DNA from: an uncultured Planctomycetales bacterium | Lineage (GTDB): Bacteria; Omnitrophota; Gorgyraeia; Zapsychrales; Fredricksoniimonadaceae | NCBI GenBank assembly: GCA_964572155.1 | Contig: CAZNDZ010000001.1 | Span: 648,840 to 712,839, forward strand | Direction: 5' to 3' | DNA: 64,000 bases | Part shown: piece by piece, positions 1 through 64,000 of the stretch | Layout: each line of letters begins with the position of its first letter | Position numbering within the stretch: position 1 is the first letter of the stretch | Made by a program: the position numbers and the translations under genes | The notes under the pieces: generated by a model | Database searches by the model: none | Told to the model about the DNA's origin: nothing | What the model saw: only the letters and a program-made list of their open reading frames with translations

Positions 1-189
1 CACGTGTCTTGGGTAGGTCTCTTTGATTCGTTTACAGTTTTGCCTATACAAATTTTCAATTGGGTTTCTCGTCCGCAAAAAGGATTTATTGCTTGTGCAG
101 CGGCGGGAATTATAGTACTTTTATTGATCACATTGTGCATGAATGCATTGGCGATTTATTTACGCCATAAAAATCAACGTCGGTGGTGA
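1..189 (+). CDS. pstA: phosphate ABC transporter permease PstA, C-terminal fragment (5' end lies outside window)
   Basis: Frame open from window edge to stop at 187-189; hydrophobic TM-like tail; directly upstream of pstB-phoU in canonical pst operon order. Confidence 0.45.
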
Positions 190-190
190 T

Positions 191-955
191 ATGAATAAAG
201 CAGATCCAGTTTTTGATATCCAAGGCCTCTCTACATTTTACGGAAAAAAACAAGTGCTGCGAGAAGTGAGCATGAAAGTTTTGCCTAAGACGGTAACATC
301 ATTGATGGGGCCGTCGGGTTGTGGTAAGAGTACGTTGATCCGCTGTTTAAATCGCATGAATGATTTGGTGCCATCGTTTCGTTATGAAGGCGTTATGTTG
401 TACAAGAATAATGACCTTTATGATAAATCAATCGATGTGACAGATCTTCGTCGAGAGATTGGTATGGTTTTTCAAAGACCAAATCCTTTTCCAAAGAATA
501 TTTATGAAAATGTGGCTTATGGACTACGTATTCAAGGCATCAAAGAAAAATCCGTGTTAGATGCGGCTGTAGAAGATAGTTTAAAGAAGGCAGCGCTTTG
601 GGAAGAGGTCAAGGATCGTTTGAATGATTCTGCTTATGGTCTTTCTGGTGGGCAGCAGCAACGGTTATGTATTGCACGCACACTTGCGGTGAAGCCCAAA
701 GTCATTTTGTTCGACGAGCCATGTTCGGCCTTAGATCCCATTGCGACGAGTCGCATTGAAGAGCTGATTTCTGAATTGAAAAGCAATTATACAATTTTGA
801 TCGTAACGCATAATATGCAACAAGCTGCGCGAGTTTCCGATTATACGGCATTTTTATATTTAGGTGATTTAATTGAATTTGGACCAACCCAACGCATGTT
901 TACTGTTCCACAAGATAAGCGAACGGAAGCTTATTTAACAGGGCGTTTTGGTTAA
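191..955 (+). CDS. pstB: phosphate import ATP-binding protein PstB
   Basis: Walker [13 protein letters not shown] signature LSGGQQQRL, Walker B ILFDEP, N-terminal [18 protein letters not shown] typical of PstB; start taken at ATG 191 rather than in-frame ATG 143, which overlaps pstA. Confidence 0.95.
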
Positions 956-970
956 TTGAAAGGATGACGC

Positions 971-1633
971 ATGTTACGAGAAAAATTAGTTGATTTAAAA
1001 CGCCATTTGCTTGAAGACGCGGCATTGGTTGAAGATATGATCGCCAAAAGTATTCGGGGTTTGAGTGAAAAGAACGAAGTTTTGCTCTTGGAAGTCGTTA
1101 ATACGGAAGAACCTAAGGCCAATGATTACGATCGTGAGATCGACGAGATGTGTGTGGAATTAATCGCACAATATGAGCCTGTGGCCCGCGATTTACGCAT
1201 GGTCATCATGATTATCAAGATGAATAAAGATTTAGAGCGCATTGCGGATCATGCTGTCAATGTTTGTGAGAGTGCTTTATTTCTCATCAATAAACCTAGC
1301 TTGCAACCTCTCGAAGATTTGAAATTAATGGGGGATAATGCTGTTCATATGCTCAAAGATAGTATCAACGCGTTTGTTAATGAAAACGTACAATTAGCCA
1401 ATGCCGTTTTAGAGCGCGATAATATCGTCGATACTGCTGGTGATGCAATCCTTAAAGAATTAACTGAGCTTATGCGTGCACAAAAAGAAGTCATTCCCCG
1501 CGCCTTACACGTCATGCGCATTGCACATAATTTAGAACGCATCGCTGATTTAGCGACGAATATCTCCGAGGAAGTTATCTATATTGTCGAGGGGCGCGAC
1601 ATTAAACATCATCATGTGGATGAGCAATCGTAA
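971..1633 (+). CDS. phoU: phosphate transport system regulator PhoU
   Basis: 220 aa with the two PhoU repeats (…DLERIADHAVNV… and …NLERIADLATNI…); follows pstB. Confidence 0.9.
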   Translation: MLREKLVDLKRHLLEDAALVEDMIAKSIRGLSEKNEVLLLEVVNTEEPKANDYDREIDEMCVELIAQYEPVARDLRMVIMIIKMNKDLERIADHAVNVCESALFLINKPSLQPLEDLKLMGDNAVHMLKDSINAFVNENVQLANAVLERDNIVDTAGDAILKELTELMRAQKEVIPRALHVMRIAHNLERIADLATNISEEVIYIVEGRDIKHHHVDEQS

Positions 1634-1690
1634 CTCGACTATGATTGACTTAGAAAAGTATTGATGCTATATTTTAGTTGGGATTAAAAT

Positions 1691-1906
1691 ATGTTTAAAC
1701 GAATTCTAGATAATGATGCTTTTGTAACAAAAAATGCAGACCAAATTGTTAAGAAGTATGGTCGCAAGACGATAGTTATTTGTAAAGGGGAAATTTTTTC
1801 AGGGTTGAAGGCTATGGAGCGCGCCCGAAGGAAGTTTCCAAAATCCATCCCTATGTTGTTTTCTGTGCCGCCAAGAGAAATGTTTACACATGGCTTTTTA
1901 TTATGA
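1691..1906 (+). CDS. hypothetical small protein (71 aa); its stop overlaps the next start (ATGA)
   Basis: ORF only; appears translationally coupled to the downstream aspartic protease gene; no recognisable motif. Confidence 0.3.
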   Translation: MFKRILDNDAFVTKNADQIVKKYGRKTIVICKGEIFSGLKAMERARRKFPKSIPMLFSVPPREMFTHGFLL

Positions 1907-2301
1907 GCCAAGCGGTATCTTACCCGTATAAAAGATTCTTTAATAATTATTATCCTATTATTAAAATTCATTTTCAGAGTCCCAGTGGAATTTCTGAGAC
2001 AGAGGCATATATTGATTCTGGAGCAAGTGTATCTATTTTTAATGTTTCCGTCGCACAAGAATTAGATATTGATTATCGGACTGGAAGAAAGCATGCCGTT
2101 TTGGTGGGTAACGGGGCATCAATATTTACCTATATCCATAAGATAAAAATGAAAATTGCTGGTGTTTGGCTTAAAGTAACAGTTGGGTTCTCTCCTGATC
2201 TAGGATCATCGATTAACTTGCTTGGGCAAAAAGATGTTTTTAATAAATTCAAGATCACATTTGATGGGAAAAATAAGAAAATAATATTTATTCCTCATTA
2301 A
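1903..2301 (+). CDS. retropepsin-like (clan AA) single-domain aspartic protease
   Basis: 132 aa with catalytic-type motif IDSGAS (D-S/T-G-A) and a downstream hydrophobic flap-like region; matches bacterial retropepsin-like small proteins. Confidence 0.6.
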   Translation: MSQAVSYPYKRFFNNYYPIIKIHFQSPSGISETEAYIDSGASVSIFNVSVAQELDIDYRTGRKHAVLVGNGASIFTYIHKIKMKIAGVWLKVTVGFSPDLGSSINLLGQKDVFNKFKITFDGKNKKIIFIPH

Positions 2302-2358
2302 ATTCCATTTAGTTTAAAAAGTGCTAGAAAAAACTTTGTAATGCGTTAATGTATTTGT

Positions 2359-3696
2359 ATGCACCCTTTAGAGTTACGCAGATTATTACCACAAGATTTA
2401 AAACCTCTTAATACGTTAAGTGATTACAAAGCGATTGGTGGTGGCGAAGGTTACAAGCGCGCTCTATCCATGTCGCCAACCGACGTCATCGCTGAAATTA
2501 AAAAAGCTAATTTGCGTGGTCGTGGTGGTGCGGGTTTCCCAACAGCGATCAAATGGGGTGGTGTTCGCAATGAACCTTGCCCAACAAAATATGTAGCCTG
2601 TAATTTTTCCGAAGGTGAGCCAGGCACCTACAAAGACCGTTATAATATCCTCATTAATCCATACCATTTATTCGAAGGCATTGCGATTGCGCTTTATGCC
2701 ATTGGTGCCAAAGAAGCTTATATAGGTATAAAGAAAAAGTATACCCCGCAAGTTAAGCGCCTTTTTGCTGCCCGCAGAGAAATGGAAGCGGCAGGCATGA
2801 TTCCTAAAGGCTTAATTAAGATACACTTAGGTCCGGACGAATATTTGTTTGGTGAAGAAAAGGGTTTAATTGAGTCTATTGACGGCCGTTACCCCATGCC
2901 GCGCAATATCCCACCCTTTATCCAAGGGATTAATTTTCAACCGGGATCACCCAATCCAACCTGCGTTAACAATGTTGAAACATTTTGCCAAGCCGCCTAT
3001 ATATTAAGGAAGGGAGCCGATGATTTTAAGTCTGTTGGCTCTGAAGATACCCCTGGAACAGTCATGTGCACTGTGTGTGGCGATGTGCAAAGGCCTGGTG
3101 TATATGAACTTCCAGCTGGAAAAGTAACCTTAAAACAGTTAATTTATGATATTGCTGGTGGTCCAGCGGGTAAATTTCCTATAAAAGCGGTATTTTCAGG
3201 TGTGGCCAGTGGTGTTGTCACCCCAGAACGCTTTGATACACCCCTTGATTTTGGTTCCATGAAAAAAGTGGGTGGTGGTTTAGGTTCCGGTGGTTTTATT
3301 GTTTATGATCAAAGCGCATGTATGGTTCAAACAGCTTTAAAGTTTAGTAATTTCCTAGCCAAAAGTTCTTGCGGCCAATGCGTTCCCTGCAATCGTGGCA
3401 CCGCGCACATCACAGAATATTTAAAGAAAATAGAAATGGGGCAAGGCAGTGCGGATGATTTAGAAGCGATTTTCGAAATCAGCGGCCGTTGCACAAACCA
3501 AACACGTTGCTTCTTGCCAACACAGGAAAGTATCCTTATCCCTAGTATTATCAAGACGTTTAGCGCGGAGTTTAAAGCACATATCGACGGGAAAAGAGAT
3601 CCCAATGAACGTGATTTGATCTTGCCTAAATTACATGAATACCACGCAGATAGCGTCGCCTTCAGCTACGATGACCCTGCCAAGTTTGCTGTTTAA
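2359..3696 (+). CDS. NuoF-family NADH-binding FMN/4Fe-4S flavoprotein (complex I 51-kDa subunit homolog), solitary
   Basis: 445 aa; FMN-site GRGGAGFPTAIKW, NuoF-like EGEPGTYKDRY region, Cys cluster SCGQCVPCNRGT; no nuoE/nuoG-like neighbours in window. Confidence 0.8.
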   Translation: MHPLELRRLLPQDLKPLNTLSDYKAIGGGEGYKRALSMSPTDVIAEIKKANLRGRGGAGFPTAIKWGGVRNEPCPTKYVACNFSEGEPGTYKDRYNILINPYHLFEGIAIALYAIGAKEAYIGIKKKYTPQVKRLFAARREMEAAGMIPKGLIKIHLGPDEYLFGEEKGLIESIDGRYPMPRNIPPFIQGINFQPGSPNPTCVNNVETFCQAAYILRKGADDFKSVGSEDTPGTVMCTVCGDVQRPGVYELPAGKVTLKQLIYDIAGGPAGKFPIKAVFSGVASGVVTPERFDTPLDFGSMKKVGGGLGSGGFIVYDQSACMVQTALKFSNFLAKSSCGQCVPCNRGTAHITEYLKKIEMGQGSADDLEAIFEISGRCTNQTRCFLPTQESILIPSIIKTFSAEFKAHIDGKRDPNERDLILPKLHEYHADSVAFSYDDPAKFAV

Positions 3697-3725
3697 CCCA
3701 TCTAGAAAAATTTTTCTAAAAATCG

Positions 3726-3754
3726 TTGACAACGCTTTCTCGCTATGTAAAAAT
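3726..3754 (+). promoter_or_regulatory. possible sigma70-type promoter for porin gene (weak -10)
   Basis: TTGACA at 3726-3731 followed 16-17 nt later by an A-rich TAAAAA/AAAAAT hexamer; would give a roughly 170-nt leader. Confidence 0.2.
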
Positions 3755-3922
3755 TAAAACACTTTACACCCAGGTGATCTAAATTATAGCCGCGAAAGGA
3801 GGGATTACATAAATCGGTTGATGGGTCATCAGACGGGGTCTATGTCGTAAGAAACTAAGGTCTGTTATAGATCCTAGATATATATATAAAATTAACTTCC
3901 TGAAATTTTTTGGAGGATTCAA

Positions 3923-5365
3923 ATGAGAAATAAATTCATGTTAGCTTTAGCTGCGTTGATCTTCGTATCAGCACCAGCTTTCGCTGCAGTTCAAAACGTA
4001 AAAGTGTCCGGTGATATCGATACATGGGCTATCAACCGTGATAATTTCAACTTAGGCCAAAAAACTTTAACTGGTGCTGGTATTGCTAGCAACCCAGTTG
4101 GTTTAGAAAGCCAAAGTTTAGTCGCTACCCAAACCCGCATCAAGATCGAAGCGGATTTAAGCGATAACGTTTCTACAACGATTCGTTTATTAAATGAAAC
4201 TGCTTGGGGTAATGCAAACAGAATCATTGGTACCGGTGGTGGTACAGCGTCTGATGTTTCTTTAGATCAAGCTTATGCTACCTTACGTGAATTCTTATAT
4301 TCACCTTTAACTGTAAGCGTTGGTCGTCAAGACTTCGTTTATGGTAATGGTTTCATCTTAGGTGGTAATGGTCCTAACAATGTTGCTGTTAACACAGGTT
4401 TAAACAACATTGCTAAGGACTTAAGCAAAGATAACACGGTTAACGATGGTGTTAAGCTTATTTTCGATTACAAGCCATTAACATTAGATGTTATCTACTA
4501 CAAGAACAACCAACGTTTATTCACTGGTAATGCCATCTCAGATAAAACTACTTCTGATGTTTATGGTTTGAACGCAAATTACCAATTAGGTGATTCTAAG
4601 AATAGCGTTGTTGAAGGTTACTTATTCGCAAGAGTTGATGGTAACGATGTTACAACAACTGTTACAGAAAAAGGTGATACCTTATTCGTTCCTGGTTTGC
4701 GCGTTAGCACAAACCCTGTCAAAGGTTTAACCACATCAGCTGAAGTTGCATGGCAATTAGGCAACAAGACAGTCAATGCTGGTGGTGTTGACCAAGGTGA
4801 AAACCGCACCGCTTTCGCTTATCAATTGATGGCTAATTATGCAATTGAAAATGACAGCGTTGCTAAGTACAAACCAAGCGTTAGCGCTTCTTACACACAT
4901 ACTTCAGGTGATAAGAATGCTGGGGCTAACTCTGGCACAGATGATGTTAAGTCTGCAAAGAATTACTCAGCTTGGGATCCATTTGCTGAAGGTCAAAACG
5001 GAGGCACCATCTACAACTCCTTATTCTCCTTAAGCAACTTGAATATCTTATCTTTAGGCGCACAAGTTACTCCTATCGAAGATGTTGTTGCATCATTCGC
5101 ATGGAGTAATTTGATGGCTGATAAGAAATACCGTGGTGGCAATGCATTAGCCATCTCACAACCAGATAGTTCTACAGGTTTAACACCTGCAACTACTGGC
5201 AGCAAGGCATTAGGTAATGAATACGATGTTAATGTCAACTATGCTTACACTGAAGATGTAACCTTAGGTTTATCTTTAGGTTGGTTCGTTGCTGGTAATA
5301 CATTTACCGGTGCAAACGATTCAACAGCTAGCCAAGCGTTAGCTCATGTTAACGTTAATTTCTAA
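3923..5365 (+). CDS. outer-membrane beta-barrel porin-like protein
   Basis: Signal peptide MRNKFMLALAALIFVSAPAFA/AV; amphipathic beta-strand periodicity; C-terminal ...HVNVNF aromatic terminus typical of OMP barrels; GGAGG RBS at 3912-3916. Confidence 0.6.
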   Translation: MRNKFMLALAALIFVSAPAFAAVQNVKVSGDIDTWAINRDNFNLGQKTLTGAGIASNPVGLESQSLVATQTRIKIEADLSDNVSTTIRLLNETAWGNANRIIGTGGGTASDVSLDQAYATLREFLYSPLTVSVGRQDFVYGNGFILGGNGPNNVAVNTGLNNIAKDLSKDNTVNDGVKLIFDYKPLTLDVIYYKNNQRLFTGNAISDKTTSDVYGLNANYQLGDSKNSVVEGYLFARVDGNDVTTTVTEKGDTLFVPGLRVSTNPVKGLTTSAEVAWQLGNKTVNAGGVDQGENRTAFAYQLMANYAIENDSVAKYKPSVSASYTHTSGDKNAGANSGTDDVKSAKNYSAWDPFAEGQNGGTIYNSLFSLSNLNILSLGAQVTPIEDVVASFAWSNLMADKKYRGGNALAISQPDSSTGLTPATTGSKALGNEYDVNVNYAYTEDVTLGLSLGWFVAGNTFTGANDSTASQALAHVNVNF

Positions 5366-5392
5366 TTAGTTAGAAATCGTTAATTGTTTTGC

Positions 5393-5428
5393 AAAACCCC
5401 CGTCAGATTATGACGGGGGTTTTGTTTT
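5393..5428 (+). terminator. rho-independent terminator after porin gene
   Basis: AAAACCCCCGTC-agattatg-ACGGGGGTTTTGTTTT: GC-rich stem plus U-tract, read directly. Confidence 0.75.
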
Positions 5429-5580
5429 ATATGCATGTCCCGTCGAGAATAACATTTCCACTCACAAAAATTTTTCACTTTTCTTTTTGCATTTTCATTT
5501 TCTTTGCTAATATAAAAGTTGATCAAAATTTTTAGTTCATAACTTTATATTTATTAATAGCTTAAAGAGATTGGGGTAGC

Positions 5581-6156
5581 ATGACCCGTGATGAGATATA
5601 CGACCACCTTGCCAAGGTCTATTTAGGCAAGAAAGAAAACGTCGCCCAGAAACAGAAGAAACAGCAGGTTAACCAGTCATGGTTGGTGATCAATATTGTG
5701 ATCACAACAGTGATTGTGCTCTCGACGGTGTATGGCTTCACAGCTTTCTTATCTCGTCGAGCTGGGTTGCATAATCAGGTTTATTATGAATTAAATAATA
5801 ACCTGATTAAAGTTGGTTATGATTTAAATGATCCGTTTCCGTCGACAAAAACATTTGCAATCACGTTGCCGGAAAAAGATGCTAGTAAGTATAGCAAGTT
5901 AAATATGCGCATCCGTGGCCTTAACGGCGGGTATCCCGGTGTGGTTAAGTTAGTTGTGAATAATCAGCGTAATGAACGCGCAACGTATTACATCAAAGAT
6001 GTTGGGGCGCAATGGCAGAAGGTGGCTATCCCATTTGATAAATTGAATTTAAGTGACTGGAGCAATGTAACGGAAGTGGCTTTCGTTTTGGAAGCATGGA
6101 ACATGGATTTTAAGCAAGGCGCAATGCTCGTCGACGATGTTAGCTTTTCAAACTAA
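5581..6156 (+). CDS. membrane-anchored protein with C-terminal beta-sandwich carbohydrate-binding-module-like domain
   Basis: Basic N-terminal tail (KKENVAQKQKKQQ), one TM helix (WLVINIVITTVIVLSTVYGF), then about 120 aa ending ...AMLVDDVSFSN, reminiscent of galactose-binding-like/CBM folds (weak assignment). Confidence 0.35.
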   Translation: MTRDEIYDHLAKVYLGKKENVAQKQKKQQVNQSWLVINIVITTVIVLSTVYGFTAFLSRRAGLHNQVYYELNNNLIKVGYDLNDPFPSTKTFAITLPEKDASKYSKLNMRIRGLNGGYPGVVKLVVNNQRNERATYYIKDVGAQWQKVAIPFDKLNLSDWSNVTEVAFVLEAWNMDFKQGAMLVDDVSFSN

Positions 6157-6177
6157 GGACCTATAAGGAAAAAGAAT

Positions 6178-7413
6178 ATGAAAATAATCTCGATTGCAAA
6201 TCAAAAAGGTGGATGCGGTAAAACAACCACCGCCATTAACTTGGCCTCCGCGTTGGCATATCATGGGCAAAAAGTTTTGCTCATTGATCTAGATCCGCAA
6301 GCGCATGCCACGTTGGGTTTAAACATCGACGATGCTAACAGCCTTTATAATGTCATTTCTAAATTGACCCCACGCAAATTACGTATCAAAGATATTATCA
6401 CCCGCGCGGATAAAACATTTGATGTTGTGCCTTCTAACGTTTTGGTTGGTACATTGGAACAAGAATTAGCCGAAGAAATTGGACGTGAACTCAAATTGCT
6501 CGACGTGTTAAATGAAATCCGCGGTATTTATGATTACATTTTAATCGATTGTCCGCCATCGCTTGGTTTCTTGACAGTTAATGCGATCCGTGCAAGTAAT
6601 GAAGTGATTATTCCTGTTGAAACAAGCCGTTTCTCCATGCAAGGCGTTGATCACTTGCATGACATCATTTTCTTAATCCGTGACCGTTTAAATCATCCGG
6701 TTACAAGCAGAGTTCTCATCACCATGTTTGATTCTCGTTTGCGCCATTCATTTACCATGTTGGCGAAGATGAAAGATAAATTTGGTAAATTGCTTTATGA
6801 TACCATCGTCCATGTCAACGTGAAGCTCAAGGAAGCGGCTGTTATGGGTGAAGCGGTATTGAAATATGACAAATATTGCCGTGGATCAAAAGATTATTTA
6901 AGTTTAGGCCGCGAGATCTTGACCGACGATAAGGTGCTCTTAAAAGACGAGAGAGAGCAAAAAGTTAAAGCGCCAAGACCTGCCGTTGTGGTGGCCCAAG
7001 AACAAGTTGTTGAAGAAACAATCCATGAAGCAGAAAATGAACCCGTCGAAGAAGTCATTGCTAAGGCTGTGGCAGAAGCGATGGAAGAAACAAAAGAATA
7101 TCAACCATCTGAACGCATGCAAGAAATTGTCACCAAAGAAACCGCCGCGTTTGTTGGTTCTGCGTTATTTAAGTTAAATGCACCAAGCGCACAATCTGTG
7201 TTTGTGACAGGTTCATTTAATGATTGGTCGTTGGATGAATCTTGCCGCATGAAGAATATCGGTGGCGTTTGGACGTTGCAATTGCCGCTAAAGCCAGGGA
7301 TGTATAAATATCAATTCATCGTCGATGGTAAATGGCAAGAAGATCCAGAAAATAAATTGACCGAACGCAATTCTTTTGGGGATATTAACTCCTTGGTTGA
7401 GGTTCAAGGATAA
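6178..7413 (+). CDS. ParA/MinD-family P-loop ATPase fused to a C-terminal AMPK-beta-type glycogen-binding domain (CBM48)
   Basis: Deviant Walker A KGGCGKTTTAINLA and ParA-like body to about aa 250; acidic linker; C-terminal ...SVFVTGSFNDWSLDE...VWTLQLPLKPGMYKYQFIVDGKWQEDPEN... matches hallmark residues of the AMPK beta-subunit GBD/CBM48. Confidence 0.85.
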   Translation: MKIISIANQKGGCGKTTTAINLASALAYHGQKVLLIDLDPQAHATLGLNIDDANSLYNVISKLTPRKLRIKDIITRADKTFDVVPSNVLVGTLEQELAEEIGRELKLLDVLNEIRGIYDYILIDCPPSLGFLTVNAIRASNEVIIPVETSRFSMQGVDHLHDIIFLIRDRLNHPVTSRVLITMFDSRLRHSFTMLAKMKDKFGKLLYDTIVHVNVKLKEAAVMGEAVLKYDKYCRGSKDYLSLGREILTDDKVLLKDEREQKVKAPRPAVVVAQEQVVEETIHEAENEPVEEVIAKAVAEAMEETKEYQPSERMQEIVTKETAAFVGSALFKLNAPSAQSVFVTGSFNDWSLDESCRMKNIGGVWTLQLPLKPGMYKYQFIVDGKWQEDPENKLTERNSFGDINSLVEVQG

Positions 7414-7739
7414 TGTCGCATAGTAACAAGCCGTTTTTTAAAGAAGATATCATGGACGGCAAAATGTATGCGGTATTAGCGTATCTCTCAATCCTTTGCA
7501 TCATCCCACTTATCTTAAAGAAGAAGAATCCATTCGTCTTAGCTCATGGCAAGCAAGGCTTGGTGCTTTTTGTGGCCCAAGTCGGCGTGCTTATTTTATC
7601 TATTGTTTTGCCGTGGTGTTTTGGTCCGTTGATGTTTGTGCTCATGGTCTTTTCTTTCTGGGGTATGATTGCTGTTATCCGTGGTGACATGGTTGATCTA
7701 CCCATCGTTGCAGGCATCTCCCAAAAAATCGATTTATAA
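7413..7739 (+). CDS. DUF4870-like small integral membrane protein
   Basis: ...MYAVLAYLSILCIIPLI...NPFVLAHGKQGLVLF... pattern characteristic of DUF4870; about 3 TM segments. Confidence 0.45.
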   Translation: MSHSNKPFFKEDIMDGKMYAVLAYLSILCIIPLILKKKNPFVLAHGKQGLVLFVAQVGVLILSIVLPWCFGPLMFVLMVFSFWGMIAVIRGDMVDLPIVAGISQKIDL

Positions 7740-7742
7740 CTT

Positions 7743-8228
7743 ATGTTTAAAAAAATCGTTGATGTCCTCAAAGAGGTTTTTTGGTTAAAAAAATCTAAAC
7801 GGCAATCCACACGCAAGGTTGCAGCTAAAACCACTAAAAAAACCACGAAGAAATCAGCTAAGAAGCCCACCAAGCCGCTTAAAGTTGTAAAACCAGCCAA
7901 ACCATTAAAAGAAAAGAAGGCGCCGGAAAAAGCCGCGCCAGCCCCTAAAGTTGTTAAGCCAAAAAAAAGTGATTTAGATCCAGCATTAAAGCCGATGGGT
8001 GAGATCACGCATTATTTTGATCGCATTAAGGTTGCGGTATTGAAAATAAATCAGGGGACAGTGCTCATTGGTGATAAATTAACCGTGGTAACGCCAAAAT
8101 ATAAGTTTGTTCAAAAGATTTGGTCCATGCAAATTGAGAGTCAAGATGTGAAGGTGGCCAAGAAGGGGCAGTTAATCGGGATTAAGATTGATAAGGCAGT
8201 CGCTGCCGGCGACATTGTGTATAAATAG
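7743..8228 (+). CDS. lysine-rich histone-H1-like protein with C-terminal small beta-barrel-like domain
   Basis: N-terminal half K/A/P/T-rich (KTTKKTTKKSAKKPTKPLKVVKPAKPLKEKKAPEKAAPAPKVVKPKK); C-terminal about 80 aa ...GTVLIGDKLTVV...GQLIGIKID...GDIVYK. Confidence 0.45.
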   Translation: MFKKIVDVLKEVFWLKKSKRQSTRKVAAKTTKKTTKKSAKKPTKPLKVVKPAKPLKEKKAPEKAAPAPKVVKPKKSDLDPALKPMGEITHYFDRIKVAVLKINQGTVLIGDKLTVVTPKYKFVQKIWSMQIESQDVKVAKKGQLIGIKIDKAVAAGDIVYK

Positions 8229-8249
8229 GATATGTGGTATATTTTGCAT

Positions 8250-8423
8250 ATGAATAAACGCGCTCAAAACACCATAGAATATCTTTTGTTAGTTGTCGCT
8301 ATGATTACCGTTATGATTATCTTCTTGGCACCAAATGGTAAATATCAGAAAGGTATGCAAAATACCTTGAATCAAGTAACTACCGATGCTATCGCTAAAG
8401 CCAATTCAGAAATCCTTTTTTAA
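8250..8423 (+). CDS. Flp/Fap-like type IVb pilin candidate (class III signal-peptide-like)
   Basis: Basic leader MNKRAQNT then IEYLLLVVAMITVMIIFLA (Flp-motif-like T-x-IEY plus hydrophobic helix); an in-frame upstream ATG at 8232 is an alternative start. Confidence 0.3.
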   Translation: MNKRAQNTIEYLLLVVAMITVMIIFLAPNGKYQKGMQNTLNQVTTDAIAKANSEILF

Positions 8424-8426
8424 GCC

Positions 8427-18101: not shown

Positions 18102-18491
18102 ATGATGCTTTCAAGAAATAATCTTAATACGACGAAAGAAAAGGTTTATTTTGTTGTTCTTTTTTTATTGGCATGCGTTGTATGGCTGGGGGTTCCTTAT
18201 TGGATATATGTTAGTCATAATTTAATTCCTCTTTGGATAATGTTAGGGATTGGTTCTTTATTGGCATTTATGACATGGCTTGGAAATGGATTGATCGTTG
18301 CATATTTGAGGGCTAACTGCGTCAAGGTTGATTCTACACAATTCTCACAACTTGGGACGGCATTAGAGGAGGTTTGTAATCGTCTAGGCACGCGAGTTCC
18401 AGAACTTTATATCTTGCAGTCCAATGGTTTTCTTAATGCTTTTGCCATGCGCCAAAGTGGCAGGGATTTTGTAGTCTTATATTCAAAATAA
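18102..18491 (+). pseudogene. truncated HtpX/M48-family membrane protease gene (N-terminal 129 aa only; no HExxH)
   Basis: Two N-terminal TM helices, then ...LGTRVPELYILQSNGFLNAFAMRQSGRDFVVLYSK-stop. This is the conserved P-x-vy-i-x-s-x-x-NAFA segment that in M48 peptidases immediately precedes the HExxH helix. The ORF stops 2 nt before the 18-bp inverted repeat of the adjacent RAYT element. Confidence 0.45.
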
Positions 18492-18492
18492 A

Positions 18493-19233
18493 GAGAAAGG
18501 GACAGTCCCCAAAAAGGGGACAGGGAGTAATGATTAAATAACATCCTTCCCCGAGGATTTCAAATATATATAGATCAACCCCCCGCAAGAAATAGTAGGG
18601 GATTATGGTAAGGAAGGCGCGAAGTGGGTTGTTGTATGATGGGTGTTATGCTCATATTATTTCAAGATCGATTAGGAAGTTAAAAGTATTTCGAGATGAA
18701 GAAGATTTTAGTTTTTTCTTAAATAGTTTAAATGAATTAAAAGGATTGCATTCATTTAAAGTTTTTCACTATTGTCTCCTTCATACGCATTTTCATTTAG
18801 TTGTGCAGATTAAGTCAGTAAATAGTTTTTCTAAGAGTATGAATAAGTTAAAGAGTCAGTATGTTTTTAAATTTCATACTAAGTATCGATTAAGCGGACC
18901 AATATGGCGAGAGCGATATAAGAGTTTGTTGATTGAAGATGACCGGTATTTATATGCGTGTGGAAAATATGTTGAGAATAACCCAGTTGAAGCTGGATTA
19001 GTGAGGAAAGCAGAAGATTGGAAGTATGGTTCAGCGAGTGGTAGAGATAAGCATATTGTAGAAGTGTTGAAAGATACAACGATGATTGCAGAAATAGATG
19101 TATCTGACAAGAAACAATACGAGCGCGGGAATGCAATCGGGTCTGATTATTACAAGTATCAAATGAGGCAGAAATTAAGCAAGGAAAGTTGATAATGATA
19201 GGGTGTCCCCAAAATGGGGACTGTCCCTTTCTC
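18493..19233 (+). mobile_element. REPtron / IS200-like unit: Y1 HuH transposase bounded by perfect 18-bp inverted repeats GAGAAAGGGACAGTCCCC
   Basis: 18493-18510 GAGAAAGGGACAGTCCCC and 19216-19233 are exact reverse complements. Each end also folds as an imperfect hairpin (GGGACAGTCCCC-aaaaa-GGGGACAGGG; GGGTGTCCCC-aaaat-GGGGACTGTCCC). Confidence 0.7.
18605..19192 (+). CDS. IS200/IS605-like Y1 (HuH) transposase / REP-associated tyrosine transposase (RAYT)
   Basis: 195 aa; N-terminal ...YAHIISRS..., HuH motif HTHFHLVV, Tyr-containing distal region (WRERYKS, YLYACGKYVENNPVEAGLV). Confidence 0.75.
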   Translation: MVRKARSGLLYDGCYAHIISRSIRKLKVFRDEEDFSFFLNSLNELKGLHSFKVFHYCLLHTHFHLVVQIKSVNSFSKSMNKLKSQYVFKFHTKYRLSGPIWRERYKSLLIEDDRYLYACGKYVENNPVEAGLVRKAEDWKYGSASGRDKHIVEVLKDTTMIAEIDVSDKKQYERGNAIGSDYYKYQMRQKLSKES

Positions 19234-19517
19234 CTACGGTGGCTATGGAATATAATAAAGATCAGATTATATTTGCTGTAAGAAAGATTTTTAGAAATGA
19301 AGATCAGAATAAAGTTCTTGAAGAATTGAATTTGGAAGATTCAGGATCTATTAGGGTTTATTTAGCGGTTTTAAAATTAAGCAAAGGTAATCTAAAAGAT
19401 TTTTATTTATTCTTAAAAAAATCCCAAGAAGATTATAGGGATGTATTGTGGCAAGCGGAATATGAAGAAAATGGTGAAAAAGAATTGATTAATCCTTATA
19501 AACAGATTTTAACATAA
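19203..19517 (+). CDS. hypothetical protein (104 aa) between the two RAYT units
   Basis: ORF only; its start overlaps the right inverted repeat of the first RAYT unit. Confidence 0.25.
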   Translation: MSPKWGLSLSPTVAMEYNKDQIIFAVRKIFRNEDQNKVLEELNLEDSGSIRVYLAVLKLSKGNLKDFYLFLKKSQEDYRDVLWQAEYEENGEKELINPYKQILT

Positions 19518-19725
19518 AGATGCAATTCCATAACGATCATATCTTGAAAGTCAAAGTTCAACAGTCCGGAGATATATTTATAAATGGTAAACTTGTTTCA
19601 TGGATAGAATTTGAAAAGGCTCTATCTAATTTAAAAGAAATAAAAGGGGCTGTTTGGTTTTATCGGCAAAATGCAATTGGGATACAGAATGAAATAGCAG
19701 AACAGGTTTTTACAAAAGTATTGGG

Positions 19726-19745
19726 AATAAATAGTGTCGTTTCTC
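19726..19745 (-). repeat. REP-B unit in inverted orientation (AATAAATAGTGTCGTTTCTC)
   Basis: Exact reverse complement of the 20-bp GAGAAACGACACTATTTATT units found 3' of the second RAYT gene, giving the inverted-flank REPtron arrangement. Confidence 0.7.
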
Positions 19746-19848
19746 ACAACAACAAGCATTGTAAGTATTTATAAATAATTCAGGATCCCCCTCCTGAAGC
19801 AACCTAAAAATAAACTAATCCCCCCGCATAAACAGAAAGAGTAAGTTC

Positions 19849-20550
19849 ATGGGAAGGGATGCGCGTGTTTGTCAAACTGGGTTGACGTATCATGTGATTA
19901 ATCGAGGGAATAATAGGGAAGTAATTTTTGTTGAGCAAGAAGATTATACGCATTATTTAAATACGGTACAAAGATACAAAAAGAAGTATGGTTTTAAACT
20001 GTTTGCATTTTGCTTAATGACCAACCATGTACATATGTTGATAAAGGTTGAGGGAGATGTAAGCATAAGTCGGATTATGCAATCGATCACTATCGCACAT
20101 ACACGCTTTTATAATTATAAATATCAGCGTAGTGGGCATGTTTGGCAAGGACGGTTTATGAGTCCAATTGTGAGCGAGGATGATCATTTGCTGACGGTTA
20201 TGAGATATATCGAACAAAATCCACTACGTGCACGAATGGTTAAAGATGTGGGAGAATATCGATGGAGTAGTTATTTATTGAATGTGCGAGAACAAGAGTC
20301 AAAAATGATTGACCGTGAAGTGAATTTGGTTTTTAATAGATTGGGCGTTGATGTAAAAGCGAGGATCAAGCGCTATCGAGAGGGAATGCAAGAGGATATT
20401 AAAAAGAAAGAGCTTGAGGCGATACAGACAACTACGAGAAAAAGTGGTAATTATGTATCAAGTTTGTTTCAGGAGCAATTTAATAAATTGTTACCAAATA
20501 AAAAGAAACGAGGTCGTCCGAAGAAGGTTGAATTAATTGTAAATATCTGA
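19849..20550 (+). CDS. IS200-like Y1 (HuH) transposase / RAYT with C-terminal AT-hook-like tail
   Basis: 233 aa; LTYHVINRGNNRE N-terminus, HuH motif NHVHMLIKV, distal RSGHVWQGRF / RYIEQNPLRARMV region, C-terminal KKKRGRPKKVE (GRP AT-hook-like). Confidence 0.75.
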   Translation: MGRDARVCQTGLTYHVINRGNNREVIFVEQEDYTHYLNTVQRYKKKYGFKLFAFCLMTNHVHMLIKVEGDVSISRIMQSITIAHTRFYNYKYQRSGHVWQGRFMSPIVSEDDHLLTVMRYIEQNPLRARMVKDVGEYRWSSYLLNVREQESKMIDREVNLVFNRLGVDVKARIKRYREGMQEDIKKKELEAIQTTTRKSGNYVSSLFQEQFNKLLPNKKKRGRPKKVELIVNI

Positions 20551-20565
20551 AATTAATTAGTTTCT

Positions 20566-20848
20566 GAGAAACGACACTATTTATTCGAGGAATAATTGAG
20601 TATTCTTAAAATACTAGCAATTTTAACCCCCCAGTGAATTAATTATAAGTTCTTTTGATTGAACGCTTTGTGAGAAACGACACTATTTATTTATGTATCA
20701 AGTTTGTTTCAGGAGCAATTTAATAAATTGTTACCAAATAAAAAGAAACGAGGTCGTCCGAAGAAGGTTGAATTAATTGTAAATATCTGAAATTAATTAG
20801 TTTCTGAGAAACGACACTATTTATTCTAGAGAAACGACACTATTTATT
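20566..20848 (+). repeat. four direct copies of the 20-bp REP-B unit GAGAAACGACACTATTTATT
   Basis: Identical copies at 20566-20585, 20672-20691, 20806-20825 and 20829-20848; irregular spacing, so not CRISPR-like. Confidence 0.8.
20691..20826 (+). repeat. 136-bp perfect direct duplicate of 20451-20586 (last 100 nt of the RAYT gene plus one REP-B unit)
   Basis: Identical strings read directly (ttatgtatcaagtttgtttcaggagcaatttaataaattgttaccaaataaaaagaaacgaggtcgtccgaagaaggttgaattaattgtaaatatctgaaattaattagtttctgagaaacgacactatttattc). Confidence 0.85.
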
Positions 20849-20934
20849 CTATTTATTTCAATGTGTCCCAATATTTTTTGTTTCTAAATAGAGATTGATA
20901 AAGAAGTTAAAAGACGAAATAAGGTGGGAGGGTA

Positions 20935-22089
20935 TTGATGAGAATTTTTAGATGGTTTTTATTCGTATCTTTTGTTGTAGTGGCATCAGGGTGTGCATCA
21001 ACGATGAGTGCGGTAAAGAGTAATGCTAGCTTTTCTAAGTATAAGAAAGTATATGTTTTGAATTTTAAGGATGATCCAAGGAAAGTTATACCTAAAGTTG
21101 TAAATCAATTTAAGAAATTAGGTCTTGAGGTTGTCTTAACTAAAGAGGGTGAACCTGTTGGGGGGACGCAAGGAACCGGCTATATTATCAATGCTGACGG
21201 ATATGTCTTAACAGCAGCGCATGTTTTGAATCATGAGAAGACAGTTACGGTTTGGGTAAATAAAGTGCAATATGAAGCAGAAGTTATTTATAAAGAAGAG
21301 GATGATAAAGAAGAGGATTCTGTCGATAATAATCATTTAAGTCTTCAGAAATCGTTAGAGAAGTCATTAAACTCAAAGAATAATCAGTCTATTGCTGAAT
21401 TTGTTAATAATCGTGATCTAGCATTATTGAAGATTATATCTGATAAAAAAGATTTTCCTACTTTGGTTTTTTCTAAGTCTCCCGCATATGTTATGGGGCA
21501 ACAAATATATACTTTAGGTTTTCCTTTAAGCAATATTCTTGGGGATACACCACGGTTAAACCAAGGGGTCATAAGTTCTGCAGTTGGGATTAAAGACAAT
21601 GATAAATTTATTCAAATTTCTGCTGAAGTGCAGCCAGGAAACAGCGGAGGGCCATTGTTATCGCAAGATGGGAAGGTTACAGGAATGATTGTGATGTCAT
21701 TAAGACAGGGTCAAAATATAAATTTTGCTCTTAAAAGCGAGCATTTAAAAGAGTTTATTAATAATGCGAACAAAAAAGCTAAAATAGGGCTTAATTTAAA
21801 CTATTCTGATAAGTCTTCTTTAGAAAACGTTCAAGAGGCGCTAGTTCAAATTCGTTCTGGAAGAATTTCTCCTGAGTTCAAAAAAGAGCCAAAGCTTGTT
21901 TGTTCGTTCCGTTATGAATATTTGTGGGATATGTGGAATCGATTTGCTTTATTTGATCTATCTTTGTTTGATTGGGATACGGACGAGATCCTATTGCGTG
22001 CTGGTCAATATGGTGATAATCCAATGACGAATGAAAATAGCACCATTGATAATGTTTTTAGAGAAATAAAGAATAAGTTAAATTTGTAG
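20935..22089 (+). CDS. lipoprotein with trypsin-like (S1) serine protease domain
   Basis: Lipobox VVVASG/C; catalytic-triad contexts TAAHV (His), DLALLKI (Asp), GNSGGPL (Ser); 384 aa with C-terminal extension. Confidence 0.7.
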   Translation: MMRIFRWFLFVSFVVVASGCASTMSAVKSNASFSKYKKVYVLNFKDDPRKVIPKVVNQFKKLGLEVVLTKEGEPVGGTQGTGYIINADGYVLTAAHVLNHEKTVTVWVNKVQYEAEVIYKEEDDKEEDSVDNNHLSLQKSLEKSLNSKNNQSIAEFVNNRDLALLKIISDKKDFPTLVFSKSPAYVMGQQIYTLGFPLSNILGDTPRLNQGVISSAVGIKDNDKFIQISAEVQPGNSGGPLLSQDGKVTGMIVMSLRQGQNINFALKSEHLKEFINNANKKAKIGLNLNYSDKSSLENVQEALVQIRSGRISPEFKKEPKLVCSFRYEYLWDMWNRFALFDLSLFDWDTDEILLRAGQYGDNPMTNENSTIDNVFREIKNKLNL

Positions 22090-22107
22090 AAAAGAGGGAA
22101 ATGGCCA

Positions 22108-22135
22108 AATAAATAGTGTCTGCGCGCTATTTATT
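22108..22135. repeat. hairpin AATAAATAG-tgtctgcgcg-CTATTTATT containing an inverted REP-B core (AAATAGTGTC)
   Basis: 9-bp perfect stem read directly, 19 nt after the protease stop codon. Confidence 0.6.
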
Positions 22136-22193
22136 GTAAAATGCTAATAACATTTTTATAGAAATTGTTATTAACAAATGTTATACTTTTACG

Positions 22194-23162
22194 ATGAAAC
22201 CTCCATTTGATATTACTCCTAGGATTTTGAATTTAACGGCTGGAATCAGCGCTATGATTGGGCGTCTTGAGGCTTCTCGTTTGAAAATTCCTCTCGTTGA
22301 TCTTAGGCGTCAGGTAGATGCGTCCTCAATACATTCTAGTTGTATTATCGAGGGTAATACATTAACACTAGATCAAGTGACAGATGTTATTAATGGAAAA
22401 CGTGTTCTTGGGCCTAAGAAAGATATTCTTGAGATTAAGAATGCGCATAAACTTTATAGCAAGATCAATGAGTTTAACCCTTTAAATGAAAAAGATCTTT
22501 TACAAGCTCATAAAATTCTTATGGAAGGGTTGGTTGACAGACCTGGAAAAATACGAGGTACGGGTGTTGTAGTAGCGGCACAAGGTAAGGTGGTTCATAC
22601 TGCACCACCACACCAGAGAGTTGCAGGATTGATATCGCAGCTTTTTAACTTTATTGCTGAATCAAAAGATCTACATGTTTTGATTACTTCGAGCATTTTT
22701 CATTATGAATTTGAATTTATTCATCCTTTTGAAGATGGTAATGGTCGTATGGGAAGATTTTGGCAGACTTTAATGTTAAGACAAAGTAGATTGGCATATA
22801 ACCTTGTTCCCATTGAAACGGCCATTAAACAACATCAATCCGAGTATTATCAAGCAATTGCTCAATCCAACAAAGATGGTAAATCAACATTCTTTGTTGA
22901 GTTTATGCTCGGAATAATTCTGGAGGCTGTTTTAGATTTAGAAAAACTTGTATCTGGTCGGGCTAAACCAAAAGATCGAATAGCATACATGATGAAAAAC
23001 TGTCCTTTAGAATTTACACGACAAGAATATATAGAAATCATGGGAGATATTGAAGTGCACACGGCATCAAGAGATTTGAATCAAGCCGTAAAATTAGGAT
23101 TACTGAAAATGAAGGGTAGTCGAGCTACAGCAGTCTATAGAAAAATTAGAAATACCGCATAA
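22194..23162 (+). CDS. Fic family protein (AMPylation/phosphocholination-type fold) with C-terminal winged-helix-like domain
   Basis: Canonical Fic motif HPFEDGNGRMGRF; 322 aa; partial REP-B core GACACTATTTAT at 23168-23179 just after the stop. Confidence 0.85.
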   Translation: MKPPFDITPRILNLTAGISAMIGRLEASRLKIPLVDLRRQVDASSIHSSCIIEGNTLTLDQVTDVINGKRVLGPKKDILEIKNAHKLYSKINEFNPLNEKDLLQAHKILMEGLVDRPGKIRGTGVVVAAQGKVVHTAPPHQRVAGLISQLFNFIAESKDLHVLITSSIFHYEFEFIHPFEDGNGRMGRFWQTLMLRQSRLAYNLVPIETAIKQHQSEYYQAIAQSNKDGKSTFFVEFMLGIILEAVLDLEKLVSGRAKPKDRIAYMMKNCPLEFTRQEYIEIMGDIEVHTASRDLNQAVKLGLLKMKGSRATAVYRKIRNTA

Positions 23163-23289
23163 ACACTGACACTATTTATATTTTCATTGTCGTTTTTAAA
23201 TAGTTTTGAAACCTCTTCCTTATAACTTCATATATTTATATAATCTAAGAAGCTTTGATGTATATAAATTAACCAAAGAGTGACTTTTT

Positions 23290-23775
23290 ATGCAATGGAT
23301 GATGCGTGTCATTTTTGTATTAGAGAAGGTGTTTATCCTAGTGGCGGTAGCTTTGGTTGTTTATGCGGTGATTTATTTGAATAAGCCGGTTGCATTGCCA
23401 GTGGTTTTAACACAGACAGCAAGTGTTGATGTTTCATCGACGGACAATGTAGTAGAAATGGCGTTGGTTTCTAGTGCTGATGTGGGGGTGGTTGAGCCGC
23501 AGCGGGATTTGTTTGATGCCGCAGGTGCGCCAGCGGATTTGGGCGTCAATAATGCGGCGATGTCTAATATGTTGCCGGCAAATTTTAAGGTGGTGGGGAT
23601 CATCATCGGACAGTCATCTCAAATTGCCATCGAAGACACCGCATCGCATCAGACCTACATCATTGCCAAGGGTAGTCAAGAACAAGGCATTGAGGTCATG
23701 GATATTCATCGGGATCAGGCATTGTTAAAATATCAGGGGCAGGCGATCACCTTGCCATTACAATTAAAACAATGA
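23290..23775 (+). CDS. gspC: GspC/PilP-like secretin-associated T2SS component
   Basis: N-terminal TM helix, then a short beta-rich domain (FKVVGIIIGQSSQIAIEDTASHQTYIIAKG...) like the GspC HR/PilP domain; directly precedes the secretin gene with overlapping stop/start. Confidence 0.4.
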   Translation: MQWMMRVIFVLEKVFILVAVALVVYAVIYLNKPVALPVVLTQTASVDVSSTDNVVEMALVSSADVGVVEPQRDLFDAAGAPADLGVNNAAMSNMLPANFKVVGIIIGQSSQIAIEDTASHQTYIIAKGSQEQGIEVMDIHRDQALLKYQGQAITLPLQLKQ

Positions 23776-25472
23776 TAAAAATCTTTTATCTCATCTTGTC
23801 GGTTTTTTTCGCGCTTGGGCCCGCCATTGCGCAAGAAGCAGACGTTCCCGTCGTTGCTTCCAAACAAATGCTAGATGTTTTAGAACTCAAAGATATGGAT
23901 ATCAATGATGTTTTTAAGCTCATCTCATCTAAGACGGGCATTAATATCATCGCTGGAAAAAATGTCCAAGGGCGTGTGACGATTTATCTGAAAGATGTGG
24001 AAGTGCATGACGCATTGCATATTATTCTAGAAGCCAACGACTTGGCGTATATGGAAAGTCGCGGGATCATGCAAATTGTGCAAGCGGCAGATTTTGAACG
24101 CATGTTTGGTTACAAGTTTGGACAAACCACAGTGCGCAAAGTCGTGGCCTTAAAAGGCATGAATGCAACAGACGCGGCGGTATTATTAGCAAATTTCAAA
24201 AGCACGTCGGGAAAAGTCATTGCGGATGAGCAATCAAACTCACTGGTCATCGAGGAACAGCCTGCCAATTTAAGGAGCATGGAAGATTTCTTAAGTACGA
24301 TAGATGTGCCGGCTCAAACCAAAGCGTTTGAGCTTATGTTTGTGCAAGCCGATGCCATCACCGCGCGCATCGCCGAAATTTTAACACCAAAAGTTGGCAC
24401 CATCCGTTTTGACGCGCAATCTAATAAAATTTTTGTTAAAGATACAGAAGCAAAACTAAAAGACGTGGCAAATTTATTGCAGATGTTAGATGTGCCACGG
24501 CGCACGCAGGTTTTCGAATTAAGCTATATGAAAGCGGAAGACATGGTCAAGGCGATCACGTCGCTGTTAACCAAGGACATTGGTCACGCGGAGGTTGATG
24601 TCAAAGGTAACAAGTTGGTGGTAACAGACATCGCGCCTAAGATTGTTGAGATTACGAGGGTCATCGACGCGCTTGATAAAAAAGATCAACAGGTTCTGAT
24701 TGAGGCAAGGATTGTGCAGGTTTCGTTGACGGATAAGACCAAGCTTGGCATCAATTGGGACGCGGTGATTAATAAATGGCATGACACGCGCATGACCAAT
24801 GATTTTGGATTAGGTGATGCGGTTAATCCCAAAGGGGTGTTAAGCATTGGCACCATCGATAATGACCAATATAGTTTTGTGATGGAGGCGTTAAATTCTT
24901 CTGGGAAAACACGCCTATTATCAAACCCCAGCATCGCGGTTGTCAATAATCAGGAAGCGAAGATTTTGGTTGGGACCACCAAGCCTTATGTGACGACAAC
25001 CACCACAACCCCGTCATCCGGGCCAACGAGCATATCAGAAGCGGTGACATTCATTGACGTGGGTGTCAAGTTGACGGTCACTCCGACAATTCATAAAGAT
25101 GGTTATATCACCATGAAGATAAAGCCAGAGGTGTCTTCCGCTACATCGTCCTTGGTTACAGGTTCTAAGAATGAAATCCCCATTGTTGATACGTCGACTG
25201 TTGATACAACCATCCGCGTCATGGATGGGGTAACAATTGTTTTAGGCGGCCTTATCAAAGATGAGCGGTCAGCGAATAATAGTCAAGTGCCTGTGCTTGG
25301 TAAAATACCTCTGGTAGGTGCTGCTTTTCGCCAAAAAAGTGATTCCATAGAAAAGACTGAGATCATGGTCTTTTTAACGCCCCGCATCATTACGGGGGAT
25401 ATTCAAGCCAATGATAAGAATCCTAAGCTGATCAAAGGCGATAAAGTGTATTCCGACCATCCAATCGAGTAA
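23772..25472 (+). CDS. gspD: type II secretion system secretin GspD
   Basis: Signal peptide, N0/N1-like domains, C-terminal secretin domain (...VPVLGKIPLVGAAFRQKSDSIEKTEIMVFLTPRII...). Confidence 0.85.
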   Translation: MIKIFYLILSVFFALGPAIAQEADVPVVASKQMLDVLELKDMDINDVFKLISSKTGINIIAGKNVQGRVTIYLKDVEVHDALHIILEANDLAYMESRGIMQIVQAADFERMFGYKFGQTTVRKVVALKGMNATDAAVLLANFKSTSGKVIADEQSNSLVIEEQPANLRSMEDFLSTIDVPAQTKAFELMFVQADAITARIAEILTPKVGTIRFDAQSNKIFVKDTEAKLKDVANLLQMLDVPRRTQVFELSYMKAEDMVKAITSLLTKDIGHAEVDVKGNKLVVTDIAPKIVEITRVIDALDKKDQQVLIEARIVQVSLTDKTKLGINWDAVINKWHDTRMTNDFGLGDAVNPKGVLSIGTIDNDQYSFVMEALNSSGKTRLLSNPSIAVVNNQEAKILVGTTKPYVTTTTTTPSSGPTSISEAVTFIDVGVKLTVTPTIHKDGYITMKIKPEVSSATSSLVTGSKNEIPIVDTSTVDTTIRVMDGVTIVLGGLIKDERSANNSQVPVLGKIPLVGAAFRQKSDSIEKTEIMVFLTPRIITGDIQANDKNPKLIKGDKVYSDHPIE

Positions 25473-25481
25473 GGACAAAAC

Positions 25482-27167
25482 GTGCGTTGGCAAAAGAGAT
25501 CGCTGTTGGGACAATTTCTTTTAAATCAAGGGGCTGTTGCCCAAGAACAGCTCGATGCCGCGCTTGATGAACAAAAACGCACAAAAGAGCTTTTAGGGCA
25601 GATCCTCCTGCGTAAAGGTTATATTAGCGACGAGCAAGTCATCCTAACCTGCCTGTCAGATCAATTGCACATCGAAACAATCAGCTTAAAACAAATCACC
25701 CCAGATGCCAATGCTTTAGCGCGACTACCAGCCAAAGCCGCGAATTATTATAAAGTTTTTCCCATTAACATGAGCAATGGTGTTCTTAAAGTGGCCGTGC
25801 ATGATCCTCTGGATTTAAGGGTCTTGGATGATTTAAATCTCATGGCCCGTTGTCCGGTGGTCACAGTCTTGGCATCACAAAAAGAAATCATTGAGGCCAT
25901 CCGTGAACATTATGGCTTAGGCGCTGAGACCATTGAGCAAATGATGGGCACCACAGCCCAAATGTCCAATGAACAAGAAGTCACCGTCATTGATGAGGCT
26001 GATTCCGACGCGTCCATTAGCCGTTTCTTAAATCAAATTCTGTTGCAAGCTTATAAAGATCACGCCACCGACGTGCACATCGAGCCTTTTGAAGAATCCT
26101 TGCGCATCCGATACCGCATCGACGGGGTTTTATATGACGCTGGTATCCCATCTAACTTGAAGTATTTTGCTGATGTGTTAATCACGCGTGTCAAAGTCTT
26201 AGCCAATTTAAATATTGCTCAGAAACGTTTGCCGCAAGACGGCCGTTTTAAAGTGAAGGTGGCGGACATTGAATTGGATTTGCGGGTGTCGTTTTTACCG
26301 ACGTCCTATGGTGAAAGTGTTGTGATCCGTATTTTAAATTCAGTTAAGCTCTTGAGTTTAGAAGAATTGGGTTTTGGCCCGGCTCATCGTGAAACCATCA
26401 AGCAATTATTGGAAACACCGCATGGCATTATTTTTGTGACAGGTCCGACGGGAAGCGGGAAAACAACCACGCTCTATGCCTGCTTGTCAGCGATCAACAG
26501 CGAAGAAACAAAAATCATCACGATCGAAGACCCCATTGAATATCAACTTAAAGGCATTGTTCAAGTTCAGGCTTTCACGCAGATCGGTTTAACCTTTGCA
26601 TCAATCTTGCGCTCAGTCTTGCGTAATGATCCGGATGTGATCATGGTCGGTGAAGTTCGCGACGCAGAAACCGCGCAGATCACCATTCAAACCGCCCTGA
26701 CGGGCCATTTGGTATTTTCAACCTTGCACACCAATGATGCAGCCTCCGCCGTGACCCGCTTGTTGGACATGGGCATCGAGCCGTATCTGATCGCATCTTC
26801 CGTCGAGTGCTTTGTTGCCCAACGCTTGGTGAGAACCTTGTGCCCACATTGCAAACAGAAAGTACCATTAACACAGGATATCGCCGCAGAGTTTGGCATA
26901 AAAGCCATTGAGCCATCCGCTGTTGTCTATAAAGCCAATGGCTGTAAACATTGCCGCATGACAGGGTATGTGGGGCGAGAAATCATTTGTGAGACTTTAA
27001 AGATGAATGATGAGATCCGTGCATTGATCATGAAGCAGGCAACTGCTCAAGAGATTTTACAAAAAGCAACGATGCAAGGGATGCAGACGATGCGCGCTCA
27101 TGGTTTAAGTAAAATCTTAGCAGGCATCACCACAACAGCAGAAGTGCTGCAAGCAACTCAAGAATAG
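25482..27167 (+). CDS. gspE: type II secretion ATPase GspE
   Basis: GspE N-terminal domain, Walker A GPTGSGKTTT, Asp and His boxes, C-terminal tetracysteine CPHC...CKHC. Confidence 0.95.
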   Translation: MRWQKRSLLGQFLLNQGAVAQEQLDAALDEQKRTKELLGQILLRKGYISDEQVILTCLSDQLHIETISLKQITPDANALARLPAKAANYYKVFPINMSNGVLKVAVHDPLDLRVLDDLNLMARCPVVTVLASQKEIIEAIREHYGLGAETIEQMMGTTAQMSNEQEVTVIDEADSDASISRFLNQILLQAYKDHATDVHIEPFEESLRIRYRIDGVLYDAGIPSNLKYFADVLITRVKVLANLNIAQKRLPQDGRFKVKVADIELDLRVSFLPTSYGESVVIRILNSVKLLSLEELGFGPAHRETIKQLLETPHGIIFVTGPTGSGKTTTLYACLSAINSEETKIITIEDPIEYQLKGIVQVQAFTQIGLTFASILRSVLRNDPDVIMVGEVRDAETAQITIQTALTGHLVFSTLHTNDAASAVTRLLDMGIEPYLIASSVECFVAQRLVRTLCPHCKQKVPLTQDIAAEFGIKAIEPSAVVYKANGCKHCRMTGYVGREIICETLKMNDEIRALIMKQATAQEILQKATMQGMQTMRAHGLSKILAGITTTAEVLQATQE

Positions 27168-27179
27168 GGGCGTAGTTTC

Positions 27180-28388
27180 ATGCCAACATTTGCATACAAG
27201 GCAAAAAACTCCGGATCGTCGGTGATTGAAGGTGTTATCACGGCGGACAATCAACAATCTGCGGTGACAAAGATTTTGGAGCTGGGTCAAACACCCATCC
27301 TTGTTGAGCTTACGACGAGTAAGAATCGTGTAAAGCCATTGATGGTGCGTTCTAACGTATCAATCACAGCATTGGCGTATTTCTCTAAGTCATTAGCAGA
27401 CCTCTTAGAAGCAGGTGTGCCGTTGGTGAGGGCATTGGAATTATTGGGCAAACAGCGCATCGCGCCTGTTTTGAAAAACGCGTTAGGGCAGATTGCGACG
27501 GCGGTCAGGGATGGTTCTAGTTTATCTAAATCCTTAGAGTCTTATCCGGATATTTTTAATAAATTATATGTGAGTATGATTCGATCGTCGGAAGCGGCGG
27601 GTAATTTGACGCGGGCATTGGTTATGTTGGGGCAGAACTTGGACAAAGAGGTGGTGATTCAAAATCGTATCCGTTTGGCGTTGATGTATCCCATGATCAT
27701 TTTAAGCGTTGGTATTGCGTCGATCATTGTGTTGCTTACCTTTGTGTTGCCCAAGTTAACCGTGATGTTCGATGATTTTGGTGCAGACTTGCCTTTGCCA
27801 ACGCAGATGGTTGTGGCATTAAGTCATTTCGTGACCCATGATGGTTGGATCGTGGCATTATTATTCGCGGCCGCGACGGGCTATTTTTTAAAATACCGCA
27901 CAACCCCTCAGGGACAACAACAGTTAAGCGCGATCGTGTTGCGCATTCCGGTGATCAGTGATTTCTTAAAAGCCATATCAATTGCACGCTATACCCGCAC
28001 GGTGGCCATCCTTTTAGAAAGCGGTGTGCCCATCACAACGGCATTAGAATCAAGCATCATGGTTTTAGATAATGCGGTGTTCATTGAGCAAGCAAAACAT
28101 ATTGCAAATCAAGTGCGCATGGGCACAAGCTTGTCCGTGGCAGTTCGTTCCGCCGCTGTTTTTGGTGATTTAACTGCAAACTTGATTGCGGTCGGTGAGC
28201 AGGGTGGAAAACTTGAAAGCAATTTATTTAAAATAGCCGCGATCCATGAAGAGCAAAGTCAACACATGACGGAAAACACCTTAAATGTTTTGGGTCCCGT
28301 GGTGTTGATCTGTGTGGTCACTGTTGTTGGGGCGATGATGTTTGCGATCATTTTACCGTTAATCAAAATGAATATGATAATCAAATAG
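27180..28388 (+). CDS. gspF: type II secretion inner-membrane platform protein GspF
   Basis: 402 aa with the two repeated GspF/PilC cytoplasmic domains and 3 TM segments. Confidence 0.9.
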   Translation: MPTFAYKAKNSGSSVIEGVITADNQQSAVTKILELGQTPILVELTTSKNRVKPLMVRSNVSITALAYFSKSLADLLEAGVPLVRALELLGKQRIAPVLKNALGQIATAVRDGSSLSKSLESYPDIFNKLYVSMIRSSEAAGNLTRALVMLGQNLDKEVVIQNRIRLALMYPMIILSVGIASIIVLLTFVLPKLTVMFDDFGADLPLPTQMVVALSHFVTHDGWIVALLFAAATGYFLKYRTTPQGQQQLSAIVLRIPVISDFLKAISIARYTRTVAILLESGVPITTALESSIMVLDNAVFIEQAKHIANQVRMGTSLSVAVRSAAVFGDLTANLIAVGEQGGKLESNLFKIAAIHEEQSQHMTENTLNVLGPVVLICVVTVVGAMMFAIILPLIKMNMIIK

Positions 28389-28401
28389 GTAAGGAGAATT
28401 T

Positions 28402-28830
28402 ATGAAAGAACGTGCCTTTACGATGATCGAGATTTTATTGGTGGTCATCATGATCAGTGTGCTGGCGGCCATGGTGGTGCCAAATCTGACGGGACGGACA
28501 GATCAAGCTAAGTTGGTCGCGGCGCAAACCGACGTGGAAACCAATTTGCCTGCGGTGCTTGACCTTTATAAGATGGATAATGGTGTTTTTCCAACAACAG
28601 AACAAGGGTTGGCCGCGTTATTAACAGCGCCCGTCACAACCCCAGCCCCAGAACATTGGAATGGCCCCTACATTAAGAAAAAGAAAATGCCGCAAGATCC
28701 TTGGGGTCGGCCCTACGCGTACGTTAATCCAGGCGTGCATAATAAAGAAAGTTATGATTTGTCATCTTTCGGTGCCGACGGTATTGAAAGCAAAGATGAC
28801 ATTGTCAATTGGTTGAGCGTAAAGCCATGA
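28402..28830 (+). CDS. gspG: major pseudopilin GspG
   Basis: Prepilin leader and processing site MKERAFTMIEILLVVIMISVLAAMVVPNL; GspG-type ...DNGVFPTTEQGLAALL... Confidence 0.9.
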   Translation: MKERAFTMIEILLVVIMISVLAAMVVPNLTGRTDQAKLVAAQTDVETNLPAVLDLYKMDNGVFPTTEQGLAALLTAPVTTPAPEHWNGPYIKKKKMPQDPWGRPYAYVNPGVHNKESYDLSSFGADGIESKDDIVNWLSVKP

Positions 28831-29237
28831 TGCATGTTAACCGAGGATCCTTGATCCTTGAAGCTGTCATTGCTGTTGTGGTGATGGCCATTGGCCTTAC
28901 AACATTGATGCAAGCTTTAATGAACAATGCCAATGTTGTCAACAGCGCCCAAGAGTATGGCCGTGCGTGGTTGATCATTAATGAAAAACTTCAAGAGAAG
29001 GTCTTCTTTGATAAGACCAATATCTCGCTCGAAAATCAAGCGGTTGATGCGGCATTACCTCGCGTGAAATACGACCAAACATTCAAAACCTTAACACAAG
29101 AGCCTTGGATTGGTTTAAAGCAATTGGATTTATCCTTGCATTGGGCCAATAACGCCAATACACGCAGTCTTAGCATAAGGACCATCTTGCCCAATGATGA
29201 TACGCAACAAACAAAACAAAGCCTTTTCTACAATTAA
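28809..29237 (+). CDS. minor pseudopilin (GspI/GspH-like)
   Basis: Short prepilin-like N-terminus ...RGSLILEAVIAVVVMAIGL; likely start ATG 28827 overlapping the gspG stop. Confidence 0.5.
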   Translation: MVERKAMMHVNRGSLILEAVIAVVVMAIGLTTLMQALMNNANVVNSAQEYGRAWLIINEKLQEKVFFDKTNISLENQAVDAALPRVKYDQTFKTLTQEPWIGLKQLDLSLHWANNANTRSLSIRTILPNDDTQQTKQSLFYN

Positions 29238-29853
29238 CGTCGATCAACATGGGTTTACGCTCCTTGAAATGCTCTTAGGGGTCGTTATTACGGCGTTGGT
29301 GGGTTTTAGTTTATTTCAGATCTTTGCCAATGGCATGAACACTTATCAGCGGGCGCAATTGACAGCGAAAGTGTATTTGCAAATGTACAAAGTCTTTGAC
29401 GCGCTGGATGCCGATATCGCGGCGATCATCACGTTTGATTACAGAGCGGTGGATCCGCAATGGAAAAGTTTTCATGGTAATGCAACGTCGATGCATTTTG
29501 TTAGGAAAGCGAAGGATGGGTTACAGATGGTGTCTTACGCCGTTTATGATGACAAAAGCCGAGGCGATGAAGTCAGACGCAAGATCAACCCCTTAGTTGA
29601 CGTGCTTGCAAAGCAAACAAAGGATGTTGCTGGGGATGTTGTTGCGAAATATATACAGGATGATGGCTTTACATTAACGTATGCGCAGGCAGAGCCAGAG
29701 TCAGTCAATGGCAAGGTCAAGATACGTTGGCAAAACAGTTGGGAAGAGGAGCATCTTCCCATTGCGATTGCGGTAAAGATACGCTTTAAGCCTAATCAAG
29801 AAAAACAAGCACCGGTTGAGTTTAGCCGTATTTTTTATTTAGAAAATCGGTAA
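29194..29853 (+). CDS. minor pseudopilin GspJ-like
   Basis: Prepilin-type N-terminus QHGFTLLEMLLGVVITALVGFSLF; 219 aa. Confidence 0.5.
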   Translation: MMIRNKQNKAFSTINVDQHGFTLLEMLLGVVITALVGFSLFQIFANGMNTYQRAQLTAKVYLQMYKVFDALDADIAAIITFDYRAVDPQWKSFHGNATSMHFVRKAKDGLQMVSYAVYDDKSRGDEVRRKINPLVDVLAKQTKDVAGDVVAKYIQDDGFTLTYAQAEPESVNGKVKIRWQNSWEEEHLPIAIAVKIRFKPNQEKQAPVEFSRIFYLENR

Positions 29854-29855
29854 GA

Positions 29856-30758
29856 ATGAATATAAGAAAAAATAATTCTGGTATAATTTTAATTGCGGTG
29901 ATTGCCGTGATGATTGTGCTCACCATAGTTACCCTCAGTGCGGGGAGTCTTGTATCGACGACGATGCAGTATACTCAAAAAGAAATAGCCCGCACACGGG
30001 CCATGGCTAGTGCTTTGGCAGGGGTGAATTATGCGTTGCATTTGATGCAGGATCATCCATCGCTAGTCGACACCTGGTGGCAAAGCGGGGTGCGTGTCGA
30101 CAATAAAGAACAGGCAGGAAAGTATTTTGATCATGTGGTGTTAAGTAAAAACACACAGTTTGATGTGGACATCATGGATCAAACGCGGTATCTAAATCTA
30201 AATGCTTTAAATTTGACTAACGCGTCGCTGTTATCACGCTTGATTGTGGCGCATGGATTTTCAATGCAGCAAGGGGATGATATTGCCGCTAATGTGATTG
30301 AATGGTTAACACAAATTAAAAAAGCTCCCTTTGATGATGTTGCCGAACTTACGCTTGTCAAAGGCATGACCAAAGATATTTTTGAAAAGATCAATGTTGA
30401 TCTAACGGTGTATCCAAAATTTCCTGCCGATGGGCTGGTGGCGAATTTTTGGACAGCTTCACCTAAGTTTTATCAGGCCTTGGTGGCAGATGTCACAGCA
30501 ACGCATAAGGTGGAAAATGTTTCAACTTTCGTTGCCCTTGCGCAAAAGTATCGCACCAAAGAAAAACCGGCAAATCCCGACGGGGTAGAATTAGCCATGT
30601 TGGCCGCAGGGGGGCATGTACCAGTTGCGTTAGACTATAAAGTACATGTGGTTGGTTTTGACGCGTTAACCAAAACGCGTGTCGAGGTAGAGGCATTGAT
30701 TAACAAAGATCAAAATGGCGCGTGGGGCATTCAACGTTTTAATAGGGTGTTATTTTAA
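29856..30758 (+). CDS. gspK: minor pseudopilin GspK-like
   Basis: N-terminal TM/prepilin-like segment SGIILIAVIAVMIVLTIVTLSAG followed by a roughly 260-aa periplasmic domain, size and position typical of GspK. Confidence 0.55.
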   Translation: MNIRKNNSGIILIAVIAVMIVLTIVTLSAGSLVSTTMQYTQKEIARTRAMASALAGVNYALHLMQDHPSLVDTWWQSGVRVDNKEQAGKYFDHVVLSKNTQFDVDIMDQTRYLNLNALNLTNASLLSRLIVAHGFSMQQGDDIAANVIEWLTQIKKAPFDDVAELTLVKGMTKDIFEKINVDLTVYPKFPADGLVANFWTASPKFYQALVADVTATHKVENVSTFVALAQKYRTKEKPANPDGVELAMLAAGGHVPVALDYKVHVVGFDALTKTRVEVEALINKDQNGAWGIQRFNRVLF

Positions 30759-32122
30759 TGGGTAAACACCGCAACGTCATATCTATTACCGACGATAATC
30801 TGACATACTTGCAGGCCAAGGATGTTGGGACGCCGGTATTTCGACAAGTGAGCATTAAAGGAAAAAGTGATGCGGAAATTACGAAGCAATTATCCCTGTT
30901 GATTAAGGCGCACAAGATTGCTTTGCATCAAGTGACTGCGGTGATTAGCCGGCAAAATGTGTTGGTGCGGTTTATGACATTACCGTCGGCAGATGTTGTT
31001 GAACTTAAAAAAATGGTGGCTTTGCAAATTGGCAGCATTGTTCCTTATGCCCTTGAAGAGATTGTTTTTGATATTCAATTGCTTGGGGATGCGGGCTCAA
31101 ATCAGCGCAAAGTCATGGTCATCATTGCGCCCAAAGATGTCATTGAGCGCCAGTGGCAGATTTATACCAAGGCGGGTGTATCTCCCTCGATTGTGAGCAT
31201 CAGCTCGATGGGAGTATGGCTTTGGTATAGCCGCAGGACCGCAGATAAGCTTGGTGTCGCGTTGGTGTTGGATATCAATGAAGGAGAGGTGGAAATTTGC
31301 CTTTGCCAACACGCCCATTTGTTTACTTCAAGGGCTTTTCGATTACCGTCGTCAGATTTAGCGGCAGATGATTTTAAATTTTTGTTGAAAGAAATTGATT
31401 TAACCATTGAAGGTTACATGAAAGAACGGGTTGGCCCAGCGTTGACAAAGATCATCACCACAGGTTCTAAGCCAATACCCATTGATTTATTAACGCGCTT
31501 ACAGAAAGAATACGAATTGCCGGTTGAAGACATTGATCATGCACGTCAGATCAAAGGTTCCAATGAATCAGCGACGGCGCTCATCGGATTTTCTGCTGTT
31601 GACGCGGCCCATCAAATTAATTTAATCCCGCGACATTTGGCGGATGCGCACGTTAAAACACTGGCAGCGAAAGCGGCAAAACGCATGGCCTTGATCATGG
31701 TTGGGTTGTTTGTCATCGTTGGCGTTATCGGAGCAATCCAAGTAAATAAGAAGAATAAATATTTAGAAGAGTTAAATGATCAATGGCAAGTCACGAAGAA
31801 ACAATTGGATGGCATTGAGCAGGAAAAAGCAAAAATTAATGCGATGTCACAAGCGTTAAATGGACGGGTTGTATTTGCAGAGATTTTTAAAGTTGTTGAA
31901 CAGTCTACACCGCCGAGTGTATCTTTTTTTAACGTGAACATCAATGATCAAAAACTTTTAAGCATGCAAGGGATTGCAAAGAATCCCGCAGATATCAATG
32001 CCTTACAGGAGAGTTTGATGCGCTCCACATTATTTGTGAGTGTACAGTTAGATTTTGTGAATAAACGTTCAACGCAAGATGGGGAAGTTAGTTATTTTAA
32101 ACTATCGTGCCAATTAAAATGA
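30758..32122 (+). CDS. gspL: GspL-like (PilM/PilN-type) T2SS assembly protein
   Basis: Cytoplasmic actin-like N-terminal half, single TM (MALIMVGLFVIVGVIGAI), coiled-coil periplasmic part; located between gspK and gspM-like genes. Confidence 0.5.
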   Translation: MGKHRNVISITDDNLTYLQAKDVGTPVFRQVSIKGKSDAEITKQLSLLIKAHKIALHQVTAVISRQNVLVRFMTLPSADVVELKKMVALQIGSIVPYALEEIVFDIQLLGDAGSNQRKVMVIIAPKDVIERQWQIYTKAGVSPSIVSISSMGVWLWYSRRTADKLGVALVLDINEGEVEICLCQHAHLFTSRAFRLPSSDLAADDFKFLLKEIDLTIEGYMKERVGPALTKIITTGSKPIPIDLLTRLQKEYELPVEDIDHARQIKGSNESATALIGFSAVDAAHQINLIPRHLADAHVKTLAAKAAKRMALIMVGLFVIVGVIGAIQVNKKNKYLEELNDQWQVTKKQLDGIEQEKAKINAMSQALNGRVVFAEIFKVVEQSTPPSVSFFNVNINDQKLLSMQGIAKNPADINALQESLMRSTLFVSVQLDFVNKRSTQDGEVSYFKLSCQLK

Positions 32123-32652
32123 CCATGAGACAATTATCAAATAGGGAAAAGATCATTGCTGGCGCAACCATCATCATGGTTGTTGTTTATTTGGTCTTTT
32201 TCATCCTCATCCGTCCAGCGAAAGACATGTTGGCGGGGATTGATGATAGCATTGCAACCAGTGAACAACGCCTATCTAAAGGGAAGGTATTATTAGAAAG
32301 AGGGAGCGGTGTCCAAAAGTCGATGGATAGCTTGGTTAAAGAATGGGGACAAACCAGATCTGATGCCGAAGAGTCTTCCCAATTAATCAATGCCCTTGAA
32401 TCTGCCGCCACAACTGCGGATATCCGTATCCTTAATATCGAACCGCGCCCTATAGTCCGCGACACATTAGTCCGCTATCCTATTGCCATGACGGTTAGCG
32501 GTACATCAAAACACATCATTAAGTTTTTATCCTTAATCCAAGCCAAGCCCTTGGCATTAGATGTAGAAAACCTCAATTTAGAACGCTCTATCGATGGCAA
32601 TGCTACCATTAATGGCACTATGGTGGTGACACGTTTAAGAATACAGGGTTAA
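32107..32652 (+). CDS. gspM: GspM/PilO-like T2SS protein
   Basis: 181 aa, N-terminal TM (IIAGATIIMVVVYLVFFILI) plus periplasmic domain; last gene of the operon. Confidence 0.45.
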   Translation: MPIKMTMRQLSNREKIIAGATIIMVVVYLVFFILIRPAKDMLAGIDDSIATSEQRLSKGKVLLERGSGVQKSMDSLVKEWGQTRSDAEESSQLINALESAATTADIRILNIEPRPIVRDTLVRYPIAMTVSGTSKHIIKFLSLIQAKPLALDVENLNLERSIDGNATINGTMVVTRLRIQG

Positions 32653-32684
32653 TTCTCATTTTATGCCTCATGAAATTCTTTTCC

Positions 32685-32713
32685 TTGACGCATTTAGCTT
32701 ACAGGCGTATAAT
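32685..32713 (+). promoter_or_regulatory. sigma70-type promoter of rpsO
   Basis: TTGACG (32685-32690), 17-nt spacer, TATAAT (32708-32713); AGGAGG RBS at 32763-32768 before the TTG start. Confidence 0.5.
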
Positions 32714-32775
32714 TTCACAACTTAAAAAGACTAAACATAAGGCAGTATAAGCTGCTGTAACAAGGAGGAAGTACG

Positions 32776-33045
32776 TTGGCTATTGTTAAAGAAAAGAAAA
32801 CAGAAGTAATCAACCGTTTCAAAACCCATGCGAAAGATACAGGTTCCGCACCTGTGCAAATCGCTGTGTTGACCGAACAAATCAATGCACTTAATTTGCA
32901 TTTCAAATCCCATCAAAAGGATTTTCATTCCCGTCGTGGATTGCTCGTGTTAATCGGTAAACGCCGTCGTCTGTTGGATTATCTCCAATCGATAGATCCT
33001 AAAAAATACGAAGAAACCATTAACAAGCTTGATTTACGTAAGTAA
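32776..33045 (+). CDS. rpsO: 30S ribosomal protein S15
   Basis: 89 aa, ...[39 protein letters not shown]... typical S15; TTG start; classical rpsO-pnp arrangement. Confidence 0.9.
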
Positions 33046-33075
33046 AAAGCTTTCTTAAAAATTTAAGGATCTATT

Positions 33076-35181
33076 ATGCAGACAGTCCGTGTCGAGGCTC
33101 CGTTTGGCGCCCAAACCATCACGATTGAATCAGGTAAATTAGCAAAATTAGCGGGCGGCGCTGTTACCGTTACCGTTGGTGGTACCGTTGTTCTGGTCAC
33201 CGCTTGTATGGCCAAAAAAGCCAAAGAAGGCCAAGGGTTTTTCCCTTTAGCTGTTGAATATCAAGAACGCACCTACGCCGCTGGTAAAATCCCAGGCGGT
33301 TTCTTTAAACGTGAAGGTCGTCCGTCTGAACGTGAAGTGTTAGTGTCCCGTTTGATTGATCGTCCAACCCGTCCATTATTCCCAGAAGGTTTCTTAAATG
33401 AAGTTCAAGTTGTGGCAACTGTTTTGAGCCACGACGGTGAAAATGATCCTGATATCTTAGCGATGATCGGTTCGTCCGCTGCGCTATTGATTTCTGAAAT
33501 TCCTTTCGATGGTCCAATCGGCGCAACCCGTATTGGTTTGATTGATGGTCAATTGGTGGCTAACCCAACGTTTGCACAACGTGCGAACAGCGCGATGGAT
33601 TTGGTTATCGCTGGTTGGGGTGAAGGCATCATCATGATTGAAGGCGAAGGCGATCAAGTTCCAGAAGCTAAAGTTTTGGAAGCCATGAAGTTAGCGTTAG
33701 ACACCCAAAAAGCGTATATCGCTATTCAAAAAGAATTACAGAAGCAAGTTGGTAAACCAAAAGCTGCTTTTGAAGCCAAACAACCTAATGAAAAGTTTGC
33801 TAAAAAAGTACGCACTTTAGGTTTTGATCGTTTGCAAAAAGCATATACTACGATCGCTGATAAAGCTGAACGTGAAGATGCGGTCAACGCGATCTTCCAT
33901 GATTTAACCAAGGACATGACCATCTATGCAGATTGTGTCGTTACCGAAGGTGAAGAATTCTCCGCCGGTGATGTTAATCATGTGTATGAAGCTTTGCAAT
34001 ATGAAATCATCCGCAACAATGTGTTCCAAAAACAATTGCGTGCTGATGGCCGTGGTTTAAAAGAAATTCGTCAAATCGATTCTGAAGTGGGTGTTTTACC
34101 ACGTACCCATGGTTCATCCTTATTTACCCGCGGTCAAACCCAAGCTTTGGGTGTTGTGACCTTAGGTACCAAGGATGATGAGCAATTGATCGAATCTTTA
34201 GAAAGCAGAACATACAAGACCTACATGTTGCATTATAATTTCCCATCATTCTCTGTTGGTGAAACAAAGCGCATGGGTTCTCCTGGTCGTCGTGAAATTG
34301 GCCACGGTGCTTTAGCTTCTAAAGCGATTAAATATGTCATCCCATCACGCGAAGATTTTCCTTACACCATCCGCGTGGTTTCTGAAATCTTAGAATCCAA
34401 TGGTTCTTCTTCTATGGCCTCCGTGTGTGCTGGTTGTTTAGCGCTTATGGATGCTGGTGTTCCGATCAAGGCTACTGTTGCTGGTATTTCCGTCGGTTTA
34501 ATCTCTGATGCGAAAGAAACAGTTTTGATCACCGACATCATGGGTTTAGAAGATCATTTCGGTGATATGGATTTCAAGGTGGCTGGTAGCCGTACCGGTG
34601 TGACCGCCATCCAATTAGATCTTAAGATCAAATCCTTGTCGATGAGCTTGGTTGAACGCACCATCGCACAAGCCAGAGAAGCGCGCATGATCATCTTAGA
34701 TAAGATGGAAAAAACCATGCCAGCGCCACGTAAAGAAATGTCACAATACGCACCTCGCATTGTCACCATTCAAATCCCACAAGAGAAAATCGGGGAAGTG
34801 ATTGGACCAGGCGGTAAAACGATCCGTAAGATGATCGAAGAAACAGGTGTTACCTCGATCGACATCGAAGAAGATGGTAAGGTGATCATTGCATCTCCAA
34901 ATGGCGAATCTTTAGATAAGGCTTATGCCATGATCAAGGGCATGACCCATGAACCTGAAGTCGGCGCTATTTTCGATGCGACGGTTAAACGTATCATGAA
35001 TTTCGGTGTGTTCGTCGAGTTCTTACCAGGCCGTGAAGGTTTGGTTCACGTTTCTGAACTTGCAAACAAGTTTGTTAAGGATGTTAACGAAGTTGTGAAG
35101 GTGGGCGACAAGTTTAAAGTAAAGCTTACTGAAAAAGATGAGCAAGGTCGCTTTAACTTAAGCAAAAAACAAGCCGAATAA
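33076..35181 (+). CDS. pnp: polyribonucleotide nucleotidyltransferase (PNPase)
   Basis: 701 aa; two RNase PH domains, KH (GPGGKTIRKMIEETG) and S1 (GAIFDATVKRIMNFGVFVEF) domains. Confidence 0.97.
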   Translation: MQTVRVEAPFGAQTITIESGKLAKLAGGAVTVTVGGTVVLVTACMAKKAKEGQGFFPLAVEYQERTYAAGKIPGGFFKREGRPSEREVLVSRLIDRPTRPLFPEGFLNEVQVVATVLSHDGENDPDILAMIGSSAALLISEIPFDGPIGATRIGLIDGQLVANPTFAQRANSAMDLVIAGWGEGIIMIEGEGDQVPEAKVLEAMKLALDTQKAYIAIQKELQKQVGKPKAAFEAKQPNEKFAKKVRTLGFDRLQKAYTTIADKAEREDAVNAIFHDLTKDMTIYADCVVTEGEEFSAGDVNHVYEALQYEIIRNNVFQKQLRADGRGLKEIRQIDSEVGVLPRTHGSSLFTRGQTQALGVVTLGTKDDEQLIESLESRTYKTYMLHYNFPSFSVGETKRMGSPGRREIGHGALASKAIKYVIPSREDFPYTIRVVSEILESNGSSSMASVCAGCLALMDAGVPIKATVAGISVGLISDAKETVLITDIMGLEDHFGDMDFKVAGSRTGVTAIQLDLKIKSLSMSLVERTIAQAREARMIILDKMEKTMPAPRKEMSQYAPRIVTIQIPQEKIGEVIGPGGKTIRKMIEETGVTSIDIEEDGKVIIASPNGESLDKAYAMIKGMTHEPEVGAIFDATVKRIMNFGVFVEFLPGREGLVHVSELANKFVKDVNEVVKVGDKFKVKLTEKDEQGRFNLSKKQAE

Positions 35182-35194
35182 ATAGTTTTAAACT

Positions 35195-37441
35195 ATGAAG
35201 CTTGAACACATCAATGAAATCAAGGGGATTGGCATATTGGGTGCTAGCCTGTTACTGCTAGCAAGCCTGATATCGTACAATCCCCTTGATCTTTCTTGGT
35301 ACACATCAGCCCCAAATGTTCCCGCGCATAATTTGATTGGTATCGTCGGCGCCTATTTGGCTGGCATGATAAATTTTGTACTAGGATATAGTTCTTTTGC
35401 CTTAGTGGTTTTTGGTTTTTTTATTAGCTGGAATAAATTTACCTCGCGTGACATCAAATGTTCCTTTCCTAAATTCTTAAGCCTTGTTGTTTTACTCATG
35501 GTGGCAAGTTCGCTGTTATCCATGATCTTTTCATCCAATGCCCAAGCACAATTTCAAGCCGCAGGTTTGCTCGGCATCATGTTTAGCACATTTTTACAAA
35601 AATATTTAAGCCCCGTTGGAGCTGTAATCACCTTAACGATTTTAGGCGCCTTAGCCTTGGTTGTGACGGGGGAATTCTTAGTGTCGCCGTTTGTTGTGTG
35701 GTTGTTTGGTGTGTTAAAAAATGCTTTTGCCTCTGTCTTTGGAAAAATTAAAAATTTTCCAACTGTGGCGCCAAAGCCTGCGGTTGCTAAAGTTAAAGAA
35801 CCTGCCATTAAGAAAACCGTTGAGCTTGATGAGGAAGATTTCGCAGGGTTGGCTAAGAAAACAGCCCCATTACCAGCGGCTGCCATCCCTGCCAATAAGC
35901 CAACACCGCCTGCAACTACAGGTGCTGGTCCTAACATTCATATTGTAGCCCCTAAAGAAGTTCAAAAGCCTTTGGCTGATGTGACACCTAAGGTAGTTGG
36001 GGAATATCATTTACCGTCGCTAGATTTGCTCAATGATGTGCCAGTGGTGCCAGATAGTAAAATTCAAGAAACACTTAAGAATGGGGCAAAGATTTTAGAA
36101 GAAACGTTGGAAGATTTTGGCGTCAACGTTAAGGTCGTTGACATTGAACGCGGGCCCGTGATCACGCGATACGAATTACAACCAGCTCCAGGCGTTAAGA
36201 TCCAAAGCATATCGTCATTGTCCGACGATATAGCGTTAGCATTAAGCGCGCCAGCTGTTCGTATTTTAGCGCCGATCCCTGGGAAAAATCGTGTGGGTAT
36301 TGAAGTGCCCAATGGTTTAACGGCTGCTGTTTATCTAAAAGATGTGCTCATGCAAGAAAGAGCGCGTGCATCAGCATCTAAGTTAACGTTATGTATCGGC
36401 AAAGATACTTCCGGCAAACCTTTGTTTGCTGACCTAGCAGAAATGCCGCATTTGCTCGTCGCGGGGACAACAGGTTCTGGTAAAACGGTTTGTTTAAATG
36501 CACTGATCATGTCGGTCTTATTTAATGCGTCACCCAGTGAAGTTAAATTCATCATGGTTGACCCTAAGATGGTTGAGCTTGTTCCTTATAATGATTTGCC
36601 GCATTTGATCACGCCGGTTATCACCGATGCTAAAAAGGTTACACCGGTCTTAAATTGGTTGGTTGGAGAAATGGAAAATCGTTACAAGACCTTGGCTAAA
36701 GAACAAGTGCGTAATATCAAGGGTTATCATGCCAAGGGTTTAACCATGCCGTACATCATGGTTGTCGTCGATGAGTTGGCTGACTTGATGCAGGTGTCTG
36801 CCAAGAGTGTGGAAGCATCCATCGCCCGTTTATCTCAGTTAGCGCGTGCTGTTGGTATACATTTGATCTTAGCAACGCAGCGTCCATCCGTTGATGTTAT
36901 TACAGGGGTTATCAAAGCGAATTTCCCAGCCCGTCTTTCGTTTAAAGTGGCTTCCAAAGTTGATTCACGGACTGTCTTGGATGCGAATGGTGCCGAGAAC
37001 TTATTGGGTAAAGGGGATTTGTTATTTATGAAACCAGGGGATTCAAAACCAACCCGTGGTCAATGCTGTTATTTGTCCGACGAAGAGATCAATAAAGTCA
37101 TTGCCTATATTAAGACACAAGGCACTCCTGAATATAATGATCAAGTGATCAAAGCTCAACCACAAAGCAGTGGTGGTGGTTCTGAAGATAAAGATGAAAT
37201 GTACGATGAGGCCGTTAAGGTCGTCATTGAAACCAATCAAGCATCGGTCACCATTTTACAGCGACGATTACGCCTCGGATATTCCCGCGCAGCCCGTTTG
37301 ATCGATATGATGGAACAGCAGGGGATTGTGGGTCCTTATGCTGGAAGCAAGGCCCGAGATATTTTAGTTGACCGTGAGAAGTGGTTGTTAGAGAATGCAG
37401 GAAGCGTACAAAATAATGACCCAGCCAACAACCCAACATAA
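35195..37441 (+). CDS. ftsK: DNA translocase FtsK
   Basis: N-terminal multi-TM domain, Pro/Ala-rich linker, motor domain with Walker A GTTGSGKTV and C-terminal gamma (winged-helix) domain. Confidence 0.95.
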   Translation: MKLEHINEIKGIGILGASLLLLASLISYNPLDLSWYTSAPNVPAHNLIGIVGAYLAGMINFVLGYSSFALVVFGFFISWNKFTSRDIKCSFPKFLSLVVLLMVASSLLSMIFSSNAQAQFQAAGLLGIMFSTFLQKYLSPVGAVITLTILGALALVVTGEFLVSPFVVWLFGVLKNAFASVFGKIKNFPTVAPKPAVAKVKEPAIKKTVELDEEDFAGLAKKTAPLPAAAIPANKPTPPATTGAGPNIHIVAPKEVQKPLADVTPKVVGEYHLPSLDLLNDVPVVPDSKIQETLKNGAKILEETLEDFGVNVKVVDIERGPVITRYELQPAPGVKIQSISSLSDDIALALSAPAVRILAPIPGKNRVGIEVPNGLTAAVYLKDVLMQERARASASKLTLCIGKDTSGKPLFADLAEMPHLLVAGTTGSGKTVCLNALIMSVLFNASPSEVKFIMVDPKMVELVPYNDLPHLITPVITDAKKVTPVLNWLVGEMENRYKTLAKEQVRNIKGYHAKGLTMPYIMVVVDELADLMQVSAKSVEASIARLSQLARAVGIHLILATQRPSVDVITGVIKANFPARLSFKVASKVDSRTVLDANGAENLLGKGDLLFMKPGDSKPTRGQCCYLSDEEINKVIAYIKTQGTPEYNDQVIKAQPQSSGGGSEDKDEMYDEAVKVVIETNQASVTILQRRLRLGYSRAARLIDMMEQQGIVGPYAGSKARDILVDREKWLLENAGSVQNNDPANNPT

Positions 37442-38258
37442 TTCTATTTTAAAAGATGCCCGTGAAGCCAAAGGGTTGACCTTAGAAATTGTTCACGAGG
37501 CAACCAAAATACCCCTCGATGCCTTAAAAGCGATTGAGCAAGGTTATTCTACCCGCATTTTAACCCCATTTTATTACAAAGGTTTCATTAAGATTTATGC
37601 AGAATTCTTAGGGTTAAATGTCGACGATGTTTTAAAAGAATATCATGTGGATAAAAAGCCACCGGTTAAAGTTGTTGCGGCATCAACCAAGAAGCCCGTT
37701 AAAGTCCATAAACCTATTCAAGTCATTGAGAAATCTCAGCATGTGATGACGGGGTTAAATAATCGCAAGAACCGCAATATTGTGTCGCGTGTCCTTATTG
37801 GCATTGCCATTGTTGCTGGTTTGATATTTTTTGTAAAAGTCATTGGGCCAAATATCAAGTTTCCAAAGTTTGAAAAGAAAGCTAAGGTTCAAGCGGTTGT
37901 TGAAGCGAAAGATGTTAAAGAAGTAAAAGATGTTAAAGATACAAAAGAGTCTAAAGAGAAATTACCATTTAAGTTGATCCGTGCGGAAAGCAGCAATTTA
38001 AAAGTAGGCTTGTCTGTCCGAGCCATTAAGGATAGTTGGATCCAAGTTAAGGTGGATGGTAAAGTAGCATATGCCATGACGATTAAAAAGGGCACCATGG
38101 AGAATTGGGTGGCCTATAATCAGATTGAATTATCCGGTCATAACATCAATGAATTAGATATGGAAGTCAACGGCAAGCATTTAGGAGCATTAGGTAGCGC
38201 CGAGCGTGGTGTGCGCAAGGCTGTGATTACCCGTCAGGGTTTAACTGTAAAGAAGTAA
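37416..38258 (+). CDS. RodZ-like cytoskeleton-associated HTH membrane protein
   Basis: N-terminal XRE-type HTH (LKDAREAKGLTLEIVHEATKIPLDALKAIEQG), central TM helix, K/E-rich linker, C-terminal DUF4115-like beta domain; start overlaps the ftsK 3' end. Confidence 0.5.
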   Translation: MTQPTTQHNSILKDAREAKGLTLEIVHEATKIPLDALKAIEQGYSTRILTPFYYKGFIKIYAEFLGLNVDDVLKEYHVDKKPPVKVVAASTKKPVKVHKPIQVIEKSQHVMTGLNNRKNRNIVSRVLIGIAIVAGLIFFVKVIGPNIKFPKFEKKAKVQAVVEAKDVKEVKDVKDTKESKEKLPFKLIRAESSNLKVGLSVRAIKDSWIQVKVDGKVAYAMTIKKGTMENWVAYNQIELSGHNINELDMEVNGKHLGALGSAERGVRKAVITRQGLTVKK

Positions 38259-38259
38259 T

Positions 38260-39558
38260 ATGAAAACAACAGTAGATTTACGCAAAGAACGGTTAGGCGC
38301 CGGCCAAAAGGTCGGCGTTGTTAATTTAGGCTGCGCCCGTAATCTGGTCGACGCCCAGATGCTATTGGGTCGTTTAAAGAAGAATGGTCATCGCATTGTT
38401 GATGCCAACGACGCCCAAACCGTGATTGTTAACACCTGTTCATTCATTGAAGAAGCGCGACAAGAATCGATTGATACCATCCTTGATTTATTGGAATTAA
38501 AGAAACAAGGCAAGATCAAGAAAGTCATTGTGGCTGGATGTTTGGCGCAGCGTTATGGCAAGGATTTGATCGAAGAATTTAAAGATGTTGATGCTTTCGT
38601 TGGAACACCGACACTAAATCGTGACAACATGCCAGATCAAATGCAATTGACAGCATCGCATTTTGCCTATGTCAAAATTTGTGAAAGCTGTTTTAATGCC
38701 TGTTCATTTTGTGCTATTCCGAAAATCAAAGGAAAATTTAGATCGCGCACCATCGAGAATGTTGTTTCTGAAGTCAAAGCGTTAGATGCTAAAGGGGTTA
38801 AGGAAATCAACATCATTGGTCAAGATATCACGGCCTATGGCATGGATTTATACCGTGAAAAGTCATTGGCTAAGCTCATCAAAGCCTTGGTACCTGTGTG
38901 TAAAAATATTGAATGGATACGGTTGTTATACGCTTTTCCAGCCCATGTCACCGACGAATTGATTGATGTGATGGCCAGTGAACCAAAGGTATGTAAATAT
39001 ATTGATATGCCGCTGCAACATATTAGCGATCATATTTTAAAAGAACAAAATCGCAACATCACCCGCGATCAAACATATGATTTATTACGCAAATTACGCA
39101 AAGCCATGCCTCAGGGATTTTTACGCACAACTTATATTGTCGGTCTTCCAGGCGAGACAGATCAAGATTTTAATGAATTACGAGCATTTAATAAATCCAT
39201 ACGCTTTGAACGTGTAGGGGCATTTGTGTATTCTAAGGAAGAAGATACGGCCGCTGCCTTGATGGAAGGGCATGTGCCAGATAAGATTAAAAAAGCACGG
39301 CTTGATACCATCATGTTGGATCAAATGCAAATTTCAAAAGATGTGCAACAGCAATTTGTTGGCCGTCGTTTAAAAGTATTGATTGAAGAAAAAGAGAAAG
39401 ATTCGACCGACACTTATATAGGCCGCAGTGAATATGATGCCCCAGATGTCGACGGTGTTGTCTATGTGCGTTCCGCAAAACCGCTTGCGATTGGTGCCTT
39501 TGTGTATGTGGACATTACCGATGCCTATGAGTATGATTTAGCGGGGGTGGTGGTATGA
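38260..39558 (+). CDS. rimO: radical-SAM methylthiotransferase, RimO/MiaB family (ribosomal protein S12 methylthiotransferase-like)
   Basis: N-terminal MTTase Cys triad, radical SAM CFNACSFC (CxxxCxxC), C-terminal TRAM domain; 432 aa. Confidence 0.75.
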   Translation: MKTTVDLRKERLGAGQKVGVVNLGCARNLVDAQMLLGRLKKNGHRIVDANDAQTVIVNTCSFIEEARQESIDTILDLLELKKQGKIKKVIVAGCLAQRYGKDLIEEFKDVDAFVGTPTLNRDNMPDQMQLTASHFAYVKICESCFNACSFCAIPKIKGKFRSRTIENVVSEVKALDAKGVKEINIIGQDITAYGMDLYREKSLAKLIKALVPVCKNIEWIRLLYAFPAHVTDELIDVMASEPKVCKYIDMPLQHISDHILKEQNRNITRDQTYDLLRKLRKAMPQGFLRTTYIVGLPGETDQDFNELRAFNKSIRFERVGAFVYSKEEDTAAALMEGHVPDKIKKARLDTIMLDQMQISKDVQQQFVGRRLKVLIEEKEKDSTDTYIGRSEYDAPDVDGVVYVRSAKPLAIGAFVYVDITDAYEYDLAGVVV

Positions 39559-40139
39559 ACTTGCCAAACCTGTTGACCATGTCACGTTTCTTCTTTGCGG
39601 TTGTGATTTTATATTTGCTGTTGGCCAACAATCTTGCTGCCATCATGACAGCAACATTTCTATTCTTGATCGCTGCAATTACAGATTTCTACGACGGGTA
39701 TTTAGCAAAGAAACACGGGCTCATTTCTGATTTTGGCAAGATCATGGATCCTATTGCTGATAAAGTCTTGATGATTTTTGTATTCTTTGCTTTAGCGGCG
39801 TTGGGGATGATGGATTGGTGGATGGTTATTCTAATTGTTATTCGCGAGGTTGCTGTGACCGTTGCCCGTCTTAAAGCCATGGCGCATGGTCAAGTCCTTG
39901 CGGCGGAAAAAGCTGGAAAGATTAAAACTGTATTTCAAATGGTTAGCATTGGTGCGGCACTTTTATTTCTCATCTGTGAACAAAGTGTTTTTGCCAGAAG
40001 CTGGTTTTATCAAGCCGAGCCGATGTGGCGCGCATTTATTCAGATCATGATGTTAATCAGTGTCTTATTAACAGTGTACTCTGGCGTGATATTCTTTAGG
40101 CATAAATGGGCTCCCAAAAAAACATCTTCCACTACCTAG
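39555..40139 (+). CDS. pgsA: CDP-diacylglycerol--glycerol-3-phosphate 3-phosphatidyltransferase
   Basis: CDP-alcohol phosphatidyltransferase motif DFYDGYLAKKHGLISDFGKIMDPIADK; 4 TM. Confidence 0.85.
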   Translation: MNLPNLLTMSRFFFAVVILYLLLANNLAAIMTATFLFLIAAITDFYDGYLAKKHGLISDFGKIMDPIADKVLMIFVFFALAALGMMDWWMVILIVIREVAVTVARLKAMAHGQVLAAEKAGKIKTVFQMVSIGAALLFLICEQSVFARSWFYQAEPMWRAFIQIMMLISVLLTVYSGVIFFRHKWAPKKTSSTT

Positions 40140-40570
40140 TTGCGACCTTTTTAGGCGTTGGCTATTGTCCTATTGCGTCTGGGACAGCGGCAACAGCGGC
40201 AGGTTTAGTCTTAATCTATTTCTTACAAGGGCAGACCTGTCTATATTTCTTGGTTTTATTGGCCTTGCTTGGGTTAGGTGTGGTTGCGGCCAGCCATGTA
40301 GAGAAAACGTCGCATCAAAAAGACCCTGGGATTGTCGTCGTTGATGAGGTGGTGGGGATCATGATTGCCATGATCGGTATCCCGTTTACATGGAAAACAG
40401 CCCTATGCGGATTTTTCTTGTTTCGGGCTTTAGATATGTTTAAAATATACCCTATCAATCGATTCGAAGCCATCCAGGGCGGTGTGGGTATTATGCTCGA
40501 TGATGTGATGGCAGGTTTATATACGAATATCATTTTAGTCATTGCCGTGCATTGGGCCGGCATTGTTTAA
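40106..40570 (+). CDS. pgpA: phosphatidylglycerophosphatase A
   Basis: PgpA-like ...LATFLGVGYCPIASGTAATAAGLVL... and ...PGIVVVDEVVG... motifs. Confidence 0.7.
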   Translation: MGSQKNIFHYLVATFLGVGYCPIASGTAATAAGLVLIYFLQGQTCLYFLVLLALLGLGVVAASHVEKTSHQKDPGIVVVDEVVGIMIAMIGIPFTWKTALCGFFLFRALDMFKIYPINRFEAIQGGVGIMLDDVMAGLYTNIILVIAVHWAGIV

Positions 40571-40588
40571 AACAGGAGGGAAGTCAAG

Positions 40589-41323
40589 ATGGAAAGCAGT
40601 AATCCTACGTTAAAGAACAAAATTTTCGAAAACGCACAAGTTGTCGGTGGCGCACCAACCATGACAATTCAAGGGACAGTTAATAAAACCTTGATTATGT
40701 TAGCAATTTTAATTTTTACCGCGATCAGCGCGTGGTCTATGCTGACACCTGGTAATGTGATGCCCTTAAGTTTAGGTAGCGGCATCATTGGTTTTTTATT
40801 GGCGATTGTAACAACATTTAAACCAAACTGGGCGCCAACTACAGCTCCGATGTATGCTGCTGTACAAGGGGTATTCTTAGCGGTATTTTCTGCCATGTTT
40901 GAAGCAAAGTATCCAGGCATTGTTGTTAAGTCTGTAGGTTTGACTTTTGCCGTTGCTTTGGTGATGTTGATGGGTTATAAAGCAGGTTTTTTTGCAGCTA
41001 CACCAGCACTTCGAAAAGGCATGATGATTGCAGTTGGTGGTTTAATGTTGTTTTATTTGGTGGTGTTCGTTGCCAGTTTGTTTGGTATTGCGCCTCCAGC
41101 TTTTATTAATGGTGGTGGGCCACTTGGTATTGCATTTAGTTTATTTGTTGTTGGTTTAGCGTCGATGTGTTTAATTTTGGATTTTGACTTCATTGAACAA
41201 GCTGCTTCAAGCGGAGTCGAAAAACGCATGGAATGGTATGGCGCTTTCTCATTGATGGTCACCTTGATCTGGTTATATTTTGAGATCATGCGTTTAATGA
41301 GCAAGATGAATTCTCGTAATTAA
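40589..41323 (+). CDS. Bax-inhibitor-1/YccA-family 7-TM membrane protein
   Basis: 244 aa, 7 predicted TM helices, N-terminal ...KTLIMLAILIFTAISAW... like the YccA/BI-1 family. Confidence 0.5.
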   Translation: MESSNPTLKNKIFENAQVVGGAPTMTIQGTVNKTLIMLAILIFTAISAWSMLTPGNVMPLSLGSGIIGFLLAIVTTFKPNWAPTTAPMYAAVQGVFLAVFSAMFEAKYPGIVVKSVGLTFAVALVMLMGYKAGFFAATPALRKGMMIAVGGLMLFYLVVFVASLFGIAPPAFINGGGPLGIAFSLFVVGLASMCLILDFDFIEQAASSGVEKRMEWYGAFSLMVTLIWLYFEIMRLMSKMNSRN

Positions 41324-41387
41324 TTGTGTTTCAGGGTATTTTTTGGGGCTTTTTGATTTTGGTCGGATTATATGGTATATCTTACCC

Positions 41388-42359
41388 ATGCGACTAAAAC
41401 AAATAGCCCCGATTTTTTTATATATTTTTTTGACGGTAACAAGAAATGGTTATTGCCAAATTGATCATCGCATCGAATTTGGTTTCTCTGCCCTAACAAT
41501 CGACGGAAAACTTCCTCGCTTTAAAGAAATCTCAAAATTTGAATCTCGCACGGGCATCAATGTTGAAACCATGAATTGGTATTTGGGATTTAATGGGGAC
41601 AATAAGGAGTTACCCAATATTCCCTTAAAATGCATGGCAGAATATAAAGATCAAGATATTACCTTGATGCTCACCTTAGAACCATGGGGCGAAACCATGG
41701 ATTGGCGGGGGCAGCGTAAGGATCCGTTGCGTGCGATCAATGACGGTTATTTAGATCGTTATTTACGTCGGATGGCTAGTCAATTGCGTAAGTTTGGTCG
41801 TCCTATTCGCCTACGTTTCGGCCATGAGATGATCCAAGATGATCATCCAGATACGCGCGGCTGGTATTCATGGCAAGATAGGGCCAAAGCCTATAAAAAA
41901 GCTTTTATACGTGTGCATGATATTTTTGTAGACGAGAATGCCATGAATGTTGAGTTTGTATGGTCGCCAAATTCAAGGCCGGCACTGCTTAAAATCTTAG
42001 CGAAATATTACCCAGGTCCAGAATATGTCGATTGGATAGGCATTGATGGGTATAACTGGAATGGCGAGAGTTTTGATGAGCTATTTCAATTGCCTTATAA
42101 GAACATTGTTGAACATCCAGAGATTTTTGGCAACAAACCCATTATGATCGCAGAGTTTGCGGCTGGGGATGATAAGAAATTAACGGTCTTTGATAAAGCT
42201 GCATGGATTAAAGATGCTTTTGAAAAAATACCGACACACTATCCAATGGTGGGGGCGATTTATTGGTTTAATGTAAAGAAAGAACGTGATTGGCGTTTAG
42301 ATTCCTCCGATGCTAGTTGGGAAGCCTTCCAAGAAGGCATCCGTAATTGGCGTGATTAG
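41388..42359 (+). CDS. secreted glycoside hydrolase, GH26-like (mannanase-type clan GH-A)
   Basis: Signal peptide from MRLKQIAPIFLYIFLTV; ...IRLRFGHEM...GWYSW... (acid/base-type R-x-x-HE...W-x-W) and ...IMIAEFA... (nucleophile-type). Confidence 0.45.
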   Translation: MRLKQIAPIFLYIFLTVTRNGYCQIDHRIEFGFSALTIDGKLPRFKEISKFESRTGINVETMNWYLGFNGDNKELPNIPLKCMAEYKDQDITLMLTLEPWGETMDWRGQRKDPLRAINDGYLDRYLRRMASQLRKFGRPIRLRFGHEMIQDDHPDTRGWYSWQDRAKAYKKAFIRVHDIFVDENAMNVEFVWSPNSRPALLKILAKYYPGPEYVDWIGIDGYNWNGESFDELFQLPYKNIVEHPEIFGNKPIMIAEFAAGDDKKLTVFDKAAWIKDAFEKIPTHYPMVGAIYWFNVKKERDWRLDSSDASWEAFQEGIRNWRD

Positions 42360-42395
42360 TTGTATTTTCAATCCCTTTGTGATATAAAAAAGCAT

Positions 42396-43172
42396 ATGAA
42401 AAATATGAAAGTTGTGATCTTAGCCGGCGGTATGGGCTCACGATTGTCGGAAGAAACAGAGCTAAAGCCAAAGCCAATGGTTGAGATTGGCGGTAAACCT
42501 ATTTTATGGCATATCATGAAGCATTACAGTGCTTTTGGTTTCAATGAATTTGTCATTGCTTTAGGCTATAAGGGACATTGTATTAAAGATTTCTTCATCA
42601 ATTACCACCTGCATCATAGTGACTTATCCGTTGATGTGAAACACGGCAAAGTGGTCTTAAATAAAACACCTCCGGAAGATTGGAAGGTTGATTTAGTTGA
42701 TACAGGTTTGACCACTGGAACAGCGGGTCGTCTCAAACATTTAAAGCCGTACTTAAAAAATTCATTCCTTATGACATATGGCGACGGTGTTTCAAATGTT
42801 GATCTAACGCGTTTAATTGCGCATCATCGCAAGCAAAAAAAGCTTGCAACATTAACAGCTGTTCGACCACCAGCGCGTTTTGGTAATTTAACGTTTAAAG
42901 ATGCGGCATCGATTGAATTTTCAGAAAAATCGCAAGTAGCTGAAGGTTGGATTAACGGAGGATTCTTCGTTCTTGAGCCTAAAGTCTTTGATTTTATTGA
43001 TGATGAAGCAGAAATGTTTGAACAACGGCCTTTGGAGGACATTTCGGCAAAAGGTCAATTAACAGCGTATAAGCACGAAGGTTTTTGGCAGTGCATGGAT
43101 ACGTTGCGTGATGTTAAATTATTAAATCAACAGTGGGATCACACCCAAGCCCCTTGGAAAACATGGAAATAA
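42396..43172 (+). CDS. rfbF: glucose-1-phosphate cytidylyltransferase
   Basis: MKNMKVVILAGGMGSRLSEETELKPKPMVEIGGKPILWHIMKHYS... near-canonical RfbF/DdhA N-terminus. Confidence 0.9.
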   Translation: MKNMKVVILAGGMGSRLSEETELKPKPMVEIGGKPILWHIMKHYSAFGFNEFVIALGYKGHCIKDFFINYHLHHSDLSVDVKHGKVVLNKTPPEDWKVDLVDTGLTTGTAGRLKHLKPYLKNSFLMTYGDGVSNVDLTRLIAHHRKQKKLATLTAVRPPARFGNLTFKDAASIEFSEKSQVAEGWINGGFFVLEPKVFDFIDDEAEMFEQRPLEDISAKGQLTAYKHEGFWQCMDTLRDVKLLNQQWDHTQAPWKTWK

Positions 43173-44143
43173 ATTCTTGGAAAAATCGTAGTGTCTTAAT
43201 CACCGGAGCCACAGGTTTGGTTGGCTCGTGGTTAACGGAAAAATTAATTTCAGGCGGCGCACAGGTCACGGTGTTGCTGCAAGATGTGAATGGTCAGTCG
43301 CCATTTTTAAAACATGCGGCACAGCGTGATGTGCATTGTGTTTATGGCCAATTAGAAGATTTACCGACGGTTGAAAAAGCTTTGATTATATCGGGGGCAG
43401 ACACTGTATTTCATTTAGGCGCGCAAACCATCGTCGGAAATGCCATCACCACCCCATGGATCACCTTTGAATCTAATGTGCGTGGTACCTATAATCTTTT
43501 GGAAGCATGCCGACGTCAGGGAAAATCGATCAAAGCCATCGTCGTGGCGTCTAGTGATAAAGCTTATGGGGATTCGTTGCAGTTGCCCTATACAGAAGAC
43601 ATGCCCTTAAATGGCATTGCACCATACGATGCATCTAAAGTTTGCACAGAAGTTATTGTTAAGTCTTATACGGCAACTTATGGATTGCCGGTGATCACAG
43701 CTCGTTGTGGCAATATTTATGGCGGTGGTGATTTTAATTTTAGCCGCTTGATCCCAGGGACCATTAAGTCGTTATTGTCGAATCAAGCGCCCATCATCCG
43801 CTCCGACGGTACATTCATCCGTGATTATGTTTATGTCAAAAACGTTGCTGAAGTTTATACGCAGTTAGCGCAATTGGCTTACCAAGGCAAAGCCATTGGC
43901 GAAGCATTTAACTACAGTGATGACACCCCACGGAAAGTCATCGATGTGGTCAATGACATCATCCGCTTGATGGGCATCAAACATTTAAAACCAATCATAC
44001 AAAATAACGCGGCACATGAAATTCATGATCAACATTTATCAAGTGCCAAGCTGCGCAAATTTGTGAATTTAAATCAATTGTCCAACATGGATGTGGGGTT
44101 AACCGAAACCATTGATTGGTACCGTGAATTCTTCCGACAATAA
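43163..44143 (+). CDS. rfbG: CDP-glucose 4,6-dehydratase
   Basis: ...WKNRSVLITGATGLVGSWLTEKL... Rossmann N-terminus and SDR YxxxK region typical of RfbG/DdhB. Confidence 0.85.
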   Translation: MEINSWKNRSVLITGATGLVGSWLTEKLISGGAQVTVLLQDVNGQSPFLKHAAQRDVHCVYGQLEDLPTVEKALIISGADTVFHLGAQTIVGNAITTPWITFESNVRGTYNLLEACRRQGKSIKAIVVASSDKAYGDSLQLPYTEDMPLNGIAPYDASKVCTEVIVKSYTATYGLPVITARCGNIYGGGDFNFSRLIPGTIKSLLSNQAPIIRSDGTFIRDYVYVKNVAEVYTQLAQLAYQGKAIGEAFNYSDDTPRKVIDVVNDIIRLMGIKHLKPIIQNNAAHEIHDQHLSSAKLRKFVNLNQLSNMDVGLTETIDWYREFFRQ

Positions 44144-44144
44144 T

Positions 44145-45086
44145 ATGTATTCACAATTAGCCGGTAAAGTTTTCTTTGTTACCGGTGCTGATGGTTTTTT
44201 GGGTGCGCATTTAACCCAAGCCCTGTTAAGTCATGGGGCAGAGGTTATTGCCCAAGTTCGCAGCGTCGATCATCTCAAACGTTTAACGTTCGGTGTTGAT
44301 CGATTGACATTTATCCCAATGGATTTTTGTAAGGCAGATCTCGAGGCTTTGAAAGATCGTTTGCCTCAAGGGATTGATGTGTGCGTGCATACGGCTGCCG
44401 CTGGGATTAAACCCAACGACAATGCTTGGGAACTTTTGTTAAAAGTTAATATCGACGGCACAAAGCTAATGCTTGATCTAGCCGTTGCTAATAAGATCAA
44501 ACGTTTTGTGTATATTGGCTCAAGTTTTGAGTATGGCGACGGGAATTTGTGGGAAGAAAACGTTCAAGTTAATCCACGCACCTTGTATGGGGTTAGTAAA
44601 AGTGCGGGGTGGATGTTGGCTAAAAGTTATGCGGCCACACATCAATTGCCCATCGTCGGGTTTCGACCATTTTATTTGTATGGCGCACAAGAAGGTCCGG
44701 AGCGTTTGCTATCAGCGGTCATCAATGCATTGATTAAAAAAGAACCATTGCCCATGACCTTAGGGGAACAAGAACGTGATTTTGTTCATGTGGATGATGC
44801 GGTCAGAGCCATCCTTTATGGATCAATCGACGCTAAAGCTGTCGGAGAAGTATTTAACATTTGCACCGGTGAGCCCATCACGATTCGCAAAGCTGTTGGC
44901 ATCATGGAAGAAGAAGTAGGTCAAGTCTTCCCATTGCTTTGGGGCAAATTGCCGTATCGGTCGTTGGAGTGGGTGAGATTATCAGGCAGTAGCCACAAGG
45001 CAAAACAGGTTCTGGGTTTTTCCACCAGTGTGAATCTAAGAGAAGGATTAAAAGGTTTGTATGAGTTTAGCACCAAGCAGAAATAG
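44145..45086 (+). CDS. NAD(P)-dependent sugar-nucleotide epimerase/reductase (RfbJ/RfbS-like)
   Basis: GKVFFVTGADGFLGAHL Rossmann motif, SDR catalytic YGVSK; ATG placed 1 nt after the rfbG stop. Confidence 0.7.
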   Translation: MYSQLAGKVFFVTGADGFLGAHLTQALLSHGAEVIAQVRSVDHLKRLTFGVDRLTFIPMDFCKADLEALKDRLPQGIDVCVHTAAAGIKPNDNAWELLLKVNIDGTKLMLDLAVANKIKRFVYIGSSFEYGDGNLWEENVQVNPRTLYGVSKSAGWMLAKSYAATHQLPIVGFRPFYLYGAQEGPERLLSAVINALIKKEPLPMTLGEQERDFVHVDDAVRAILYGSIDAKAVGEVFNICTGEPITIRKAVGIMEEEVGQVFPLLWGKLPYRSLEWVRLSGSSHKAKQVLGFSTSVNLREGLKGLYEFSTKQK

Positions 45087-46371
45087 CATCTTAGAACAAG
45101 TTGCCACATTTGTAGGAACATCTGTTGAGCCAAAACCTTTTGTTGCAGGCACAAGTTATATTCCTGTATCAGGAAAAGTGTTGGATGGCGCAGACATTGC
45201 CTTGATGGTTGATGCGTGTTTGGATGGTTGGTTAACCAGCGGTCGATTCACTGACGAGTTTGAGAAACAATTAACGCTCGCAACCGGCACAAGATTTGCG
45301 ATGTTGGTTAACAGCGGATCATCAGCCAATTTATTGGCCATTAGCGCGTTAACGTCTGGTTTGTTAAAAGAACGCGCATTAAAGCCAGGCGATGAAATCA
45401 TCACTTTAGCTGCAGGTTTTCCAACAACAGTTAATCCCATCATTCAAAATAATTGTATCCCTGTTTTTGTCGACATTGATTTAGCCACGATGAATGTGGA
45501 TGTTGATGGCTTAGAAAAAGCCATTAGCCCTAAAACAAAAGCCATTATCTTGGCACACACCTTGGGTAATCCATTTAATATTGCTGCGGTTAAAGCCATC
45601 GCTTGGAAACATAATCTCTGGCTAATTGAAGATAGTTGTGATGCCTTGGGTGCAACATATCAGGGAGCACCGAGTGGTAGTTTTGGTGATATGGCCACAT
45701 TAAGCTTTTATCCGGCACACCATATCACGACAGGCGAAGGTGGGGCGGTGGTGACGAGCAATGCACTCTTAAATAAAGTGTTATTGTCATTTCGTGATTG
45801 GGGCAGGGATTGTTGGTGTCAGACGGGCAAGGATAATACGTGTGGCAAACGTTTTGATTGGCAGCTTGGAAAATTACCGCATGGTTATGATCACAAGTAT
45901 ATTTATTCTCACATCGGCTATAATCTAAAAGCCACTGACATGCAGGCAGCTTTGGGTGTTGGTCAAATAAAAAAGTTGCCCCAATTTGTTGCACGACGTC
46001 GAGAAAATTGGAATGCATTGCGTCAGGGTTTAGCTGCGTTAGATGGCAGGGTTTCATTTGTCACGGCGACAGCAGAGAGCAACCCAAGCTGGTTTGGTTT
46101 TGTGATGACAATCAATGATCCAAAAATTTCACGGGATCGTTTGGTGCAATATTTAGAATCGAAGAAAATCGGCACGCGCATGTTATTCGGGGGAAATTTA
46201 TTAGATCAGCCTGCCTATGCTAATATCACGCATCGCACAGTAGGTGCACTTACAGCCAGCGACCGTGTGGCCAAAGATGTACTATGGGTTGGTGTTTACC
46301 CAGGCATCACCACAGCCATGTTGGATTATATGATAACCACGATTAAAACTTATTTTAAGGACAATGCATGA
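45061..46371 (+). CDS. CDP-6-deoxy-D-xylo-4-hexulose 3-dehydrase-like PLP/PMP enzyme (DdhC/RfbH, DegT family)
   Basis: 436 aa; N-terminus ...PKPFVAGTSYIPVSGKVLDGADIALMVDACLDGWLTSGRFTDEFEKQL...SGSSANLLAI closely parallels E1 dehydrase N-terminus. Confidence 0.8.
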   Translation: MSLAPSRNSILEQVATFVGTSVEPKPFVAGTSYIPVSGKVLDGADIALMVDACLDGWLTSGRFTDEFEKQLTLATGTRFAMLVNSGSSANLLAISALTSGLLKERALKPGDEIITLAAGFPTTVNPIIQNNCIPVFVDIDLATMNVDVDGLEKAISPKTKAIILAHTLGNPFNIAAVKAIAWKHNLWLIEDSCDALGATYQGAPSGSFGDMATLSFYPAHHITTGEGGAVVTSNALLNKVLLSFRDWGRDCWCQTGKDNTCGKRFDWQLGKLPHGYDHKYIYSHIGYNLKATDMQAALGVGQIKKLPQFVARRRENWNALRQGLAALDGRVSFVTATAESNPSWFGFVMTINDPKISRDRLVQYLESKKIGTRMLFGGNLLDQPAYANITHRTVGALTASDRVAKDVLWVGVYPGITTAMLDYMITTIKTYFKDNA

Positions 46372-47315
46372 GCCGTCAATTACAACTCTTATCCGTCGTG
46401 ATCCCTTGCCACAATGAAGAAGCTGTCTTGCCTTCAACGCATGAACGCTTAACAGGGATTTTAGCGGATTTGATTCAAAAGAAATTGATCGCAAATTACG
46501 AAATTGTTTTGGTTAACAATGGTTCCAAAGACAATACGGTCGCCGTGATGCTGCGTTTATTTAAAAATGATCCGCATGTGCATGTGGTTGATTTACGTCG
46601 GAATTTTGGTTATCAGGCATCGATCACAGCGGGCTTGAATGCAGCAACCGGCGATGCCGTTGTAACCATTGATGCCGACTTACAAGACCCACCGGAAAAA
46701 ATCGAAGAAATGATAGGGCATTACACACAAGGATACGACTTGGTCTTAGGCGTGCGCAATGATCGTTCGACAGATAGTTTTTTTAAACGGGTATTCTCTC
46801 AATTCTATTATCGTTTCTCTCAATGGATGGGCGTTGAGGTTGTTTACAATCATGCGGATTTCCGTTTGATGGATCGTTCCTTATTAGATCAATTCAAAGA
46901 CATGCATGAGCGTGATCGTTTTATCCGCGCTATGATCTTGTATTTGGATAATCATTATGCCTGTGTATATTATGAGCGTCAGACGCGAAAGATGGGCATG
47001 ACAAAATTCTTTGCTGGGGACTTGATAGCATTAGCCATGGATGGGATTATCTCGTATTCTTATAAGCCACTGCGTTTTATGTCGATCTTTGGGGTCTTTA
47101 TGAGCCTTATCGCCTTGGCTTTAGGCTGCTGGGTTGTTTATTTAAAATTAAAGCAAAATATTGTCGTGGGGTGGGCGTCCACCTTGGTCCCAATTGTTTT
47201 CTTTGGCGGCGTTCAGTCGCTGTTCTTAGGGTTAATTGGTGAATATGTTGGTCGTTTGTATAATGAAATTAAAGCCCGTCCGCTGTATGCCATTCGTAAA
47301 ACCTACAAGCATTGA
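46368..47315 (+). CDS. family 2 glycosyltransferase, polyprenyl-phosphate sugar transferase type (ArnC/GtrB-like)
   Basis: LSVVIPCHNEE, DADLQDPPE (DxD), two C-terminal TM helices; ATGA overlap with the upstream gene. Confidence 0.8.
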   Translation: MSRQLQLLSVVIPCHNEEAVLPSTHERLTGILADLIQKKLIANYEIVLVNNGSKDNTVAVMLRLFKNDPHVHVVDLRRNFGYQASITAGLNAATGDAVVTIDADLQDPPEKIEEMIGHYTQGYDLVLGVRNDRSTDSFFKRVFSQFYYRFSQWMGVEVVYNHADFRLMDRSLLDQFKDMHERDRFIRAMILYLDNHYACVYYERQTRKMGMTKFFAGDLIALAMDGIISYSYKPLRFMSIFGVFMSLIALALGCWVVYLKLKQNIVVGWASTLVPIVFFGGVQSLFLGLIGEYVGRLYNEIKARPLYAIRKTYKH

Positions 47316-47370
47316 CCCTATTGGCTGTGACTTGATTTATTGAAGTTATAGGCTATACTTTTGGGGTAAA

Positions 47371-49959
47371 ATGACCTATACCAAATCTAAAATATTAGCT
47401 CTCATCCTTCTAACGACATTTGCAAGTGCGTCAGTGTCTGTGCCTCGTGCACAGGCAGGAGAAATGACGGTGCCGCTCATGCCTAAAGCAGGGGCCATGG
47501 TTCAATTAAGCCAAGCTTTTACACCCGCACAGTTAAAGGGGATTGTTGTTCATCCAAATCAGCCGCTGCAATTTGATTTCTTGATTGGTCAAGGTGACGG
47601 CCAATTAAGCACAGAAGAAAAAAGCCAAGAATATAACACACTCATCAAATACTTTTTAGCGTCCCTAGCTGTTGCGGATAAAGACCAATGGGTGAACCTT
47701 TCGCCATATGAGCATAATCGTATTATTGAAGAAAATTTCGGCAAGACCATCATGGGGCGGGATCTTTTAGCCCAAGATTACCTGCTTAAACAAATCATGT
47801 CCTCGTTGATGTACCCTGAATCAGGATTGGGAAAAACATTTTGGGACAAGGTCTATGAGAAGGCCGGCAATGCGAATGTCCCCATCAATGCTTTTAACAA
47901 AGTTTGGATCATGCCGGATCAAGCTGTCATCCATGAGAATGGGAATACTGCTGTTATCGTAAAGAGTCATTTGAAGGTGATGTTAGAAGAAGACTACCTT
48001 GCTAAAGCAAAAAATACTACGGACACCATGCCATCGGCAACCAAAGAAATGATGCGCAACATTTTATTGCCGGAACTTGAACGGGAAGTTAATGAGGGAA
48101 AGAATTTTGCAAGCCTACGCCAAGTATTTTCAGGGATGATATTAGCAACGTGGTATAAGCGTGCATTAAAGGATTCGCTCTTGGGTCAAGTGTATGCCGA
48201 TAAGGCTAAGGTTAAGGGCATCGATCAGCCTGCTTGCCGGCAGGCAGGAACTAAGTGTGATGCAAATGAAGAGATTTACCAAGAATATCTGCAGGCTTTT
48301 AAGAAGGGCGTTTTTAATTACATCAAAGAAGATCAACAATCCATTCCCCGCAAATATTTTGCCGGCGGTATCACAGGTCTAGGCAATTTATCCCTCGATA
48401 CAAAACAAGTCAATCGCGCCATGATATCCGCAGATGTTGCCGGGACAGAAGCCGTTACCACACAATTTGATGCCGCGATGGATGTAGATCCAATTGCGAA
48501 AAAGCTGATCATTTTCAACGAAAGTATTCCGTCCTTTGACATAAAAGATCCAAAACTAAAGTATCTGACGTGGTTAATGGCTGAGGATATCGAGAAAGAC
48601 AATGGCTGGCAACGCACATATCACGCCATGGACAATCAAACATTAAGCCAAGAATTTCAGTCGTTTATCGACAGCGGTGTTTTTCAAGAACCATTTTTAA
48701 GTTCAAAGAATATGAGTCCCGAGGGCATTATTGCATTCTTAGATGCATTATCACGTCGTTACGGTGCTGTGGAGCTCGATGTTAAAGACTTAACCGAAGA
48801 CTTTATCGGCAATAGTTTATGGCTTGGACTAGAAGGTTTTGCTGCAGCCAGTGTTCGCAAAGATAAGGATCTCCATGAATCCATGGTCAAAGCCAAGGCG
48901 TGGGTGCGAGAAGTTTTTATCCGTGCAGGTTTGAATGATGCCGCGATGACGCCGGAACAGTATGTGCAAGATTTTAGACGGTTTTTAGATAGGATGGGGT
49001 CGTTAAGAGAAGAAGAGAAAGTGCATGCGGTTAACTTATTAAAAATGATTTCACATCTTCATGATCCAAGATATAGATTCGAGAATAGTATAGAATATGC
49101 TGCAGATCTAAATTTTTATATTCTTAGAATCCGAGCCGAAAAGAATCTAAAAGTGTTGCAGGCCATTGGTGCATATTTCACAGCTGAAAAGCGAAGCATT
49201 TTTGTTCCGGCGATATTTGAAGCTATCCACGATAAAATTACTAAATTATCCAAACCAGAAGCGACAATAGATTTTGATGAAGGAGTGCTTAAATTAGCAA
49301 AGTTGCATCTCCCAGACAGCTTAGGGTATCAACGGGTTGAGTTATTAGCAAATGAAAGAGTCATTGTTAATTTACAAGATGTTGCAGAGCAAAGAGATGG
49401 CGTTCTATTTAACATCAATTCGGTGTTTCGACATAAACCGTTTACCATTGAGATCATGAAAAGAAAAAGTACTAATGCATTAGGTTATGATCTTGTTTTT
49501 GTTGGGACATATGATGGCAGGACGAGTGATTTTATTATTCAGAATAATACACGTAAAGGCGTTGTTCCTATTCCTTATAGAAGTATTTTAAAAGGAAACA
49601 TGTTTGTATTAGGTCTTGATGTATTTGGCAAACAATTTGATTTTTCAAATGTTATTGTTGAAAGCGTGAAGCCATCAGAATTAAGCTCGATCTATGTTTT
49701 GTACAAACCAAAACCAAAGTATTTACCGCTATCGAAATCAGCTCTACCATATGATCAAGCAATGGCTACTGTTGCTCAAAGTGATGTGGGGGGTATTGAT
49801 TTGAACTCTGGTAACTTGGATTTGCAGATTAAGCGGGATGGGAATGGGGTGGTTATGCCATTGGTAGAGCAGGACTTAGTGCAGTTGTCCCGTATTGAAG
49901 GGCTTGTGCCTCGGATTATAGCGATTAAGCCAGCGTCTAGCTTGCCAGAGCTGCAGTAA
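47371..49959 (+). CDS. large secreted protein of unrecognised family (paralog A, 862 aa)
   Basis: Signal peptide ...ASASVSVPRAQA/GE; its N-terminal roughly 330 aa and C-terminal roughly 60 aa are clearly homologous to the ORF at 59744-62809. Confidence 0.6.
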   Translation: MTYTKSKILALILLTTFASASVSVPRAQAGEMTVPLMPKAGAMVQLSQAFTPAQLKGIVVHPNQPLQFDFLIGQGDGQLSTEEKSQEYNTLIKYFLASLAVADKDQWVNLSPYEHNRIIEENFGKTIMGRDLLAQDYLLKQIMSSLMYPESGLGKTFWDKVYEKAGNANVPINAFNKVWIMPDQAVIHENGNTAVIVKSHLKVMLEEDYLAKAKNTTDTMPSATKEMMRNILLPELEREVNEGKNFASLRQVFSGMILATWYKRALKDSLLGQVYADKAKVKGIDQPACRQAGTKCDANEEIYQEYLQAFKKGVFNYIKEDQQSIPRKYFAGGITGLGNLSLDTKQVNRAMISADVAGTEAVTTQFDAAMDVDPIAKKLIIFNESIPSFDIKDPKLKYLTWLMAEDIEKDNGWQRTYHAMDNQTLSQEFQSFIDSGVFQEPFLSSKNMSPEGIIAFLDALSRRYGAVELDVKDLTEDFIGNSLWLGLEGFAAASVRKDKDLHESMVKAKAWVREVFIRAGLNDAAMTPEQYVQDFRRFLDRMGSLREEEKVHAVNLLKMISHLHDPRYRFENSIEYAADLNFYILRIRAEKNLKVLQAIGAYFTAEKRSIFVPAIFEAIHDKITKLSKPEATIDFDEGVLKLAKLHLPDSLGYQRVELLANERVIVNLQDVAEQRDGVLFNINSVFRHKPFTIEIMKRKSTNALGYDLVFVGTYDGRTSDFIIQNNTRKGVVPIPYRSILKGNMFVLGLDVFGKQFDFSNVIVESVKPSELSSIYVLYKPKPKYLPLSKSALPYDQAMATVAQSDVGGIDLNSGNLDLQIKRDGNGVVMPLVEQDLVQLSRIEGLVPRIIAIKPASSLPELQ

Positions 49960-50003
49960 AGATTTTTTGGCAAAAGCGGTTTTTATAGTGTAAACTTGCC
50001 CCT

Positions 50004-50744
50004 ATGACAGATATTCCTAATTTTCCAGCTCCAAAAAAAGATAATGTAACCAAGCGCGCGGCCATTTTCCTGCAAGTGATTGTGGTTGTCGTGATTGTTT
50101 TTATTGGCGCCAGCCTTTACCGCACCATTTTAGACCAAGCTTCCCAATTAGAAGTTACTAAGAACAATGTTAATGAACAAAAAGATCAGGTAAGTTCTTT
50201 AAGTGCTCAAATTAGCAGCTTAAACGATAAGATCAAAGAATATAAGAAACAAAGCGATGATTTGGATGCTAGCGTGGCTCAAGAAAAAGAGACTGTGGAT
50301 GCCATGAAGAAGAATTATGATGCGCTTGAAGTGAAGATCAATGATTTAAATCAAGAATTCGACGATAAATTTGGCCGTTTAAGCAAAGAAATCACGGATG
50401 TTAAAGAATTAGTTGGGCCAGTTAAGGATGATATTGCTTTAATGAAGGAAGATACTCAGAAATGGCAAAAGGATTATGTGGCAGCCTTAAGTGATTTGCA
50501 AGTCCATGTTACCCGCGCGGCAGGTTTGATTGCTCAAATGCGTGATGAAGTTAATAAGAAGATTGACTTTATTAGCATGGTGCAAGAAAAAATGATCAAA
50601 GACGCCGCCGTTGCCAATAGTATTCCCATGGTGTCTAAACCAACAGAAGACCCAGATCGTACTGTTCATCATCAGATCATGAATAGTGATTTGTCAGAGT
50701 TTAAGGACAAGGCAGATTATAAGGCCGAGACCACCACGAAGTAA
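50004..50744 (+). CDS. membrane-anchored coiled-coil protein
   Basis: TM helix AAIFLQVIVVVVIVFIGASL followed by a long heptad-rich region. Confidence 0.4.
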   Translation: MTDIPNFPAPKKDNVTKRAAIFLQVIVVVVIVFIGASLYRTILDQASQLEVTKNNVNEQKDQVSSLSAQISSLNDKIKEYKKQSDDLDASVAQEKETVDAMKKNYDALEVKINDLNQEFDDKFGRLSKEITDVKELVGPVKDDIALMKEDTQKWQKDYVAALSDLQVHVTRAAGLIAQMRDEVNKKIDFISMVQEKMIKDAAVANSIPMVSKPTEDPDRTVHHQIMNSDLSEFKDKADYKAETTTK

Positions 50745-50751
50745 AACTGCT

Positions 50752-51429
50752 TTAAGCGTGAATTTTCTTCTTATTAAATTCGTAGATCACATCGAGTAGA
50801 ATTAGAACAGCGGCAACCCCTAAGATGAACCAGCTTTTTGGTGTCATCATCTTATGTTCCATCAAAATACGTGTCTTTAAATGAAAAGCAATCAACATGA
50901 TGATCACCCAAAAGAAGGGCTTATGTTCTTTGCTATCGATCAAGCGCTTTAAGCTAAATGGCCACTTTTCTCCTTGGGGGTATGGATTAAAGGAAGGGAT
51001 CATGGCGGGAATTTTAGCCATGTAATTCTTATAAGATTCGCCAAATTTTGCTAGTAACATACCTTGTTCATCGTTGATTGTTCTAAAATAAACAAGCGCC
51101 AAGGCAATGATGAAAACAAGTCCTGCCCAGCCCATGTTTAACACGACACAAAATCCAATGAAGATTAAGAAGGTGCCAAGGTAAAGCGGGTTGCGCACAA
51201 AGGCATATGGGCCCGACGTGGTTAACTTGTCATTCTTAATTGCATATCCGTTAGACCATAGACGGATGAGAAGGCCTGCGATCACATAGCCAATCCCAGC
51301 ACTAATGGAAGCTTCTGTGGTGCGGCCATAAATTGCGATCAATAAAGCAAACGGATAAATGATGGCAAAACGTGGTTTAAACCAACGGTTGATGCGATGT
51401 GTTAAATTCATAGCAGGTATTATACTCAA
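50752..51429 (-). CDS. isoprenylcysteine carboxyl methyltransferase/phospholipid methyltransferase-family membrane protein
   Basis: ICMT/PEMT family motif ...TSGPYAFVRNPLYLG... plus multi-TM topology. Confidence 0.7.
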   Translation of the reverse strand: MSIIPAMNLTHRINRWFKPRFAIIYPFALLIAIYGRTTEASISAGIGYVIAGLLIRLWSNGYAIKNDKLTTSGPYAFVRNPLYLGTFLIFIGFCVVLNMGWAGLVFIIALALVYFRTINDEQGMLLAKFGESYKNYMAKIPAMIPSFNPYPQGEKWPFSLKRLIDSKEHKPFFWVIIMLIAFHLKTRILMEHKMMTPKSWFILGVAAVLILLDVIYEFNKKKIHA

Positions 51430-51438
51430 AGTTTGAAT

Positions 51439-51906
51439 TTACGCTAATACTTCCAGTAGAATTCTTAACGCGGCGTTTTTAGCGAGGGTTTTATTTTGCA
51501 ATCGGTTTCCTTTAAAATGAAATTGTCTCACGATGGTTTCTTTGCCGTAAGAGAGGGCGATATAAGTTAAACCAACAGGTTTATGTTTATTACCGCCGGT
51601 AGGGCCGGCAATGCCCGTGATGCCGATGCCATAATCAGTTTTTAAAATGTTGCGCACACCTTTGGCCATGTGGCTGACAACTTCAGCACTGACAGCGCCA
51701 TAGGTGTTGATGTATTTGGCTGGGACTTTAAGGATTTTTGTCTTAGCGGCATTGTCATAGGCGATAATGCCAAGCATAAAAAAGGCAGACGCGCCTGCAA
51801 TATTGGTTAAGCTATGGGCCAATAATCCGCCTGTGCAGGATTCGGCCACCGCCAGAGTTTCTTTACGTTGCTGTAATATTTTTGCTATTTTTTGTTCAAG
51901 TCGCAT
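51439..51906 (-). CDS. CinA-C-terminal-domain protein (nicotinamide-nucleotide amidohydrolase PncC-like)
   Basis: ...ETLAVAESCTGGLLAHSLTNIAGAS... and ...GIGITGIAGP... CinA hallmark segments; 155 aa. Confidence 0.8.
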   Translation of the reverse strand: MRLEQKIAKILQQRKETLAVAESCTGGLLAHSLTNIAGASAFFMLGIIAYDNAAKTKILKVPAKYINTYGAVSAEVVSHMAKGVRNILKTDYGIGITGIAGPTGGNKHKPVGLTYIALSYGKETIVRQFHFKGNRLQNKTLAKNAALRILLEVLA

Positions 51907-51964
51907 GTTATTAAAAACAATAGGGTTATGTAATCTTCAGTGATTATACGCTTAGAACTATTGA

Positions 51965-51993
51965 TTGACAAGCACGAAGATTTTGCATATACT
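51965..51993 (+). promoter_or_regulatory. sigma70-type promoter of the rib operon
   Basis: TTGACA (51965-51970), 17-nt spacer, TATACT (51988-51993); GGAGG RBS at 52026-52030; no FMN-riboswitch-like conserved segments seen in the leader. Confidence 0.45.
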
Positions 51994-52036
51994 TTGCGGA
52001 TACTTTTGTCGATATGTACCTAAATGGAGGAAGTGC

Positions 52037-53239
52037 ATGTTTAATTCGATCCCAGAAGTCTTAGAAGAACTTAAAAGCGGACGCATGGTCATTGTTATGG
52101 ATGATGAAGGCCGTGAAAATGAAGGTGACGTTTTAGTTGCCGCAGAACACATTACGCCCGAAATCATTAATTTCATGGCAACCTATGCACGTGGTCTTAT
52201 TTGCGTGCCGATGGAAGATGCGCGCCTTTCTCAATTAGATTTACATCCCATGAAGGATGATCCAAATTCTAAACATCAAAAATGTAATACCGCTTGGACT
52301 GTTTCTGTTGATGCTGCCTTTGGTGTTACAACAGGTATCTCAACAGCAGACCGCGCCAAAACGGTTGAAGTTTTAATTGATGAGAAATCCAAAGCCTCTG
52401 ATTTAGTCACCCCAGGCCATTTATTTCCATTGCGCGCTCGTCGTGGTGGCGTCTTGGTTCGTGCAGGTCACACAGAAGCTTCTGTTGATTTGATGCGTTT
52501 AGCTGGCATGTATCCCGCCGGTGTTATTTGTGAGATCATGAATGATGATGGCACCATGGCACGTACCAATGATTTGATCCAATTTGCTAAGAAACATAAA
52601 CTAAAAATTTGTACGATCGATAGCTTGATCGAATACCGCCGTAAATCTGAGAAGTTGGTCGAACGTGTTGAAGAAACACCATTACCAACACAAGATGGCG
52701 AATTCAAGTTGTATGCGTATAAGTCTGTCATCGATGATGTGATCCATTTGGCCTTGGTCAAAGGTCAAATTGATTCAACCGTTCCAGTCTTAGTGCGTGC
52801 ACAATCCGAATGTCTGACAGGTGATATCTTTGGTTCTTTGCGGTGTGATTGCAACAGCCAATTAAGATCTGCCATGAAGACGATTGAAGCGGCAGGATCT
52901 GGTGTGATCTTATATATTCGCCAACATGAAGGCCGTGGCATTGGCTTACTCAATAAATTAAAAGCCTACAATTTGCAAGATGAAGGCATGGACACCGTCG
53001 AAGCAAACCAAGCTTTAGGTTTCCCTGCGGATTTACGTGATTATGGTATCGGTGCTCAGATCTTAGTTGATTTGGGTGTGAAACAAATCCGATTGCTCAC
53101 GAACAATCCTCGTAAGATTGTTGGTTTAGAAGGTTATGGCTTATCTGTTGTGGAACGTGTGCCTATTAAAGTCGCGCATCATCCGAAAACAGAAGGTTAT
53201 TTAAAGACCAAGAAGGAAAAGTTAGGGCACATCCTCTAA
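52037..53239 (+). CDS. ribBA: bifunctional 3,4-dihydroxy-2-butanone-4-phosphate synthase / GTP cyclohydrolase II
   Basis: DHBP synthase N-terminal half (...[15 protein letters not shown]...) and GCHII C-terminal half with Cys triad C..RCDCNSQL; ATG 52037 preferred over upstream in-frame ATG 51965. Confidence 0.95.
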
Positions 53240-53676
53240 TGAATGCACGCATTGCCATTGTCGCCGGTGAGTTCAATGAATTTATCAGCAAGGCATTGCT
53301 TGCGGCGGCTTTAAAAGAATTAAAAAAAGCAGGATTGACGGACAAAGCCATCACCACGGTTTGGGTCCCAGGTTCTTTAGAAATGCCGGTGGTGGCCCTT
53401 AAACTCGCATCAAAGAAAACGGTTGATGCGGTCATTTGTTTGGGTGCTGTCATCCGCGGTGATACATATCACTTTGAAGTTGTTGCAAATAATGTTGCCC
53501 AAGGGATCATGGAAGTTTCACTGAAAACAGGTAAGCCTGTGATCATGGGGGTTTTGACAACAGATACGATTGGGCAAGCACAAGCGCGGGCCCAAGAAAA
53601 CGGTAAGGATAACAAAGGCCGCGATGCGGCTATAACGGCGCTAGCCATGATTGCTCTTTTAAAAAAGTTGAAATAA
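53239..53676 (+). CDS. ribH: 6,7-dimethyl-8-ribityllumazine synthase
   Basis: 145 aa, ...[13 protein letters not shown]... and ...VPGSLEMP... typical RibH; TAATG overlap with ribBA. Confidence 0.9.
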
Positions 53677-53677
53677 T

Positions 53678-54109
53678 ATGAGACGACGCACACTCGCGCG
53701 TGAACACGCTTTAAAGATTTTGTATCAATTGGATATCACCCGTCGACCTTTGGATCTGATCATCGAAGATTACTGGAAAGCGGATGATACCAAGGATATC
53801 AAAGATGATGCGATCATCAAGTATGCCGGTGAATTAGCGACGGGTGTTGTTGCACAGTTGAAAGTTATTGATGATAAGATTTCCGAATATGCCACCAATT
53901 GGCAATTAAAACGCATGGCCGTGATTGACCGCAATTCCATGCGCATCGGTTTGTATGAACTCAAATACACCAAAGAAATTCCTCCCAAAGTAGCCATTAA
54001 TGAAGCGGTTGAGCTCGCCAAGAAATATGGTGATCTTGAATCCAGCAAGTTTGTTAATGGCATCTTAGATAAGATCCATAAAAAAGAAATTGTAGAGCCG
54101 AGCAATTAA
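53678..54109 (+). CDS. nusB: transcription antitermination factor NusB
   Basis: 143 aa all-helical, ...[13 protein letters not shown]... NusB N-terminus; classical ribH-nusB adjacency. Confidence 0.9.
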
Positions 54110-54110
54110 C

Positions 54111-54932
54111 ATGCGGCTGGCTGACCTCCACATTCATACGTACTACTCCGACAGCACATCATCGCCAGAGGAAGTGGTAGAACAGGCTGTTGCGGCTAAA
54201 ATGAGCGCAATTGCCATTACCGATCATGATATCATCGACGGCGTGGCCCCAACCATCGCCGCGGCCCAAGGCAAAGATTTAGAAATCATCCCAGGTGTTG
54301 AATTATCCGCAGAATATGAAGGTAAAGACATTCACATCTTAGGGTATTTCATTGATGTGGAAAAAGGTCCGTTGGTTGAGAAATGTGAAATATTCTTAGA
54401 CGGCCGTGTTGCGCGCATGAAGCAGATGATCATGAATTTGCGTGGTGTTGGGATTACCAATATTGAATATGAAGAAATCAGTGCCATGACCAAAGGCAGG
54501 GCAGTGGGTCGAGCACATTTGGCGTACTTGATGGTGCAAAAGGGTATTGTTAAGAATTATAAGGAAGTCTTTGATAAATATTTAAGCGAAGGCTGCCCAG
54601 GGTATGCACCGAAGTTCAAACAAAGCCCATTTGAAACCATTGATTTGATTCACCAAAGTGGTGGATTAGCCGTGATGGCGCATCCAATGCTCACCCTTAA
54701 AGATGAATTGATATCCCCGATGGTGAAGGCGGGTTTAGATGGTTTAGAAATTTATTATCCAAATCTCTCCGATACCGTGCATAATTTTTATTATAAGTTA
54801 GCAAAAAAACACAAGCTATTAATGACGGGCGGCTCCGACGCTCATGGTAAAGCCAAGCCTTATACGTACATTGGTAAGGCATCCATTGATTATGCGTTGG
54901 TGGAAGCCATGAAGGAACGTTTGAAACGATGA
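54111..54932 (+). CDS. PHP-domain metal-dependent phosphoesterase (TrpH/YciV-like)
   Basis: MRLADLHIHTYYSDS...AITDHD... PHP motifs I-II and later His/Asp motifs (GGSDAHG). Confidence 0.75.
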   Translation: MRLADLHIHTYYSDSTSSPEEVVEQAVAAKMSAIAITDHDIIDGVAPTIAAAQGKDLEIIPGVELSAEYEGKDIHILGYFIDVEKGPLVEKCEIFLDGRVARMKQMIMNLRGVGITNIEYEEISAMTKGRAVGRAHLAYLMVQKGIVKNYKEVFDKYLSEGCPGYAPKFKQSPFETIDLIHQSGGLAVMAHPMLTLKDELISPMVKAGLDGLEIYYPNLSDTVHNFYYKLAKKHKLLMTGGSDAHGKAKPYTYIGKASIDYALVEAMKERLKR

Positions 54933-55969
54933 GAACGCACGAAGATTTCATGCAGATGGCCTATGACCTTGCTTTGAAAGGCTGGGGGCATGTGTCGCCC
55001 AATCCTCTCGTCGGTGCTGTCATTGTAAAATCAGGCAAGATCATCGCTGGTGGTTGGCATCCGCATTTTGGCGGACCTCATGCAGAAGCCATGGCCATAG
55101 CGAAGGCTGGCAAAAAAGCTAAAGGCGCTGACCTCTACGTTACCTTAGAACCTTGTTCTCATTTTGGTAAAACCCCACCGTGCACCCAAGCAATCATTGA
55201 GGCTGGTATCAAACATGTCTATGTTGGTGTGCTTGATCCAAATCGAATGATGAACGGTAAGTCGGTTAAGCTTTTACAAAAAGCGGGCATTGGTGTGAGC
55301 GTTGGTTTTCTGCAAGAGGAATTAAATAAGCTCAATGAAAGTTTTAATCATTATATTGTCACCAAAAAACCATTTGTGACCGCCAAGGTTGCGCAGACGA
55401 TAGACGGAAAAATTGCCAATGCTGTGGGGCAATCCAAATGGATCACCTCCCAAGAAGCCCGCGATCATGCCCATGGCTTTCGTTTTGGATTTGATGCTAT
55501 TTTAGTTGGCATTAATACGGTGCTTAAAGATAATCCTGCTTTAAACAGCACACCGCGCAAAAATATCAAGAAGATCGTCTTAGATACAACGTTGCAAATG
55601 CCAAATAAGGGCAAAATTTATGTTGGCACACGACCTGAAGATATTATAATTTTTACCGGTGCCGCAAAAACTAAGTCATTAAAAGCGACCATCGTTCGAG
55701 CGCCACTTAAAAATGGCAAAGTTGATTTGAAGTGGGTATTAGAATATTTAGGCAAGCAATCCGTCGCTAATCTTCTGATAGAGGGCGGTTCAACCGTTAT
55801 TGAAAGTGCGTTAAGAGAAAACTTGGTTCATAAGATGATGTATTACATTGCGCCCAAGATCATGGGCAATGGTTTAAAGGCGATTGATAAGCTTCAAGTT
55901 TTAAAAAACACACAGATGGGGCAAATTGGTCCAGATGTGCTCATCGAAGGGTATCCGACTTCGCTCTAA
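54929..55969 (+). CDS. ribD: bifunctional diaminohydroxyphosphoribosylaminopyrimidine deaminase / 5-amino-6-(5-phosphoribosylamino)uracil reductase
   Basis: CDA zinc motifs HAE...PCxxC (PHAEAMAI, EPCSHFGKTPPC) and C-terminal RibD reductase domain. Confidence 0.9.
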   Translation: MRTHEDFMQMAYDLALKGWGHVSPNPLVGAVIVKSGKIIAGGWHPHFGGPHAEAMAIAKAGKKAKGADLYVTLEPCSHFGKTPPCTQAIIEAGIKHVYVGVLDPNRMMNGKSVKLLQKAGIGVSVGFLQEELNKLNESFNHYIVTKKPFVTAKVAQTIDGKIANAVGQSKWITSQEARDHAHGFRFGFDAILVGINTVLKDNPALNSTPRKNIKKIVLDTTLQMPNKGKIYVGTRPEDIIIFTGAAKTKSLKATIVRAPLKNGKVDLKWVLEYLGKQSVANLLIEGGSTVIESALRENLVHKMMYYIAPKIMGNGLKAIDKLQVLKNTQMGQIGPDVLIEGYPTSL

Positions 55970-56026
55970 AACTTTCGTTTGAGAGCTACGTCGGACTGCG
56001 CCAGCATAAAGAAAGGTAATTGGCTT

Positions 56027-56605
56027 GTGTTTACTGGGATCATTGAAAAGTTAGGTGTGGTTAAGGCGATTAAGCATAACAAGAATCTGATTGTCTTGGA
56101 TCTTGATTGTGGCAAGTTGGCCAAAGATATTAAATTAGGCGATAGCGTTGCCATCAATGGTGTTTGTTTAACCGCGACGACAAAGAAGGCAAGTGTCGTA
56201 AGTTTTGATTTAATGAAAGAAACCGTCGAAAAAACATCACTTAAGCAAATCAACATTGGCACCAAGGTTAACATGGAGCTAGCACTTAAAGCCAACAGTC
56301 GATTCGGCGGTCATTTTGTCACCGGCCACGTCGATGAGGTGGGGGTCATTGAATCAATCGAAAAACTACCCAACTGGGTCGCCATCACCATTACCGTATC
56401 CAAATCCGCCATCAAACACCTAGTCCCCAAAGGCTCCGTCACGGTCGATGGCATCAGCCTTACCGTCGGCAAAGTTAGCAAGAAAACCTTCAGCATTTAT
56501 CTCATTCCCTACACCCTTAAAGCCACCAATCTAGCCTCCAAAAAGTTGGGCGACTGGCTTAATATTGAAACAGATATCTTGGCAAAGTATATACTTAAGC
56601 AGTAA
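56027..56605 (+). CDS. ribE: riboflavin synthase alpha subunit
   Basis: GTG start gives M-FTGIIEKLG..., the canonical RibE N-terminus; two lumazine-binding repeats; ORF track start 55979 is an in-frame upstream extension. Confidence 0.85.
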   Translation: MFTGIIEKLGVVKAIKHNKNLIVLDLDCGKLAKDIKLGDSVAINGVCLTATTKKASVVSFDLMKETVEKTSLKQINIGTKVNMELALKANSRFGGHFVTGHVDEVGVIESIEKLPNWVAITITVSKSAIKHLVPKGSVTVDGISLTVGKVSKKTFSIYLIPYTLKATNLASKKLGDWLNIETDILAKYILKQ

Positions 56606-56609
56606 GGAA

Positions 56610-56882
56610 TTATCGTTTTTCTACAGCTAATTTCTCCGCAACCCACATGCGGATTAGTGTTAAATAACCTAGCCCACGTTTTGCAGCTGCTTTCTTTAGA
56701 GAATTAATCATTTGATCATCAATACGCAGAGAGATAAGTCTTTTGCGTGGTTTTGGAAAATGAACATTTTTAACTTCTTCTAATTCCTCTTCGAATTCAG
56801 TAATTGAATGCGTCTTCCAAAAAGCTGCTTCTTCATTCTTTGATTTAAACTTTGGTATAGTTTTAGCAATTGTTTCTTTCAT
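56610..56882 (-). CDS. brnA: BrnA-family antitoxin (RHH/CopG-like)
   Basis: 90 aa ...FEEELEEV...KRLISLRIDDQMINSLKKAAAKRGLGYLTLIRMWV... typical BrnA; 1-nt gap to upstream brnT on the same strand. Confidence 0.7.
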   Translation of the reverse strand: MKETIAKTIPKFKSKNEEAAFWKTHSITEFEEELEEVKNVHFPKPRKRLISLRIDDQMINSLKKAAAKRGLGYLTLIRMWVAEKLAVEKR

Positions 56883-56883
56883 A

Positions 56884-57183
56884 TTATCTCCGTTGAAATC
56901 GATGTCGTTCTGAATCAGTCATGCTCCTTGCAGTGATTACATAAACTTTGCTTTTTGGTTTAAGTTCCATAATAACTGTTAAATAGCGACCTTGGTCAGT
57001 CCGACCAAGAACATAGAAACGATCTTGTCGACTTTTTAATATCAAGGGGTTGTTAAAGCAAGCCTCCTCAGCTTCTTCTGGACTTACATGGTGCTCGGCA
57101 ATATGGGGGACATTAAAATGATCCCATATGAAGGATTTAATGATCACTAGGTATCCTTTCTTTAAGTATATATGTATATACAA
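56884..57183 (-). CDS. brnT: BrnT-family (DUF497) ribonuclease toxin
   Basis: ...FIWDHFNVPHIAEHHVSPEEAEEACFNNP...RFYVLGRTDQGRYLTVI... matches BrnT/DUF497 conservation; true start may lie downstream of ATG 57183. Confidence 0.65.
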   Translation of the reverse strand: MYIHIYLKKGYLVIIKSFIWDHFNVPHIAEHHVSPEEAEEACFNNPLILKSRQDRFYVLGRTDQGRYLTVIMELKPKSKVYVITARSMTDSERHRFQRR

Positions 57184-57370
57184 TAGATGTCAAATTTTTG
57201 GGTCAATTTTAATAGATTGTTTTTGGGGGATTTCTATTCTAAAACGACATGGGGGATGCCGTTGGAATCAAATTCTTCGTAATATTATCATCTTATGTGT
57301 GAAAGTCAAATGATCGAAATAATTGACATCAAAGTGGATGGCTTGTGGTTTTGTATGGTAAGCTTGTTTT

Positions 57371-57757
57371 ATGAGTGCCCCATTGAAGGTTATTGTCATT
57401 GATGATGATCCGGACATGTGCGCGTTGACCCAAAAGGTATTGGTGAAGTTTGGGCACGAAGTTAATGCGTTTTGTGATAGTGACGCAGGCATTGCGTTTG
57501 CTAAAAAGAGTAAGCTTAATCTTATCTTGATGGACATCATGCTCCCAGGATTAAGTGGCCCAGAACTTGTTATATCATTCCAAAAAGATCCCCAATTAAA
57601 AAATATCCCTGTTGTTTTTCTAACTGGCTTAGTCTCAGGCCAAGAGAAGAACATGCAGAATGAAGGCATTGAAGTGGGCGGTAAGAAGTACCCTACTTTA
57701 GGTAAACCTTATGAGATTGAACAATTATTAAGTGTGGTTAAGAAATATGCTGTCTAA
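57371..57757 (+). CDS. single-domain response regulator (CheY-like receiver)
   Basis: Receiver motifs VIDDD...LILMDIMLPGLSG...; 128 aa, no output domain. Confidence 0.8.
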   Translation: MSAPLKVIVIDDDPDMCALTQKVLVKFGHEVNAFCDSDAGIAFAKKSKLNLILMDIMLPGLSGPELVISFQKDPQLKNIPVVFLTGLVSGQEKNMQNEGIEVGGKKYPTLGKPYEIEQLLSVVKKYAV

Positions 57758-57777
57758 CGCCATGGAGCCATAAGGTT

Positions 57778-58896
57778 ATGTCAAAAGAGATTCACGTAAT
57801 GTTTTTTGATGATGATGAAAATGCGCTCTATGAGATCTCTCGATTATTTGTCGATGAACCATATGGCATTCTAACCGCCACAACACTTGACCACGCCAAA
57901 GATATTTTACGCAAACATAAGATCAAGGTCGTTGTTTGTGGGCAGCAGATGAGGGATATTCACGGGGTCAAGTTCTTACAGGAAGTAAAAGGATTTTATC
58001 CAGATACGGTTCGAATTTTATCAGCGTCATATACAGATTTTGCCGCTGTCGAAGAAGCGATTAACTTAGGCGAAGTCTATAGGATTATTAGCAAGCCTTG
58101 GAAGAATTCGGAATTATTGTTTAATATCCGTCGAGCGATTGAACATTATGACTTGATTGTGAAAGCAGAAGAAACCAATCAACGCTTGAAGGCTATGTAT
58201 GATGTGCAGCGTGAATTCACATCAACGGTATCGCATGAATTGCGTACACCACTCGCATCCATTAAGACCGCCATTGATTTGGTTGTCATGAAAGCTTTAG
58301 GAGACATTAATAAAGAACAAGCTGAAGTTTTAAGACGTGCGAAGCGTAATGTTGACCGCTTAAAGCGTTTGATTGACGACATTTTAGATTTGACTAAGAT
58401 GGAATCTGGTAAGCTGCAAATGAATTTTATGCTCAACGACATCAATCGTGCGGTCAAAGAAGTGGTTGATGCACAAAAGGAAGTTGCACAAAAACGCAAC
58501 CTGTATTTAAAAGCACAATTAGATTCCCATATACCGCATATTAATTTTGATAGTGATCGTATTATTCAAGTCGTTAATAATTTGGTTGGCAATGCGATTA
58601 AGTTCACTAAGGTTGGTGGCATTACAATTAAAACAACCTTGAATACAAAAGAGCACTGCGTTTTAATCAGCGTCATTGATACAGGCAAGGGCATTGCTGA
58701 AGAGGATTTGCCAAAACTATTTCAAAAGTTTCATCAAATAGAATCCGCAGAGTCTAATGAAGAAGGTGGTACAGGTTTAGGGTTGGCGATCTCAAAAGAA
58801 ATCGTTGCGCGGCATCGTGGGTCTATTTGGGTTGATTCGGTTCTTGATGAGGGGACAACCTTTAGTTTTATGTTACCATTACCGGAAGATAAATAA
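57778..58896 (+). CDS. hybrid histidine kinase with N-terminal pseudo-receiver domain
   Basis: HisKA H-box SHELRTPLASI, HATPase N/G boxes (NLVGNAIKFT, DTGKGI, GTGLGLAISK); N-terminal receiver-like fold lacks the phospho-Asp (VVVCGQQM); no TM segment. Confidence 0.85.
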   Translation: MSKEIHVMFFDDDENALYEISRLFVDEPYGILTATTLDHAKDILRKHKIKVVVCGQQMRDIHGVKFLQEVKGFYPDTVRILSASYTDFAAVEEAINLGEVYRIISKPWKNSELLFNIRRAIEHYDLIVKAEETNQRLKAMYDVQREFTSTVSHELRTPLASIKTAIDLVVMKALGDINKEQAEVLRRAKRNVDRLKRLIDDILDLTKMESGKLQMNFMLNDINRAVKEVVDAQKEVAQKRNLYLKAQLDSHIPHINFDSDRIIQVVNNLVGNAIKFTKVGGITIKTTLNTKEHCVLISVIDTGKGIAEEDLPKLFQKFHQIESAESNEEGGTGLGLAISKEIVARHRGSIWVDSVLDEGTTFSFMLPLPEDK

Positions 58897-58899
58897 CTT

Positions 58900-59688
58900 A
58901 TGGCCGACAATAGCACCAAAACAATTCTAGTTATTGACGATGAAATTGATTTGCAACAATTGGTCAAAATTGCTTTAGCTTCTAAAGGCTATAAGATTGA
59001 AACAGCCAATAATGGTGTAGAAGGTTTAGAAAAACTTAAAAAATTAACCCCTGATTTGATCATCTTAGATTTGAACATGCCAAAGATGGGGGGCTTGGAA
59101 TTTTATCAAAAGATTTGTGACGACAAAGGTCAGCCCAAATATCCCGTCTTTATTTTATCAGCACGCGCGAATATGACCCAGTTGTTCAAAGATTTTAATA
59201 TCAATGGTTTTATGACCAAGCCATTTGAGATTGATGAATTGTTAGATGAAGTTGATACCATCATCACTAAGAAATCACCGCAGATTAAGAAGATCACGGT
59301 CAGAGGTGTTGAGCGTGCTCCTAAGGTTTGTGTGGTTGAAACAGATCAGGAAATCTTAAAGAAGTTAGGCATGGAGTTCTTAAACAGCGGTTATTTGGTT
59401 AATTCAGCCTCGAATGGGACTGATGCTATTGAACGCATCTATGAGACTTTACCGGACATTGCCTTGGTTAAGTTGGCCTTGGATGATTTATCGGGAGATC
59501 TTGTTATCCTCCAGTTAAAGCGTATGACAAAGACACAACACATAAAATTTATCCTCTATGCGAGTTATGTTGCAGAGAGGACCATCATCGTTGATAAGAT
59601 CAGTAAAAAAGAAGGCATCGACTGCTTTGTGCAATACTCCAACCTGCAGCAATTAATCAATGCCACGCATGAATTATTAAGAATCTAG
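58900..59688 (+). CDS. response regulator with receiver plus C-terminal degenerate receiver-like domain
   Basis: Canonical receiver (LVIDDE...IILDLNMP...) followed by a second receiver-like fold with altered acidic pocket (VVETDQE...). Confidence 0.7.
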   Translation: MADNSTKTILVIDDEIDLQQLVKIALASKGYKIETANNGVEGLEKLKKLTPDLIILDLNMPKMGGLEFYQKICDDKGQPKYPVFILSARANMTQLFKDFNINGFMTKPFEIDELLDEVDTIITKKSPQIKKITVRGVERAPKVCVVETDQEILKKLGMEFLNSGYLVNSASNGTDAIERIYETLPDIALVKLALDDLSGDLVILQLKRMTKTQHIKFILYASYVAERTIIVDKISKKEGIDCFVQYSNLQQLINATHELLRI

Positions 59689-59743
59689 GCTCAAATCCTC
59701 AAGGTTTGCATTTGGCCTTATAGTATGTATATACTATACGGTT

Positions 59744-62700
59744 ATGCAGAAAGCCCTTTTTAGCCTTATTTTAGTTAGTTTCTTATCCTCAACAATTTCG
59801 CTTCCAGCTGCACGAGCACAGGTGGTTTTACCTCAGATGCCGGCGCCTGGGACTATGGTTGACGTAACGCCTGCGTTTACACCAGCCTACTTAAAAGGTC
59901 TTGTCATTCATCCTGAATATCCGCTGCAATTTGATTTTCTCGTCCATCGTGGGCAAGGAAATTTAAGTGATTCACAAAAAAATCAAGAATACTCAAAGCT
60001 CATCAAGTATTTTCTAACCGCATTAACCATCTCAGAAAAAGATCAATGGGTGAATTTAAGTCCTTATGAAAAAGAGCGCATCATCCCAGACACATTCGGC
60101 CAGACGCAAATGGGGCAGGACCTGTTAGCTCAAGATTATATGCTCAAGCAGTTGTCCGCGAGCTTGCTTTATCCTGAAGGGGAAGCTGGTAAGCGATTTT
60201 GGTCGAGTATTTATGCATCTGCTAAAAAGCATGGCGGGCTAAATGTGCCTCTTAATGCCTTTAATAAAGTATGGATTGTCCCAGACAAAGCTGTGCTGTA
60301 TGAAAAAGGCAACACCGTTTATGTTTTAGAAAATCATTTGAAGGTGATGTTGGAGGAAGATTATTTAGCTAAGGGTAAGAATAAAATAAAATCTTCTAAT
60401 ACGAATTCTGAAATCATTAAACAAATCATCCTTCCTGAAATTGAAAAAGAAATCAATACCGGCAAAAATTTCGCAGCCTTGCGTCAAGTATATAGCGGCA
60501 TGTTGTTGGCGACCTGGTATAAACGCGCGTTAAAAGAATCATTATTAAACAAGGTTTATGCTAATCAAGCCAAAGTGCAAGGCGTTGATGCTAATCCAGA
60601 AAACAATCAAGCGATCTACGCGCAGTATTTGCAGGCTTTTAAAAAAGGCGCATTTAATTTGATCAAAGACACAGACGAGATGGGCGTGTCTGGTCCAAGG
60701 AAATATTTTGCAGGTGGGACAAAATCATACGATCCTAATAAAATTATTGTCTTAAAAAAGATAGATAGTGCGATGGCAGAGGGAGTTAATGATGAAGAAG
60801 AAAATGTAGATATAGCCCACGTTCGACTAGGATCACAAACAAATGGCTCAGTTCAAAGCATTTATCGGTTTCGAGATGCTAGTCCGTATAAACGAATTGC
60901 TAGAAAAGTAGGAATGGTGCCACGTATAAAGGTAAGTAAAGGTGCTGAAGCTACGGGGGCAGTCTCAGAAGCAAGATTGCCGGATATTGTTTTAGAGCAA
61001 TCAGTTCCAAAGAAGATATTGCAGCGTTCAAATCAACATGCTATCAGAGCAAAGCTAAGAAAGATTATACAAATAAGAGAAAAGATTTCGGAAGGGCTTG
61101 ATTTATACATGTCGAATACTGGAGATATGGGATTTGTGTTGGGAGTAAATTATGAGGTTGAGAAAAACAAAGGCTGGATTTTCCAAGATGAGTACAGAAA
61201 AATGAATGGATTAGCCGGGTGGGGGTTGTTTTCAAAGATGATGTATAAGAATAATTTAACCAATACATTACCTGGGGCGCAAAGCATTCAATTAAATCCT
61301 ATCACAGAGTCGCAAATGCGCATAGTTTTAGGCGCTGTTAAATATAAGCGTTATTGGGATATTATTGAACCATATTTGCCTAATGAGGATTTTGATGCTG
61401 AGCTTGAGATTTATCAGTTTTTAGCCAATGACATTGGTTTAACACTCGGTACTTATAACGAAGATTATCCTGCGCCTTCAAGAGTTAAGCAGAAAACAAC
61501 ATATTATTTGAAAGATGCGTTAAATATTTCAAAAGATGAGTTAGAAGCAAAAATGCTTACAACATTACTCAATTTGGAATGGTTTTTACAACAAGATGCC
61601 GCTATGTCTTCGCGAAGAGAATTTCTATCAAGAGTGTGGCTTGCTGTCTTGGCAGCAACTGGGGCGATCAATTCTACGGGAAATTCTGAATATAGGGAAT
61701 TGGTTGGTAATGTTGGGATGACATTTCGATTTATTGAGCGCAATTTTCGAAGTCCTTACCCAGATCCTGTTGTTGCTCGGGCTAGTTTTTTAGAGAAGAT
61801 GGCTATCTTGCATGAAAAGAGTGTGGATATTGAAGTTAGTCTAGAGAAACTCTCAAAAATAATTAAAGGAAAGCTCTTCAAAGAAACTAGGCAAGGGGCA
61901 ATGGAATATTTGCTTGAGACCAGAGAAATGTTATTGCTTCGAGAATATAGACTATTAGATAATTTATTATTGAGTAATCCTCGACAAAATGCTGTTTTGG
62001 TTAGAGAGCGTGCATATGAAATTTTAAATAATGTTCCAATGCCAGCCTATATTCAGGAAGAATATAAAGCCTTGATTAAGAAGACAATTAATGATTCTGC
62101 TCAAGCATCTATTGAAAATAGATTTCAACGATATGCCGACATTGGAAAGTTGTTTGAGGGGAATCCGGAGGTTTTAAAGAAGGGATGGTGGGTGGCTTTT
62201 GATTTGGATAGAACGAAGGATATTGTAGGGGATGAGCGTCAGATACAAATGGTTAGATTATTGAATAAGGTTTTGATTGATCATGTTGGTCAAGATGTGC
62301 AATTTTTTTCTACCTGGCGTGTGGATATTCATTTTCAAAAGGAAGAAGGTTTTATGTATATTCCCTCGTCACTAAAAAAGGGGCAATTGTCTGCGTTATT
62401 AGATGATATACGTTTAGCATTTAAGACATTATCAAAAGGTCAAACAGTCACATTTGCAGCACTGCCTGCCAGACAAGTCGGTTTGATCAAAGCGAATCAT
62501 AAGCAGCTGTTTAATATTGTGGGGCCAGATAAGATGGATGAAATTTTCTTTTCTACATTAAGAGAATCAAAGGGCAAACGCGATGTAGCAAGGACTGACA
62601 CATATGGGGATAAGACAGTTTTTGTTCCTAAGGGGGGTATTGATATGAACCCAGATGGATTAGAGCTTGAGATTAAGCGGGATCAAACGATAAAGATGTC

Positions 62701-62809
62701 TCAGATGAATGTTAGTTCCATTGATTTAGGCCAGATTCAAGGGTTTGTACCACGCATTTTATCCATCGTTCCCGCCTCGGAAACGTCGGTTTTTAGCAGT
62801 TTGCAATAA
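59744..62809 (+). CDS. large secreted protein of unrecognised family (paralog B, 1021 aa)
   Basis: Signal peptide ...ISLPAARAQ/VV; N-terminal roughly 330 aa align closely with the 47371-49959 protein (PLQFDFL, DQWVNLSPYE, LLAQDY, NAFNKVWI.PD.AV, LKVMLEEDYLAKxKN, FAALRQV.SGM.LATWYKRALK); shared C-terminal ...GFVPRIL.I.PAS... motif. Confidence 0.6.
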   Translation: MQKALFSLILVSFLSSTISLPAARAQVVLPQMPAPGTMVDVTPAFTPAYLKGLVIHPEYPLQFDFLVHRGQGNLSDSQKNQEYSKLIKYFLTALTISEKDQWVNLSPYEKERIIPDTFGQTQMGQDLLAQDYMLKQLSASLLYPEGEAGKRFWSSIYASAKKHGGLNVPLNAFNKVWIVPDKAVLYEKGNTVYVLENHLKVMLEEDYLAKGKNKIKSSNTNSEIIKQIILPEIEKEINTGKNFAALRQVYSGMLLATWYKRALKESLLNKVYANQAKVQGVDANPENNQAIYAQYLQAFKKGAFNLIKDTDEMGVSGPRKYFAGGTKSYDPNKIIVLKKIDSAMAEGVNDEEENVDIAHVRLGSQTNGSVQSIYRFRDASPYKRIARKVGMVPRIKVSKGAEATGAVSEARLPDIVLEQSVPKKILQRSNQHAIRAKLRKIIQIREKISEGLDLYMSNTGDMGFVLGVNYEVEKNKGWIFQDEYRKMNGLAGWGLFSKMMYKNNLTNTLPGAQSIQLNPITESQMRIVLGAVKYKRYWDIIEPYLPNEDFDAELEIYQFLANDIGLTLGTYNEDYPAPSRVKQKTTYYLKDALNISKDELEAKMLTTLLNLEWFLQQDAAMSSRREFLSRVWLAVLAATGAINSTGNSEYRELVGNVGMTFRFIERNFRSPYPDPVVARASFLEKMAILHEKSVDIEVSLEKLSKIIKGKLFKETRQGAMEYLLETREMLLLREYRLLDNLLLSNPRQNAVLVRERAYEILNNVPMPAYIQEEYKALIKKTINDSAQASIENRFQRYADIGKLFEGNPEVLKKGWWVAFDLDRTKDIVGDERQIQMVRLLNKVLIDHVGQDVQFFSTWRVDIHFQKEEGFMYIPSSLKKGQLSALLDDIRLAFKTLSKGQTVTFAALPARQVGLIKANHKQLFNIVGPDKMDEIFFSTLRESKGKRDVARTDTYGDKTVFVPKGGIDMNPDGLELEIKRDQTIKMSQMNVSSIDLGQIQGFVPRILSIVPASETSVFSSLQ

Positions 62810-62917
62810 ATTGACGCAATGGGGTATGGGTGTTAGAATAGCCAGCTTTTATGCGGGGTTTCGGGAAGGCATACTTTTCTAGTAGTTGTTCTATTAAGTT
62901 TATGGAAGTCTGCACAT

Positions 62918-62970
62918 CTCCCGAAATTTCCTGTATGTAGGTTTTGATAGTCAGAGGAAATTTCGGGAAG
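62918..62970. repeat. 13-bp perfect inverted repeat TCCCGAAATTTCC / GGAAATTTCGGGA whose right arm overlaps the 5' acceptor stem of tRNA-Pro
   Basis: 62918-62931 ctcccgaaatttcc and 62956-62970 ggaaatttcgggaag read directly; a third TTTCGGGAAGG copy lies at 62859-62869. Confidence 0.6.
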
Positions 62971-63037
62971 TAGCGCAGGTGGCTAGCGCGCTTCGTTCGG
63001 GACGAAGAGGTCGTGGGTTCAAATCCCGCCTTCCCGA
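62964..63037 (+). tRNA. tRNA-Pro (anticodon CGG)
   Basis: Cloverleaf folded by hand: acceptor CGGGAAG/CTTCCCG with bacterial tRNA-Pro-specific C1:G72, D-stem GCGC/GCGC, anticodon stem CTTCG/CGAAG with loop TTCGGGA (U33, CGG, G37), variable loop AGGTC, T-arm GTGGG-TTCAAAT-CCCGC, discriminator A73; CCA not encoded. Confidence 0.85.
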
Positions 63038-63114
63038 CTTTATTAAAAAAGGGATTTGAAGCCGAGTCGAGCGCCAACGGTTCAAGCGAGACCGGCCGGA
63101 AGCAAAAAATTAAT

Positions 63115-64000
63115 ATGGTTCCATCCCATATCACAGACGTCAAGCAGCGTATCCAAGAGCTTTCTTCTCAAATCGAAGCGCATAATCGACGCTATTATGT
63201 AGATCAAAAACCAACCATTGGGGACACCCAATATGATGCGCTATTAGCAGAGTTAATTAAGTTAGAAGAACAATACCCGCAATTTAGATTACCCGATTCC
63301 CCAACCCAACGTGTTGGCACCAAGGTGCAAGGAAATTTACCTGTGATCACGCATCAGGTAAAAATGTTGTCGTTGGATAATACGTATTCGAAGGGAGATT
63401 TATTGTTGTGGGAGGGGCGAGTTAAGAAGGGTTTATCTGAAGCATTTGAATTGACAGCGGAATTAAAAGTCGATGGTGTTAGTTGTGCGTTGATCTATGA
63501 AAATGGCATTTTAGTGCAAGCAGCAACGCGTGGTGATGGGGTTACTGGTGAAGATGTGACGCATAATGTTAAGACGATCAAAGATGTGCCTTTGCAATTA
63601 AAAGGTAAATTTCCAAAAATATTAGAAGTGCGCGGTGAAGTCTATATGGATAAAGCAGACTTTGCTAAAGTCAATGCTGCGCGCAGCGCAAATCAAGATG
63701 AAGTTTTTGCAAACCCCCGCAATGCAGCCAGCGGTGCGTTAAAATTGTTAGATAGCCGTGAGACAGCTCGACGTAAATTGCGTTTTTTTGTCCATTCGTT
63801 TGGAAGGCTTGAAGGTGGTGTGGCCGTTAAAAGCCAATGGGAATTTTTAAAAGCCGCAGGTCAGTATGGTTTGCCAGTTAATCCAGCAAATCGTTTGTGT
63901 AAGAGTTTAAATGAGGTGATTGATTTTTGTGATGCATCTTTGGCAAAGCGTGAGGCAACATCTTATGAATTTGACGGGGTGGTTGTAAAAGTTAACGATC
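63115..64000 (+). CDS. ligA: NAD-dependent DNA ligase LigA (N-terminal part; continues beyond window)
   Basis: MVPSHITDVKQRIQELSSQIEAHNRRYYVDQKPTIGDTQYDALL... adenylation domain with KxDG motif ELKVDGVS; no stop before the window end. Confidence 0.9.
   Translation, partial: MVPSHITDVKQRIQELSSQIEAHNRRYYVDQKPTIGDTQYDALLAELIKLEEQYPQFRLPDSPTQRVGTKVQGNLPVITHQVKMLSLDNTYSKGDLLLWEGRVKKGLSEAFELTAELKVDGVSCALIYENGILVQAATRGDGVTGEDVTHNVKTIKDVPLQLKGKFPKILEVRGEVYMDKADFAKVNAARSANQDEVFANPRNAASGALKLLDSRETARRKLRFFVHSFGRLEGGVAVKSQWEFLKAAGQYGLPVNPANRLCKSLNEVIDFCDASLAKREATSYEFDGVVVKVND

Follow-up and report, generated by a model that had tools for sequence, protein, structure and literature searches.

We found that an open reading frame at positions 6178 to 7413 of the window (the whole stretch of DNA analyzed, 64,000 nucleotides) encodes a ParA/Soj-like ATPase followed by a disordered linker and a C-terminal AMPK-β/CBM48 domain. 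This ParA-CBM48 fusion represents an undescribed family present in at least eight bacterial phyla. We propose that it is one half of a two-component system that uses ATP to tether glycogen granules to the nucleoid and to distribute them on it, with the cargo adaptor built into the ATPase itself. We regard the case for this proposal as evenly balanced. New here are also the genes beside the fusion: in Omnitrophota, the neighbor encodes the membrane protein UP191, and in other phyla, it usually encodes a degenerate ParA-like protein headed by an LGRGL peptide.

The ParA-CBM48 fusion is real and ancient

The fusion is no artefact. It is found at full length in more than 120 Omnitrophota clusters, across which identity is 66 to 87%, and it recurs at 30 to 40% identity in at least seven further phylum-level lineages (Planctomycetota, Thermodesulfobacteriota, Myxococcota, Gammaproteobacteria, Rokubacteriota, Krumholzibacteriia, and Auribacterota). 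An earlier interpretation of this DNA, made from the letters alone (here called the sequence-only reading), had treated the gene as a fusion, to be checked against an assembly or frameshift artefact, and this distribution bears it out. A word-indexed search for homologues of the tail by itself gave short fragments only. Two of these, on long contigs, had the look of natural split genes, but we rejected them as evidence for a split form because both are frameshift artefacts in error-rich assemblies. In an NJ tree, all of the fusions fell into a clade with KGGCGKT and His43 as its signatures, separate from the KGGVGKT Soj proteins. As the sequence-only reading had supposed, no description of a ParA-CBM48 fusion or system turned up in the literature that we searched. 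Proteins of the fusion family and of the partner family are currently labeled “AAA family ATPase,” “chromosome partitioning protein,” or “hypothetical.”

The ATPase body conserves the catalytic and partner-binding residues of ParA

To Pfam profiles, the ATPase body matched AAA_31 at 182 bits (cut-off, 27) and CbiA at 67.8 bits (cut-off, 25.4). Its match to PDB entry 8RAY had an E value of 9e-49, and a Foldseek search with the full-length model returned Soj/ParA proteins as the best matches. It scored below the cut-offs of the profiles NF041546 ParA_partition (106 bits; cut-off, 180) and minD_bact (57.6 bits; cut-off, 212.9). The Walker A motif of the window protein reads NQKGGCGKTT and has the signature lysine of a deviant Walker A.

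Residue conservation was counted over 49 family members, all of which carry the KGGCGKT Walker A. We found that K10, C13, K15, D37, D39, and D124 are invariant in the alignment (49/49); the three aspartates are those of Walker A′ and Walker B. The 411-aa product thus contains the complete deviant-Walker-A ParA body that had been read from it. R187, which corresponds to the DNA-binding arginine R189 of BsSoj, is retained in 44 of the 49 members, and the flanking basic residues K216 and K218 are lysine or arginine in 45 and 46, respectively. Y57, the equivalent of Y81 in Myxococcus xanthus ParA, is tyrosine in 43 members and phenylalanine in 3 more. The residue beside it is D, N, or E in 47/49; E94 is conserved in 47/49 and E96 in 20/49. 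The M. xanthus Y81/E117-type pocket, which receives an arginine of ParB, therefore has a conserved equivalent in the fusion family. From these residues and the partner peptide described below, we predict that the fusion ATPase dimerizes, binds DNA, and hydrolyzes ATP when stimulated by its partner.

The C-terminal tail is an AMPK-β-type CBM48

CBM48 is a module for α-glucans, the storage glucans. The sequence-only reading had assigned the C-terminal ~80 aa to CBM48 and the AMPK glycogen-binding domain, and the profile check agreed, with scores above the curated Pfam cut-offs: 56.6 bits for AMPK1_CBM (cut-off, 26.8) and 33.5 bits for CBM_48 (cut-off, 22.4). In the PDB, the tail matched 1Z0N and 4Y0G at an E value of 5e-9 with ~35 to 40% identity. 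We found that W350 and W386, the equivalents of the sugar-stacking W100 and W133 of rat AMPK β1, are invariant (49/49). G401 is conserved in 48/49 members, and N404 (N150 in AMPK) is asparagine in 37 and aspartate in 11 of 49. The position of F400 (L146) is aromatic or hydrophobic, and the equivalent of T148 is variable. Position 379, which corresponds to AMPK K126, is arginine in 32 members, lysine in 11, and glutamine in 6, the last being the residue in the window's clade. The sugar-binding Trp/Lys positions foreseen by the sequence-only reading are thus present as far as both tryptophans are concerned, and the lysine has been replaced in the clade of the window. In AMPK β1, W100 and W133 are required for glycogen binding, and substitutions of K126 lower it (PMC2642990). 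A single AMPK CBM binds cyclodextrin weakly, with a KD of ~0.3 mM (quoted in PMC2642990).

An AF2 model placed six β-strands across residues 329 to 409, with a pLDDT of 80 to 89 for residues 330 to 384 and low confidence for the sugar loop (residues 385 to 403). The full-length model is poor (pLDDT, 60), and the top 50 Foldseek matches of the whole model were solely to P-loop proteins; the assignment of the CBM fold therefore rests on sequence evidence. An exhaustive representative search with the tail found that its closest relatives are pure tandem CBM48/CBM53/X25 proteins, which shows that the module belongs to α-glucan-binding sequence space. Because multi-repeat CBM48 proteins swamped this search, ParA fusions could not be counted from it. 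We predict that the CBM48 tail binds glycogen.

The linker between the two domains has a pLDDT below 50 at residues 252 to 307. Its length across the family ranges from 21 to 245 aa (median, 43). A segment at about residues 308 to 328 is conserved within Omnitrophota and is modeled as a helix.

UP191 is the most likely partner in Omnitrophota

The UP191 gene adjoins the fusion on its upstream side in all 15 of the Omnitrophota loci. Residues 1 to 19 of UP191 are MTRDEIYDHLAKVYLGKKE. In 37 UP191 sequences, which are otherwise ~65 to 70% identical, the N-terminal 18 residues are near-invariant, and M1, R3, E5, I6, Y7, L10, A11, V13, Y14, L15, G16, and K17 are strictly so. Residues 3 to 14 are modeled as a helix by AF2. 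The transmembrane stretch holds an invariant GFTAFL and is flanked by six lysines on its N-terminal side and two arginines on its C-terminal side, which suggests an N-in topology by the positive-inside rule. The C-terminal β-sandwich is probably periplasmic, and contact with cytoplasmic glycogen is therefore unlikely. What the sequence-only reading saw as a membrane-anchored protein with a CBM-like sandwich does have the transmembrane helix; the sandwich, a putative jelly roll, resembles β-glucan-type CBMs and CIA30 and not starch-binding modules. We consider UP191 the most likely partner of the fusion ATPase in Omnitrophota and its N-terminal helix a putative ParA-binding or ParA-activating peptide.

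The window genes around the fusion are listed in Table 1. The intrinsic terminator downstream of the porin gene sets the 5′ limit of the UP191-led transcription unit. Because of this terminator, we rejected the porin as a member of the operon; it forms a transcription unit of its own. It lies upstream in 10 loci in the synteny comparison and is a syntenic neighbor, probably outside the ParA-CBM48 system. On the other side, the start of DN108 overlaps the ParA-CBM48 stop codon by one base, and DN108 is kept immediately 3′ of the fusion gene in nine Omnitrophota loci. DN161 is kept in 13 loci, with the β-barrel as its conserved portion; it gave weak, sub-threshold matches to GTP_EFTU_D4/D2 and PDB matches only around an E value of ~1. 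It is possible that DN161 is a nucleoid-associated component. Among the genes scanned in the 64-kb window, we found no glg genes, no ParB, and no bcs genes. The wider neighborhoods of the window and of locus L081 contain ftsK, rodZ, and pnp.

Table 1. Features of the ParA-CBM48 locus, in window coordinates
Feature	Position	Strand	Description
Alginate_exp-type outer-membrane porin	3923..5365	+	Pfam 48.7 bits
Intrinsic terminator	5391..5425	+	15-bp G+C-rich stem followed by T-run; 3′ of porin gene
UP191	5581..6156	+	191-aa bitopic membrane protein; candidate ATPase partner/activator in Omnitrophota
UP191 residues 1-19	5581..5637	+	Near-invariant N-terminal amphipathic helix
UP191 transmembrane helix, residues 32-61	5674..5763	+	AF2 helix and hydrophobic stretch
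UP191 C-terminal β-sandwich, residues 69-190	5785..6150	+	Putative CBM11/CBM8/CBM30/CIA30-like jelly roll
ParA/Soj-like ATPase body, residues 1-250	6178..6927	+	KGGCGKT deviant Walker A; AAA_31, 8RAY, Foldseek
Flexible acidic linker, residues 251-328	6928..7161	+	Low pLDDT, variable alignment
AMPK-β-type CBM48, residues 329-411, and stop codon	7162..7413	+	AMPK1_CBM, CBM_48, 1Z0N/4Y0G
DN108	7413..7739	+	Small polytopic membrane protein; weak, sub-threshold DUF4870/MamF_MmsF-family match
DN161	7743..8228	+	Lys-rich, histone-H1-like disordered N-terminal half and ~75-aa EF-Tu-domain-2-like β-barrel

Putative partner genes in other phyla usually begin with a ParB-type peptide

Outside Omnitrophota, the gene adjacent to the fusion usually encodes a degenerate ParA-like protein that starts with a ParB-type LGRGL peptide. 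The N termini of these proteins are LGRGLEDVSHLFLS-type peptides, and adjacent genes of the LGRGL...SHxFLS type were present in loci L020, L022, L023, L026, L032, L035, and L036 and in L040, L042, L043, L044, L053, and L057. The peptides match the motif LG[RK]GL[SD]AL, which we took from genuine ParB genes in canonical loci; in the contrast set of canonical loci (L058 to L080), ParB lies directly downstream. Of the 48 adjacent ORFs, 20 carried the strict motif, against 0 of 1,486 other ORFs. With a peptide HMM, the top four held-out matches all directly adjoined a ParA gene. The bodies of the partner proteins form one degenerate, MinD-like P-loop family. The LGRGL start of these neighbors therefore gives strong indirect support to the idea of an activating peptide. 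A Pfam census of 204 neighbors in 35 non-cassette loci revealed no recurrent ParB, and we rejected a canonical ParAB reading for this reason. In the same 35 loci, no MinC/E or FtsZ-related genes recurred beside the fusion.

By eye, the UP191 peptide looks similar to YDALADLFLG and SHLFLS, which are partner peptides from other phyla. HMMs of either set did not retrieve the other, and we therefore treat homology between the UP191 and LGRGL peptides as a hypothesis only. The sequence-only reading had likened the basic N-terminal tail of UP191 to that of ParB. The LGRGL neighbors speak for this likeness, but the conserved part of the tail is the MTRDEIYDHLAKVYLGKR helix and not the variable Lys-rich stretch. 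Likewise, its pairing of the ATPase with a membrane CBM-like protein holds throughout the 15 Omnitrophota loci but is specific to that phylum, the partner elsewhere being the degenerate ParA-like protein.

Glycogen genes adjoin the fusion in some loci

Genes of glycogen metabolism lie close to the fusion in several places. A GH57 gene is located between the porin gene and UP191 in L007 to L011 and in L013. In L033, a GH77 MalQ, a GH57/DUF3536 protein, and glycogen phosphorylase are encoded near the fusion, and in L022, there are a stand-alone CBM48 gene and a gene for a GH57 protein that is branching-enzyme-like and has a BE_C domain. Most non-Omnitrophota loci have unrelated neighbors, so the glycogen context amounts to about three independent neighborhoods and two phosphoglucomutases. 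There was no general glycogen-gene neighborhood in the census of 204 neighbors in 35 non-cassette loci, and the idea that the fusion is always in a glg operon was rejected on these grounds. Omnitrophota MAGs do encode glycogen synthesis (PMC8542988).

A model for glycogen granule tethering

According to our model, the ATP-bound ParA body would dimerize and use its conserved Soj-type basic residues for non-specific binding to nucleoid DNA. Each dimer would present two CBM48 domains on flexible linkers. Each domain would bind α-1,4/1,6-glucan weakly, but avidity would let many nucleoid-bound dimers together keep hold of a multivalent glycogen particle. The ParB-like N-terminal peptide of the partner would then enter the pocket at the dimer edge, increase ATP hydrolysis, and release the ATPase; the proposed tether would therefore be dynamic. 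In Omnitrophota, the invariant helix of UP191 would face the cytoplasm from the inner membrane and act as the partner, and in other phyla, the degenerate ParA-like protein beginning with LGRGL would do so.

In E. coli, glycogen shows polar exclusion and asymmetric inheritance and can displace the chromosome (PMC4836754). Tethering of the kind proposed would instead keep the granules on the nucleoid and spread them along it. Both daughters would therefore inherit reserves, and the chromosome would not be displaced.

A broader claim, which we make more tentatively, is that polysaccharide constitutes a third kind of ParA/MinD matrix or cargo and that the family is a widely distributed, active “glycogen partition system.” An ATP-switched dimer would clamp glycogen via CBM48, much as MinD uses its amphipathic helix on the membrane, and would bridge the particles to the nucleoid. 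The reset of the cycle would come from a ParB-mimicking LGRGL peptide on a pseudo-ATPase. Omnitrophota would carry that peptide on a membrane protein whose periplasmic domain is glycan-binding-like, and this may provide a trans-envelope connection.

Alternatives to the tethering model

The fusion could instead sense glycogen status. CBM48 would report the amount or branching of glycogen, the binding of which would sequester or allosterically modulate the Soj-like ATPase, and the output would be chromosome organization, replication control, or division-site placement (MipZ/PomZ-like), coupling the cell cycle to reserves. Consistently with this, the tail is closest to the CBM of AMPK β, a regulatory glycogen sensor, and the body is nearest to chromosomal ParA/Soj, with its DNA- and partner-binding sites kept. 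The level of conservation across Omnitrophota also suggests a core cell-cycle role, and ftsK, rodZ, and pnp are found in the wider neighborhood. However, the fusion clade stands apart from canonical Soj, and neither ParB nor MinC/E or FtsZ-related genes recur beside it in the 35 loci of the census. The linker is long and variable, which favors tethering over allosteric contact. We therefore consider a sensor unlikely.

Ranked after it, and improbable as well, is a role for glycogen as the matrix. CBM48 would take the part of the C-terminal membrane-targeting helix of MinD, ATP-driven dimerization would double its valency and bring the ATPase onto the granule surface, and the LGRGL partner would switch the ATPase off. 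Proteins such as glycogen enzymes or the pseudo-ATPase partner would be organized on the granules, and in Omnitrophota the granules could be docked to the inner membrane via UP191 instead of being positioned on DNA. As in MinD, the surface-binding module is C-terminal; the weak affinity of a single CBM makes dimer-dependent avidity plausible, and the partner in many phyla is a MinD-like degenerate P-loop protein. UP191 is membrane anchored, and GH57 enzymes are adjacent. This reading leaves the conserved Soj-type DNA-binding residues without an explanation, though, and we know of no enzyme-recruitment motif.

It is very unlikely that the ATPase is an envelope organizer of the BcsQ/TadZ type, which would localize a trans-envelope glycan export or uptake apparatus made up of the porin, UP191 with its periplasmic CBM-like domain, and DN108 while CBM48 bound a cytoplasmic glucan intermediate. 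Between the porin and the operon, which has no glycosyltransferase or synthase, lies a strong terminator, and CBM48 is a storage-glucan module. The fusion is also found without these membrane genes, in seven other phylum-level lineages. Although Pfam CBP_BcsQ matched the ATPase at 44 bits, the scores against NCBIfam BcsQ TIGR03371 (69.9 bits; cut-off, 157.85) and PRK10037 (28; cut-off, 399) fell short.

Least probable of all is that the CBM48-like domain was exapted for protein-protein contact, binds no sugar, and has a protein complex as its cargo: the Ig-like E-set fold has such precedents in the AMPK CBM-kinase contact and the T9SS plug protein (to which the same region has a weak NCBIfam match), and the K126 equivalent is glutamine in the window's clade, but about eight phyla share the stacking tryptophan pair, the loop glycine, and the Asn/Asp position, repeat proteins that bind starch or glycogen are the closest relatives, and glycogen enzymes adjoin the fusion in some loci.

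Significance and comparison with known systems

The known cargos of ParA/MinD proteins are DNA or protein assemblies, namely, chromosomes, plasmids, divisome regulators, carboxysomes, chemoreceptor arrays, flagella, and conjugation machines. Glycogen is the commonest carbon reserve, and to our knowledge its distribution in bacteria is essentially unstudied. Glycogen, polysaccharide, and granules do not figure as cargo in a 2024 review of the ParA/MinD family. The tethering system that we propose would probably be the first ParA system with a polysaccharide storage granule as its cargo. A conserved ATPase that carries a glycogen-binding module and is accompanied by a ParB-like partner peptide offers a concrete molecular handle on glycogen distribution. 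If the model is correct, the protein is a natural fusion of a ParA with its own cargo adaptor, which would be useful for Brownian-ratchet models and for the engineering of granules and compartments. Two groups so far unannotated also emerge: a ParA clade (KGGCGKT) and a partner family (LGRGL peptide with a degenerate P-loop).

Like the fusion, BcsQ is a ParA/MinD-family protein functionally tied to a polysaccharide. BcsQ, which lacks a CBM, works on a membrane synthase complex, whereas the fusion misses the NCBIfam BcsQ cut-offs and has no bcs genes with it in the window. PhaM is closer in concept: it attaches PHB granules to the nucleoid and thereby distributes them to both daughters, as we propose for glycogen. 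Unlike the fusion, however, PhaM is no ATPase, and what it binds is the PHB synthase and not the polymer; we know of no sequence relationship between PhaM and the fusion ATPase. MinD shares with the fusion a deviant Walker A dimerizing ATPase and a C-terminal surface-binding element whose avidity dimerization would raise, as well as (as proposed for the fusion) a partner whose N-terminal peptide switches the ATPase off. In the fusion, the surface element is instead a folded glucan-binding domain of 80 aa, which a long linker joins to a Soj-like body, and there is no MinC/MinE. The CBM48 of AMPK/SNF1 β is the best match of the tail in both structure and sequence, and the equivalents of W100, W133, the L146 loop, and N150 are kept; here, the domain sits on a bacterial P-loop ATPase and not on a kinase scaffold, without the ADaM site or a kinase context.

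In sequence and fold, the nearest relative is chromosomal ParABS (8RAY, 6IUB, and 1WCV). The two share the DNA-binding arginine and the tyrosine pocket that receives the ParB peptide, and the partners of the fusion start with an LG[RK]GL core, as ParB does. In contrast to ParABS, the fusion has no adjacent ParB/parS, forms a separate clade, and carries an extra linker and CBM48. Its candidate partner is not a CTPase/HTH ParB: in Omnitrophota it is a membrane protein, and elsewhere it is a degenerate P-loop protein. Furthermore, standard ParA systems have the activator on the cargo, whereas here the ATPase itself would bind the cargo and UP191 is membrane bound.

McdA/McdB, like the fusion, is built on an orphan ParA-type ATPase without ParB/parS; it positions a bulky cytoplasmic inclusion (presumed for the fusion), with the nucleoid as the presumed matrix and a lineage-variable partner that activates the ATPase. 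The McdA structures 6NON and 6NOO were among the PDB matches of the fusion ATPase, although the similarity to McdA (48 bits) is lower than that to chromosomal ParA (170 bits). Unlike McdA, the fusion retains the signature lysine in its Walker A, has a family-specific cysteine there (KGGCGKT), and is accompanied by a partner with a ParB-type LGRGL peptide. Cargo recognition is supplied by the partner in McdA/McdB and is carried by CBM48 within the ATPase in the fusion. The cargo of McdA/McdB is a protein shell, and that of the fusion would be a polysaccharide.

An Omnitrophota locus encodes a Soj-like ATPase with a CBM48 tail

The sequence-only reading had proposed a ParA ATPase fused to an AMPK/CBM48-type tail (ParA-CBM48), with a membrane protein gene (UP191) upstream, and we recovered both ORFs at the claimed coordinates (see table). 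Pfam searches likewise found the claimed complete ParA body (AAA_31, residues 1 to 173, 182 bits; CbiA also matched) and, in the tail, both AMPK1_CBM (residues 337 to 410, 56.6 bits against a cut-off of 26.8) and CBM_48 (residues 330 to 386, 33.5 bits against 22.4). The best PDB match of the ATPase body was chromosomal ParA/Soj (M. xanthus ParA, 8RAY, E = 9e-49), followed by H. pylori and T. thermophilus Soj. The tail matched crystal structures of the AMPK beta1/beta2 carbohydrate-binding modules (E of about 5e-9) and then pullulanase and GlgB CBM48s. AF2 models the linker as disordered; its length varies from 21 to 245 residues among family members. A search of the 411-aa product found no curated NCBIfam model covering the fusion architecture.

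We found the full architecture in at least 120 protein clusters (66 to 87% identity, 100% coverage), the named ones being Candidatus Omnitrophota. Among species-representative genomes, a single continuous ORF spanned residues 1 to 410 in Omnitrophota (45 to 70% identity) and, at 30 to 40% identity, in Planctomycetota (Phycisphaerae, Sedimentisphaerales, Tepidisphaerales, and Pirellulales-labelled MAGs), Thermodesulfobacteriota/'Deltaproteobacteria', Myxococcota, Gammaproteobacteria (Thiogranum), Rokubacteriota, Krumholzibacteriia, and Auribacterota. The concern that two ORFs had been joined artificially is thus removed by one continuous ORF across many lineages. Naturally split ParA/CBM48 genes were rejected, as the only apparent cases sit on contigs with many other frameshifted genes. 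We conclude that the fusion is genuine and ancient.

In an NJ tree, the fusions grouped with a few tail-less KGGCGKT proteins, apart from canonical KGGVGKT Soj. KGGCGKT-type ParAs that lack CBM48 and have short disordered or basic tails occur at eight of the homologous loci (L037, L048, L052 to L055, L063, and L079). Because they exist, the Cys-Walker-A clade is broader than the fusion; they may use other cargo-binding tails.

Catalytic residues and two sugar-stacking tryptophans are conserved

We counted conservation in an alignment of 49 members drawn from all carrier lineages. The signature lysine K10, the P-loop lysine K15, the Walker A' and B aspartates (D37, D39, and D124), the family-specific Walker A cysteine (KGGCGKT), and the tail tryptophans equivalent to rat AMPK beta1 W100 and W133 were invariant. 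The CBM loop glycine was kept in 48 members, and the N150 equivalent was N or D in 48. At the K126 equivalent we found R in 32, K in 11, and Q in 6, with Q in the window's clade. In AMPK, W100, K126, W133, L146, and T148 contact sugar, and mutants bind glycogen less (PMC2642990). The equivalent of the DNA-binding R189 of B. subtilis Soj was present in 44/49, and two nearby positions were K or R in >90%. In the partner pocket, 43/49 kept the tyrosine equivalent to M. xanthus ParA Y81, which receives the ParB arginine (PMC12462528).

The closest non-fusion relatives of the tail were proteins made solely of 3 to 18 tandem CBM48/CBM53/X25-like modules. Many bacterial proteins consist of AMPK1_CBM/CBM48 tandem modules alone (P0300 to P0447 in our representative search, e.g., P0313, P0316, P0309, and P0306), including a recurrent four-module class of about 480 aa and very large members of 1,812 and 6,207 aa. 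A role in multivalent binding of glycogen or starch is possible.

The fusion lies in a conserved cassette and, in places, beside glucan genes

The window is ordinary chromosome, with pstB-phoU, nuoF, a porin, the ParA-CBM48 locus, an RHS toxin, a T2SS/T4P cluster, pnp, ftsK, rodZ, miaB, nucleotide-sugar genes, and rib genes. A profile scan of its genes found neither a glg gene nor parB. Downstream of a terminator, UP191, ParA-CBM48, the small genes DN108 and DN161, and more small genes form a tightly packed unit. This cassette is conserved across Omnitrophota, with UP191 immediately upstream of the fusion in 15/15 loci. DN108 homologues weakly match PF09685, a family that goes by the names DUF4870 and MamF_MmsF (magnetosome membrane proteins). 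DN161, a conserved member of the cassette, may associate with the nucleoid. The syntenic contig L081 reads pstB-phoU-porin-UP191-ParA-DN108 ... rpsO-pnp-ftsK; relative to it, the window has a large extra block holding the RHS gene and small ORFs, then a lower-GC stretch and the T2SS/T4P cluster (secretin, GspE, GspF, and PilM/N).

Features of the window and of homologous loci (L numbers)
Feature	Position	Strand	Description
Terminator	5391-5425		Strong; separates porin from UP191 unit
UP191	5581-6156	+	191 aa, membrane protein, candidate partner
ParA-CBM48	6178-7413	+	411 aa
DN108	7413-7739		Small membrane protein; start overlaps ParA-CBM48 stop by one base
DN161	7743-8228		N-terminal half histone-H1-like, Lys/Ala/Pro-rich; conserved ~75-aa EF-Tu-domain-2-like beta-barrel
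63-aa ORF	8232-8423		Directly 3' of DN161; weak Class III signal peptide and Flp/Fap pilin matches
Extra block	9394-32652		Relative to L081
RHS/YD-repeat toxin	9394-15834		2,146 aa; start of extra block; small ORFs after
Lower-GC stretch	16-24 kb		GC 0.34-0.38
Large ORF	47371-49959		862 aa; no Pfam family at E <= 1e-4
Large ORF	59744-62809		1,021 aa; no Pfam family at E <= 1e-4
GH57 beside the cassette	L008:5780-7375		
Partner-family gene	L022:4476-5459		
Partner-family gene	L026:9089-9946		
Partner-family gene	L035:9094-9984		
Partner-family gene	L036:9179-10033		
Partner-family gene	L042:9100-9957		
Partner-family gene	L053:8900-9817		

A link between the fusion and alpha-glucan metabolism came from three neighbourhoods. 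In L007 to L011 and L013, UP191 is directly preceded by a GH57 gene; GH77 MalQ, GH57/DUF3536, and glycogen phosphorylase abut the fusion in L033; and in L022 the fusion has as neighbours a CBM48 that stands alone and a GH57 gene that resembles branching enzymes and has the BE_C domain. Elsewhere the neighbours were mixed, two phosphoglucomutases among them, and our census of these other loci found no recurrent ParB. Glycogen synthesis is commonly encoded in Omnitrophota MAGs (PMC8542988). The GH57 beside the cassette in L008 (homologues in L007, L009 to L011, and L013) matched recently deposited GH57 structures (9JLQ, 8ZYI, 9IHT, and others; E of about 1e-81) and not the classical GH57 branching enzymes.

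A ParB-like peptide marks the adjacent gene in other phyla

Our main new finding is that, in carriers other than Omnitrophota, the gene that directly follows the fusion usually carries a shared N-terminal peptide: KKLGRGLEDFSHLFLS (L022), KRLGRGLADVSHVFLS (L026), PLGRGLEDVSHLFLS (L040), VRNLREISHFFLS (L032), KKRDLSEISHLFLS (L020), MPRDLSEVLHYFMP (L035), and MTRNLSDVLDYFLP (L042). In three Planctomycetota loci it is (E)YDALADLFLG. The LG[RK]GL core is identical to that of genuine ParB N termini from canonical soj-parB loci (e.g., ALGRGLSALL and RLGKGLDALI) and agrees with how the ParA-binding motif has been described in the literature, as a hydrophobic stretch broken by a single basic residue. 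A strict pattern, drawn up post hoc and missing about a dozen obvious variants, matched an adjacent ORF in 20/48 loci and 0/1,486 other ORFs. An HMM built from ten partner peptides ranked four held-out genes at the top, all of them immediate neighbours of a ParA gene. The partner bodies belong to a single family, ParA/MinD-like in fold and with a degraded Walker A. All three tests support the specificity of the peptide to ParA neighbours. This family (LGRGL...SHxFLS peptide plus the degenerate fold) is unannotated, and its genes, those in the table among others, lie directly downstream of KGGCGKT ParAs, including the L053 ParA without CBM48.

A positioning model and its alternatives

The best-supported model, to which we give about an even chance from sequence comparison, is a two-component system of ParA type in which the ATPase contains its own cargo adaptor. 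In the ATP-bound state, ParA-CBM48 dimers would attach to the nucleoid and hold glycogen particles by avidity through their paired CBM48 tails, and the ParB-like peptide of the partner would promote ATP hydrolysis and turnover. The outcome would be glycogen granules retained on the nucleoid and spread along it. Glycogen in E. coli is excluded to the poles, builds up at the old ones, and is able to push the chromosome aside (PMC4836754), which makes a need for granule positioning plausible. The main weaknesses of the model are the Gln at the K126 equivalent in the window's clade, the absence of a glg gene from the window, a glycogen context in just about three independent neighbourhoods, and an unusual geometry in which the ATPase rather than the activator binds cargo.

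It is unlikely that the fusion is instead a glycogen-status sensor modulating a Soj-like cell-cycle ATPase. Less probable again is that glycogen is the matrix for a MinD-like on/off cycle, with enzymes organised or granules docked to the membrane. We doubt strongly that the protein organises an envelope glycan machine in the manner of BcsQ, and loss of sugar binding by the CBM-like domain is the least credible reading.

Comparison with known systems

Because no ParB was found beside it, because it branches apart from canonical Soj, and because it misses the equivalog cut-offs, we ruled out that the fusion is a canonical ParABS Soj. BcsQ and MinD identities were both rejected. Glycogen, polysaccharide, or granule cargo is absent from a 2024 review of the ParA/MinD family (PMC11407121). 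Our full-text literature search found no description of a ParA-CBM48 protein, as the sequence-only reading had supposed, and papers beyond the searched collection are possible. Functionally, the closest system is McdAB-type organelle positioning. ParA-CBM48 departs from McdAB in three ways: the ATPase itself carries the adaptor, its cargo is presumed to be a polysaccharide, and its partner imitates the peptide of ParB.

Follow-up and report, generated by a model that had tools for sequence, protein, structure and literature searches.

Organization of the locus

The stretch of DNA analysed here (64 kb, hereafter the window) carries two neighbouring units with Y1 genes, preceded by a truncated HtpX/M48-like gene. 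Named PNPase homologues placed the host in the phylum Omnitrophota. Unit 1 has a leader between its left module and the start codon, and its right end is followed directly by a junction of variable length. The features are collected in Table 1.

Table 1. Features at and around unit 1 (positions in the window)
Feature	Position	Strand	Basis
HtpX/M48-like gene, 3'-truncated, 129 aa, without HExxH	18102..18491	+	NCBIfam HtpX
Left end module, GAGAAAGGGACAGTCCCCAAAAAGGGGACAG	18493..18523	+	sequence reading, pattern search, repeat and fold analysis
Leader, left module to start codon	18524..18604	+	ATCCT..AGGAT and weak CCCC..GGGG pairing overlapping ribosome-binding purines
Y1 HUH endonuclease gene, RAYT/TIRYT-like class, 195 aa	18605..19192	+	Pfam, NCBIfam, homologues, structure
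Right end module, read on the minus strand as GAGAAAGGGACAGTCCCCATTTTGGGGACAC	19203..19233	-	sequence reading, pattern search, repeat and fold analysis
Variable right junction	19234..19263	.	indels directly outside the intact right repeat in other assemblies
Unit 2	19725..20851	+	repeats, Pfam, NCBIfam

The Y1 gene of unit 1

Unit 1 encodes a Y1 HUH enzyme that is intact and belongs to the RAYT-like class, not to IS200. The motif HTHFHLVV, from which the preliminary description had recognised a transposase, was present, with H62-F63-H64 encoded at 18788-18796 and the catalytic Tyr122 (in YVENNP, residues 122-127) at 18968-18970. The protein matched Pfam Y1_Tnp with 44.5 bits. Its sole NCBIfam match was REP_Tyr_transpos (NF047646), at 70.8 bits and thus under the cutoff of 80, and no IS200 NCBIfam match was obtained at E 0.01 or better. 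An AlphaFold model (pLDDT 91) had E. coli TnpA-REP (4ER8) as its top Foldseek match (E 3.6e-9), with the IS608, ISDra2 and IS200 enzymes at about 1e-5, and 4ER8 was the best PDB match by sequence, too. The earlier proposal of a RAYT-type enzyme rather than an IS200 TnpA was supported by these profile, sequence and structure matches and by the tyrosine motif, which is Y..NP and not Y...Q. Y---NP is the signature of class-2 TnpA-Y1, as against Y---Q in IS200 (PMC6006769, Table 1), and the IS200/IS605 TnpA motifs DH[VI]H and Y[IV]ENQ (PMC6006769) differ from those of unit 1.

We found 255 homologues of the protein. H62, H64, W101, R104, Y122 and W139 were invariant across 42 homologues. Residue 142, however, is Gly in the unit 1 protein and Ser in at least 90% of the homologues. 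The reading frame is intact, and apart from S142 all catalytic and invariant residues are kept. The family shares a conserved C-terminal tail with the motif FE.G..IGS..(F/Y)(K/R)(F/Y)Q, in which Pfam detected no helix-turn-helix for the unit 1 protein. The protein was 100% identical in 8 assemblies and stood in a single context throughout.

TnpA-Y1 subclass 2.1 is characterized by NHVH or NH[YF]H, W[EQ], YIELNP, a length of about 238 aa and a C-terminal helix-turn-helix (PMC6006769). Comparison of the motif strings placed unit 1, with THFH, WR, YVENNP and 195 aa, outside this subclass; its tyrosine motif and length are nearer to subclass 2.4. We rejected an assignment to any published subclass, as by these strings unit 1 fits none of them cleanly.

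Terminal repeats of unit 1

The perfect 18-bp inverted repeats that had been described were recovered by pattern search: GAGAAAGGGACAGTCCCC occupies 18493-18510 on the plus strand and its reverse complement 19216-19233 on the minus strand, with 0 mismatches. These were the only 2 matches in the 64-kb window, even when up to 3 mismatches were allowed, and 100 dinucleotide shuffles gave 0 matches. The inverted repeat of unit 1 is far beyond chance. It is perfect over 19 bp (18493-18511 vs 19215-19233), lies within modules of 31 nt and reaches 30 nt at 87% complementarity when the 4 differing loop bases are counted.

The left module consists of the head GAGAAA, the palindrome GGGAC-A-GTCCC, a hairpin (GTCCCC at 18505-18510, loop AAAAA, GGGGAC at 18516-18521) and the inner GGGGACAG at 18516-18523. 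On the right, the hairpin is formed by GTCCCC (19205-19210) and GGGGAC (19216-19221), and GGGGACAC is read on the minus strand at 19203-19210. Both GGGGACAG and GGGGACAC fit GGGGWSAS. The stem-loop GTCCCC-AAAAN-GGGGAC occurs at both ends on the same strand and in the same orientation. Folding as single-stranded DNA bore out that each end can form a hairpin of its own, with 6-7 bp in the GTCCCC/GGGGAC stem and 3-5 nt in the loop; free energies ranged from −6.4 to −8.2 kcal/mol. Fold z-scores were −2.95 and −3.30 for the left end and about −2 for the right end. Judging from stem size, free energies and z-scores, the hairpins are real but modest.

The ends did not turn out to be canonical REPs. 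No GTAG or GTGG lies beside the stem; the head is GAGAAAGGGACA, which does not match a REP with a 5' GT[AG]G foot. A TIRYT/TIRtron with its GGGGWSAS repeats fits better, as far as the consensus given in PMC3733652 goes. No further copy of the repeat (termed REP-A) was detected in the 64-kb window by pattern search, and since the window holds just the two flanking copies, spread of the module is seen in relatives only. REP-A as a dispersed REP family of the host genome is unproven, the count covering the 64-kb window.

Unit 2, leader and left junction

Unit 2 has a left repeat at 19725-19749, a Y1 gene at 19849-20550 (233 aa; motifs NHVH, WQ and YIEQNP) and, on its right side, four direct copies of GAGAAACGACACTATTTATT. 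The 3' end of the gene is involved in a 142-bp duplication (20448-20589 and 20688-20829). Its protein is 28% identical to that of unit 1. It scored 81.8 bits with REP_Tyr_transpos, over the cutoff of 80, and 35 bits with the IS200 profile, under the cutoff of 55; its motif strings largely agree with subclass 2.1. REP-B (GAGAAACGACAC) was present in 5 copies in the window, all adjoining unit 2. The proposed likeness between the REP-A and REP-B heads is weak, at 7/12 positions without gaps or 10/13 with one gap. REP-B itself forms no convincing hairpin and amounts to a simple terminal inverted repeat; the earlier view of it as a REP family was not supported.

In the leader of unit 1 we considered a regulatory hairpin masking the ribosome-binding site. 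It was rejected, since the fold in the window was no better than in shuffles (z 0.08), likewise in homologous locus L009; the leader fold was convincing in L016 (z −3.65) and weaker in L015 (z −1.59). A search of the plus strand upstream of the gene gave no sigma-70 consensus promoter.

The HtpX-like gene matched NCBIfam HtpX with E 2.7e-6 over positions 17-116 of the 325-position profile, and a single distant homologue, carrying Pfam M48, was found. As its stop codon falls 1 bp outside the left repeat, the left end of unit 1 is marked as a rearrangement or insertion junction. The rest of the gene was not present in the window, where no HExxH-bearing frame was detected, and the homologue search gave no empty site for the window insertion. 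Unit 1 has a GC content of 36%, the region from 16 to 22 kb 34-36% and the window on average 41%.

Length variation at the unit ends

Over about 55 kb aligned between 8 near-clonal assemblies, we observed 1 SNP and 3 distinct indels. All three indels lay within 4 bp (0-4 bp) of the repeat ends, with no length variation elsewhere; other hairpins in the aligned 55 kb were free of indels. Two of the three were present in two independent samples each. Directly outside the right repeat, other assemblies had either an insertion of 17 bp, which BLAST put at 19234, or a 29-bp deletion, for which the BLAST placement ends at 19263 and direct reading gives ~19235-19263. On the left, an 8-bp tandem duplication (AAAGAGAA) spanned the boundary in two assemblies (~18489-18497). 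The indels show short microhomology (TAC; C) and could stem from replication slippage at the hairpin without participation of an enzyme.

Variable-number tandem head repeats were found beside the modules of L009, L010, L015, L017 and L059. The recurrence of head duplications at both ends in such distant members suggests that the process belongs to the element rather than to the locus in the window. Genes are cut exactly at the unit ends as well: the HtpX-like gene in the window, a RAYT2-like gene in L059 and an RHS fragment in L018.

The module in other Omnitrophota

The gene lies between inverted hairpin-bearing repeats, as had been claimed for the window, and this arrangement recurs across the family. 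In 14 family loci examined, at 47-80% protein identity, every readable flank carried a related GGGGACAG-bearing module, and the same left-type module was found upstream of family members in 13 other loci. L009, L010, L016, L017, L018 (two units), L040, L059, L098, L112 and L116 are bracketed on both flanks; for L015 and L100 the left flank alone was readable. The contexts of family members are unrelated to one another and include recG, an IS481 transposase, a PIN gene and RHS loci as neighbours. Each exact protein, however, was seen in one context: the window protein in 8 assemblies, P0016 in 16 contigs and P0072 in 24 contigs.

The palindrome variants match the protein subgroups, and among them GGGTCAGACCC and GTGACAGTCAC stay self-complementary. 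GTGACAGTCAC recurred with the same subgroup in two unrelated contigs, L018b and L112, and the two RAYT paralogues of L018 each have a palindrome variant of their own, which supports the earlier suggestion that each enzyme is served by its own repeat. Across the variants the outer palindrome GGGNC-A-GNCCC is maintained, whereas its pairing to the inner GGGGAC arm is not, and the ends of L116 consist of repeated GGGACAG without a palindrome. Covariation of the hairpin was rejected for these reasons. L116 also suggests that hairpin recognition may not be the essential feature.

The module also exists away from any RAYT gene in other Omnitrophota, solo or as an inverted doublet. A pattern search of genomes gave 63 loci, only 7 of them with a RAYT gene within the fetched ~8 kb, and several Omnitrophota genomes held 3-6 exact matches on different contigs, many as inverted doublets. 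Scanning metagenomes with the exact 18-mer returned one contig, L098, from the same eukaryote-labelled assembly. Its GC content differs (47% vs 41% for the window) and so does its family member, which is closest to P0014 (57% identity). L098 is therefore probably from another bacterium, and we did not count the match as dispersal of REP-A.

Association with RHS loci

Among the 14 distinct family loci, at least 7 have an RHS gene or an orphan toxin tip as neighbour, namely the window (RHS gene at 9394-15834), L016/L054, L017, L018, L070, L112 and L116. In L018, modules bound duplicated RHS core fragments. There, a core fragment lies on one side of the unit and, on the other, an alternative C-terminal tip with a lipoprotein gene behind it; the flanks of the unit can be translated in frame as RHS repeats. 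In L116, the first gene after the unit shares 55% identity with the toxin tip of the RHS protein of L018. The RHS proteins of the window and L018 are 39% identical, and L070 has a second neighbouring gene in common with the window. RHS fragments adjoining the unit as in L018 were not found in the window, and SpoVG synteny between the window and L018 was absent.

Discussion

Unit 1 is probably a unit of the TIRtron/REPtron type, in which a single-copy class-2 Y1 HUH gene is combined with two inverted modules recognised by its enzyme. The module (head, GGGACAGTCCCC palindrome, short loop, GGGGACAG) accompanies the gene down to about 50% protein identity, and the doublets seen in other Omnitrophota, inverted with the heads outward, resemble the unit with its middle removed. 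Elements of this kind have been described since 2010-2013, and the basic classification is unchanged.

TIRYT/TIRtron elements were described with GGGGWSAS terminal inverted repeats by Di Nocera et al. 2013 (PMC3733652) and tied to TnpA-Y1 subclass 2.1 by Quentin et al. 2018 (PMC6006769). As in these elements, the RAYT-like Y1 gene of unit 1 has terminal inverted repeats on its flanks in place of GTAG-tagged REPs. GGGGACAG and GGGGACAC agree with the GGGGWSAS consensus, the level at which this comparison stands; the repeat is partly self-complementary, and there is an own repeat variant per enzyme. The repeats also reach moderate abundance as families in some genomes, with an arrangement in dimers or clusters. 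Unit 2 fits subclass 2.1 well in motifs and length, whereas unit 1 departs from it in both and has no helix-turn-helix tail by Pfam. The host phylum, Omnitrophota, lies outside those surveys, as far as their descriptions in PMC3733652 and PMC6006769 indicate.

The E. coli TnpA-REP/REPtron system (4ER8; PMC3333891, PMC3479197), to which the best PDB match belongs, likewise has a single-copy gene between inverted palindromic repeats, with repeats elsewhere in the genome as inverted doublets (REPINs/BIMEs). Its HUH/Tyr nuclease acts on single-stranded hairpins, an activity that is predicted for unit 1. However, identity in the structural alignment is 18%, the repeats of unit 1 have much shorter stems and no GTAG guide tetranucleotide, and in the 64-kb window they were seen only at the two flanks. 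Compared with TnpA-REP, the unit 1 protein is further extended by a conserved C-terminal tail of about 55 residues.

If it works like E. coli TnpA-REP and the TnpA of IS608 and ISDra2, the enzyme would bind the module on transiently single-stranded DNA. It may then nick beside the GAGAAA head via a covalent 5'-phosphotyrosine link and rejoin the strand; the putative nicking site is a guess from the clustering of the indels only. In relatives, nicking and rejoining might spread the small modules. In the present lineage the enzyme, or repair of its nicks, could yield duplications and deletions exactly at both ends and truncate neighbouring genes, and the gene-bearing unit itself would move rarely, if at all.

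An autonomous insertion sequence of the IS200/IS605 kind is an unlikely explanation. The 741-bp unit would then be excised and inserted as single-stranded DNA via a hairpin near each terminus, with the doublets of other genomes as miniature forms derived from it. Unit 1 does share with IS608, ISDra2 and IS200 the Y1 HUH fold, the Pfam Y1_Tnp family, a small gene and short hairpins near the ends, but it differs in its Y..NP motif, in having no NCBIfam IS200 match and in TnpA-REP being its best structural match. The same-strand, same-orientation stem-loops at both ends would suit such an element, yet these ends are true inverted repeats, which IS200/IS605 elements do not have, and no tnpB partner accompanies the gene, the neighbouring ORFs being without a TnpB-type Pfam match. 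The unrelated contexts of family members hint at mobility, whereas no second copy was seen and each exact protein keeps one context. Gene truncations exactly at the unit ends, the in-frame RHS flanks of the L018 unit and a GC content below the window mean speak for an insertion, but the search for an empty site gave none, and the rest of the HtpX-like gene is absent.

We regard it as quite improbable that unit 1 is an inert relic whose gene no longer acts on DNA and whose hairpins, lying in an AT-rich stretch under decay, themselves cause the variation at the ends through template switching or slippage during replication. The low GC content of the 16-22 kb region with its truncated gene, the absence of further REP-A copies from the window and the modest fold z-scores of the hairpins would all agree with decay. 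Residue 142 has changed from Ser to Gly, but the frame and all other catalytic and invariant residues are intact and the protein is identical in all 8 assemblies. The indels do show microhomology, and a simple tandem duplication is among them; other hairpins of this alignment, however, are free of indels, and duplicated heads are seen again at both ends in many distant members of the family.

Several observations fit the TIRtron/REPtron reading poorly. They are the 70.8 bits under the cutoff of 80, Gly142, the short stems of 6-7 bp and the ends of L116 without palindrome, and further the lack of an additional module in the window and the microhomology of the indels.

RAYT/TIRYT enzymes are widespread, and direct signs of their action in nature are scarce. 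A near-clonal natural population that differs almost only at the ends of unit 1 offers a concrete place to test cutting. A TIRtron/REPtron-type unit 1 would extend the GGGGWSAS-type TIRtron to the Omnitrophota, an uncultured phylum of very small, possibly predatory bacteria. The unit of gene and ends, conserved to about 50% identity and with variants that match the subgroups, provides material for working out recognition rules.

It is extremely improbable that unit 1 is an accessory of RHS polymorphic-toxin loci, with its nuclease and modules marking or creating junctions of tip and immunity-gene exchange: the frequent RHS neighbours, the module-bounded core fragments and placement before an alternative tip in L018 and the tip-like gene of L116 speak for it, but shared ancestry of one neighbourhood may suffice (39% RHS identity; second shared gene of L070), no RHS fragment adjoins the unit in the window, half of the loci have no RHS gene, though several are short contigs, and the mechanism is hypothetical. 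We find it similarly hard to believe, if somewhat less so, that the Omnitrophota Y1 family as a whole is a dedicated resident of RHS loci, where nicking would create junctions for capture, duplication or swap of tips and immunity genes. If true, this would be a single-stranded DNA route to toxin diversification, and the end-anchored indels would be a live trace of its activity. The recurrent placement beside RHS genes is in itself a lead worth a proper survey. H-rpt (ISAs1-type) elements sit inside classical E. coli Rhs elements. They belong to a different enzyme class (DDE vs HUH/Tyr) and have no known sequence relationship with unit 1, but resemble it in that a transposase-like gene lies just downstream of the RHS core gene, among orphan toxin tips.

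Protein and ends of unit 1

The Y1 protein of unit 1 was matched by Pfam Y1_Tnp (44.5 bits) and, among NCBIfam models, solely by REP_Tyr_transpos, at 70.8 bits and below the curated cutoff of 80; the same NCBIfam search gave no IS200 match. Its tyrosine motif is YVENNP, and Y---NP is the shared signature of class 2 (TnpA-REP-like), where IS200 has Y---Q (Quentin et al. 2018, PMC6006769, Table 1). By sequence, the only relevant PDB match was 4ER8, the E. coli TnpA-REP (E 0.019). The AlphaFold model (mean pLDDT 91) also had 4ER8 as best structural match (E 3.6e-9, TM 0.58/0.68), followed by the ISDra2, IS608 and IS200 enzymes (E about 1e-5). The NCBIfam, YVENNP and 4ER8 matches therefore place the protein among RAYT-type enzymes rather than IS200 TnpA, as the preliminary description had it; the HTHFHLVV motif named there is present in the reading frame between the repeats. 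The residues H62, H64, Y122, W101, R104 and W139 were invariant among 42 aligned homologues. The sole departure of the unit-1 protein is Gly at residue 142, a position taken in at least 90% of the 42 by Ser, the first of the W.YSS motif; all remaining invariant residues are retained. The gene is shown to encode an intact TnpA-REP-type HUH/Tyr enzyme. The protein of unit 2, the neighbouring Y1 gene with its repeats, reached 81.8 bits with REP_Tyr_transpos and is 28% identical to that of unit 1.

The inverted repeat reported at the ends of unit 1 agrees exactly with the window in coordinates and sequence: GAGAAAGGGACAGTCCCC on the left faces its exact reverse complement on the right. With up to 3 mismatches allowed, these were the only 2 copies in 64 kb, no third being added, and 100 dinucleotide-preserving shuffles gave 0. 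Since one further base pairs, the perfect repeat is 19 bp, not 18; beyond it come four loop bases and then GGGGACA, for a total of 30 nt with 87% complementarity. Folded as single-stranded DNA, both ends form a GTCCCC/GGGGAC stem of 6-7 bp with a loop of 3-5 nt (-6.4 to -8.2 kcal/mol; z about -3 at the left end, about -2 at the right end). These end hairpins are genuine, though small. No module copy beyond the two flanking ones was found within the 64-kb window.

Modules across the family and without the gene

A related module was present on all readable flanks of the family members read, which are loci on other contigs with 47-80% protein identity (L009, L010, L015, L016, L017, L018 with its two units L018a and L018b, L040, L059, L098, L100, L112, L116). 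It consists of a head (GAGAAA, GAGAAC, GGAAG and similar), GGGACAGTCCCC, a loop of 4-5 nt and GGG(G)ACAG, with the inverse on the right flank. In the nearest relative (80% identical), which adjoins an IS481 transposase gene in an Omnitrophota genome, the left module is GAGAAAGGGACAGTCCCCAAAAAGGGGACAG, the same as in the window. The palindrome varies via double changes that retain the self-complementarity of its outer part, to GGGTCAGACCC in L018a and to GTGACAGTCAC in L018b and L112, the latter in one protein subgroup on two unrelated contigs. What the covariation maintains is the outer palindrome rather than the inner stem; both are missing from one member. L116 repeats GGGACAG and lacks the palindrome, so that only GGGGACAG is shared by the entire family. 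As far as the sequences go, inverted modules that are cognate to the protein and co-vary with it are established.

GGGGACAG fits GGGGWSAS, the consensus given by Di Nocera et al. (2013, PMC3733652) for inverted repeats of "TIRtrons", whose genes are called "TIRYT". Partial self-complementarity was noted for some such repeats, as was their occurrence as dimers or clusters in families of moderate abundance (PMC3733652), and most TIRYTs were tied to TnpA-Y1 subclass 2.1 by Quentin et al. (PMC6006769). Unit 2 fits the motifs of this subclass (NHVH, WQ, YIEQNP, 233 aa), and its homologues in L064 and L100 have the repeats GGGGTCAG and GGGGACAC. Unit 1 departs from subclass 2.1, with THFH, WR and YVENNP, a length of 195 aa and no match to a helix-turn-helix. 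The preliminary reading is partly supported: the RAYT-like unit with inverted cognate repeats stands, and unit 1 is better filed with the GGGGWSAS-bearing TIRtron/TIRYT elements than with canonical GTAG REPtrons. This kind of RAYT-like element is known; its member in Omnitrophota is new, and in the literature searched we found no earlier description of such elements in that phylum.

The pattern GGGACAGTCCCCAWWWWGGG was scanned for in a collection with one genome per species, with the window's own genome outside it. A RAYT-family gene lay within the roughly 8 kb fetched at 7 of the 63 loci found. Several Omnitrophota genomes had 3-6 exact matches on different contigs, many being head-out inverted doublets such as GAAG-GGGACAGTCCCC-AAAAT-GGGGACAGG-(10 nt)-CCTGTCCCC-ATTTT-GGGGACTGTCCC-CTTC. 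Such an inverted doublet looks like the unit with its middle removed. Modules without the gene are thereby established in related genomes, and together with the doublets they point to a family-level behaviour like that of a REP/REPIN or miniature element. For the window's own genome the label "REP family" is unproven. The one extra contig of the eukaryote-labelled assembly with the 18-mer, L098, was not counted as dispersal; it differs in GC content and family member.

Further observations concern the surroundings of the modules. Distant family members carry 2-5 tandem head copies outside the modules, on either side, and the number of these repeats (GAGAACG, GGAAGG, CGTTCTC and similar) is variable. 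About half of the family has a CCCCC...GGGGG hairpin directly 5' of the start codon, with the ribosome-binding purines forming its 3' arm. This fold is strong in L016 and less so in L015, and it is non-significant in the window and L009. Genomes from unrelated phyla also contain repeated copies of the GGGACAGTCCCC core (Clostridia, Collinsella, Bifidobacteriaceae, Metabacillus niabensis, Sphingomonadales, Steroidobacter; loci L022, L027, L041, L035, L065, L047, L079), often inside longer palindromes, e.g. CCCCAATTTGGGGACAGTCCCCAAATTGGGG, and the family gene was absent within 8 kb of those loci.

Unit boundaries and a proposed mechanism

Eight assemblies contain the exact unit-1 protein, in one context throughout, among them a 59-kb contig (assembly labelled eukaryotic) and a 1.34-Mb contig. 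Aligned to the window over about 55 kb in total, they showed 1 SNP and 3 distinct indels. All 3 indels are anchored at the unit-1 termini, and the repeats are intact in each.

Positions of features in the window and in other family loci
Feature	Locus	Position	Remark
RHS toxin gene	window	9394-15834	SpvB/TcdB/RHS, 2146 aa
Low-GC stretch	window	16000-22000	34-36% vs about 42%
Lipoprotein	window	16484-16975	163 aa
HtpX/M48-like fragment	window	18102-18491	129 aa, N-terminal
8-bp tandem duplication AAAGAGAA	window	18489	across left boundary; two samples (L005/L006)
GAGAAAGGGACAGTCCCC and reverse complement	window	18493-18510, 19216-19233	
Perfect inverted repeat	window	18493-18511, 19215-19233	19 bp
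Pre-start hairpin	window	18575-18607	
Unit-1 gene (+)	window	18605-19192	195 aa
Residue 142	window	19028-19030	Gly
17-bp insertion or deletion	window		after TTTCTCCTAC, right boundary; two samples
29-bp deletion	window		begins one base past TTTCTC; one sample
Unit-2 gene	window	19849-20550	233 aa
Unit-2 right side	window	20448-20851	rearranged
Trypsin-like lipoprotein	window	20935-22089	
Fic-domain gene	window	22194-23162	after low-GC stretch
Head repeats	L009	2865-2880	
Head repeats	L010	1790-1840, 2650-2690	
Head repeats	L015		
Head repeats	L017		
Unit-1-type element and 5'-truncated unit-2-type gene	L059 (other Omnitrophota genome)	6680-7720	left head (AACGAAG-like) in about 5 tandem copies
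Pre-start hairpin	L015	2975-3003	
Pre-start hairpin	L016	9960-10003	
Pre-start hairpin	L040		
Pre-start hairpin	L098		
Second-type modules	L018	9340-12160	AACAGGTGACAGTCACCAATAAGGGACAGG

Genes are cut exactly at the unit ends as well. The HtpX/M48-like fragment has no HExxH and its end lies 1 bp short of the left repeat; the remainder of that gene is absent from the whole window. In L059, a RAYT2-like (unit-2-type) gene with its 5' half missing begins directly after the unit's right end; in L018, a duplicated fragment of the RHS core directly borders the unit on the left, and a different RHS C-terminal tip does so on the right. The end indels and cut genes fit a boundary-nicking nuclease, with occasional imprecise repair or one-ended events. 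Hairpin slippage is a second possible source of the end indels. The 8-bp duplication between window strains is of the same kind as the tandem head repeats of the family, and unit-1-type and unit-2-type Y1 genes are neighbours in L059 as in the window.

By analogy with TnpA-REP and IS608/ISDra2, the enzyme would bind the module on single-stranded DNA, for example at replication forks, cut beside the head via a 5'-phosphotyrosine intermediate and then religate. It may recognise just GGGGACAG, the outer palindrome or the hairpin of 6 bp. Since the stem-loop with its A-rich loop stands in direct orientation at both ends of unit 1 in the window, the unit as a whole might also undergo a one-strand reaction like that of IS608. 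Single copy, inverted ends and protein class all argue against an ordinary IS200/IS605 element.

Gene neighbourhood

Among the genes of the window are those for type II secretion proteins, PNPase and FtsK, and the named relatives of its PNPase (64-79% identity) are all Candidatus Omnitrophota. Unit 1 lies in the low-GC stretch, 2.8 kb downstream of the RHS toxin gene. RHS genes or orphan toxin tips adjoin at least 7/14 distinct family loci (window, L016/L054, L017, L018, L070, L112, L116). L070 and the window have a second neighbouring gene in common, and the gene that directly follows the unit in L116 shares 55% identity with the toxin tip of the RHS protein in L018. Inherited synteny has to be considered, since the RHS proteins of the window and L018 are 39% identical; the association may reflect this or a functional tie. 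No RHS fragment was found beside unit 1 in the window. What lifts the element slightly above routine interest is the strain variation anchored at its ends, together with its association with RHS genes.

At the RHS-adjoining loci, units lie a short way downstream of giant SpvB/TcdB/RHS genes or immediately precede orphan toxin tips. Besides the two Y1 units and the trypsin-like lipoprotein, the low-GC stretch contains small genes that lack family matches, and the 163-aa lipoprotein has a 39% identical homologue adjoining the module in L070. In L018, second-type modules bound two duplicated RHS core fragments and also truncate a duplicate of the second RAYT gene, in which 74 identical residues are left (94-aa ORF), while the first RAYT unit stands exactly at the end of homology to the main RHS gene. 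On the right side of unit 2, a 142-bp segment (gene 3' end and repeat) is duplicated 240 bp downstream and GAGAAACGACACTATTTATT occurs in four direct copies, of which the final pair is in tandem; window position 20480 is a break point in several public assemblies.

Follow-up and report, generated by a model that had tools for sequence, protein, structure and literature searches.

The locus examined here raises the question of what kind of element is formed by a Y1 (HUH) tyrosine transposase gene and the exact repeats that surround it. The gene (19849..20550, plus strand) lies within the window, the whole 64-kb stretch of Omnitrophota DNA that we analysed, and the original prediction held it to be a RAYT gene bracketed by inverted REPs, with one inverted and four direct copies of a 20-mer around it. 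All five copies of GAGAAACGACACTATTTATT were recovered with 0 mismatches, at 20566, 20672, 20806 and 20829 on the plus strand and at 19726 on the minus strand, and allowing up to 3 mismatches revealed no further copy within the window (0.01 expected). The inverted repeat proved to be longer than the 20-mer, reaching 58 nt: positions 19725-19782 and 20529-20586 are 76% complementary, and the terminal 21-24 nt are perfectly so. Each end module is bipartite, with a subterminal block GAATTAWTTRTAAGT, a spacer of ~15 nt and a terminal block TRT-GAGAAACGACACYATTTATT(C). In the left end module, LE (19725..19782, minus strand, 58 bp; nhmmer E 2.4e-14 to a profile of 54 aligned ends), the terminal block GAATAAATAGTGTCGTTTCTCAC occupies the outer edge and the subterminal block, TGAATTATTTATAAATA as read on the minus strand, lies at 19763-19782. 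The right end module, R1 (20529..20586, plus strand, 58 bp; E 1.9e-14), extends over the final 22 nt of the gene, and its subterminal block GAATTAATTGTAAAT encodes the C-terminal ELIVN; the same overlap of R1 with the gene end occurs in the homologous elements of L007, L015, L024 and L051.

The repeat is a terminal inverted repeat and not a REP, because single end copies fold no better than shuffled sequences (z -0.3 to -1.2), RNAalifold found 0 pairs and no consensus structure in the 54 aligned ends, and the 58-nt module lacks a GT[AG]G foot, containing neither GTAG nor GTGG. The folds of single copies and the RNAalifold result thereby ruled out a hairpin or REP structure for the repeat unit. 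Doublets do fold (z -4.5 and -7.2), but the pairing is between their ends, being limited to the terminal 21-24 nt rather than extending over their whole length. Within the bipartite 58-bp terminal inverted repeat (TIR), the 20-mer makes up the terminal block. The arrangement is that of a TIRtron/TIRYT, which is defined by long terminal inverted repeats around a RAYT-like gene (PMC3733652, PMC6006769). No known RNA family was detected in 18.3-23.4 kb at E<=1.

To the right of the gene the end modules are reiterated. R1 is followed by a 48-nt spacer (20587..20634) that matched none of the fetched loci and nothing else in the window, and then by a solo, diverged end module, R2 (20635..20691, plus strand, 57 nt; E 2.5e-12), which is 75% identical to R1 and retains a perfect terminal 20-mer. 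A 5'-truncated copy of the right-hand part of the element (20691..20826, plus strand) abuts the outer edge of R2 and is made up of the last ~100 nt of the gene and a further end module, R3. This is the 136-bp perfect duplication that had been claimed, and self-comparison found 20451-20586 and 20691-20826 to be identical and not extendable by one base on either side. Residues 202-233 of the transposase are found again in the truncated copy by tblastn. The suggestion that it may generate 3'-fragment pseudo-ORFs was not borne out: the fragment has no in-frame start before an upstream TGA and is a remnant rather than an ORF. R4 (20829..20851, plus strand, 23 nt; E 2.2e-5), which consists of the terminal block only, is an exact tandem of 20806-20828, which starts with the 20-mer of R3, and one more 9-nt CTATTTATT follows it at 20849-20857. 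The right-end reiterations in the window (136, 57, 23 and 9 nt) are nested, 5'-truncated and all stop at one terminus. Outside the element neighbourhood at 19.7-22.2 kb, CTATTTATT has a single occurrence in the window, at 35177.

Comparison with other strains bears on whether this array is genuine. The junction between R2 and the duplicate is also contained in an independent contig, L001 (GCA_013558375.1), which ends inside the second copy. A second contig, L002, comes from Logan, whose contigs derive from a k=31 de Bruijn graph. It starts exactly at 19725, carries a single right-end copy without the truncated copy, and is otherwise identical to the window over 19725-23520. We consider it highly improbable that errors of assembly created the 136-bp duplication and the end array. 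The stop of L001 within the second copy and the resemblance of L002 to a collapsed single-copy version would be in keeping with an artefact, but the unique junction of R2 with the gene fragment was obtained independently in L001, the single-copy junction of L002 is backed by 7 private 31-mers that are absent from the window, and analogous arrays occur in unrelated assemblies. Because its junction 31-mers are missing from the window, L002 is a different real haplotype rather than a collapse of reads, and since a near-identical strain has a single end copy, the right-end array is both real and recent. The predicted recent REP-mediated duplication is right in being real, recent and tied to the repeat, its junction coinciding with the outer edge of R2 to the base, but wrong in that the repeat is not a REP. 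We also considered whether the element is better conserved between strains than its flanks (862 nt identical versus 98.7% overall) and rejected this; all 77 strain differences map to 23520-26441, and identity continues for 2.7 kb beyond the element. In a 98.7%-identical strain (L054/L055), the 58-nt LE unit is duplicated in tandem, and two tandem 58-nt units interrupt the Y1 gene itself.

The 233-residue protein encoded at 19849-20550 matches Pfam Y1_Tnp (77 bits, E 1.6e-21) and ends in NKKKRGRPKKVELIVNI. It just passes the cut-off of the NCBIfam REP_Tyr_transpos model (81.8 bits versus 80) and falls short of that for transpos_IS200 (35 bits versus 55). Its AF2 model has a pLDDT of 90.3, and the best PDB match both by sequence and by fold is the E. 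coli TnpA-REP structure 4er8 (Foldseek 4er8_A, E 1.8e-8). The predicted RAYT-like Y1 gene between inverted repeats is therefore upheld by the profile score and the 4er8 match, whereas the designation of those repeats as REPs is not, there being neither hairpin nor GT[AG]G foot. The motifs of the protein are NHVH at 59-62 (HVH at 60-62), WQ at 99-100 (WQGRF at 99), YIEQNP at 120, WSSY at 139 and RGRP at 221-224. For TnpA-Y1 subclass 2.1, a median length of 238 aa and the motifs NHVH, W[EQ], YIELNP/Y[IV]HLNP and SS in the proximal tail have been described (PMC6006769), and the catalytic-tyrosine motif seen here differs from YIELNP at one position. Judged by inspection of motifs against Table 1 of PMC6006769, rather than by placement in a tree, the predicted protein and its length fit subclass 2.1 (RAYT group 1), the TIRYT/TIRtron class. 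It had been described as longer than typical RAYTs; 233 aa is a normal length both for that subclass and among all ~120 close homologs. Among phage records there was one weak partial match to the transposase, and among plasmid records only proteobacterial TIRYTs at 30-36% identity.

In the C-terminal region, residues 145-233, Pfam at E<=10 returned AT_hook only, and no HTH_23, HTH_28 or Bac_DnaA_C; two proteobacterial homologs likewise gave no HTH match in Pfam. Residues 160-214 are confidently helical in the AF2 model, and a divergent HTH remains compatible with this. The tail looks AT-hook-like, as had been proposed: KKKRGRPKK at 217-225 scores 16.7 bits against AT_hook (PF02178), just under the gathering score of 17.4, G222 and R223 are invariant in 80 homologs, and P224 is conserved in at least 90%. 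From about residue 210, over the last ~25 residues, pLDDT drops to 50-69. The suggestion that the tail is unusual for the family does not apply to this subclass, since the GRP sequence is kept in 92 of 120 members of the clade, with synonymous variation between species in the DNA that encodes it, and is found in two proteobacterial TIRYTs as well (P. aeruginosa WP_016252823.1 and Iodobacter WP_130108377.1). These last two led us to drop the idea of an AT-hook that substitutes for the HTH and is unique to Omnitrophota. When the C-terminal 89 residues alone were compared with 1.84 billion representatives, only 12 matches were returned, the majority of them short fragments, and little can be concluded from these on how widely the domain occurs.

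The gene and its inverted ends, with an almost unchanged 20-mer, recur across many Omnitrophota, and homologous elements were identified in at least 7 other assemblies (L018, L015, L024, L051, L038, L057 and L064). The TIR shifts as the protein diverges, becoming GATATCTGACACC in L056 and GAGTTCTGACACC in L058, L059 and L063. End modules behave as discrete units that occur solo, in tandem and as inverted doublets without a gene. Such doublets, of 102-204 bp and in differing flanks, were seen in L009, L013 (two), L008, L015, L036, L031, L037 and L027; 10 gene-less doublets and additional groups were counted in related genomes, some of which hold several copies, and the stretches fetched from related MAGs contain roughly 10-13 end copies. 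The window itself holds the solo R2, the group R1-R4 and two relics. There was no direct repeat abutting the ends of 17 full elements or doublets that could represent a target-site duplication. Nested right-end series are also not confined to the window: in L056 the right-end spacings are 49, 28, 18, 15, 13 and 15 and all units end in GACACCATTTTTT, L064 has an analogous series, and the termini of the P. aeruginosa TIRtron are reiterated too.

The two relics are partial cores that the original prediction had placed after the protease and Fic genes, and they are relics rather than chance matches. The 12-mer GACACTATTTAT, expected 0.01 times per window, is present at 22109-22120 (minus strand) and at 23168-23179 (plus strand). 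The former belongs to AATAAATAGTGTC-tgcgcg-CTATTTATT (22108..22135), in which part of an inverted terminal block and part of a direct one face each other beyond the protease gene, and the latter lies 6 nt past the Fic stop codon. Their existence had been read as REP-B dispersing through this island. Such spread is not shown by the data at hand: an nhmmer search of the 64-kb window with the profile of 54 aligned ends gave nothing beyond the known modules of the element, with 0 copies outside 19.7-23.2 kb. The post-Fic relic in fact looks old, because L010, from another species, has a right-end remnant ~30-100 nt past the stop codon of its Fic homolog, and so at a matching site; over its 5' part, this homolog is 76% identical in nucleotide sequence to the Fic gene of the window. 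With regard to the GGGGWSAS motif of most described TIRYTs, which the TIR of the element lacks, the neighbouring unit 1 (18493-18510 / 19216-19233) does carry GGGACAG/GGGGACAG.

Taken together, we consider it quite probable that the locus is a TIRtron, in which a single-copy TIRYT-type HUH/Y1 gene is accompanied by its cognate, non-palindromic, bipartite 58-bp TIRs. This kind of element is already described, though little studied, and the present case is from an Omnitrophota bacterium. Counting against the assignment are a TIR without GGGGWSAS, a C-terminal domain without a Pfam HTH, the insertion into the Y1 gene of L054, which has no TTTATT-like target adjacent to it, and a copy census that spans 64 kb of the source genome. 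It is improbable that the locus is instead a canonical REP/RAYT system (REPtron), with the 20-mer as a REP spread through the genome in the form of REPINs by a domesticated RAYT. The REP-associated profile score and closest solved structure, the inverted repeats on either side of the gene, and the REPIN-like gene-less doublets of related genomes would all agree with a REPtron; the unit, however, has neither hairpin nor foot, doublets pair via their terminal 21-24 nt alone, the window has no copies beyond a 3.5-kb neighbourhood, and the motifs and length fit subclass 2.1, in which REPs were not found (PMC6006769). Moreover, the 20-mer is kept across species, while REP families usually follow the host species. 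Still less likely is an autonomous IS, either IS200/IS605-like or a new TIR-bearing type, with the whole 862-bp unit (19725-20586) mobile. Clear ends accompany a transposase, group 1 RAYTs are the most IS-like RAYT group, distant homologs lie on plasmids, and the left flank in L054 differs from that in the window. Yet the IS200 score is well below its cut-off, the motif is Y---NP and not Y---Q, there are no subterminal hairpins, and each contig set has one full copy, set in a gene order that is conserved across lineages of 49-65% identity. The differing L054 flank encodes a toxin-tip-like and an immunity-like ORF, and we did not accept it as proof of transposition, since it looks like cassette replacement at the same RHS type of locus; the L054/L055 flanks had no match among the fetched sequences.

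The terminus-anchored nested copies appear to point to repeated cutting and joining at that terminus. An origin of the end-linked duplications (136, 57, 23 and 9 nt) that is independent of the enzyme, in which replication slips or short A/T-rich direct repeats recombine unequally, is possible, albeit not the likelier course. A/T microhomology is present at junctions (for example, TT is common to both sides of the R2 junction), simple deletion between the R1 and R4 direct copies converts the window into L002, and the short-period arrays of 13-15 nt in L056 resemble slippage products. On the other hand, a fixed terminus with a variable inner extent recurs in the window, L056, L064, L059 and the P. 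aeruginosa element, even though the terminal sequences of these elements differ, units of up to 136 and 58 nt are joined exactly at a module edge, and other A/T-rich sites in the window show nothing comparable. The more specific proposal that the nested reiterations are in vivo footprints of TIRYT catalysis, with the GRP/AT-hook tail reading the A/T run that sets cleavage, we regard as doubtful.

Under the TIRtron interpretation, the enzyme (H60/H62, Y120) would nick a single strand where the terminal block has its outer edge, directly after ...TTTATT(C), and its invariant, disordered C-terminal GRP/AT-hook tail may help it dock on the A/T run of the end. Inverted terminal blocks could pair in single-stranded DNA over 21-24 bp, uniting both cut sites, and once these meet a doublet or the whole cassette might be excised and re-inserted without duplication. 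The need for end pairing is weakened because left and right terminal blocks are not perfectly complementary in L024, L018, L051, L038, L057 and L064. Joining of the fixed terminus to ectopic upstream points would produce the reiterations at 20587-20857; alternatively, truncated copies could have been re-inserted right behind an existing terminus. Where the enzyme would cut, on which strand, and what its tail would do are matters of inference. Rather than hopping, the gene seems to have been passed on vertically at a conserved locus: even lineages with no more than 49-65% identity show the order RHS toxin ... Y1 ... Fic ... secretin. Part of this apparent synteny may reflect island accumulation, RHS-adjacent regions being variable islands. 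In five lineages the element comes immediately after RHS/YD polymorphic-toxin genes; more speculatively, the end modules and the nuclease might therefore take part in swapping toxin-tip and immunity cassettes at those loci.

No RAYT-like group is larger than the TIRYTs (subclass 2.1 / RAYT group 1), and we found no biochemistry on them in the literature searched. In this locus and related ones, a compact and well-defined substrate is available, namely a 58-bp module whose 20-nt block hardly varies throughout a phylum, together with natural "reaction products" (nested terminus-anchored copies, gene-less doublets and strain polymorphisms) and, in the conserved GRP tail, a candidate DNA-reading element. 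With substrate, products and candidate tail thus defined, direct tests of where cleavage occurs and of what the tail does become feasible, and the footprint reading, if true, would give a first handle on where and how an uncharacterised Y1 class cuts and joins DNA. For annotation, "REP/RAYT" labels on such genes can mislead, since the flanking repeats are non-palindromic.

Among known systems, DDE-type IS and MITEs have TIRs flanked by target-site duplications, of which there were none around the 17 elements and doublets. With IS200/IS605 (IS608, ISDra2) the element shares the Y1 core, a fixed cleavage point that defines the ends, and an expected single-strand cut-and-join chemistry with no target duplication, but none of their subterminal direct-orientation hairpins, absence of TIRs, Y---Q motif, ~150-aa TnpA or many identical copies. 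Common to the element and REPtrons (E. coli TnpA-REP/YafM, 4er8, with REP/BIME, and Pseudomonas RAYT/REPIN) are the Y1 HUH fold, which is the best structural match, a single-copy gene between inverted cognate repeats, gene-less inverted doublets and the lack of target-site duplication. REPs are 20-40-nt hairpins with a 5' GT[AG]G foot, dispersed through extragenic space in tens to hundreds of copies, whereas the present repeat has neither hairpin nor foot and few copies in the window. The protein here is ~70 aa longer and has gained a helical domain as well as a tail rich in basic residues. The closest counterparts are the TIRtrons/TIRYTs of Di Nocera et al. (2013, PMC3733652), which correspond to TnpA-Y1 subclass 2.1 of Quentin et al. 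(2018, PMC6006769) and to RAYT group 1 of Bertels et al. (2017, PMC5581495). Shared with these are a low-copy RAYT-like Y1 gene for ~235 aa with NHVH, W[EQ], YIE.NP and SS motifs, long non-REP inverted repeats of which one overlaps the 3' end of the gene, and a moderate number of TIR copies that stand alone, in dimers or in groups. The TIRYT literature examined mentions neither nested arrays of 5'-truncated termini nor a reading of the tail as an AT-hook, "hook" occurring 0 times in PMC6006769. Described TIRYTs have a C-terminal HTH-like domain (Bac_DnaA_C, HTH_23 or HTH_28) that Pfam did not detect here, and most, not all, carry GGGGWSAS in their TIR, whereas the TIR core here is TAGTGTCG(TTTCTC) with the terminal block GAATAAATAGTGTCGTTTCTC. 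P. aeruginosa TIRYT WP_016252823.1 resembles the element both in its outer GAATAAA run and in its C-terminal GRP tail, and Iodobacter WP_130108377.1 has the GRP tail and an AATAAC-type outer run; further differences of the present element from described TIRtrons are its bipartite 58-bp end and its Omnitrophota host.

The Y1 transposase gene at 19849-20550 (+) is bracketed by inverted repeats, as the original prediction held: the 20-mer GAGAAACGACACTATTTATT matches exactly at 20566, 20672, 20806 and 20829 on the plus strand, and its exact reverse complement lies left of the gene at 19726 (-). There were no further copies in the 64-kb window, even at three mismatches (0.01 expected). The inverted repeat extends beyond 20 nt, with 58 nt of 19725-19782 (the left end module) pairing at 76% with 20529-20586. 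The perfect 136-nt duplication was also confirmed, 20451-20586 being identical to 20691-20826 and not extendable by one base at either side. Among the successive right-end copies R1-R4, R2 terminates a diverged 57-nt version of the module (20635-20691, 75%), while R3 and R4 form an exact 23-nt tandem; the final 9 nt, CTATTTATT, recur once more at 20849-20857. Nested units of 136, 57, 23 and 9 nt, all sharing a common terminus, thereby lie right of the gene. The terminus design is conserved as sequence: a subterminal block GAATTAWTTRTAAGT, a variable spacer of ∼15 nt and a terminal block TRT-GAGAAACGACACYATTTATT. At 20529-20550 in the window, and in homologs, the conserved subterminal sequence GAATTAATTGTAAGT doubles as codons of the last residues, ELIVS or ELIVN, and the C-terminal "ELIV" conservation probably reflects a DNA-level constraint. 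We also noted an 84-amino acid ORF (19520-19774), with no Pfam match, that runs across the left end module, with ...GINSVVSH... encoded by 19725-19745; insertion of the element into the 3′ end is one reading, a spurious ORF the other.

Scanning the window with a profile of 54 ends returned only these copies and two relics, so that the suggestion of a repeat dispersing through the island was not borne out. The partial cores predicted after the protease and Fic genes are present, as the 12-mer GACACTATTTAT at 22109-22120 (-) and 23168-23179 (+) respectively; since 0.01 are expected per window, we regard both as relics and not chance matches.

The repeat had been called a REP, a designation that its folding does not support. 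Single end copies with their flanks folded no better than shuffled sequences (z -0.3 to -1.2), 54 aligned ends, drawn from many assemblies, yielded zero consensus base pairs, the repeat lacks the GT[AG]G foot, and no Rfam family matched at the locus. Structure was seen only where two inverted copies pair via their outermost 21-24 nt, gene-less doublets giving z of -4.5 and -7.2. Such inverted doublets, comprising a left and a right module without the gene, are 102-204 bp long with differing flanks, and one of 159 bp has at least 3 copies in a single MAG. The exact 20-mer occurred in at least 16 stretches of species-representative genomes, at least 12 of which were retained; four matches in unrelated taxa, without the subterminal block, were set aside. 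GAGAAACGACACYATTTATT was found in 35 metagenome stretches, and named records with either sequence were mostly Omnitrophota MAGs. Homologs of 59-66% identity are bracketed as in the window at loci L018, L015, L024, L051, L038, L057 and L064 of other assemblies, and around more distant homologs the block is altered in both arms, to GATATCTGACACC in L056 and GAGTTCTGACACC in L058, L059 and L063. Target-site duplications were found in 0 of 17 elements or doublets, which argues against a DDE transposase and is consistent with HUH chemistry.

The junction of the duplication recurs in an independent sequence. A metagenome contig from GCA_013558375.1 (L001) is 100% identical over 9849-20797, including the junction between R2 and the duplicated gene fragment. 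A Logan contig from another run (L002) is identical from 19725 to 23520, yet has a single end copy. Logan contigs derive from a k=31 de Bruijn graph, and the single-copy junction contributes seven 31-mers, none of them in the window; we therefore take L002 to be a genuine second haplotype. Its single copy would fit either direction, as the ancestral state or as the product of R1-R4 deletion. L002 starts precisely at the outer edge of the left module, which is explained by co-occurring variants differing just beyond that edge, such as L054 with its tandem left end. The 77 differences that separate L002 from the window all fall in 23520-26441, most of them at third-codon spacing in the secretin gene (24.7-25.4 kb), and this cluster looks like a recombination tract.

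Independent elements likewise have right ends made of ever shorter tandem copies with their outer terminus in common. The array in L056 has spacings of 49, 28, 18, 15, 13 and 15 nt, every unit ending in GACACCATTTTTT, and L064 and L059 have similar series. A strain of 98.7% identity (L054/L055; L054 1-964 and 1549-1703) has the entire 58-nt left module duplicated in tandem, and its Y1 gene is split at codon ∼133 (window position 20248) by two tandem 56-59-nt end modules of a diverged subfamily. The left flank in this strain has toxin-tip-like and immunity-like ORFs that are not in the window. When the C-terminal 89 amino acids were used as query, proteins matching that part alone (P0121-P0131) were mostly of 59-118 amino acids, which suggests that assemblies often contain 3′ fragments of the gene similar to 20691-20826, or often break at the repeat.

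The ORF encodes a 233-amino acid Pfam Y1_Tnp protein with the C-terminus NKKKRGRPKKVELIVNI. Its AT-hook-like tail, noted in the original prediction, is borne out. Of the 120 closest homologs, 92 have RGRP flanked by K/R, and an 80-sequence alignment shows no variation at G222 and R223 and at least 90% conservation of P224, comparable to the catalytic residues. The Pfam AT_hook model reaches 16.7, just short of its gathering score of 17.4. The DNA encoding the tail varies between species, indicating selection at the protein level. The tail is predicted to be disordered, following a confidently modeled helical domain (160-214). Given its frequency in homologs, the claim that it is unusual for the family does not hold for this subclass. 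Nor is it peculiar to this lineage: two plasmid-borne proteobacterial homologs of 30-36% identity have C-termini reading ...GQGRPRLE and ...KVGRPVGWRKK, and both lie between classic GGGGWSAS-type terminal inverted repeats (TIRs) whose outer edge is likewise an A/T run, GAATAAAGGGGACAG... The family classification paper makes no mention of an AT-hook (PMC6006769).

The bipartite conserved ends, discrete modules, multicopy doublets, lack of target-site duplication, nested terminus-anchored copies, strain polymorphism and invariant GRP tail form the basis of a possible mechanism. The Y1 enzyme would nick a single strand at the terminal block's outer edge, with the GRP tail docking onto the A/T run; pairing of the inverted termini in single-stranded DNA would bring both cut sites together for cutting and rejoining. 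Nested arrays could arise if the fixed terminus were joined to ectopic upstream points, or if truncated copies were re-inserted behind an existing terminus. For the short units, enzyme-independent slippage is a serious alternative.

G+C content is 0.34-0.38 in 16-24 kb and 0.39-0.46 around it; this low-GC island (16000-24000) holds two Y1 genes, a trypsin-like protease and a Fic protein. The other Y1 gene (18605-19192; 195 amino acids, 27% identical), directly upstream, lies between perfect 18-nt TIRs, GAGAAAGGGACAGTCCCC, of the classic GGGGWSAS kind at 18493-18510 (+) and 19216-19233 (-), with no additional copies in the window; this unit (18493-19233) is a second, adjacent TIRtron. A 129-amino acid ORF (18102-18491), with a weak sub-threshold match to Pfam LNT_N, stops two bases before its left TIR and may be a gene cut short by it. 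The Y1 genes are preceded, at a distance of a few kb, by a SpvB/TcdB/RHS-YD polymorphic toxin gene of very large size (∼9849-15834; L001 1-5986). An RHS/YD-repeat toxin lies 5′ of the Y1 homolog in the window/L001 and in four other lineages (L057, L059, L061 and L064) with Y1 proteins of only 49-65% identity. A secretin/T2SS cluster is near Y1 in the window, L059, L062 and L064, Fic lies between toxin and cluster in the window and L064, and L010 has a right-end remnant directly after its Fic homolog, the position of the window relic. Long residence at one locus has been reported for RAYTs generally (PMC5581495); the recurrent context and the L010 remnant point to the same here, but as islands next to RHS genes are variable, we regard this as suggestive.

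The protein barely passed the NCBIfam REP-associated tyrosine transposase model (81.8 bits, threshold 80) and did not pass the IS200 model (35 vs 55 bits). E. coli TnpA-REP (4er8) was its sole PDB sequence match and also the best fold match to a confident AlphaFold model (pLDDT 90.3), followed by the ISDra2 and IS608 transposases. Its motifs, NHVH (59-62), WQ (99-100), YIEQNP (120) and WSSY (139), and its length match those described for TnpA-Y1 subclass 2.1, which has a median of 238 amino acids and for which no REPs were found (PMC6006769). It is therefore of normal size for its class and not longer than typical, as had been proposed; the ∼120 closest homologs are all about 230 amino acids and, where the source is named, come from Omnitrophota except for one Anammoxibacter MAG. 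Quentin et al. equate subclass 2.1 with RAYT group 1 of Bertels and the TIRYTs of Di Nocera et al. (PMC6006769), RAYT-like genes between long TIRs ("TIRtrons") whose TIRs also occur as singles, dimers and groups (PMC3733652, PMC6006769). At the P. aeruginosa TIRtron, partial termini are reiterated and the left end is duplicated. The locus is a TIRtron of the TIRYT class and adds a member to a kind that is known but has hardly been studied.

Follow-up and report, generated by a model that had tools for sequence, protein, structure and literature searches.

An undescribed family of exported cassette carriers with constant ends in Omnitrophota

Two genes, A and B, in the 64-kb stretch of DNA analysed here (the window) are members of an undescribed and very large family of exported cassette carriers, whose variable array of cassettes lies between a head and a tail that are both constant (Table 1). 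We tentatively read A and B as Sec-exported, polyprotein-like cargo carriers that may be processed at a four-residue junction, D-x-A↓M, and we prefer this reading while placing it somewhat below an even chance.

Table 1 Features of genes A and B, with positions given in the window
Feature	Positions	Strand	Basis
Gene A, family member, 862 aa	47371–49959	+	ORF and translation
A predicted signal peptide, aa 1–29, ...VPRAQA↓GE	47371–47457	+	sequence; family consensus K..AF..S..P.AQA.E
A constant N-domain core, aa 30–333, end RKYFAGG	47458–48369	+	56% identity to B
A post-domain hairpin/linker, aa 334–366	48370–48468	+	predicted strand-helix-strand, pLDDT ~83–87
NRAM motif inside A linker	48412–48423	+	motif positions
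A junction 1, D-A-A-M (GATGCCGCGATG)	48469–48480	+	motif positions
Cassette A1, aa 370–525, orphan, helical, low model confidence	48478–48945	+	
A junction 2, D-A-A-M (GATGCCGCGATG)	48937–48948	+	motif positions
Cassette A2, aa 526–797, orphan	48946–49761	+	
A junction 3, D-Q-A-M, 8 residues ahead of C-module	49753–49764	+	
A constant C-terminal module, aa 807–862, GGIDLN...IKRDG...GLVPRIIAIKP...	49789–49956	+	BLASTP; pLDDT 72–92
Gene B, family member, 1021 aa, zero cysteine	59744–62809	+	
B predicted signal peptide, aa 1–25, ...PAARA↓QV	59744–59818	+	read from sequence
B constant N-domain core, aa 26–325	59819–60718	+	BLASTP with A
B junction 1, D-S-A-M	60764–60775	+	motif positions
Cassette B1, aa 344–620, orphan	60773–61603	+	
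B junction 2, D-A-A-M (GATGCCGCTATG)	61595–61606	+	motif positions
Cassette B2, aa 621–786, starts with Tat-like signal (MSSRREFLSRVWLAVLAATGA)	61604–62101	+	
D-S-A-Q motif, end of cassette B2	62093–62104	+	
Module B3, aa 787–963, pre-C-module unit common to divergent subfamily	62102–62632	+	
B constant C-terminal module, aa 964–1021	62633–62806	+	BLASTP with A

A constant head and tail across the phylum

Translation of the window bore out the two open reading frames (ORFs) of the first-pass annotation, and tblastn across the 64 kb retrieved these two copies of the family and no third; A is identical to the database protein P0001. The proposed N-terminal homology of ~330 aa was recovered by BLASTP with 188 identities over 333 positions (56%, E 2e-125; A 7–333, B 3–325), as was the common C-terminal segment (A 807–856, B 964–1012; 46% identity, E 8e-9), and the middles of the two proteins are unrelated to each other. 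A low-complexity origin of the similarity is ruled out by ~45 columns, aromatic or charged in many cases, that ≥97% of the 182 members compared have kept. Rather than a pair private to one genome, A and B belong to a family of thousands of members that was seen only in Omnitrophota nanobacteria, where it is spread across the phylum. The family search gave >3,730 matches, the best 120 of which were 50–68% identical over the N-domain only, and at least five copies take up a notable share of the 1.3-Mb host genome.

Both proteins carry all the marks of the family, namely the signal peptide, the N-domain motifs (WVNLSP.E..R, T.MGRDLL..DY.LKQ and FNKVWI.P), the C-module and the D-x-A-M junctions. 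The C-module, of ~55 aa, has the consensus GGIDLN..IKRDG..GFVP.II.I.P and is present in 115 of 121 members, and its identities between members correlate with those of the N-domain (r = 0.76). The constant N-domain, of ~335 aa, is predicted to be mostly helical with two hairpins (AF2 model of the A domain, pTM 0.78), and neither a fold nor a solved-structure relative was found for it in PDB sequence searches (single-sequence and profile) or fold searches. The family had been called unrecognised, and so it proved: A matched nothing at E ≤ 0.01 in Pfam-A 2025, NCBIfam 20, PHROGs 4 or PADLOC 2, and B gave noise only against the same collections (GUN4_N, E 0.094; FlgH, E 0.038; Csm3, E 0.0086), all far below the cut-offs. 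Keyword searches of the literature, including papers on Omnitrophota, returned no mention of the family or the motif. Two further ideas were rejected: a phage origin, as the domain occurs on only 3 of 2.9 million viral contigs, and a role of the C-module as a free-standing sorting tag, as profile search matches were mostly contig-end fragments. Most C-only ORFs at family loci turned out to be family genes that have been truncated or interrupted.

Sec signals with an AXA site can be read on both proteins, as had been proposed, and the Sec signal with an AQA cleavage site is conserved across the family. The accompanying statement that TM segments are missing needs a small correction for B, in which an internal twin-arginine-like signal segment occupies aa 621–645. 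Cysteine makes up 0.06% of the middles versus 1.11% in neighbouring genes (18-fold depletion), and 124 of 176 members have none at all versus 1.35 expected; the only two cysteines of A (C289 and C296) both lie in the N-domain core, 6 residues apart. The conserved signal, its AQA site and the exclusion of cysteine support, at the level of sequence, the view that A and B are exported.

The genes between A and B are as described earlier: the riboflavin genes ribBA, ribH, ribD and ribE with nusB and a PHP-domain gene, the BrnT/BrnA pair on the minus strand, and a three-gene two-component module (response regulator, hybrid histidine kinase, double-receiver regulator). The suggestion that A and B meaningfully bracket this region was not upheld, as no neighbouring gene recurred in more than 9 of 103 related loci. 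The same all-vs-all comparison of neighbours yielded no conserved operon partner (protease, transporter, immunity or recombinase), and family copies sit amid housekeeping genes or in tandem.

Cassettes act as evolutionary units and whole arrays are swapped

The array between head and tail spans 192–2098 aa and is made of cassettes of roughly 90–400 aa, each of which starts with Met and ends with Asp-x-Ala. The residues following the cassette Met (T/A/V/N/S, then A/G/S) resemble the starts of whole proteins, and at 31 of 389 cassette starts (8%, versus 1.3% at random positions) a Sec-, Tat- or lipoprotein-like signal stands right after the Met. Receiver (CheY-like) modules start with M..KILVIDDD and end with D.A. 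Full-length homologous modules were found elsewhere for 86 of 444 modules, recurring in differing proteins and positions and bounded by the motif. This module-level homology test is more informative than the test of HSP boundaries in the variable regions, in which 41% of ends lay near motifs (14% at random) and 13% of starts (15% at random).

Among pairs with 75–90% identical N-domains, similarity of any kind in the middle was found in only 4%. In pairs with 90–95% identical N-domains, identity drops just past RKYFxGG and resumes at GGID, so that these whole-array swaps have their breakpoints where the constant domains end or begin rather than at the motif. These comparisons show that the cassettes are evolutionary units and that frames of near-identical sequence have traded entire arrays. 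The family ranks with the most conserved, and at the same time with the most variable, gene sets of this analysis.

Cytoplasmic-type domains (receiver, HATPase, DnaJ, methyltransferase) occur as cargo in some members, and a scan of eight signal-bearing cassettes gave HEAT repeats in one and no other domain match. An exhaustive phmmer search with B found no relatives of cassette B2 and 13 matches to module B3, all to B aa ~790–961, and in those proteins the unit directly precedes the C-module. No relatives of the A cassettes were found, a result that carries little weight since the search missed even the self-match.

The D-x-A-M junction and its possible readings

Across the family D.AM was observed 290 times versus 15.1 expected by shuffling (19-fold enriched), with no enrichment in neighbouring genes (28 versus 22 expected), and all five GAYNNNGCNATG sites in the window are in frame within A or B. 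The first motif lies ~30 aa or less past the end of the N-domain in most members, and in 111 of 176 a motif lies at most 30 aa from the C-module. The AF2 model of A places the motifs at breaks of low confidence that separate structured segments. A holds three D-x-A-M motifs and one NRAM, and B two and one DSAQ, with no junction ahead of its C-module. D.AM is absent from some divergent subfamily members, as long as 2,856 aa, and the motif is therefore not essential to the frame. We also considered the junction as a general start-codon context, which was rejected as GAY NNN GCN does not precede the true gene starts in the window.

If the D-x-A-M junctions are processing sites, the protein would be a polyprotein that releases its cassettes, which is the reading that we tentatively prefer. 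The chain would cross the inner membrane via Sec and move onward unfolded, a conserved partner would take hold of it by the constant head and/or tail, and endoproteolysis at the junctions would free the cassettes as separate proteins with native-like N-termini. Release might take place outside the cell or within a host or prey cell, and cassettes with Sec/Tat signals of their own could then be re-targeted in that host or prey. No protease domain is recognisable in the constant frame by Pfam, NCBIfam or fold searches. Four residues with unconstrained flanks make a small recognition site for a protease, signal peptides sit oddly inside a chain already under export, and the cytoplasmic-type domains have no obvious extracellular role unless delivered into another cell. 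Doubtful, in our view, is a phylum-wide, multi-copy system in which complete units, some with Sec/Tat signals, would be captured in frame between head and tail and the cysteine-free polyprotein exported, perhaps into the cell of a host or prey, before cleavage at D-x-A↓M into separate working proteins, with the 12-base joint GAYGCGGCGATG doubling as a shuffling site.

The cassettes may instead never be released, although we consider this unlikely: head and tail would anchor or export an uncleaved modular surface or secreted protein (adhesin or enzyme scaffold) whose middle is displayed as a single chain, and D-x-A-M would be a structural linker or helix cap. The signal peptide and cysteine exclusion suit such proteins, as does the HEAT, WD40, LysM and repeat-like cargo of some members, and D, N and S are classic N-cap residues, with the NRAM of A starting a predicted helix. 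Yet Met is too strict for a helix cap at internal junctions (218 versus 64 for the next commonest residue at that position), and unrelated folds follow the motif, such as receiver modules that begin with a beta-strand. Full signal peptides after the Met and the cytoplasmic-type domains would also be left unexplained.

It is rather improbable that the junction acts mainly at the DNA level, with GAYGCGGCGATG as a microhomology or recombination joint for in-frame cassettes and the D-x-A-M peptide as a by-product. Codon use favours such a joint: GCG encodes the Ala ahead of Met at 52% of the junctions versus 22–24% in Ala-Met controls (chi-square p = 1e-8), a synonymous GCG bias is seen at both Ala codons of the junction, and GATGCGGCGATG and GACGCGGCGATG together account for 49 of 260 junction sites. 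This bias is beyond the reach of proteolysis alone and speaks for a further constraint at the level of DNA or RNA, and both the motif-bounded recurrence of modules and the very fast turnover of the middle fit a joint as well. However, array-swap breakpoints avoid the motif, its first position is D and sometimes N or S, a substitution that fits protein-level similarity, and in the linker and just before the C-module Q takes the place of M, a change of 2–3 bases. Furthermore, no nucleotide conservation was seen outside the 12 bases of the junction, and no recombinase was linked to the family in 103 loci. A DNA-level joint is compatible with cleavage and does not exclude it.

Very unlikely is a cytoplasmic 'protein-level operon', in which separate products would arise by cytoplasmic cleavage or by initiation at internal AUGs, Sec/Tat cassettes being exported and receiver or DnaJ cassettes kept inside. 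This would explain the native-like N-termini, the private signal peptides (the LysM cassette of P0089 has its own signal ahead) and the cytoplasmic-type domains, but the 18-fold cysteine depletion in all cassettes is unexpected for cytoplasmic proteins and the N-terminal Sec signal would draw the chain out of the cell. Internal translation starts were rejected, as the junction AUG has no Shine-Dalgarno-like signal upstream, unlike the true gene starts in the window, which do have one.

Type II secretion systems (T2SS) typically export folded proteins. The earlier proposal that A and B are ordinary T2SS exoproteins, which would be exported by their typical Sec signals, fold in the periplasm and leave the cell through the Gsp machinery of a nearby complete gspD-E-F-G...K-L/M cluster (23.7–32.6 kb), is scarcely probable, since that cluster lies 15 kb upstream with housekeeping genes between, gsp genes recur beside family genes in none of 103 loci (only a pilin-like gene recurs, at 4 of them), and the scarcity of cysteine would fit transport of an unfolded chain better than folded export. 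T2SS-like loci are common beside large Omnitrophota proteins (West-Roberts 2023).

Significance and comparison with known systems

Should the junctions be cleavage sites, they would offer a testable answer on the cutting of Omnitrophota giant proteins, for which the question of whether and where they are cut was raised by West-Roberts 2023. The family would then be a catalogue of thousands of candidate effectors, pre-parsed into units, and the partners of the ~335-aa domain and the ~55-aa module should reveal the route of export or delivery. Omnitrophota are widespread, uncultured and ultra-small, and other microbes are believed to serve them as hosts or prey; a role of the family as adhesin or effector, as first suggested, is possible. 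If the phylum-wide reading of capture and cutting were true, it would amount to a bacterial system of a new kind for effector delivery and cassette exchange, with the first concrete cleavage-site candidate for large multi-module Omnitrophota proteins. Even without cleavage, strong signals would be left to explain, namely the swapping of arrays, the 19-fold enrichment of the junction and the 18-fold depletion of cysteine.

In the MARTX toxins of Vibrio and relatives, constant ends enclose a strain-variable effector array that is exchanged by recombination, with short processing sites between the units. The layout of the family resembles theirs in that constant ends bracket swappable unrelated modules with short separating sites (cleavage being putative here), yet it appears to be built from unrelated parts. 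RTX/GD-rich repeats and the cysteine protease domain Peptidase_C80 are absent from the family (Pfam; A, B and 39 long members), which has a Sec signal where MARTX uses type I secretion, measures ~0.6–2.9 kaa versus 3.5–5 kaa, and has D-x-A-M rather than Leu-x at its junctions.

The type IX secretion system (T9SS) polyproteins of Porphyromonas (RgpA/Kgp/HagA) share with the family a signal peptide and a C-terminal domain common to cargo, and their modules are cut apart after export, whereas cleavage in the family is putative only. The C-module differs in being ~55 aa with no match to the T9SS C-terminal domain in Pfam or NCBIfam, and the family belongs to another phylum and has an extra conserved 335-aa head. 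TpsA proteins and autotransporters likewise begin with a Sec signal, after which comes a conserved N-terminal handle of ~300 aa, and their passengers have near-zero cysteine or closely spaced pairs only; in contrast, the family N-domain is predicted to be a mix of helices and hairpins where TpsA is a beta-helix, with no Haemagg_act or barrel match in Pfam and no adjacent TpsB-like gene in 103 loci. CtpA, a Ser-Lys peptidase of the S41 family on the periplasm or lumen side, trims the C-terminus of the photosystem II protein D1 at ...D-L-A↓A/S. The cut after a D-x-A triplet is a likeness that we take as a lead only. The family has no linked S41 domain, and the invariance of Ser111 and Lys140 in its N-domain is at most a hint.

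Polymorphic toxins (CdiA with VENN, Rhs with DPxGL) likewise combine a conserved trafficking part with a short motif at the start of the variable part, fast cassette replacement and many paralogs. They have a variable extreme C-terminus and an immunity gene, whereas both ends of the family are constant, its cassettes are serial and no downstream gene recurs in 103 loci; A and B have no TPS or Rhs domain by Pfam. A genuine Rhs/Tc-type gene is present elsewhere in the window.

Constant ends around an exchangeable middle

The two large secreted-type paralogs of the window, A and B, are both encoded by genuine open reading frames (see table). Pairwise BLASTP found two homologous segments, A 7-333 and B 3-325 (56% identity, E 2e-125), and A 807-856 and B 964-1012 (46%, E 8e-9), confirming the N-terminal homology and shared C-terminal motif claimed in the first-pass annotation. 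No alignment was obtained outside these two segments, and A and B are the only copies in the window.

Features of A and B and of their surroundings (aa, protein positions; nt, window positions)
Feature	Position	Strand	Remark
ORF A	47371-49959 nt	+	862 aa
A signal	aa 1-29		
A head	aa 30-333		
A hairpin linker	aa 334-366		NRAM at 348
A junction	aa 367		DAAM
A first cassette	aa 370-525		
A junction	aa 523		DAAM
A second cassette	aa 526-797		
A junction	aa 795		DQAM
A tail	aa 807-862		
ORF B	59744-62809 nt	+	1021 aa
B signal	aa 1-25		
B head	aa 26-325		
B junction	aa 341		DSAM
B first cassette	aa 344-620		
B junction	aa 618		DAAM
B second cassette	aa 621-786		Tat-like signal
B motif	aa 784		DSAQ
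B module before tail	aa 787-963		
B tail	aa 964-1021		
Tc/Rhs-type ORF	9394-15834 nt	+	2146 aa
gsp cluster	23772-32652 nt	+	15 kb upstream of A
Coiled-coil gene	50004-50744 nt	+	246 aa
PHP-domain gene	54111-54932 nt	+	
BrnT/BrnA pair	56610-57183 nt	-	

We analysed 121 database members together with 68 complete genes from fetched loci; 176 of these have both constant ends after deduplication. The head comprises a signal peptide with a conserved ..AQA/.E site and a domain of ~335 aa, in which ~45 positions are kept in at least 97% of 182 sequences, divergent subfamily included (e.g., WVNLSP.E..R, T.MGRD.L..DY.LKQ, S145, FW158). The tail (~55 aa; GGID.N..NL.L.IKRDG.GVPLPL.QQDM.QL..I.GFVP.IIEI.P) was found in 115 of 121 members, and head and tail identities correlate across member pairs (r = 0.76). 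The middle between them spans 192-2098 aa (median 690), resembles that of any other member in only 77 of 176 cases, and sporadically holds recognisable domains (receiver, HATPase_c, HEAT, WD40-type, DnaJ, cNMP-binding, LysM, LMW phosphatase, PrmA-like methyltransferase).

When 1.84 billion representatives were searched exhaustively, relatives turned up within B only for aa ~790-961 (12 besides B itself). Both cassettes of A appear as orphans in a word-indexed search (aa 370-797) that is a weak basis, having missed even P0001, the database entry identical to A. Searching with B aa 621-963 uncovered a divergent subfamily (P0230, P0232-P0239; up to 2856 aa) with variant heads (FNPP.L.G.KV...PF.F.FILD) and tails (GGIDLT..IKFHLDPA.L..L.NA.GFVPVII), in which the counterpart of B aa ~790-961 immediately precedes the tail. 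At aa 286-298 (window ~48226-48264), A carries a loop, QPACRQAGTKCDA, with a Cys-x6-Cys pair where most homologs have QDPK.NE; since its insert QPAC..AG..C recurs in several unrelated members, it suggests a variant N-domain with a small disulfide loop.

The D-x-A-M junction and the cassettes it delimits

Reading the homologs, we spotted the motif D-x-A-M, of which 121 proteins contain 290 copies where shuffled sequences predict 15.1, and which is not enriched in neighbouring genes (28 vs 22 expected). D, A and M are fixed, except that N or S may replace D and that M, strict at internal sites, may be Q adjoining head and tail; in the otherwise unconstrained flanks, only the two positions following the Met show a preference, T/A/V/N/S at the first and A/G/S at the second. 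The first site lies within ~30 residues of the head in most members, another within 30 residues ahead of the tail in 111 of 176, and the remaining sites divide the middle into pieces mostly of 90-400 aa. Some divergent members have 6-7 D.AM sites and others none. In the model of A, each junction falls at a low-confidence break separating structured segments. Within the window, A contains four [DN].AM motifs, B two and two further ORFs one apiece; GAYNNNGCNATG is found at five places in the 64 kb, both strands counted, and each of them is in frame within A or B.

The pieces behave as protein-like units. Of the 444 that reach 60 aa, 86 are homologous, over at least 70% of both partners, to a piece from a different protein or position; examples are receiver modules starting M..(K/R)ILV(I/A)DDD and ending D.A. 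A signal peptide (Sec, Tat or lipoprotein-type) directly follows the Met at 31 of 389 cassette starts (8%; random positions, 1.3%), among them B aa 621 (MSSRREFLSRVWLAVLAATGA). A common middle stretch of at least 60 aa is shared by only 4% of pairs whose N-domains are 75-90% identical and by 35% of those at 90% or above; in pairs at 90-95%, identity drops immediately past RKYFxGG and resumes at GGID. Near-identical frames thus carry unrelated arrays, and head and tail act as recombination flanks for whole-array exchange.

Candidate polyproteins and their alternatives

Together these sequence comparisons define a multi-copy, predicted exported family, as far as known limited to Omnitrophota, with constant ends and exchangeable protein-like cassettes joined by D-x-A-M. 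Tentatively, and with somewhat less than even confidence, we read the junctions as endoproteolytic sites cut between Ala and Met (D-x-A|M), which would make A and B polyproteins. Predicted cutting there would set the cassettes free with native-like N-termini, while a conserved partner in export or delivery would rely on head and/or tail; cleavage would be the simplest explanation for intact signal peptides and stand-alone-type domains exactly after the Met. That the proteins instead stay uncleaved, as display proteins or the adhesins proposed earlier, appears unlikely.

More doubtful still, and compatible with cleavage, is a junction acting mainly as a DNA-level cassette joint. Across 120 N-domain-bearing family ORFs (fetched loci and window), 52% of the Ala codons preceding the junction Met are GCG, compared with 22-24% for Ala-Met pairs at other places (chi-square p = 1e-8). 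Where x is Ala the share rises to 75%, and the codon of x is then itself GCG in 70%. GATGCGGCGATG and GACGCGGCGATG together make up 49 of 260 junction sites, and the consensus 12-mer is GAYGCGGCGATG. This synonymous bias suggests an extra DNA- or RNA-level role of the joint.

Cysteine makes up 0.06% of the middles vs 1.11% of neighbouring proteins, and 124 of 176 members lack it entirely, where 1.35 would be expected; it is absent from B, and in A it is limited to C289 and C296, which lie six residues apart. Such scarcity is typical of proteins that stay unfolded while passing an oxidising periplasm and a narrow channel, as autotransporter passengers and substrates of type I or type III secretion do, and atypical of cytoplasmic proteins and of T2SS substrates, which fold first. 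A cytoplasmic protein-level operon is thus improbable, the more so as no Shine-Dalgarno-like signal precedes the internal junction AUGs. Least probable are ordinary T2SS exoproteins, as first suggested from the neighbouring gsp operon. This is a complete T2SS/pseudopilus cluster (secretin GspD, GspE, GspF, GspG, minor pseudopilins, a GspK-like gene, a PilM/N fusion and a GspM/PilO-like gene), which housekeeping genes separate from A.

By layout, the nearest functional parallel is MARTX toxins; the family-specific features of MARTX, TPS, polymorphic toxins, T9SS cargo and autotransporters were looked for and did not place the family in any of these. The literature searched, Omnitrophota genome papers included, mentions neither family nor motif, and West-Roberts et al. 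(2023) explicitly note that no cleavage points are known in large Omnitrophota proteins.

Distribution and genomic surroundings

With A as query, 5.8 billion protein clusters yielded more than 3,730 significant matches among the 8,000 scored candidates. The top 120 (E < 1e-129; 514 to 1490 aa) are 50-68% identical and confined to the N-terminal 36-53% of A, and all named matches are hypothetical proteins from Candidatus Omnitrophica MAGs. Scanning one genome per species returned 19 loci (13 titled Omnitrophota, six auto-labelled ‘uncultured Planctomycetales’), metagenomes at least 582 copies, and 2.9 million viral contigs only three with the domain. The genome-wide paralog count raised by the first-pass annotation can be given as a lower bound, the source genome (1,344,502-bp contig) holding at least five copies (A, B, P0003, P0010 and P0028). 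Tandem same-strand copies occur at 13 of 104 loci, and no neighbouring gene recurs in more than nine of 103. Three family genes (L024 ~11995, L064 ~13399, L086 ~13315) are each broken by one in-frame stop (TAA, TAG and TGA, respectively) beyond which the reading frame continues unchanged into the C-module; pseudogene formation, sequencing error or read-through may account for them.

Annotation of the genes between A and B (ribBA, ribH, nusB, a PHP-domain gene, ribD, ribE, BrnT/BrnA and three two-component genes) bore out the gene content first described. The PHP-domain gene sits within the riboflavin cluster, flanked by nusB and ribD, and the BrnT toxin/BrnA (CopG-type) antitoxin pair lies between riboflavin and two-component genes. 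Immediately downstream of A, a coiled-coil protein with weak DivIC/ZapG-like matches keeps the same order on an independent Logan contig (L001) and was not seen again next to other members of the family. On its upstream side A is preceded by a sugar-nucleotide/glycosyltransferase cluster, beyond which are housekeeping genes, the gsp operon and an Rhs/Tc-type toxin gene. The last, with SpvB, TcdB_toxin_midN, FG-GAP and RHS-repeat domains, encodes an encapsulated toxin of the Tc/Rhs type with only four cysteines (0.19%), here in a nanobacterial genome of 1.3 Mb.
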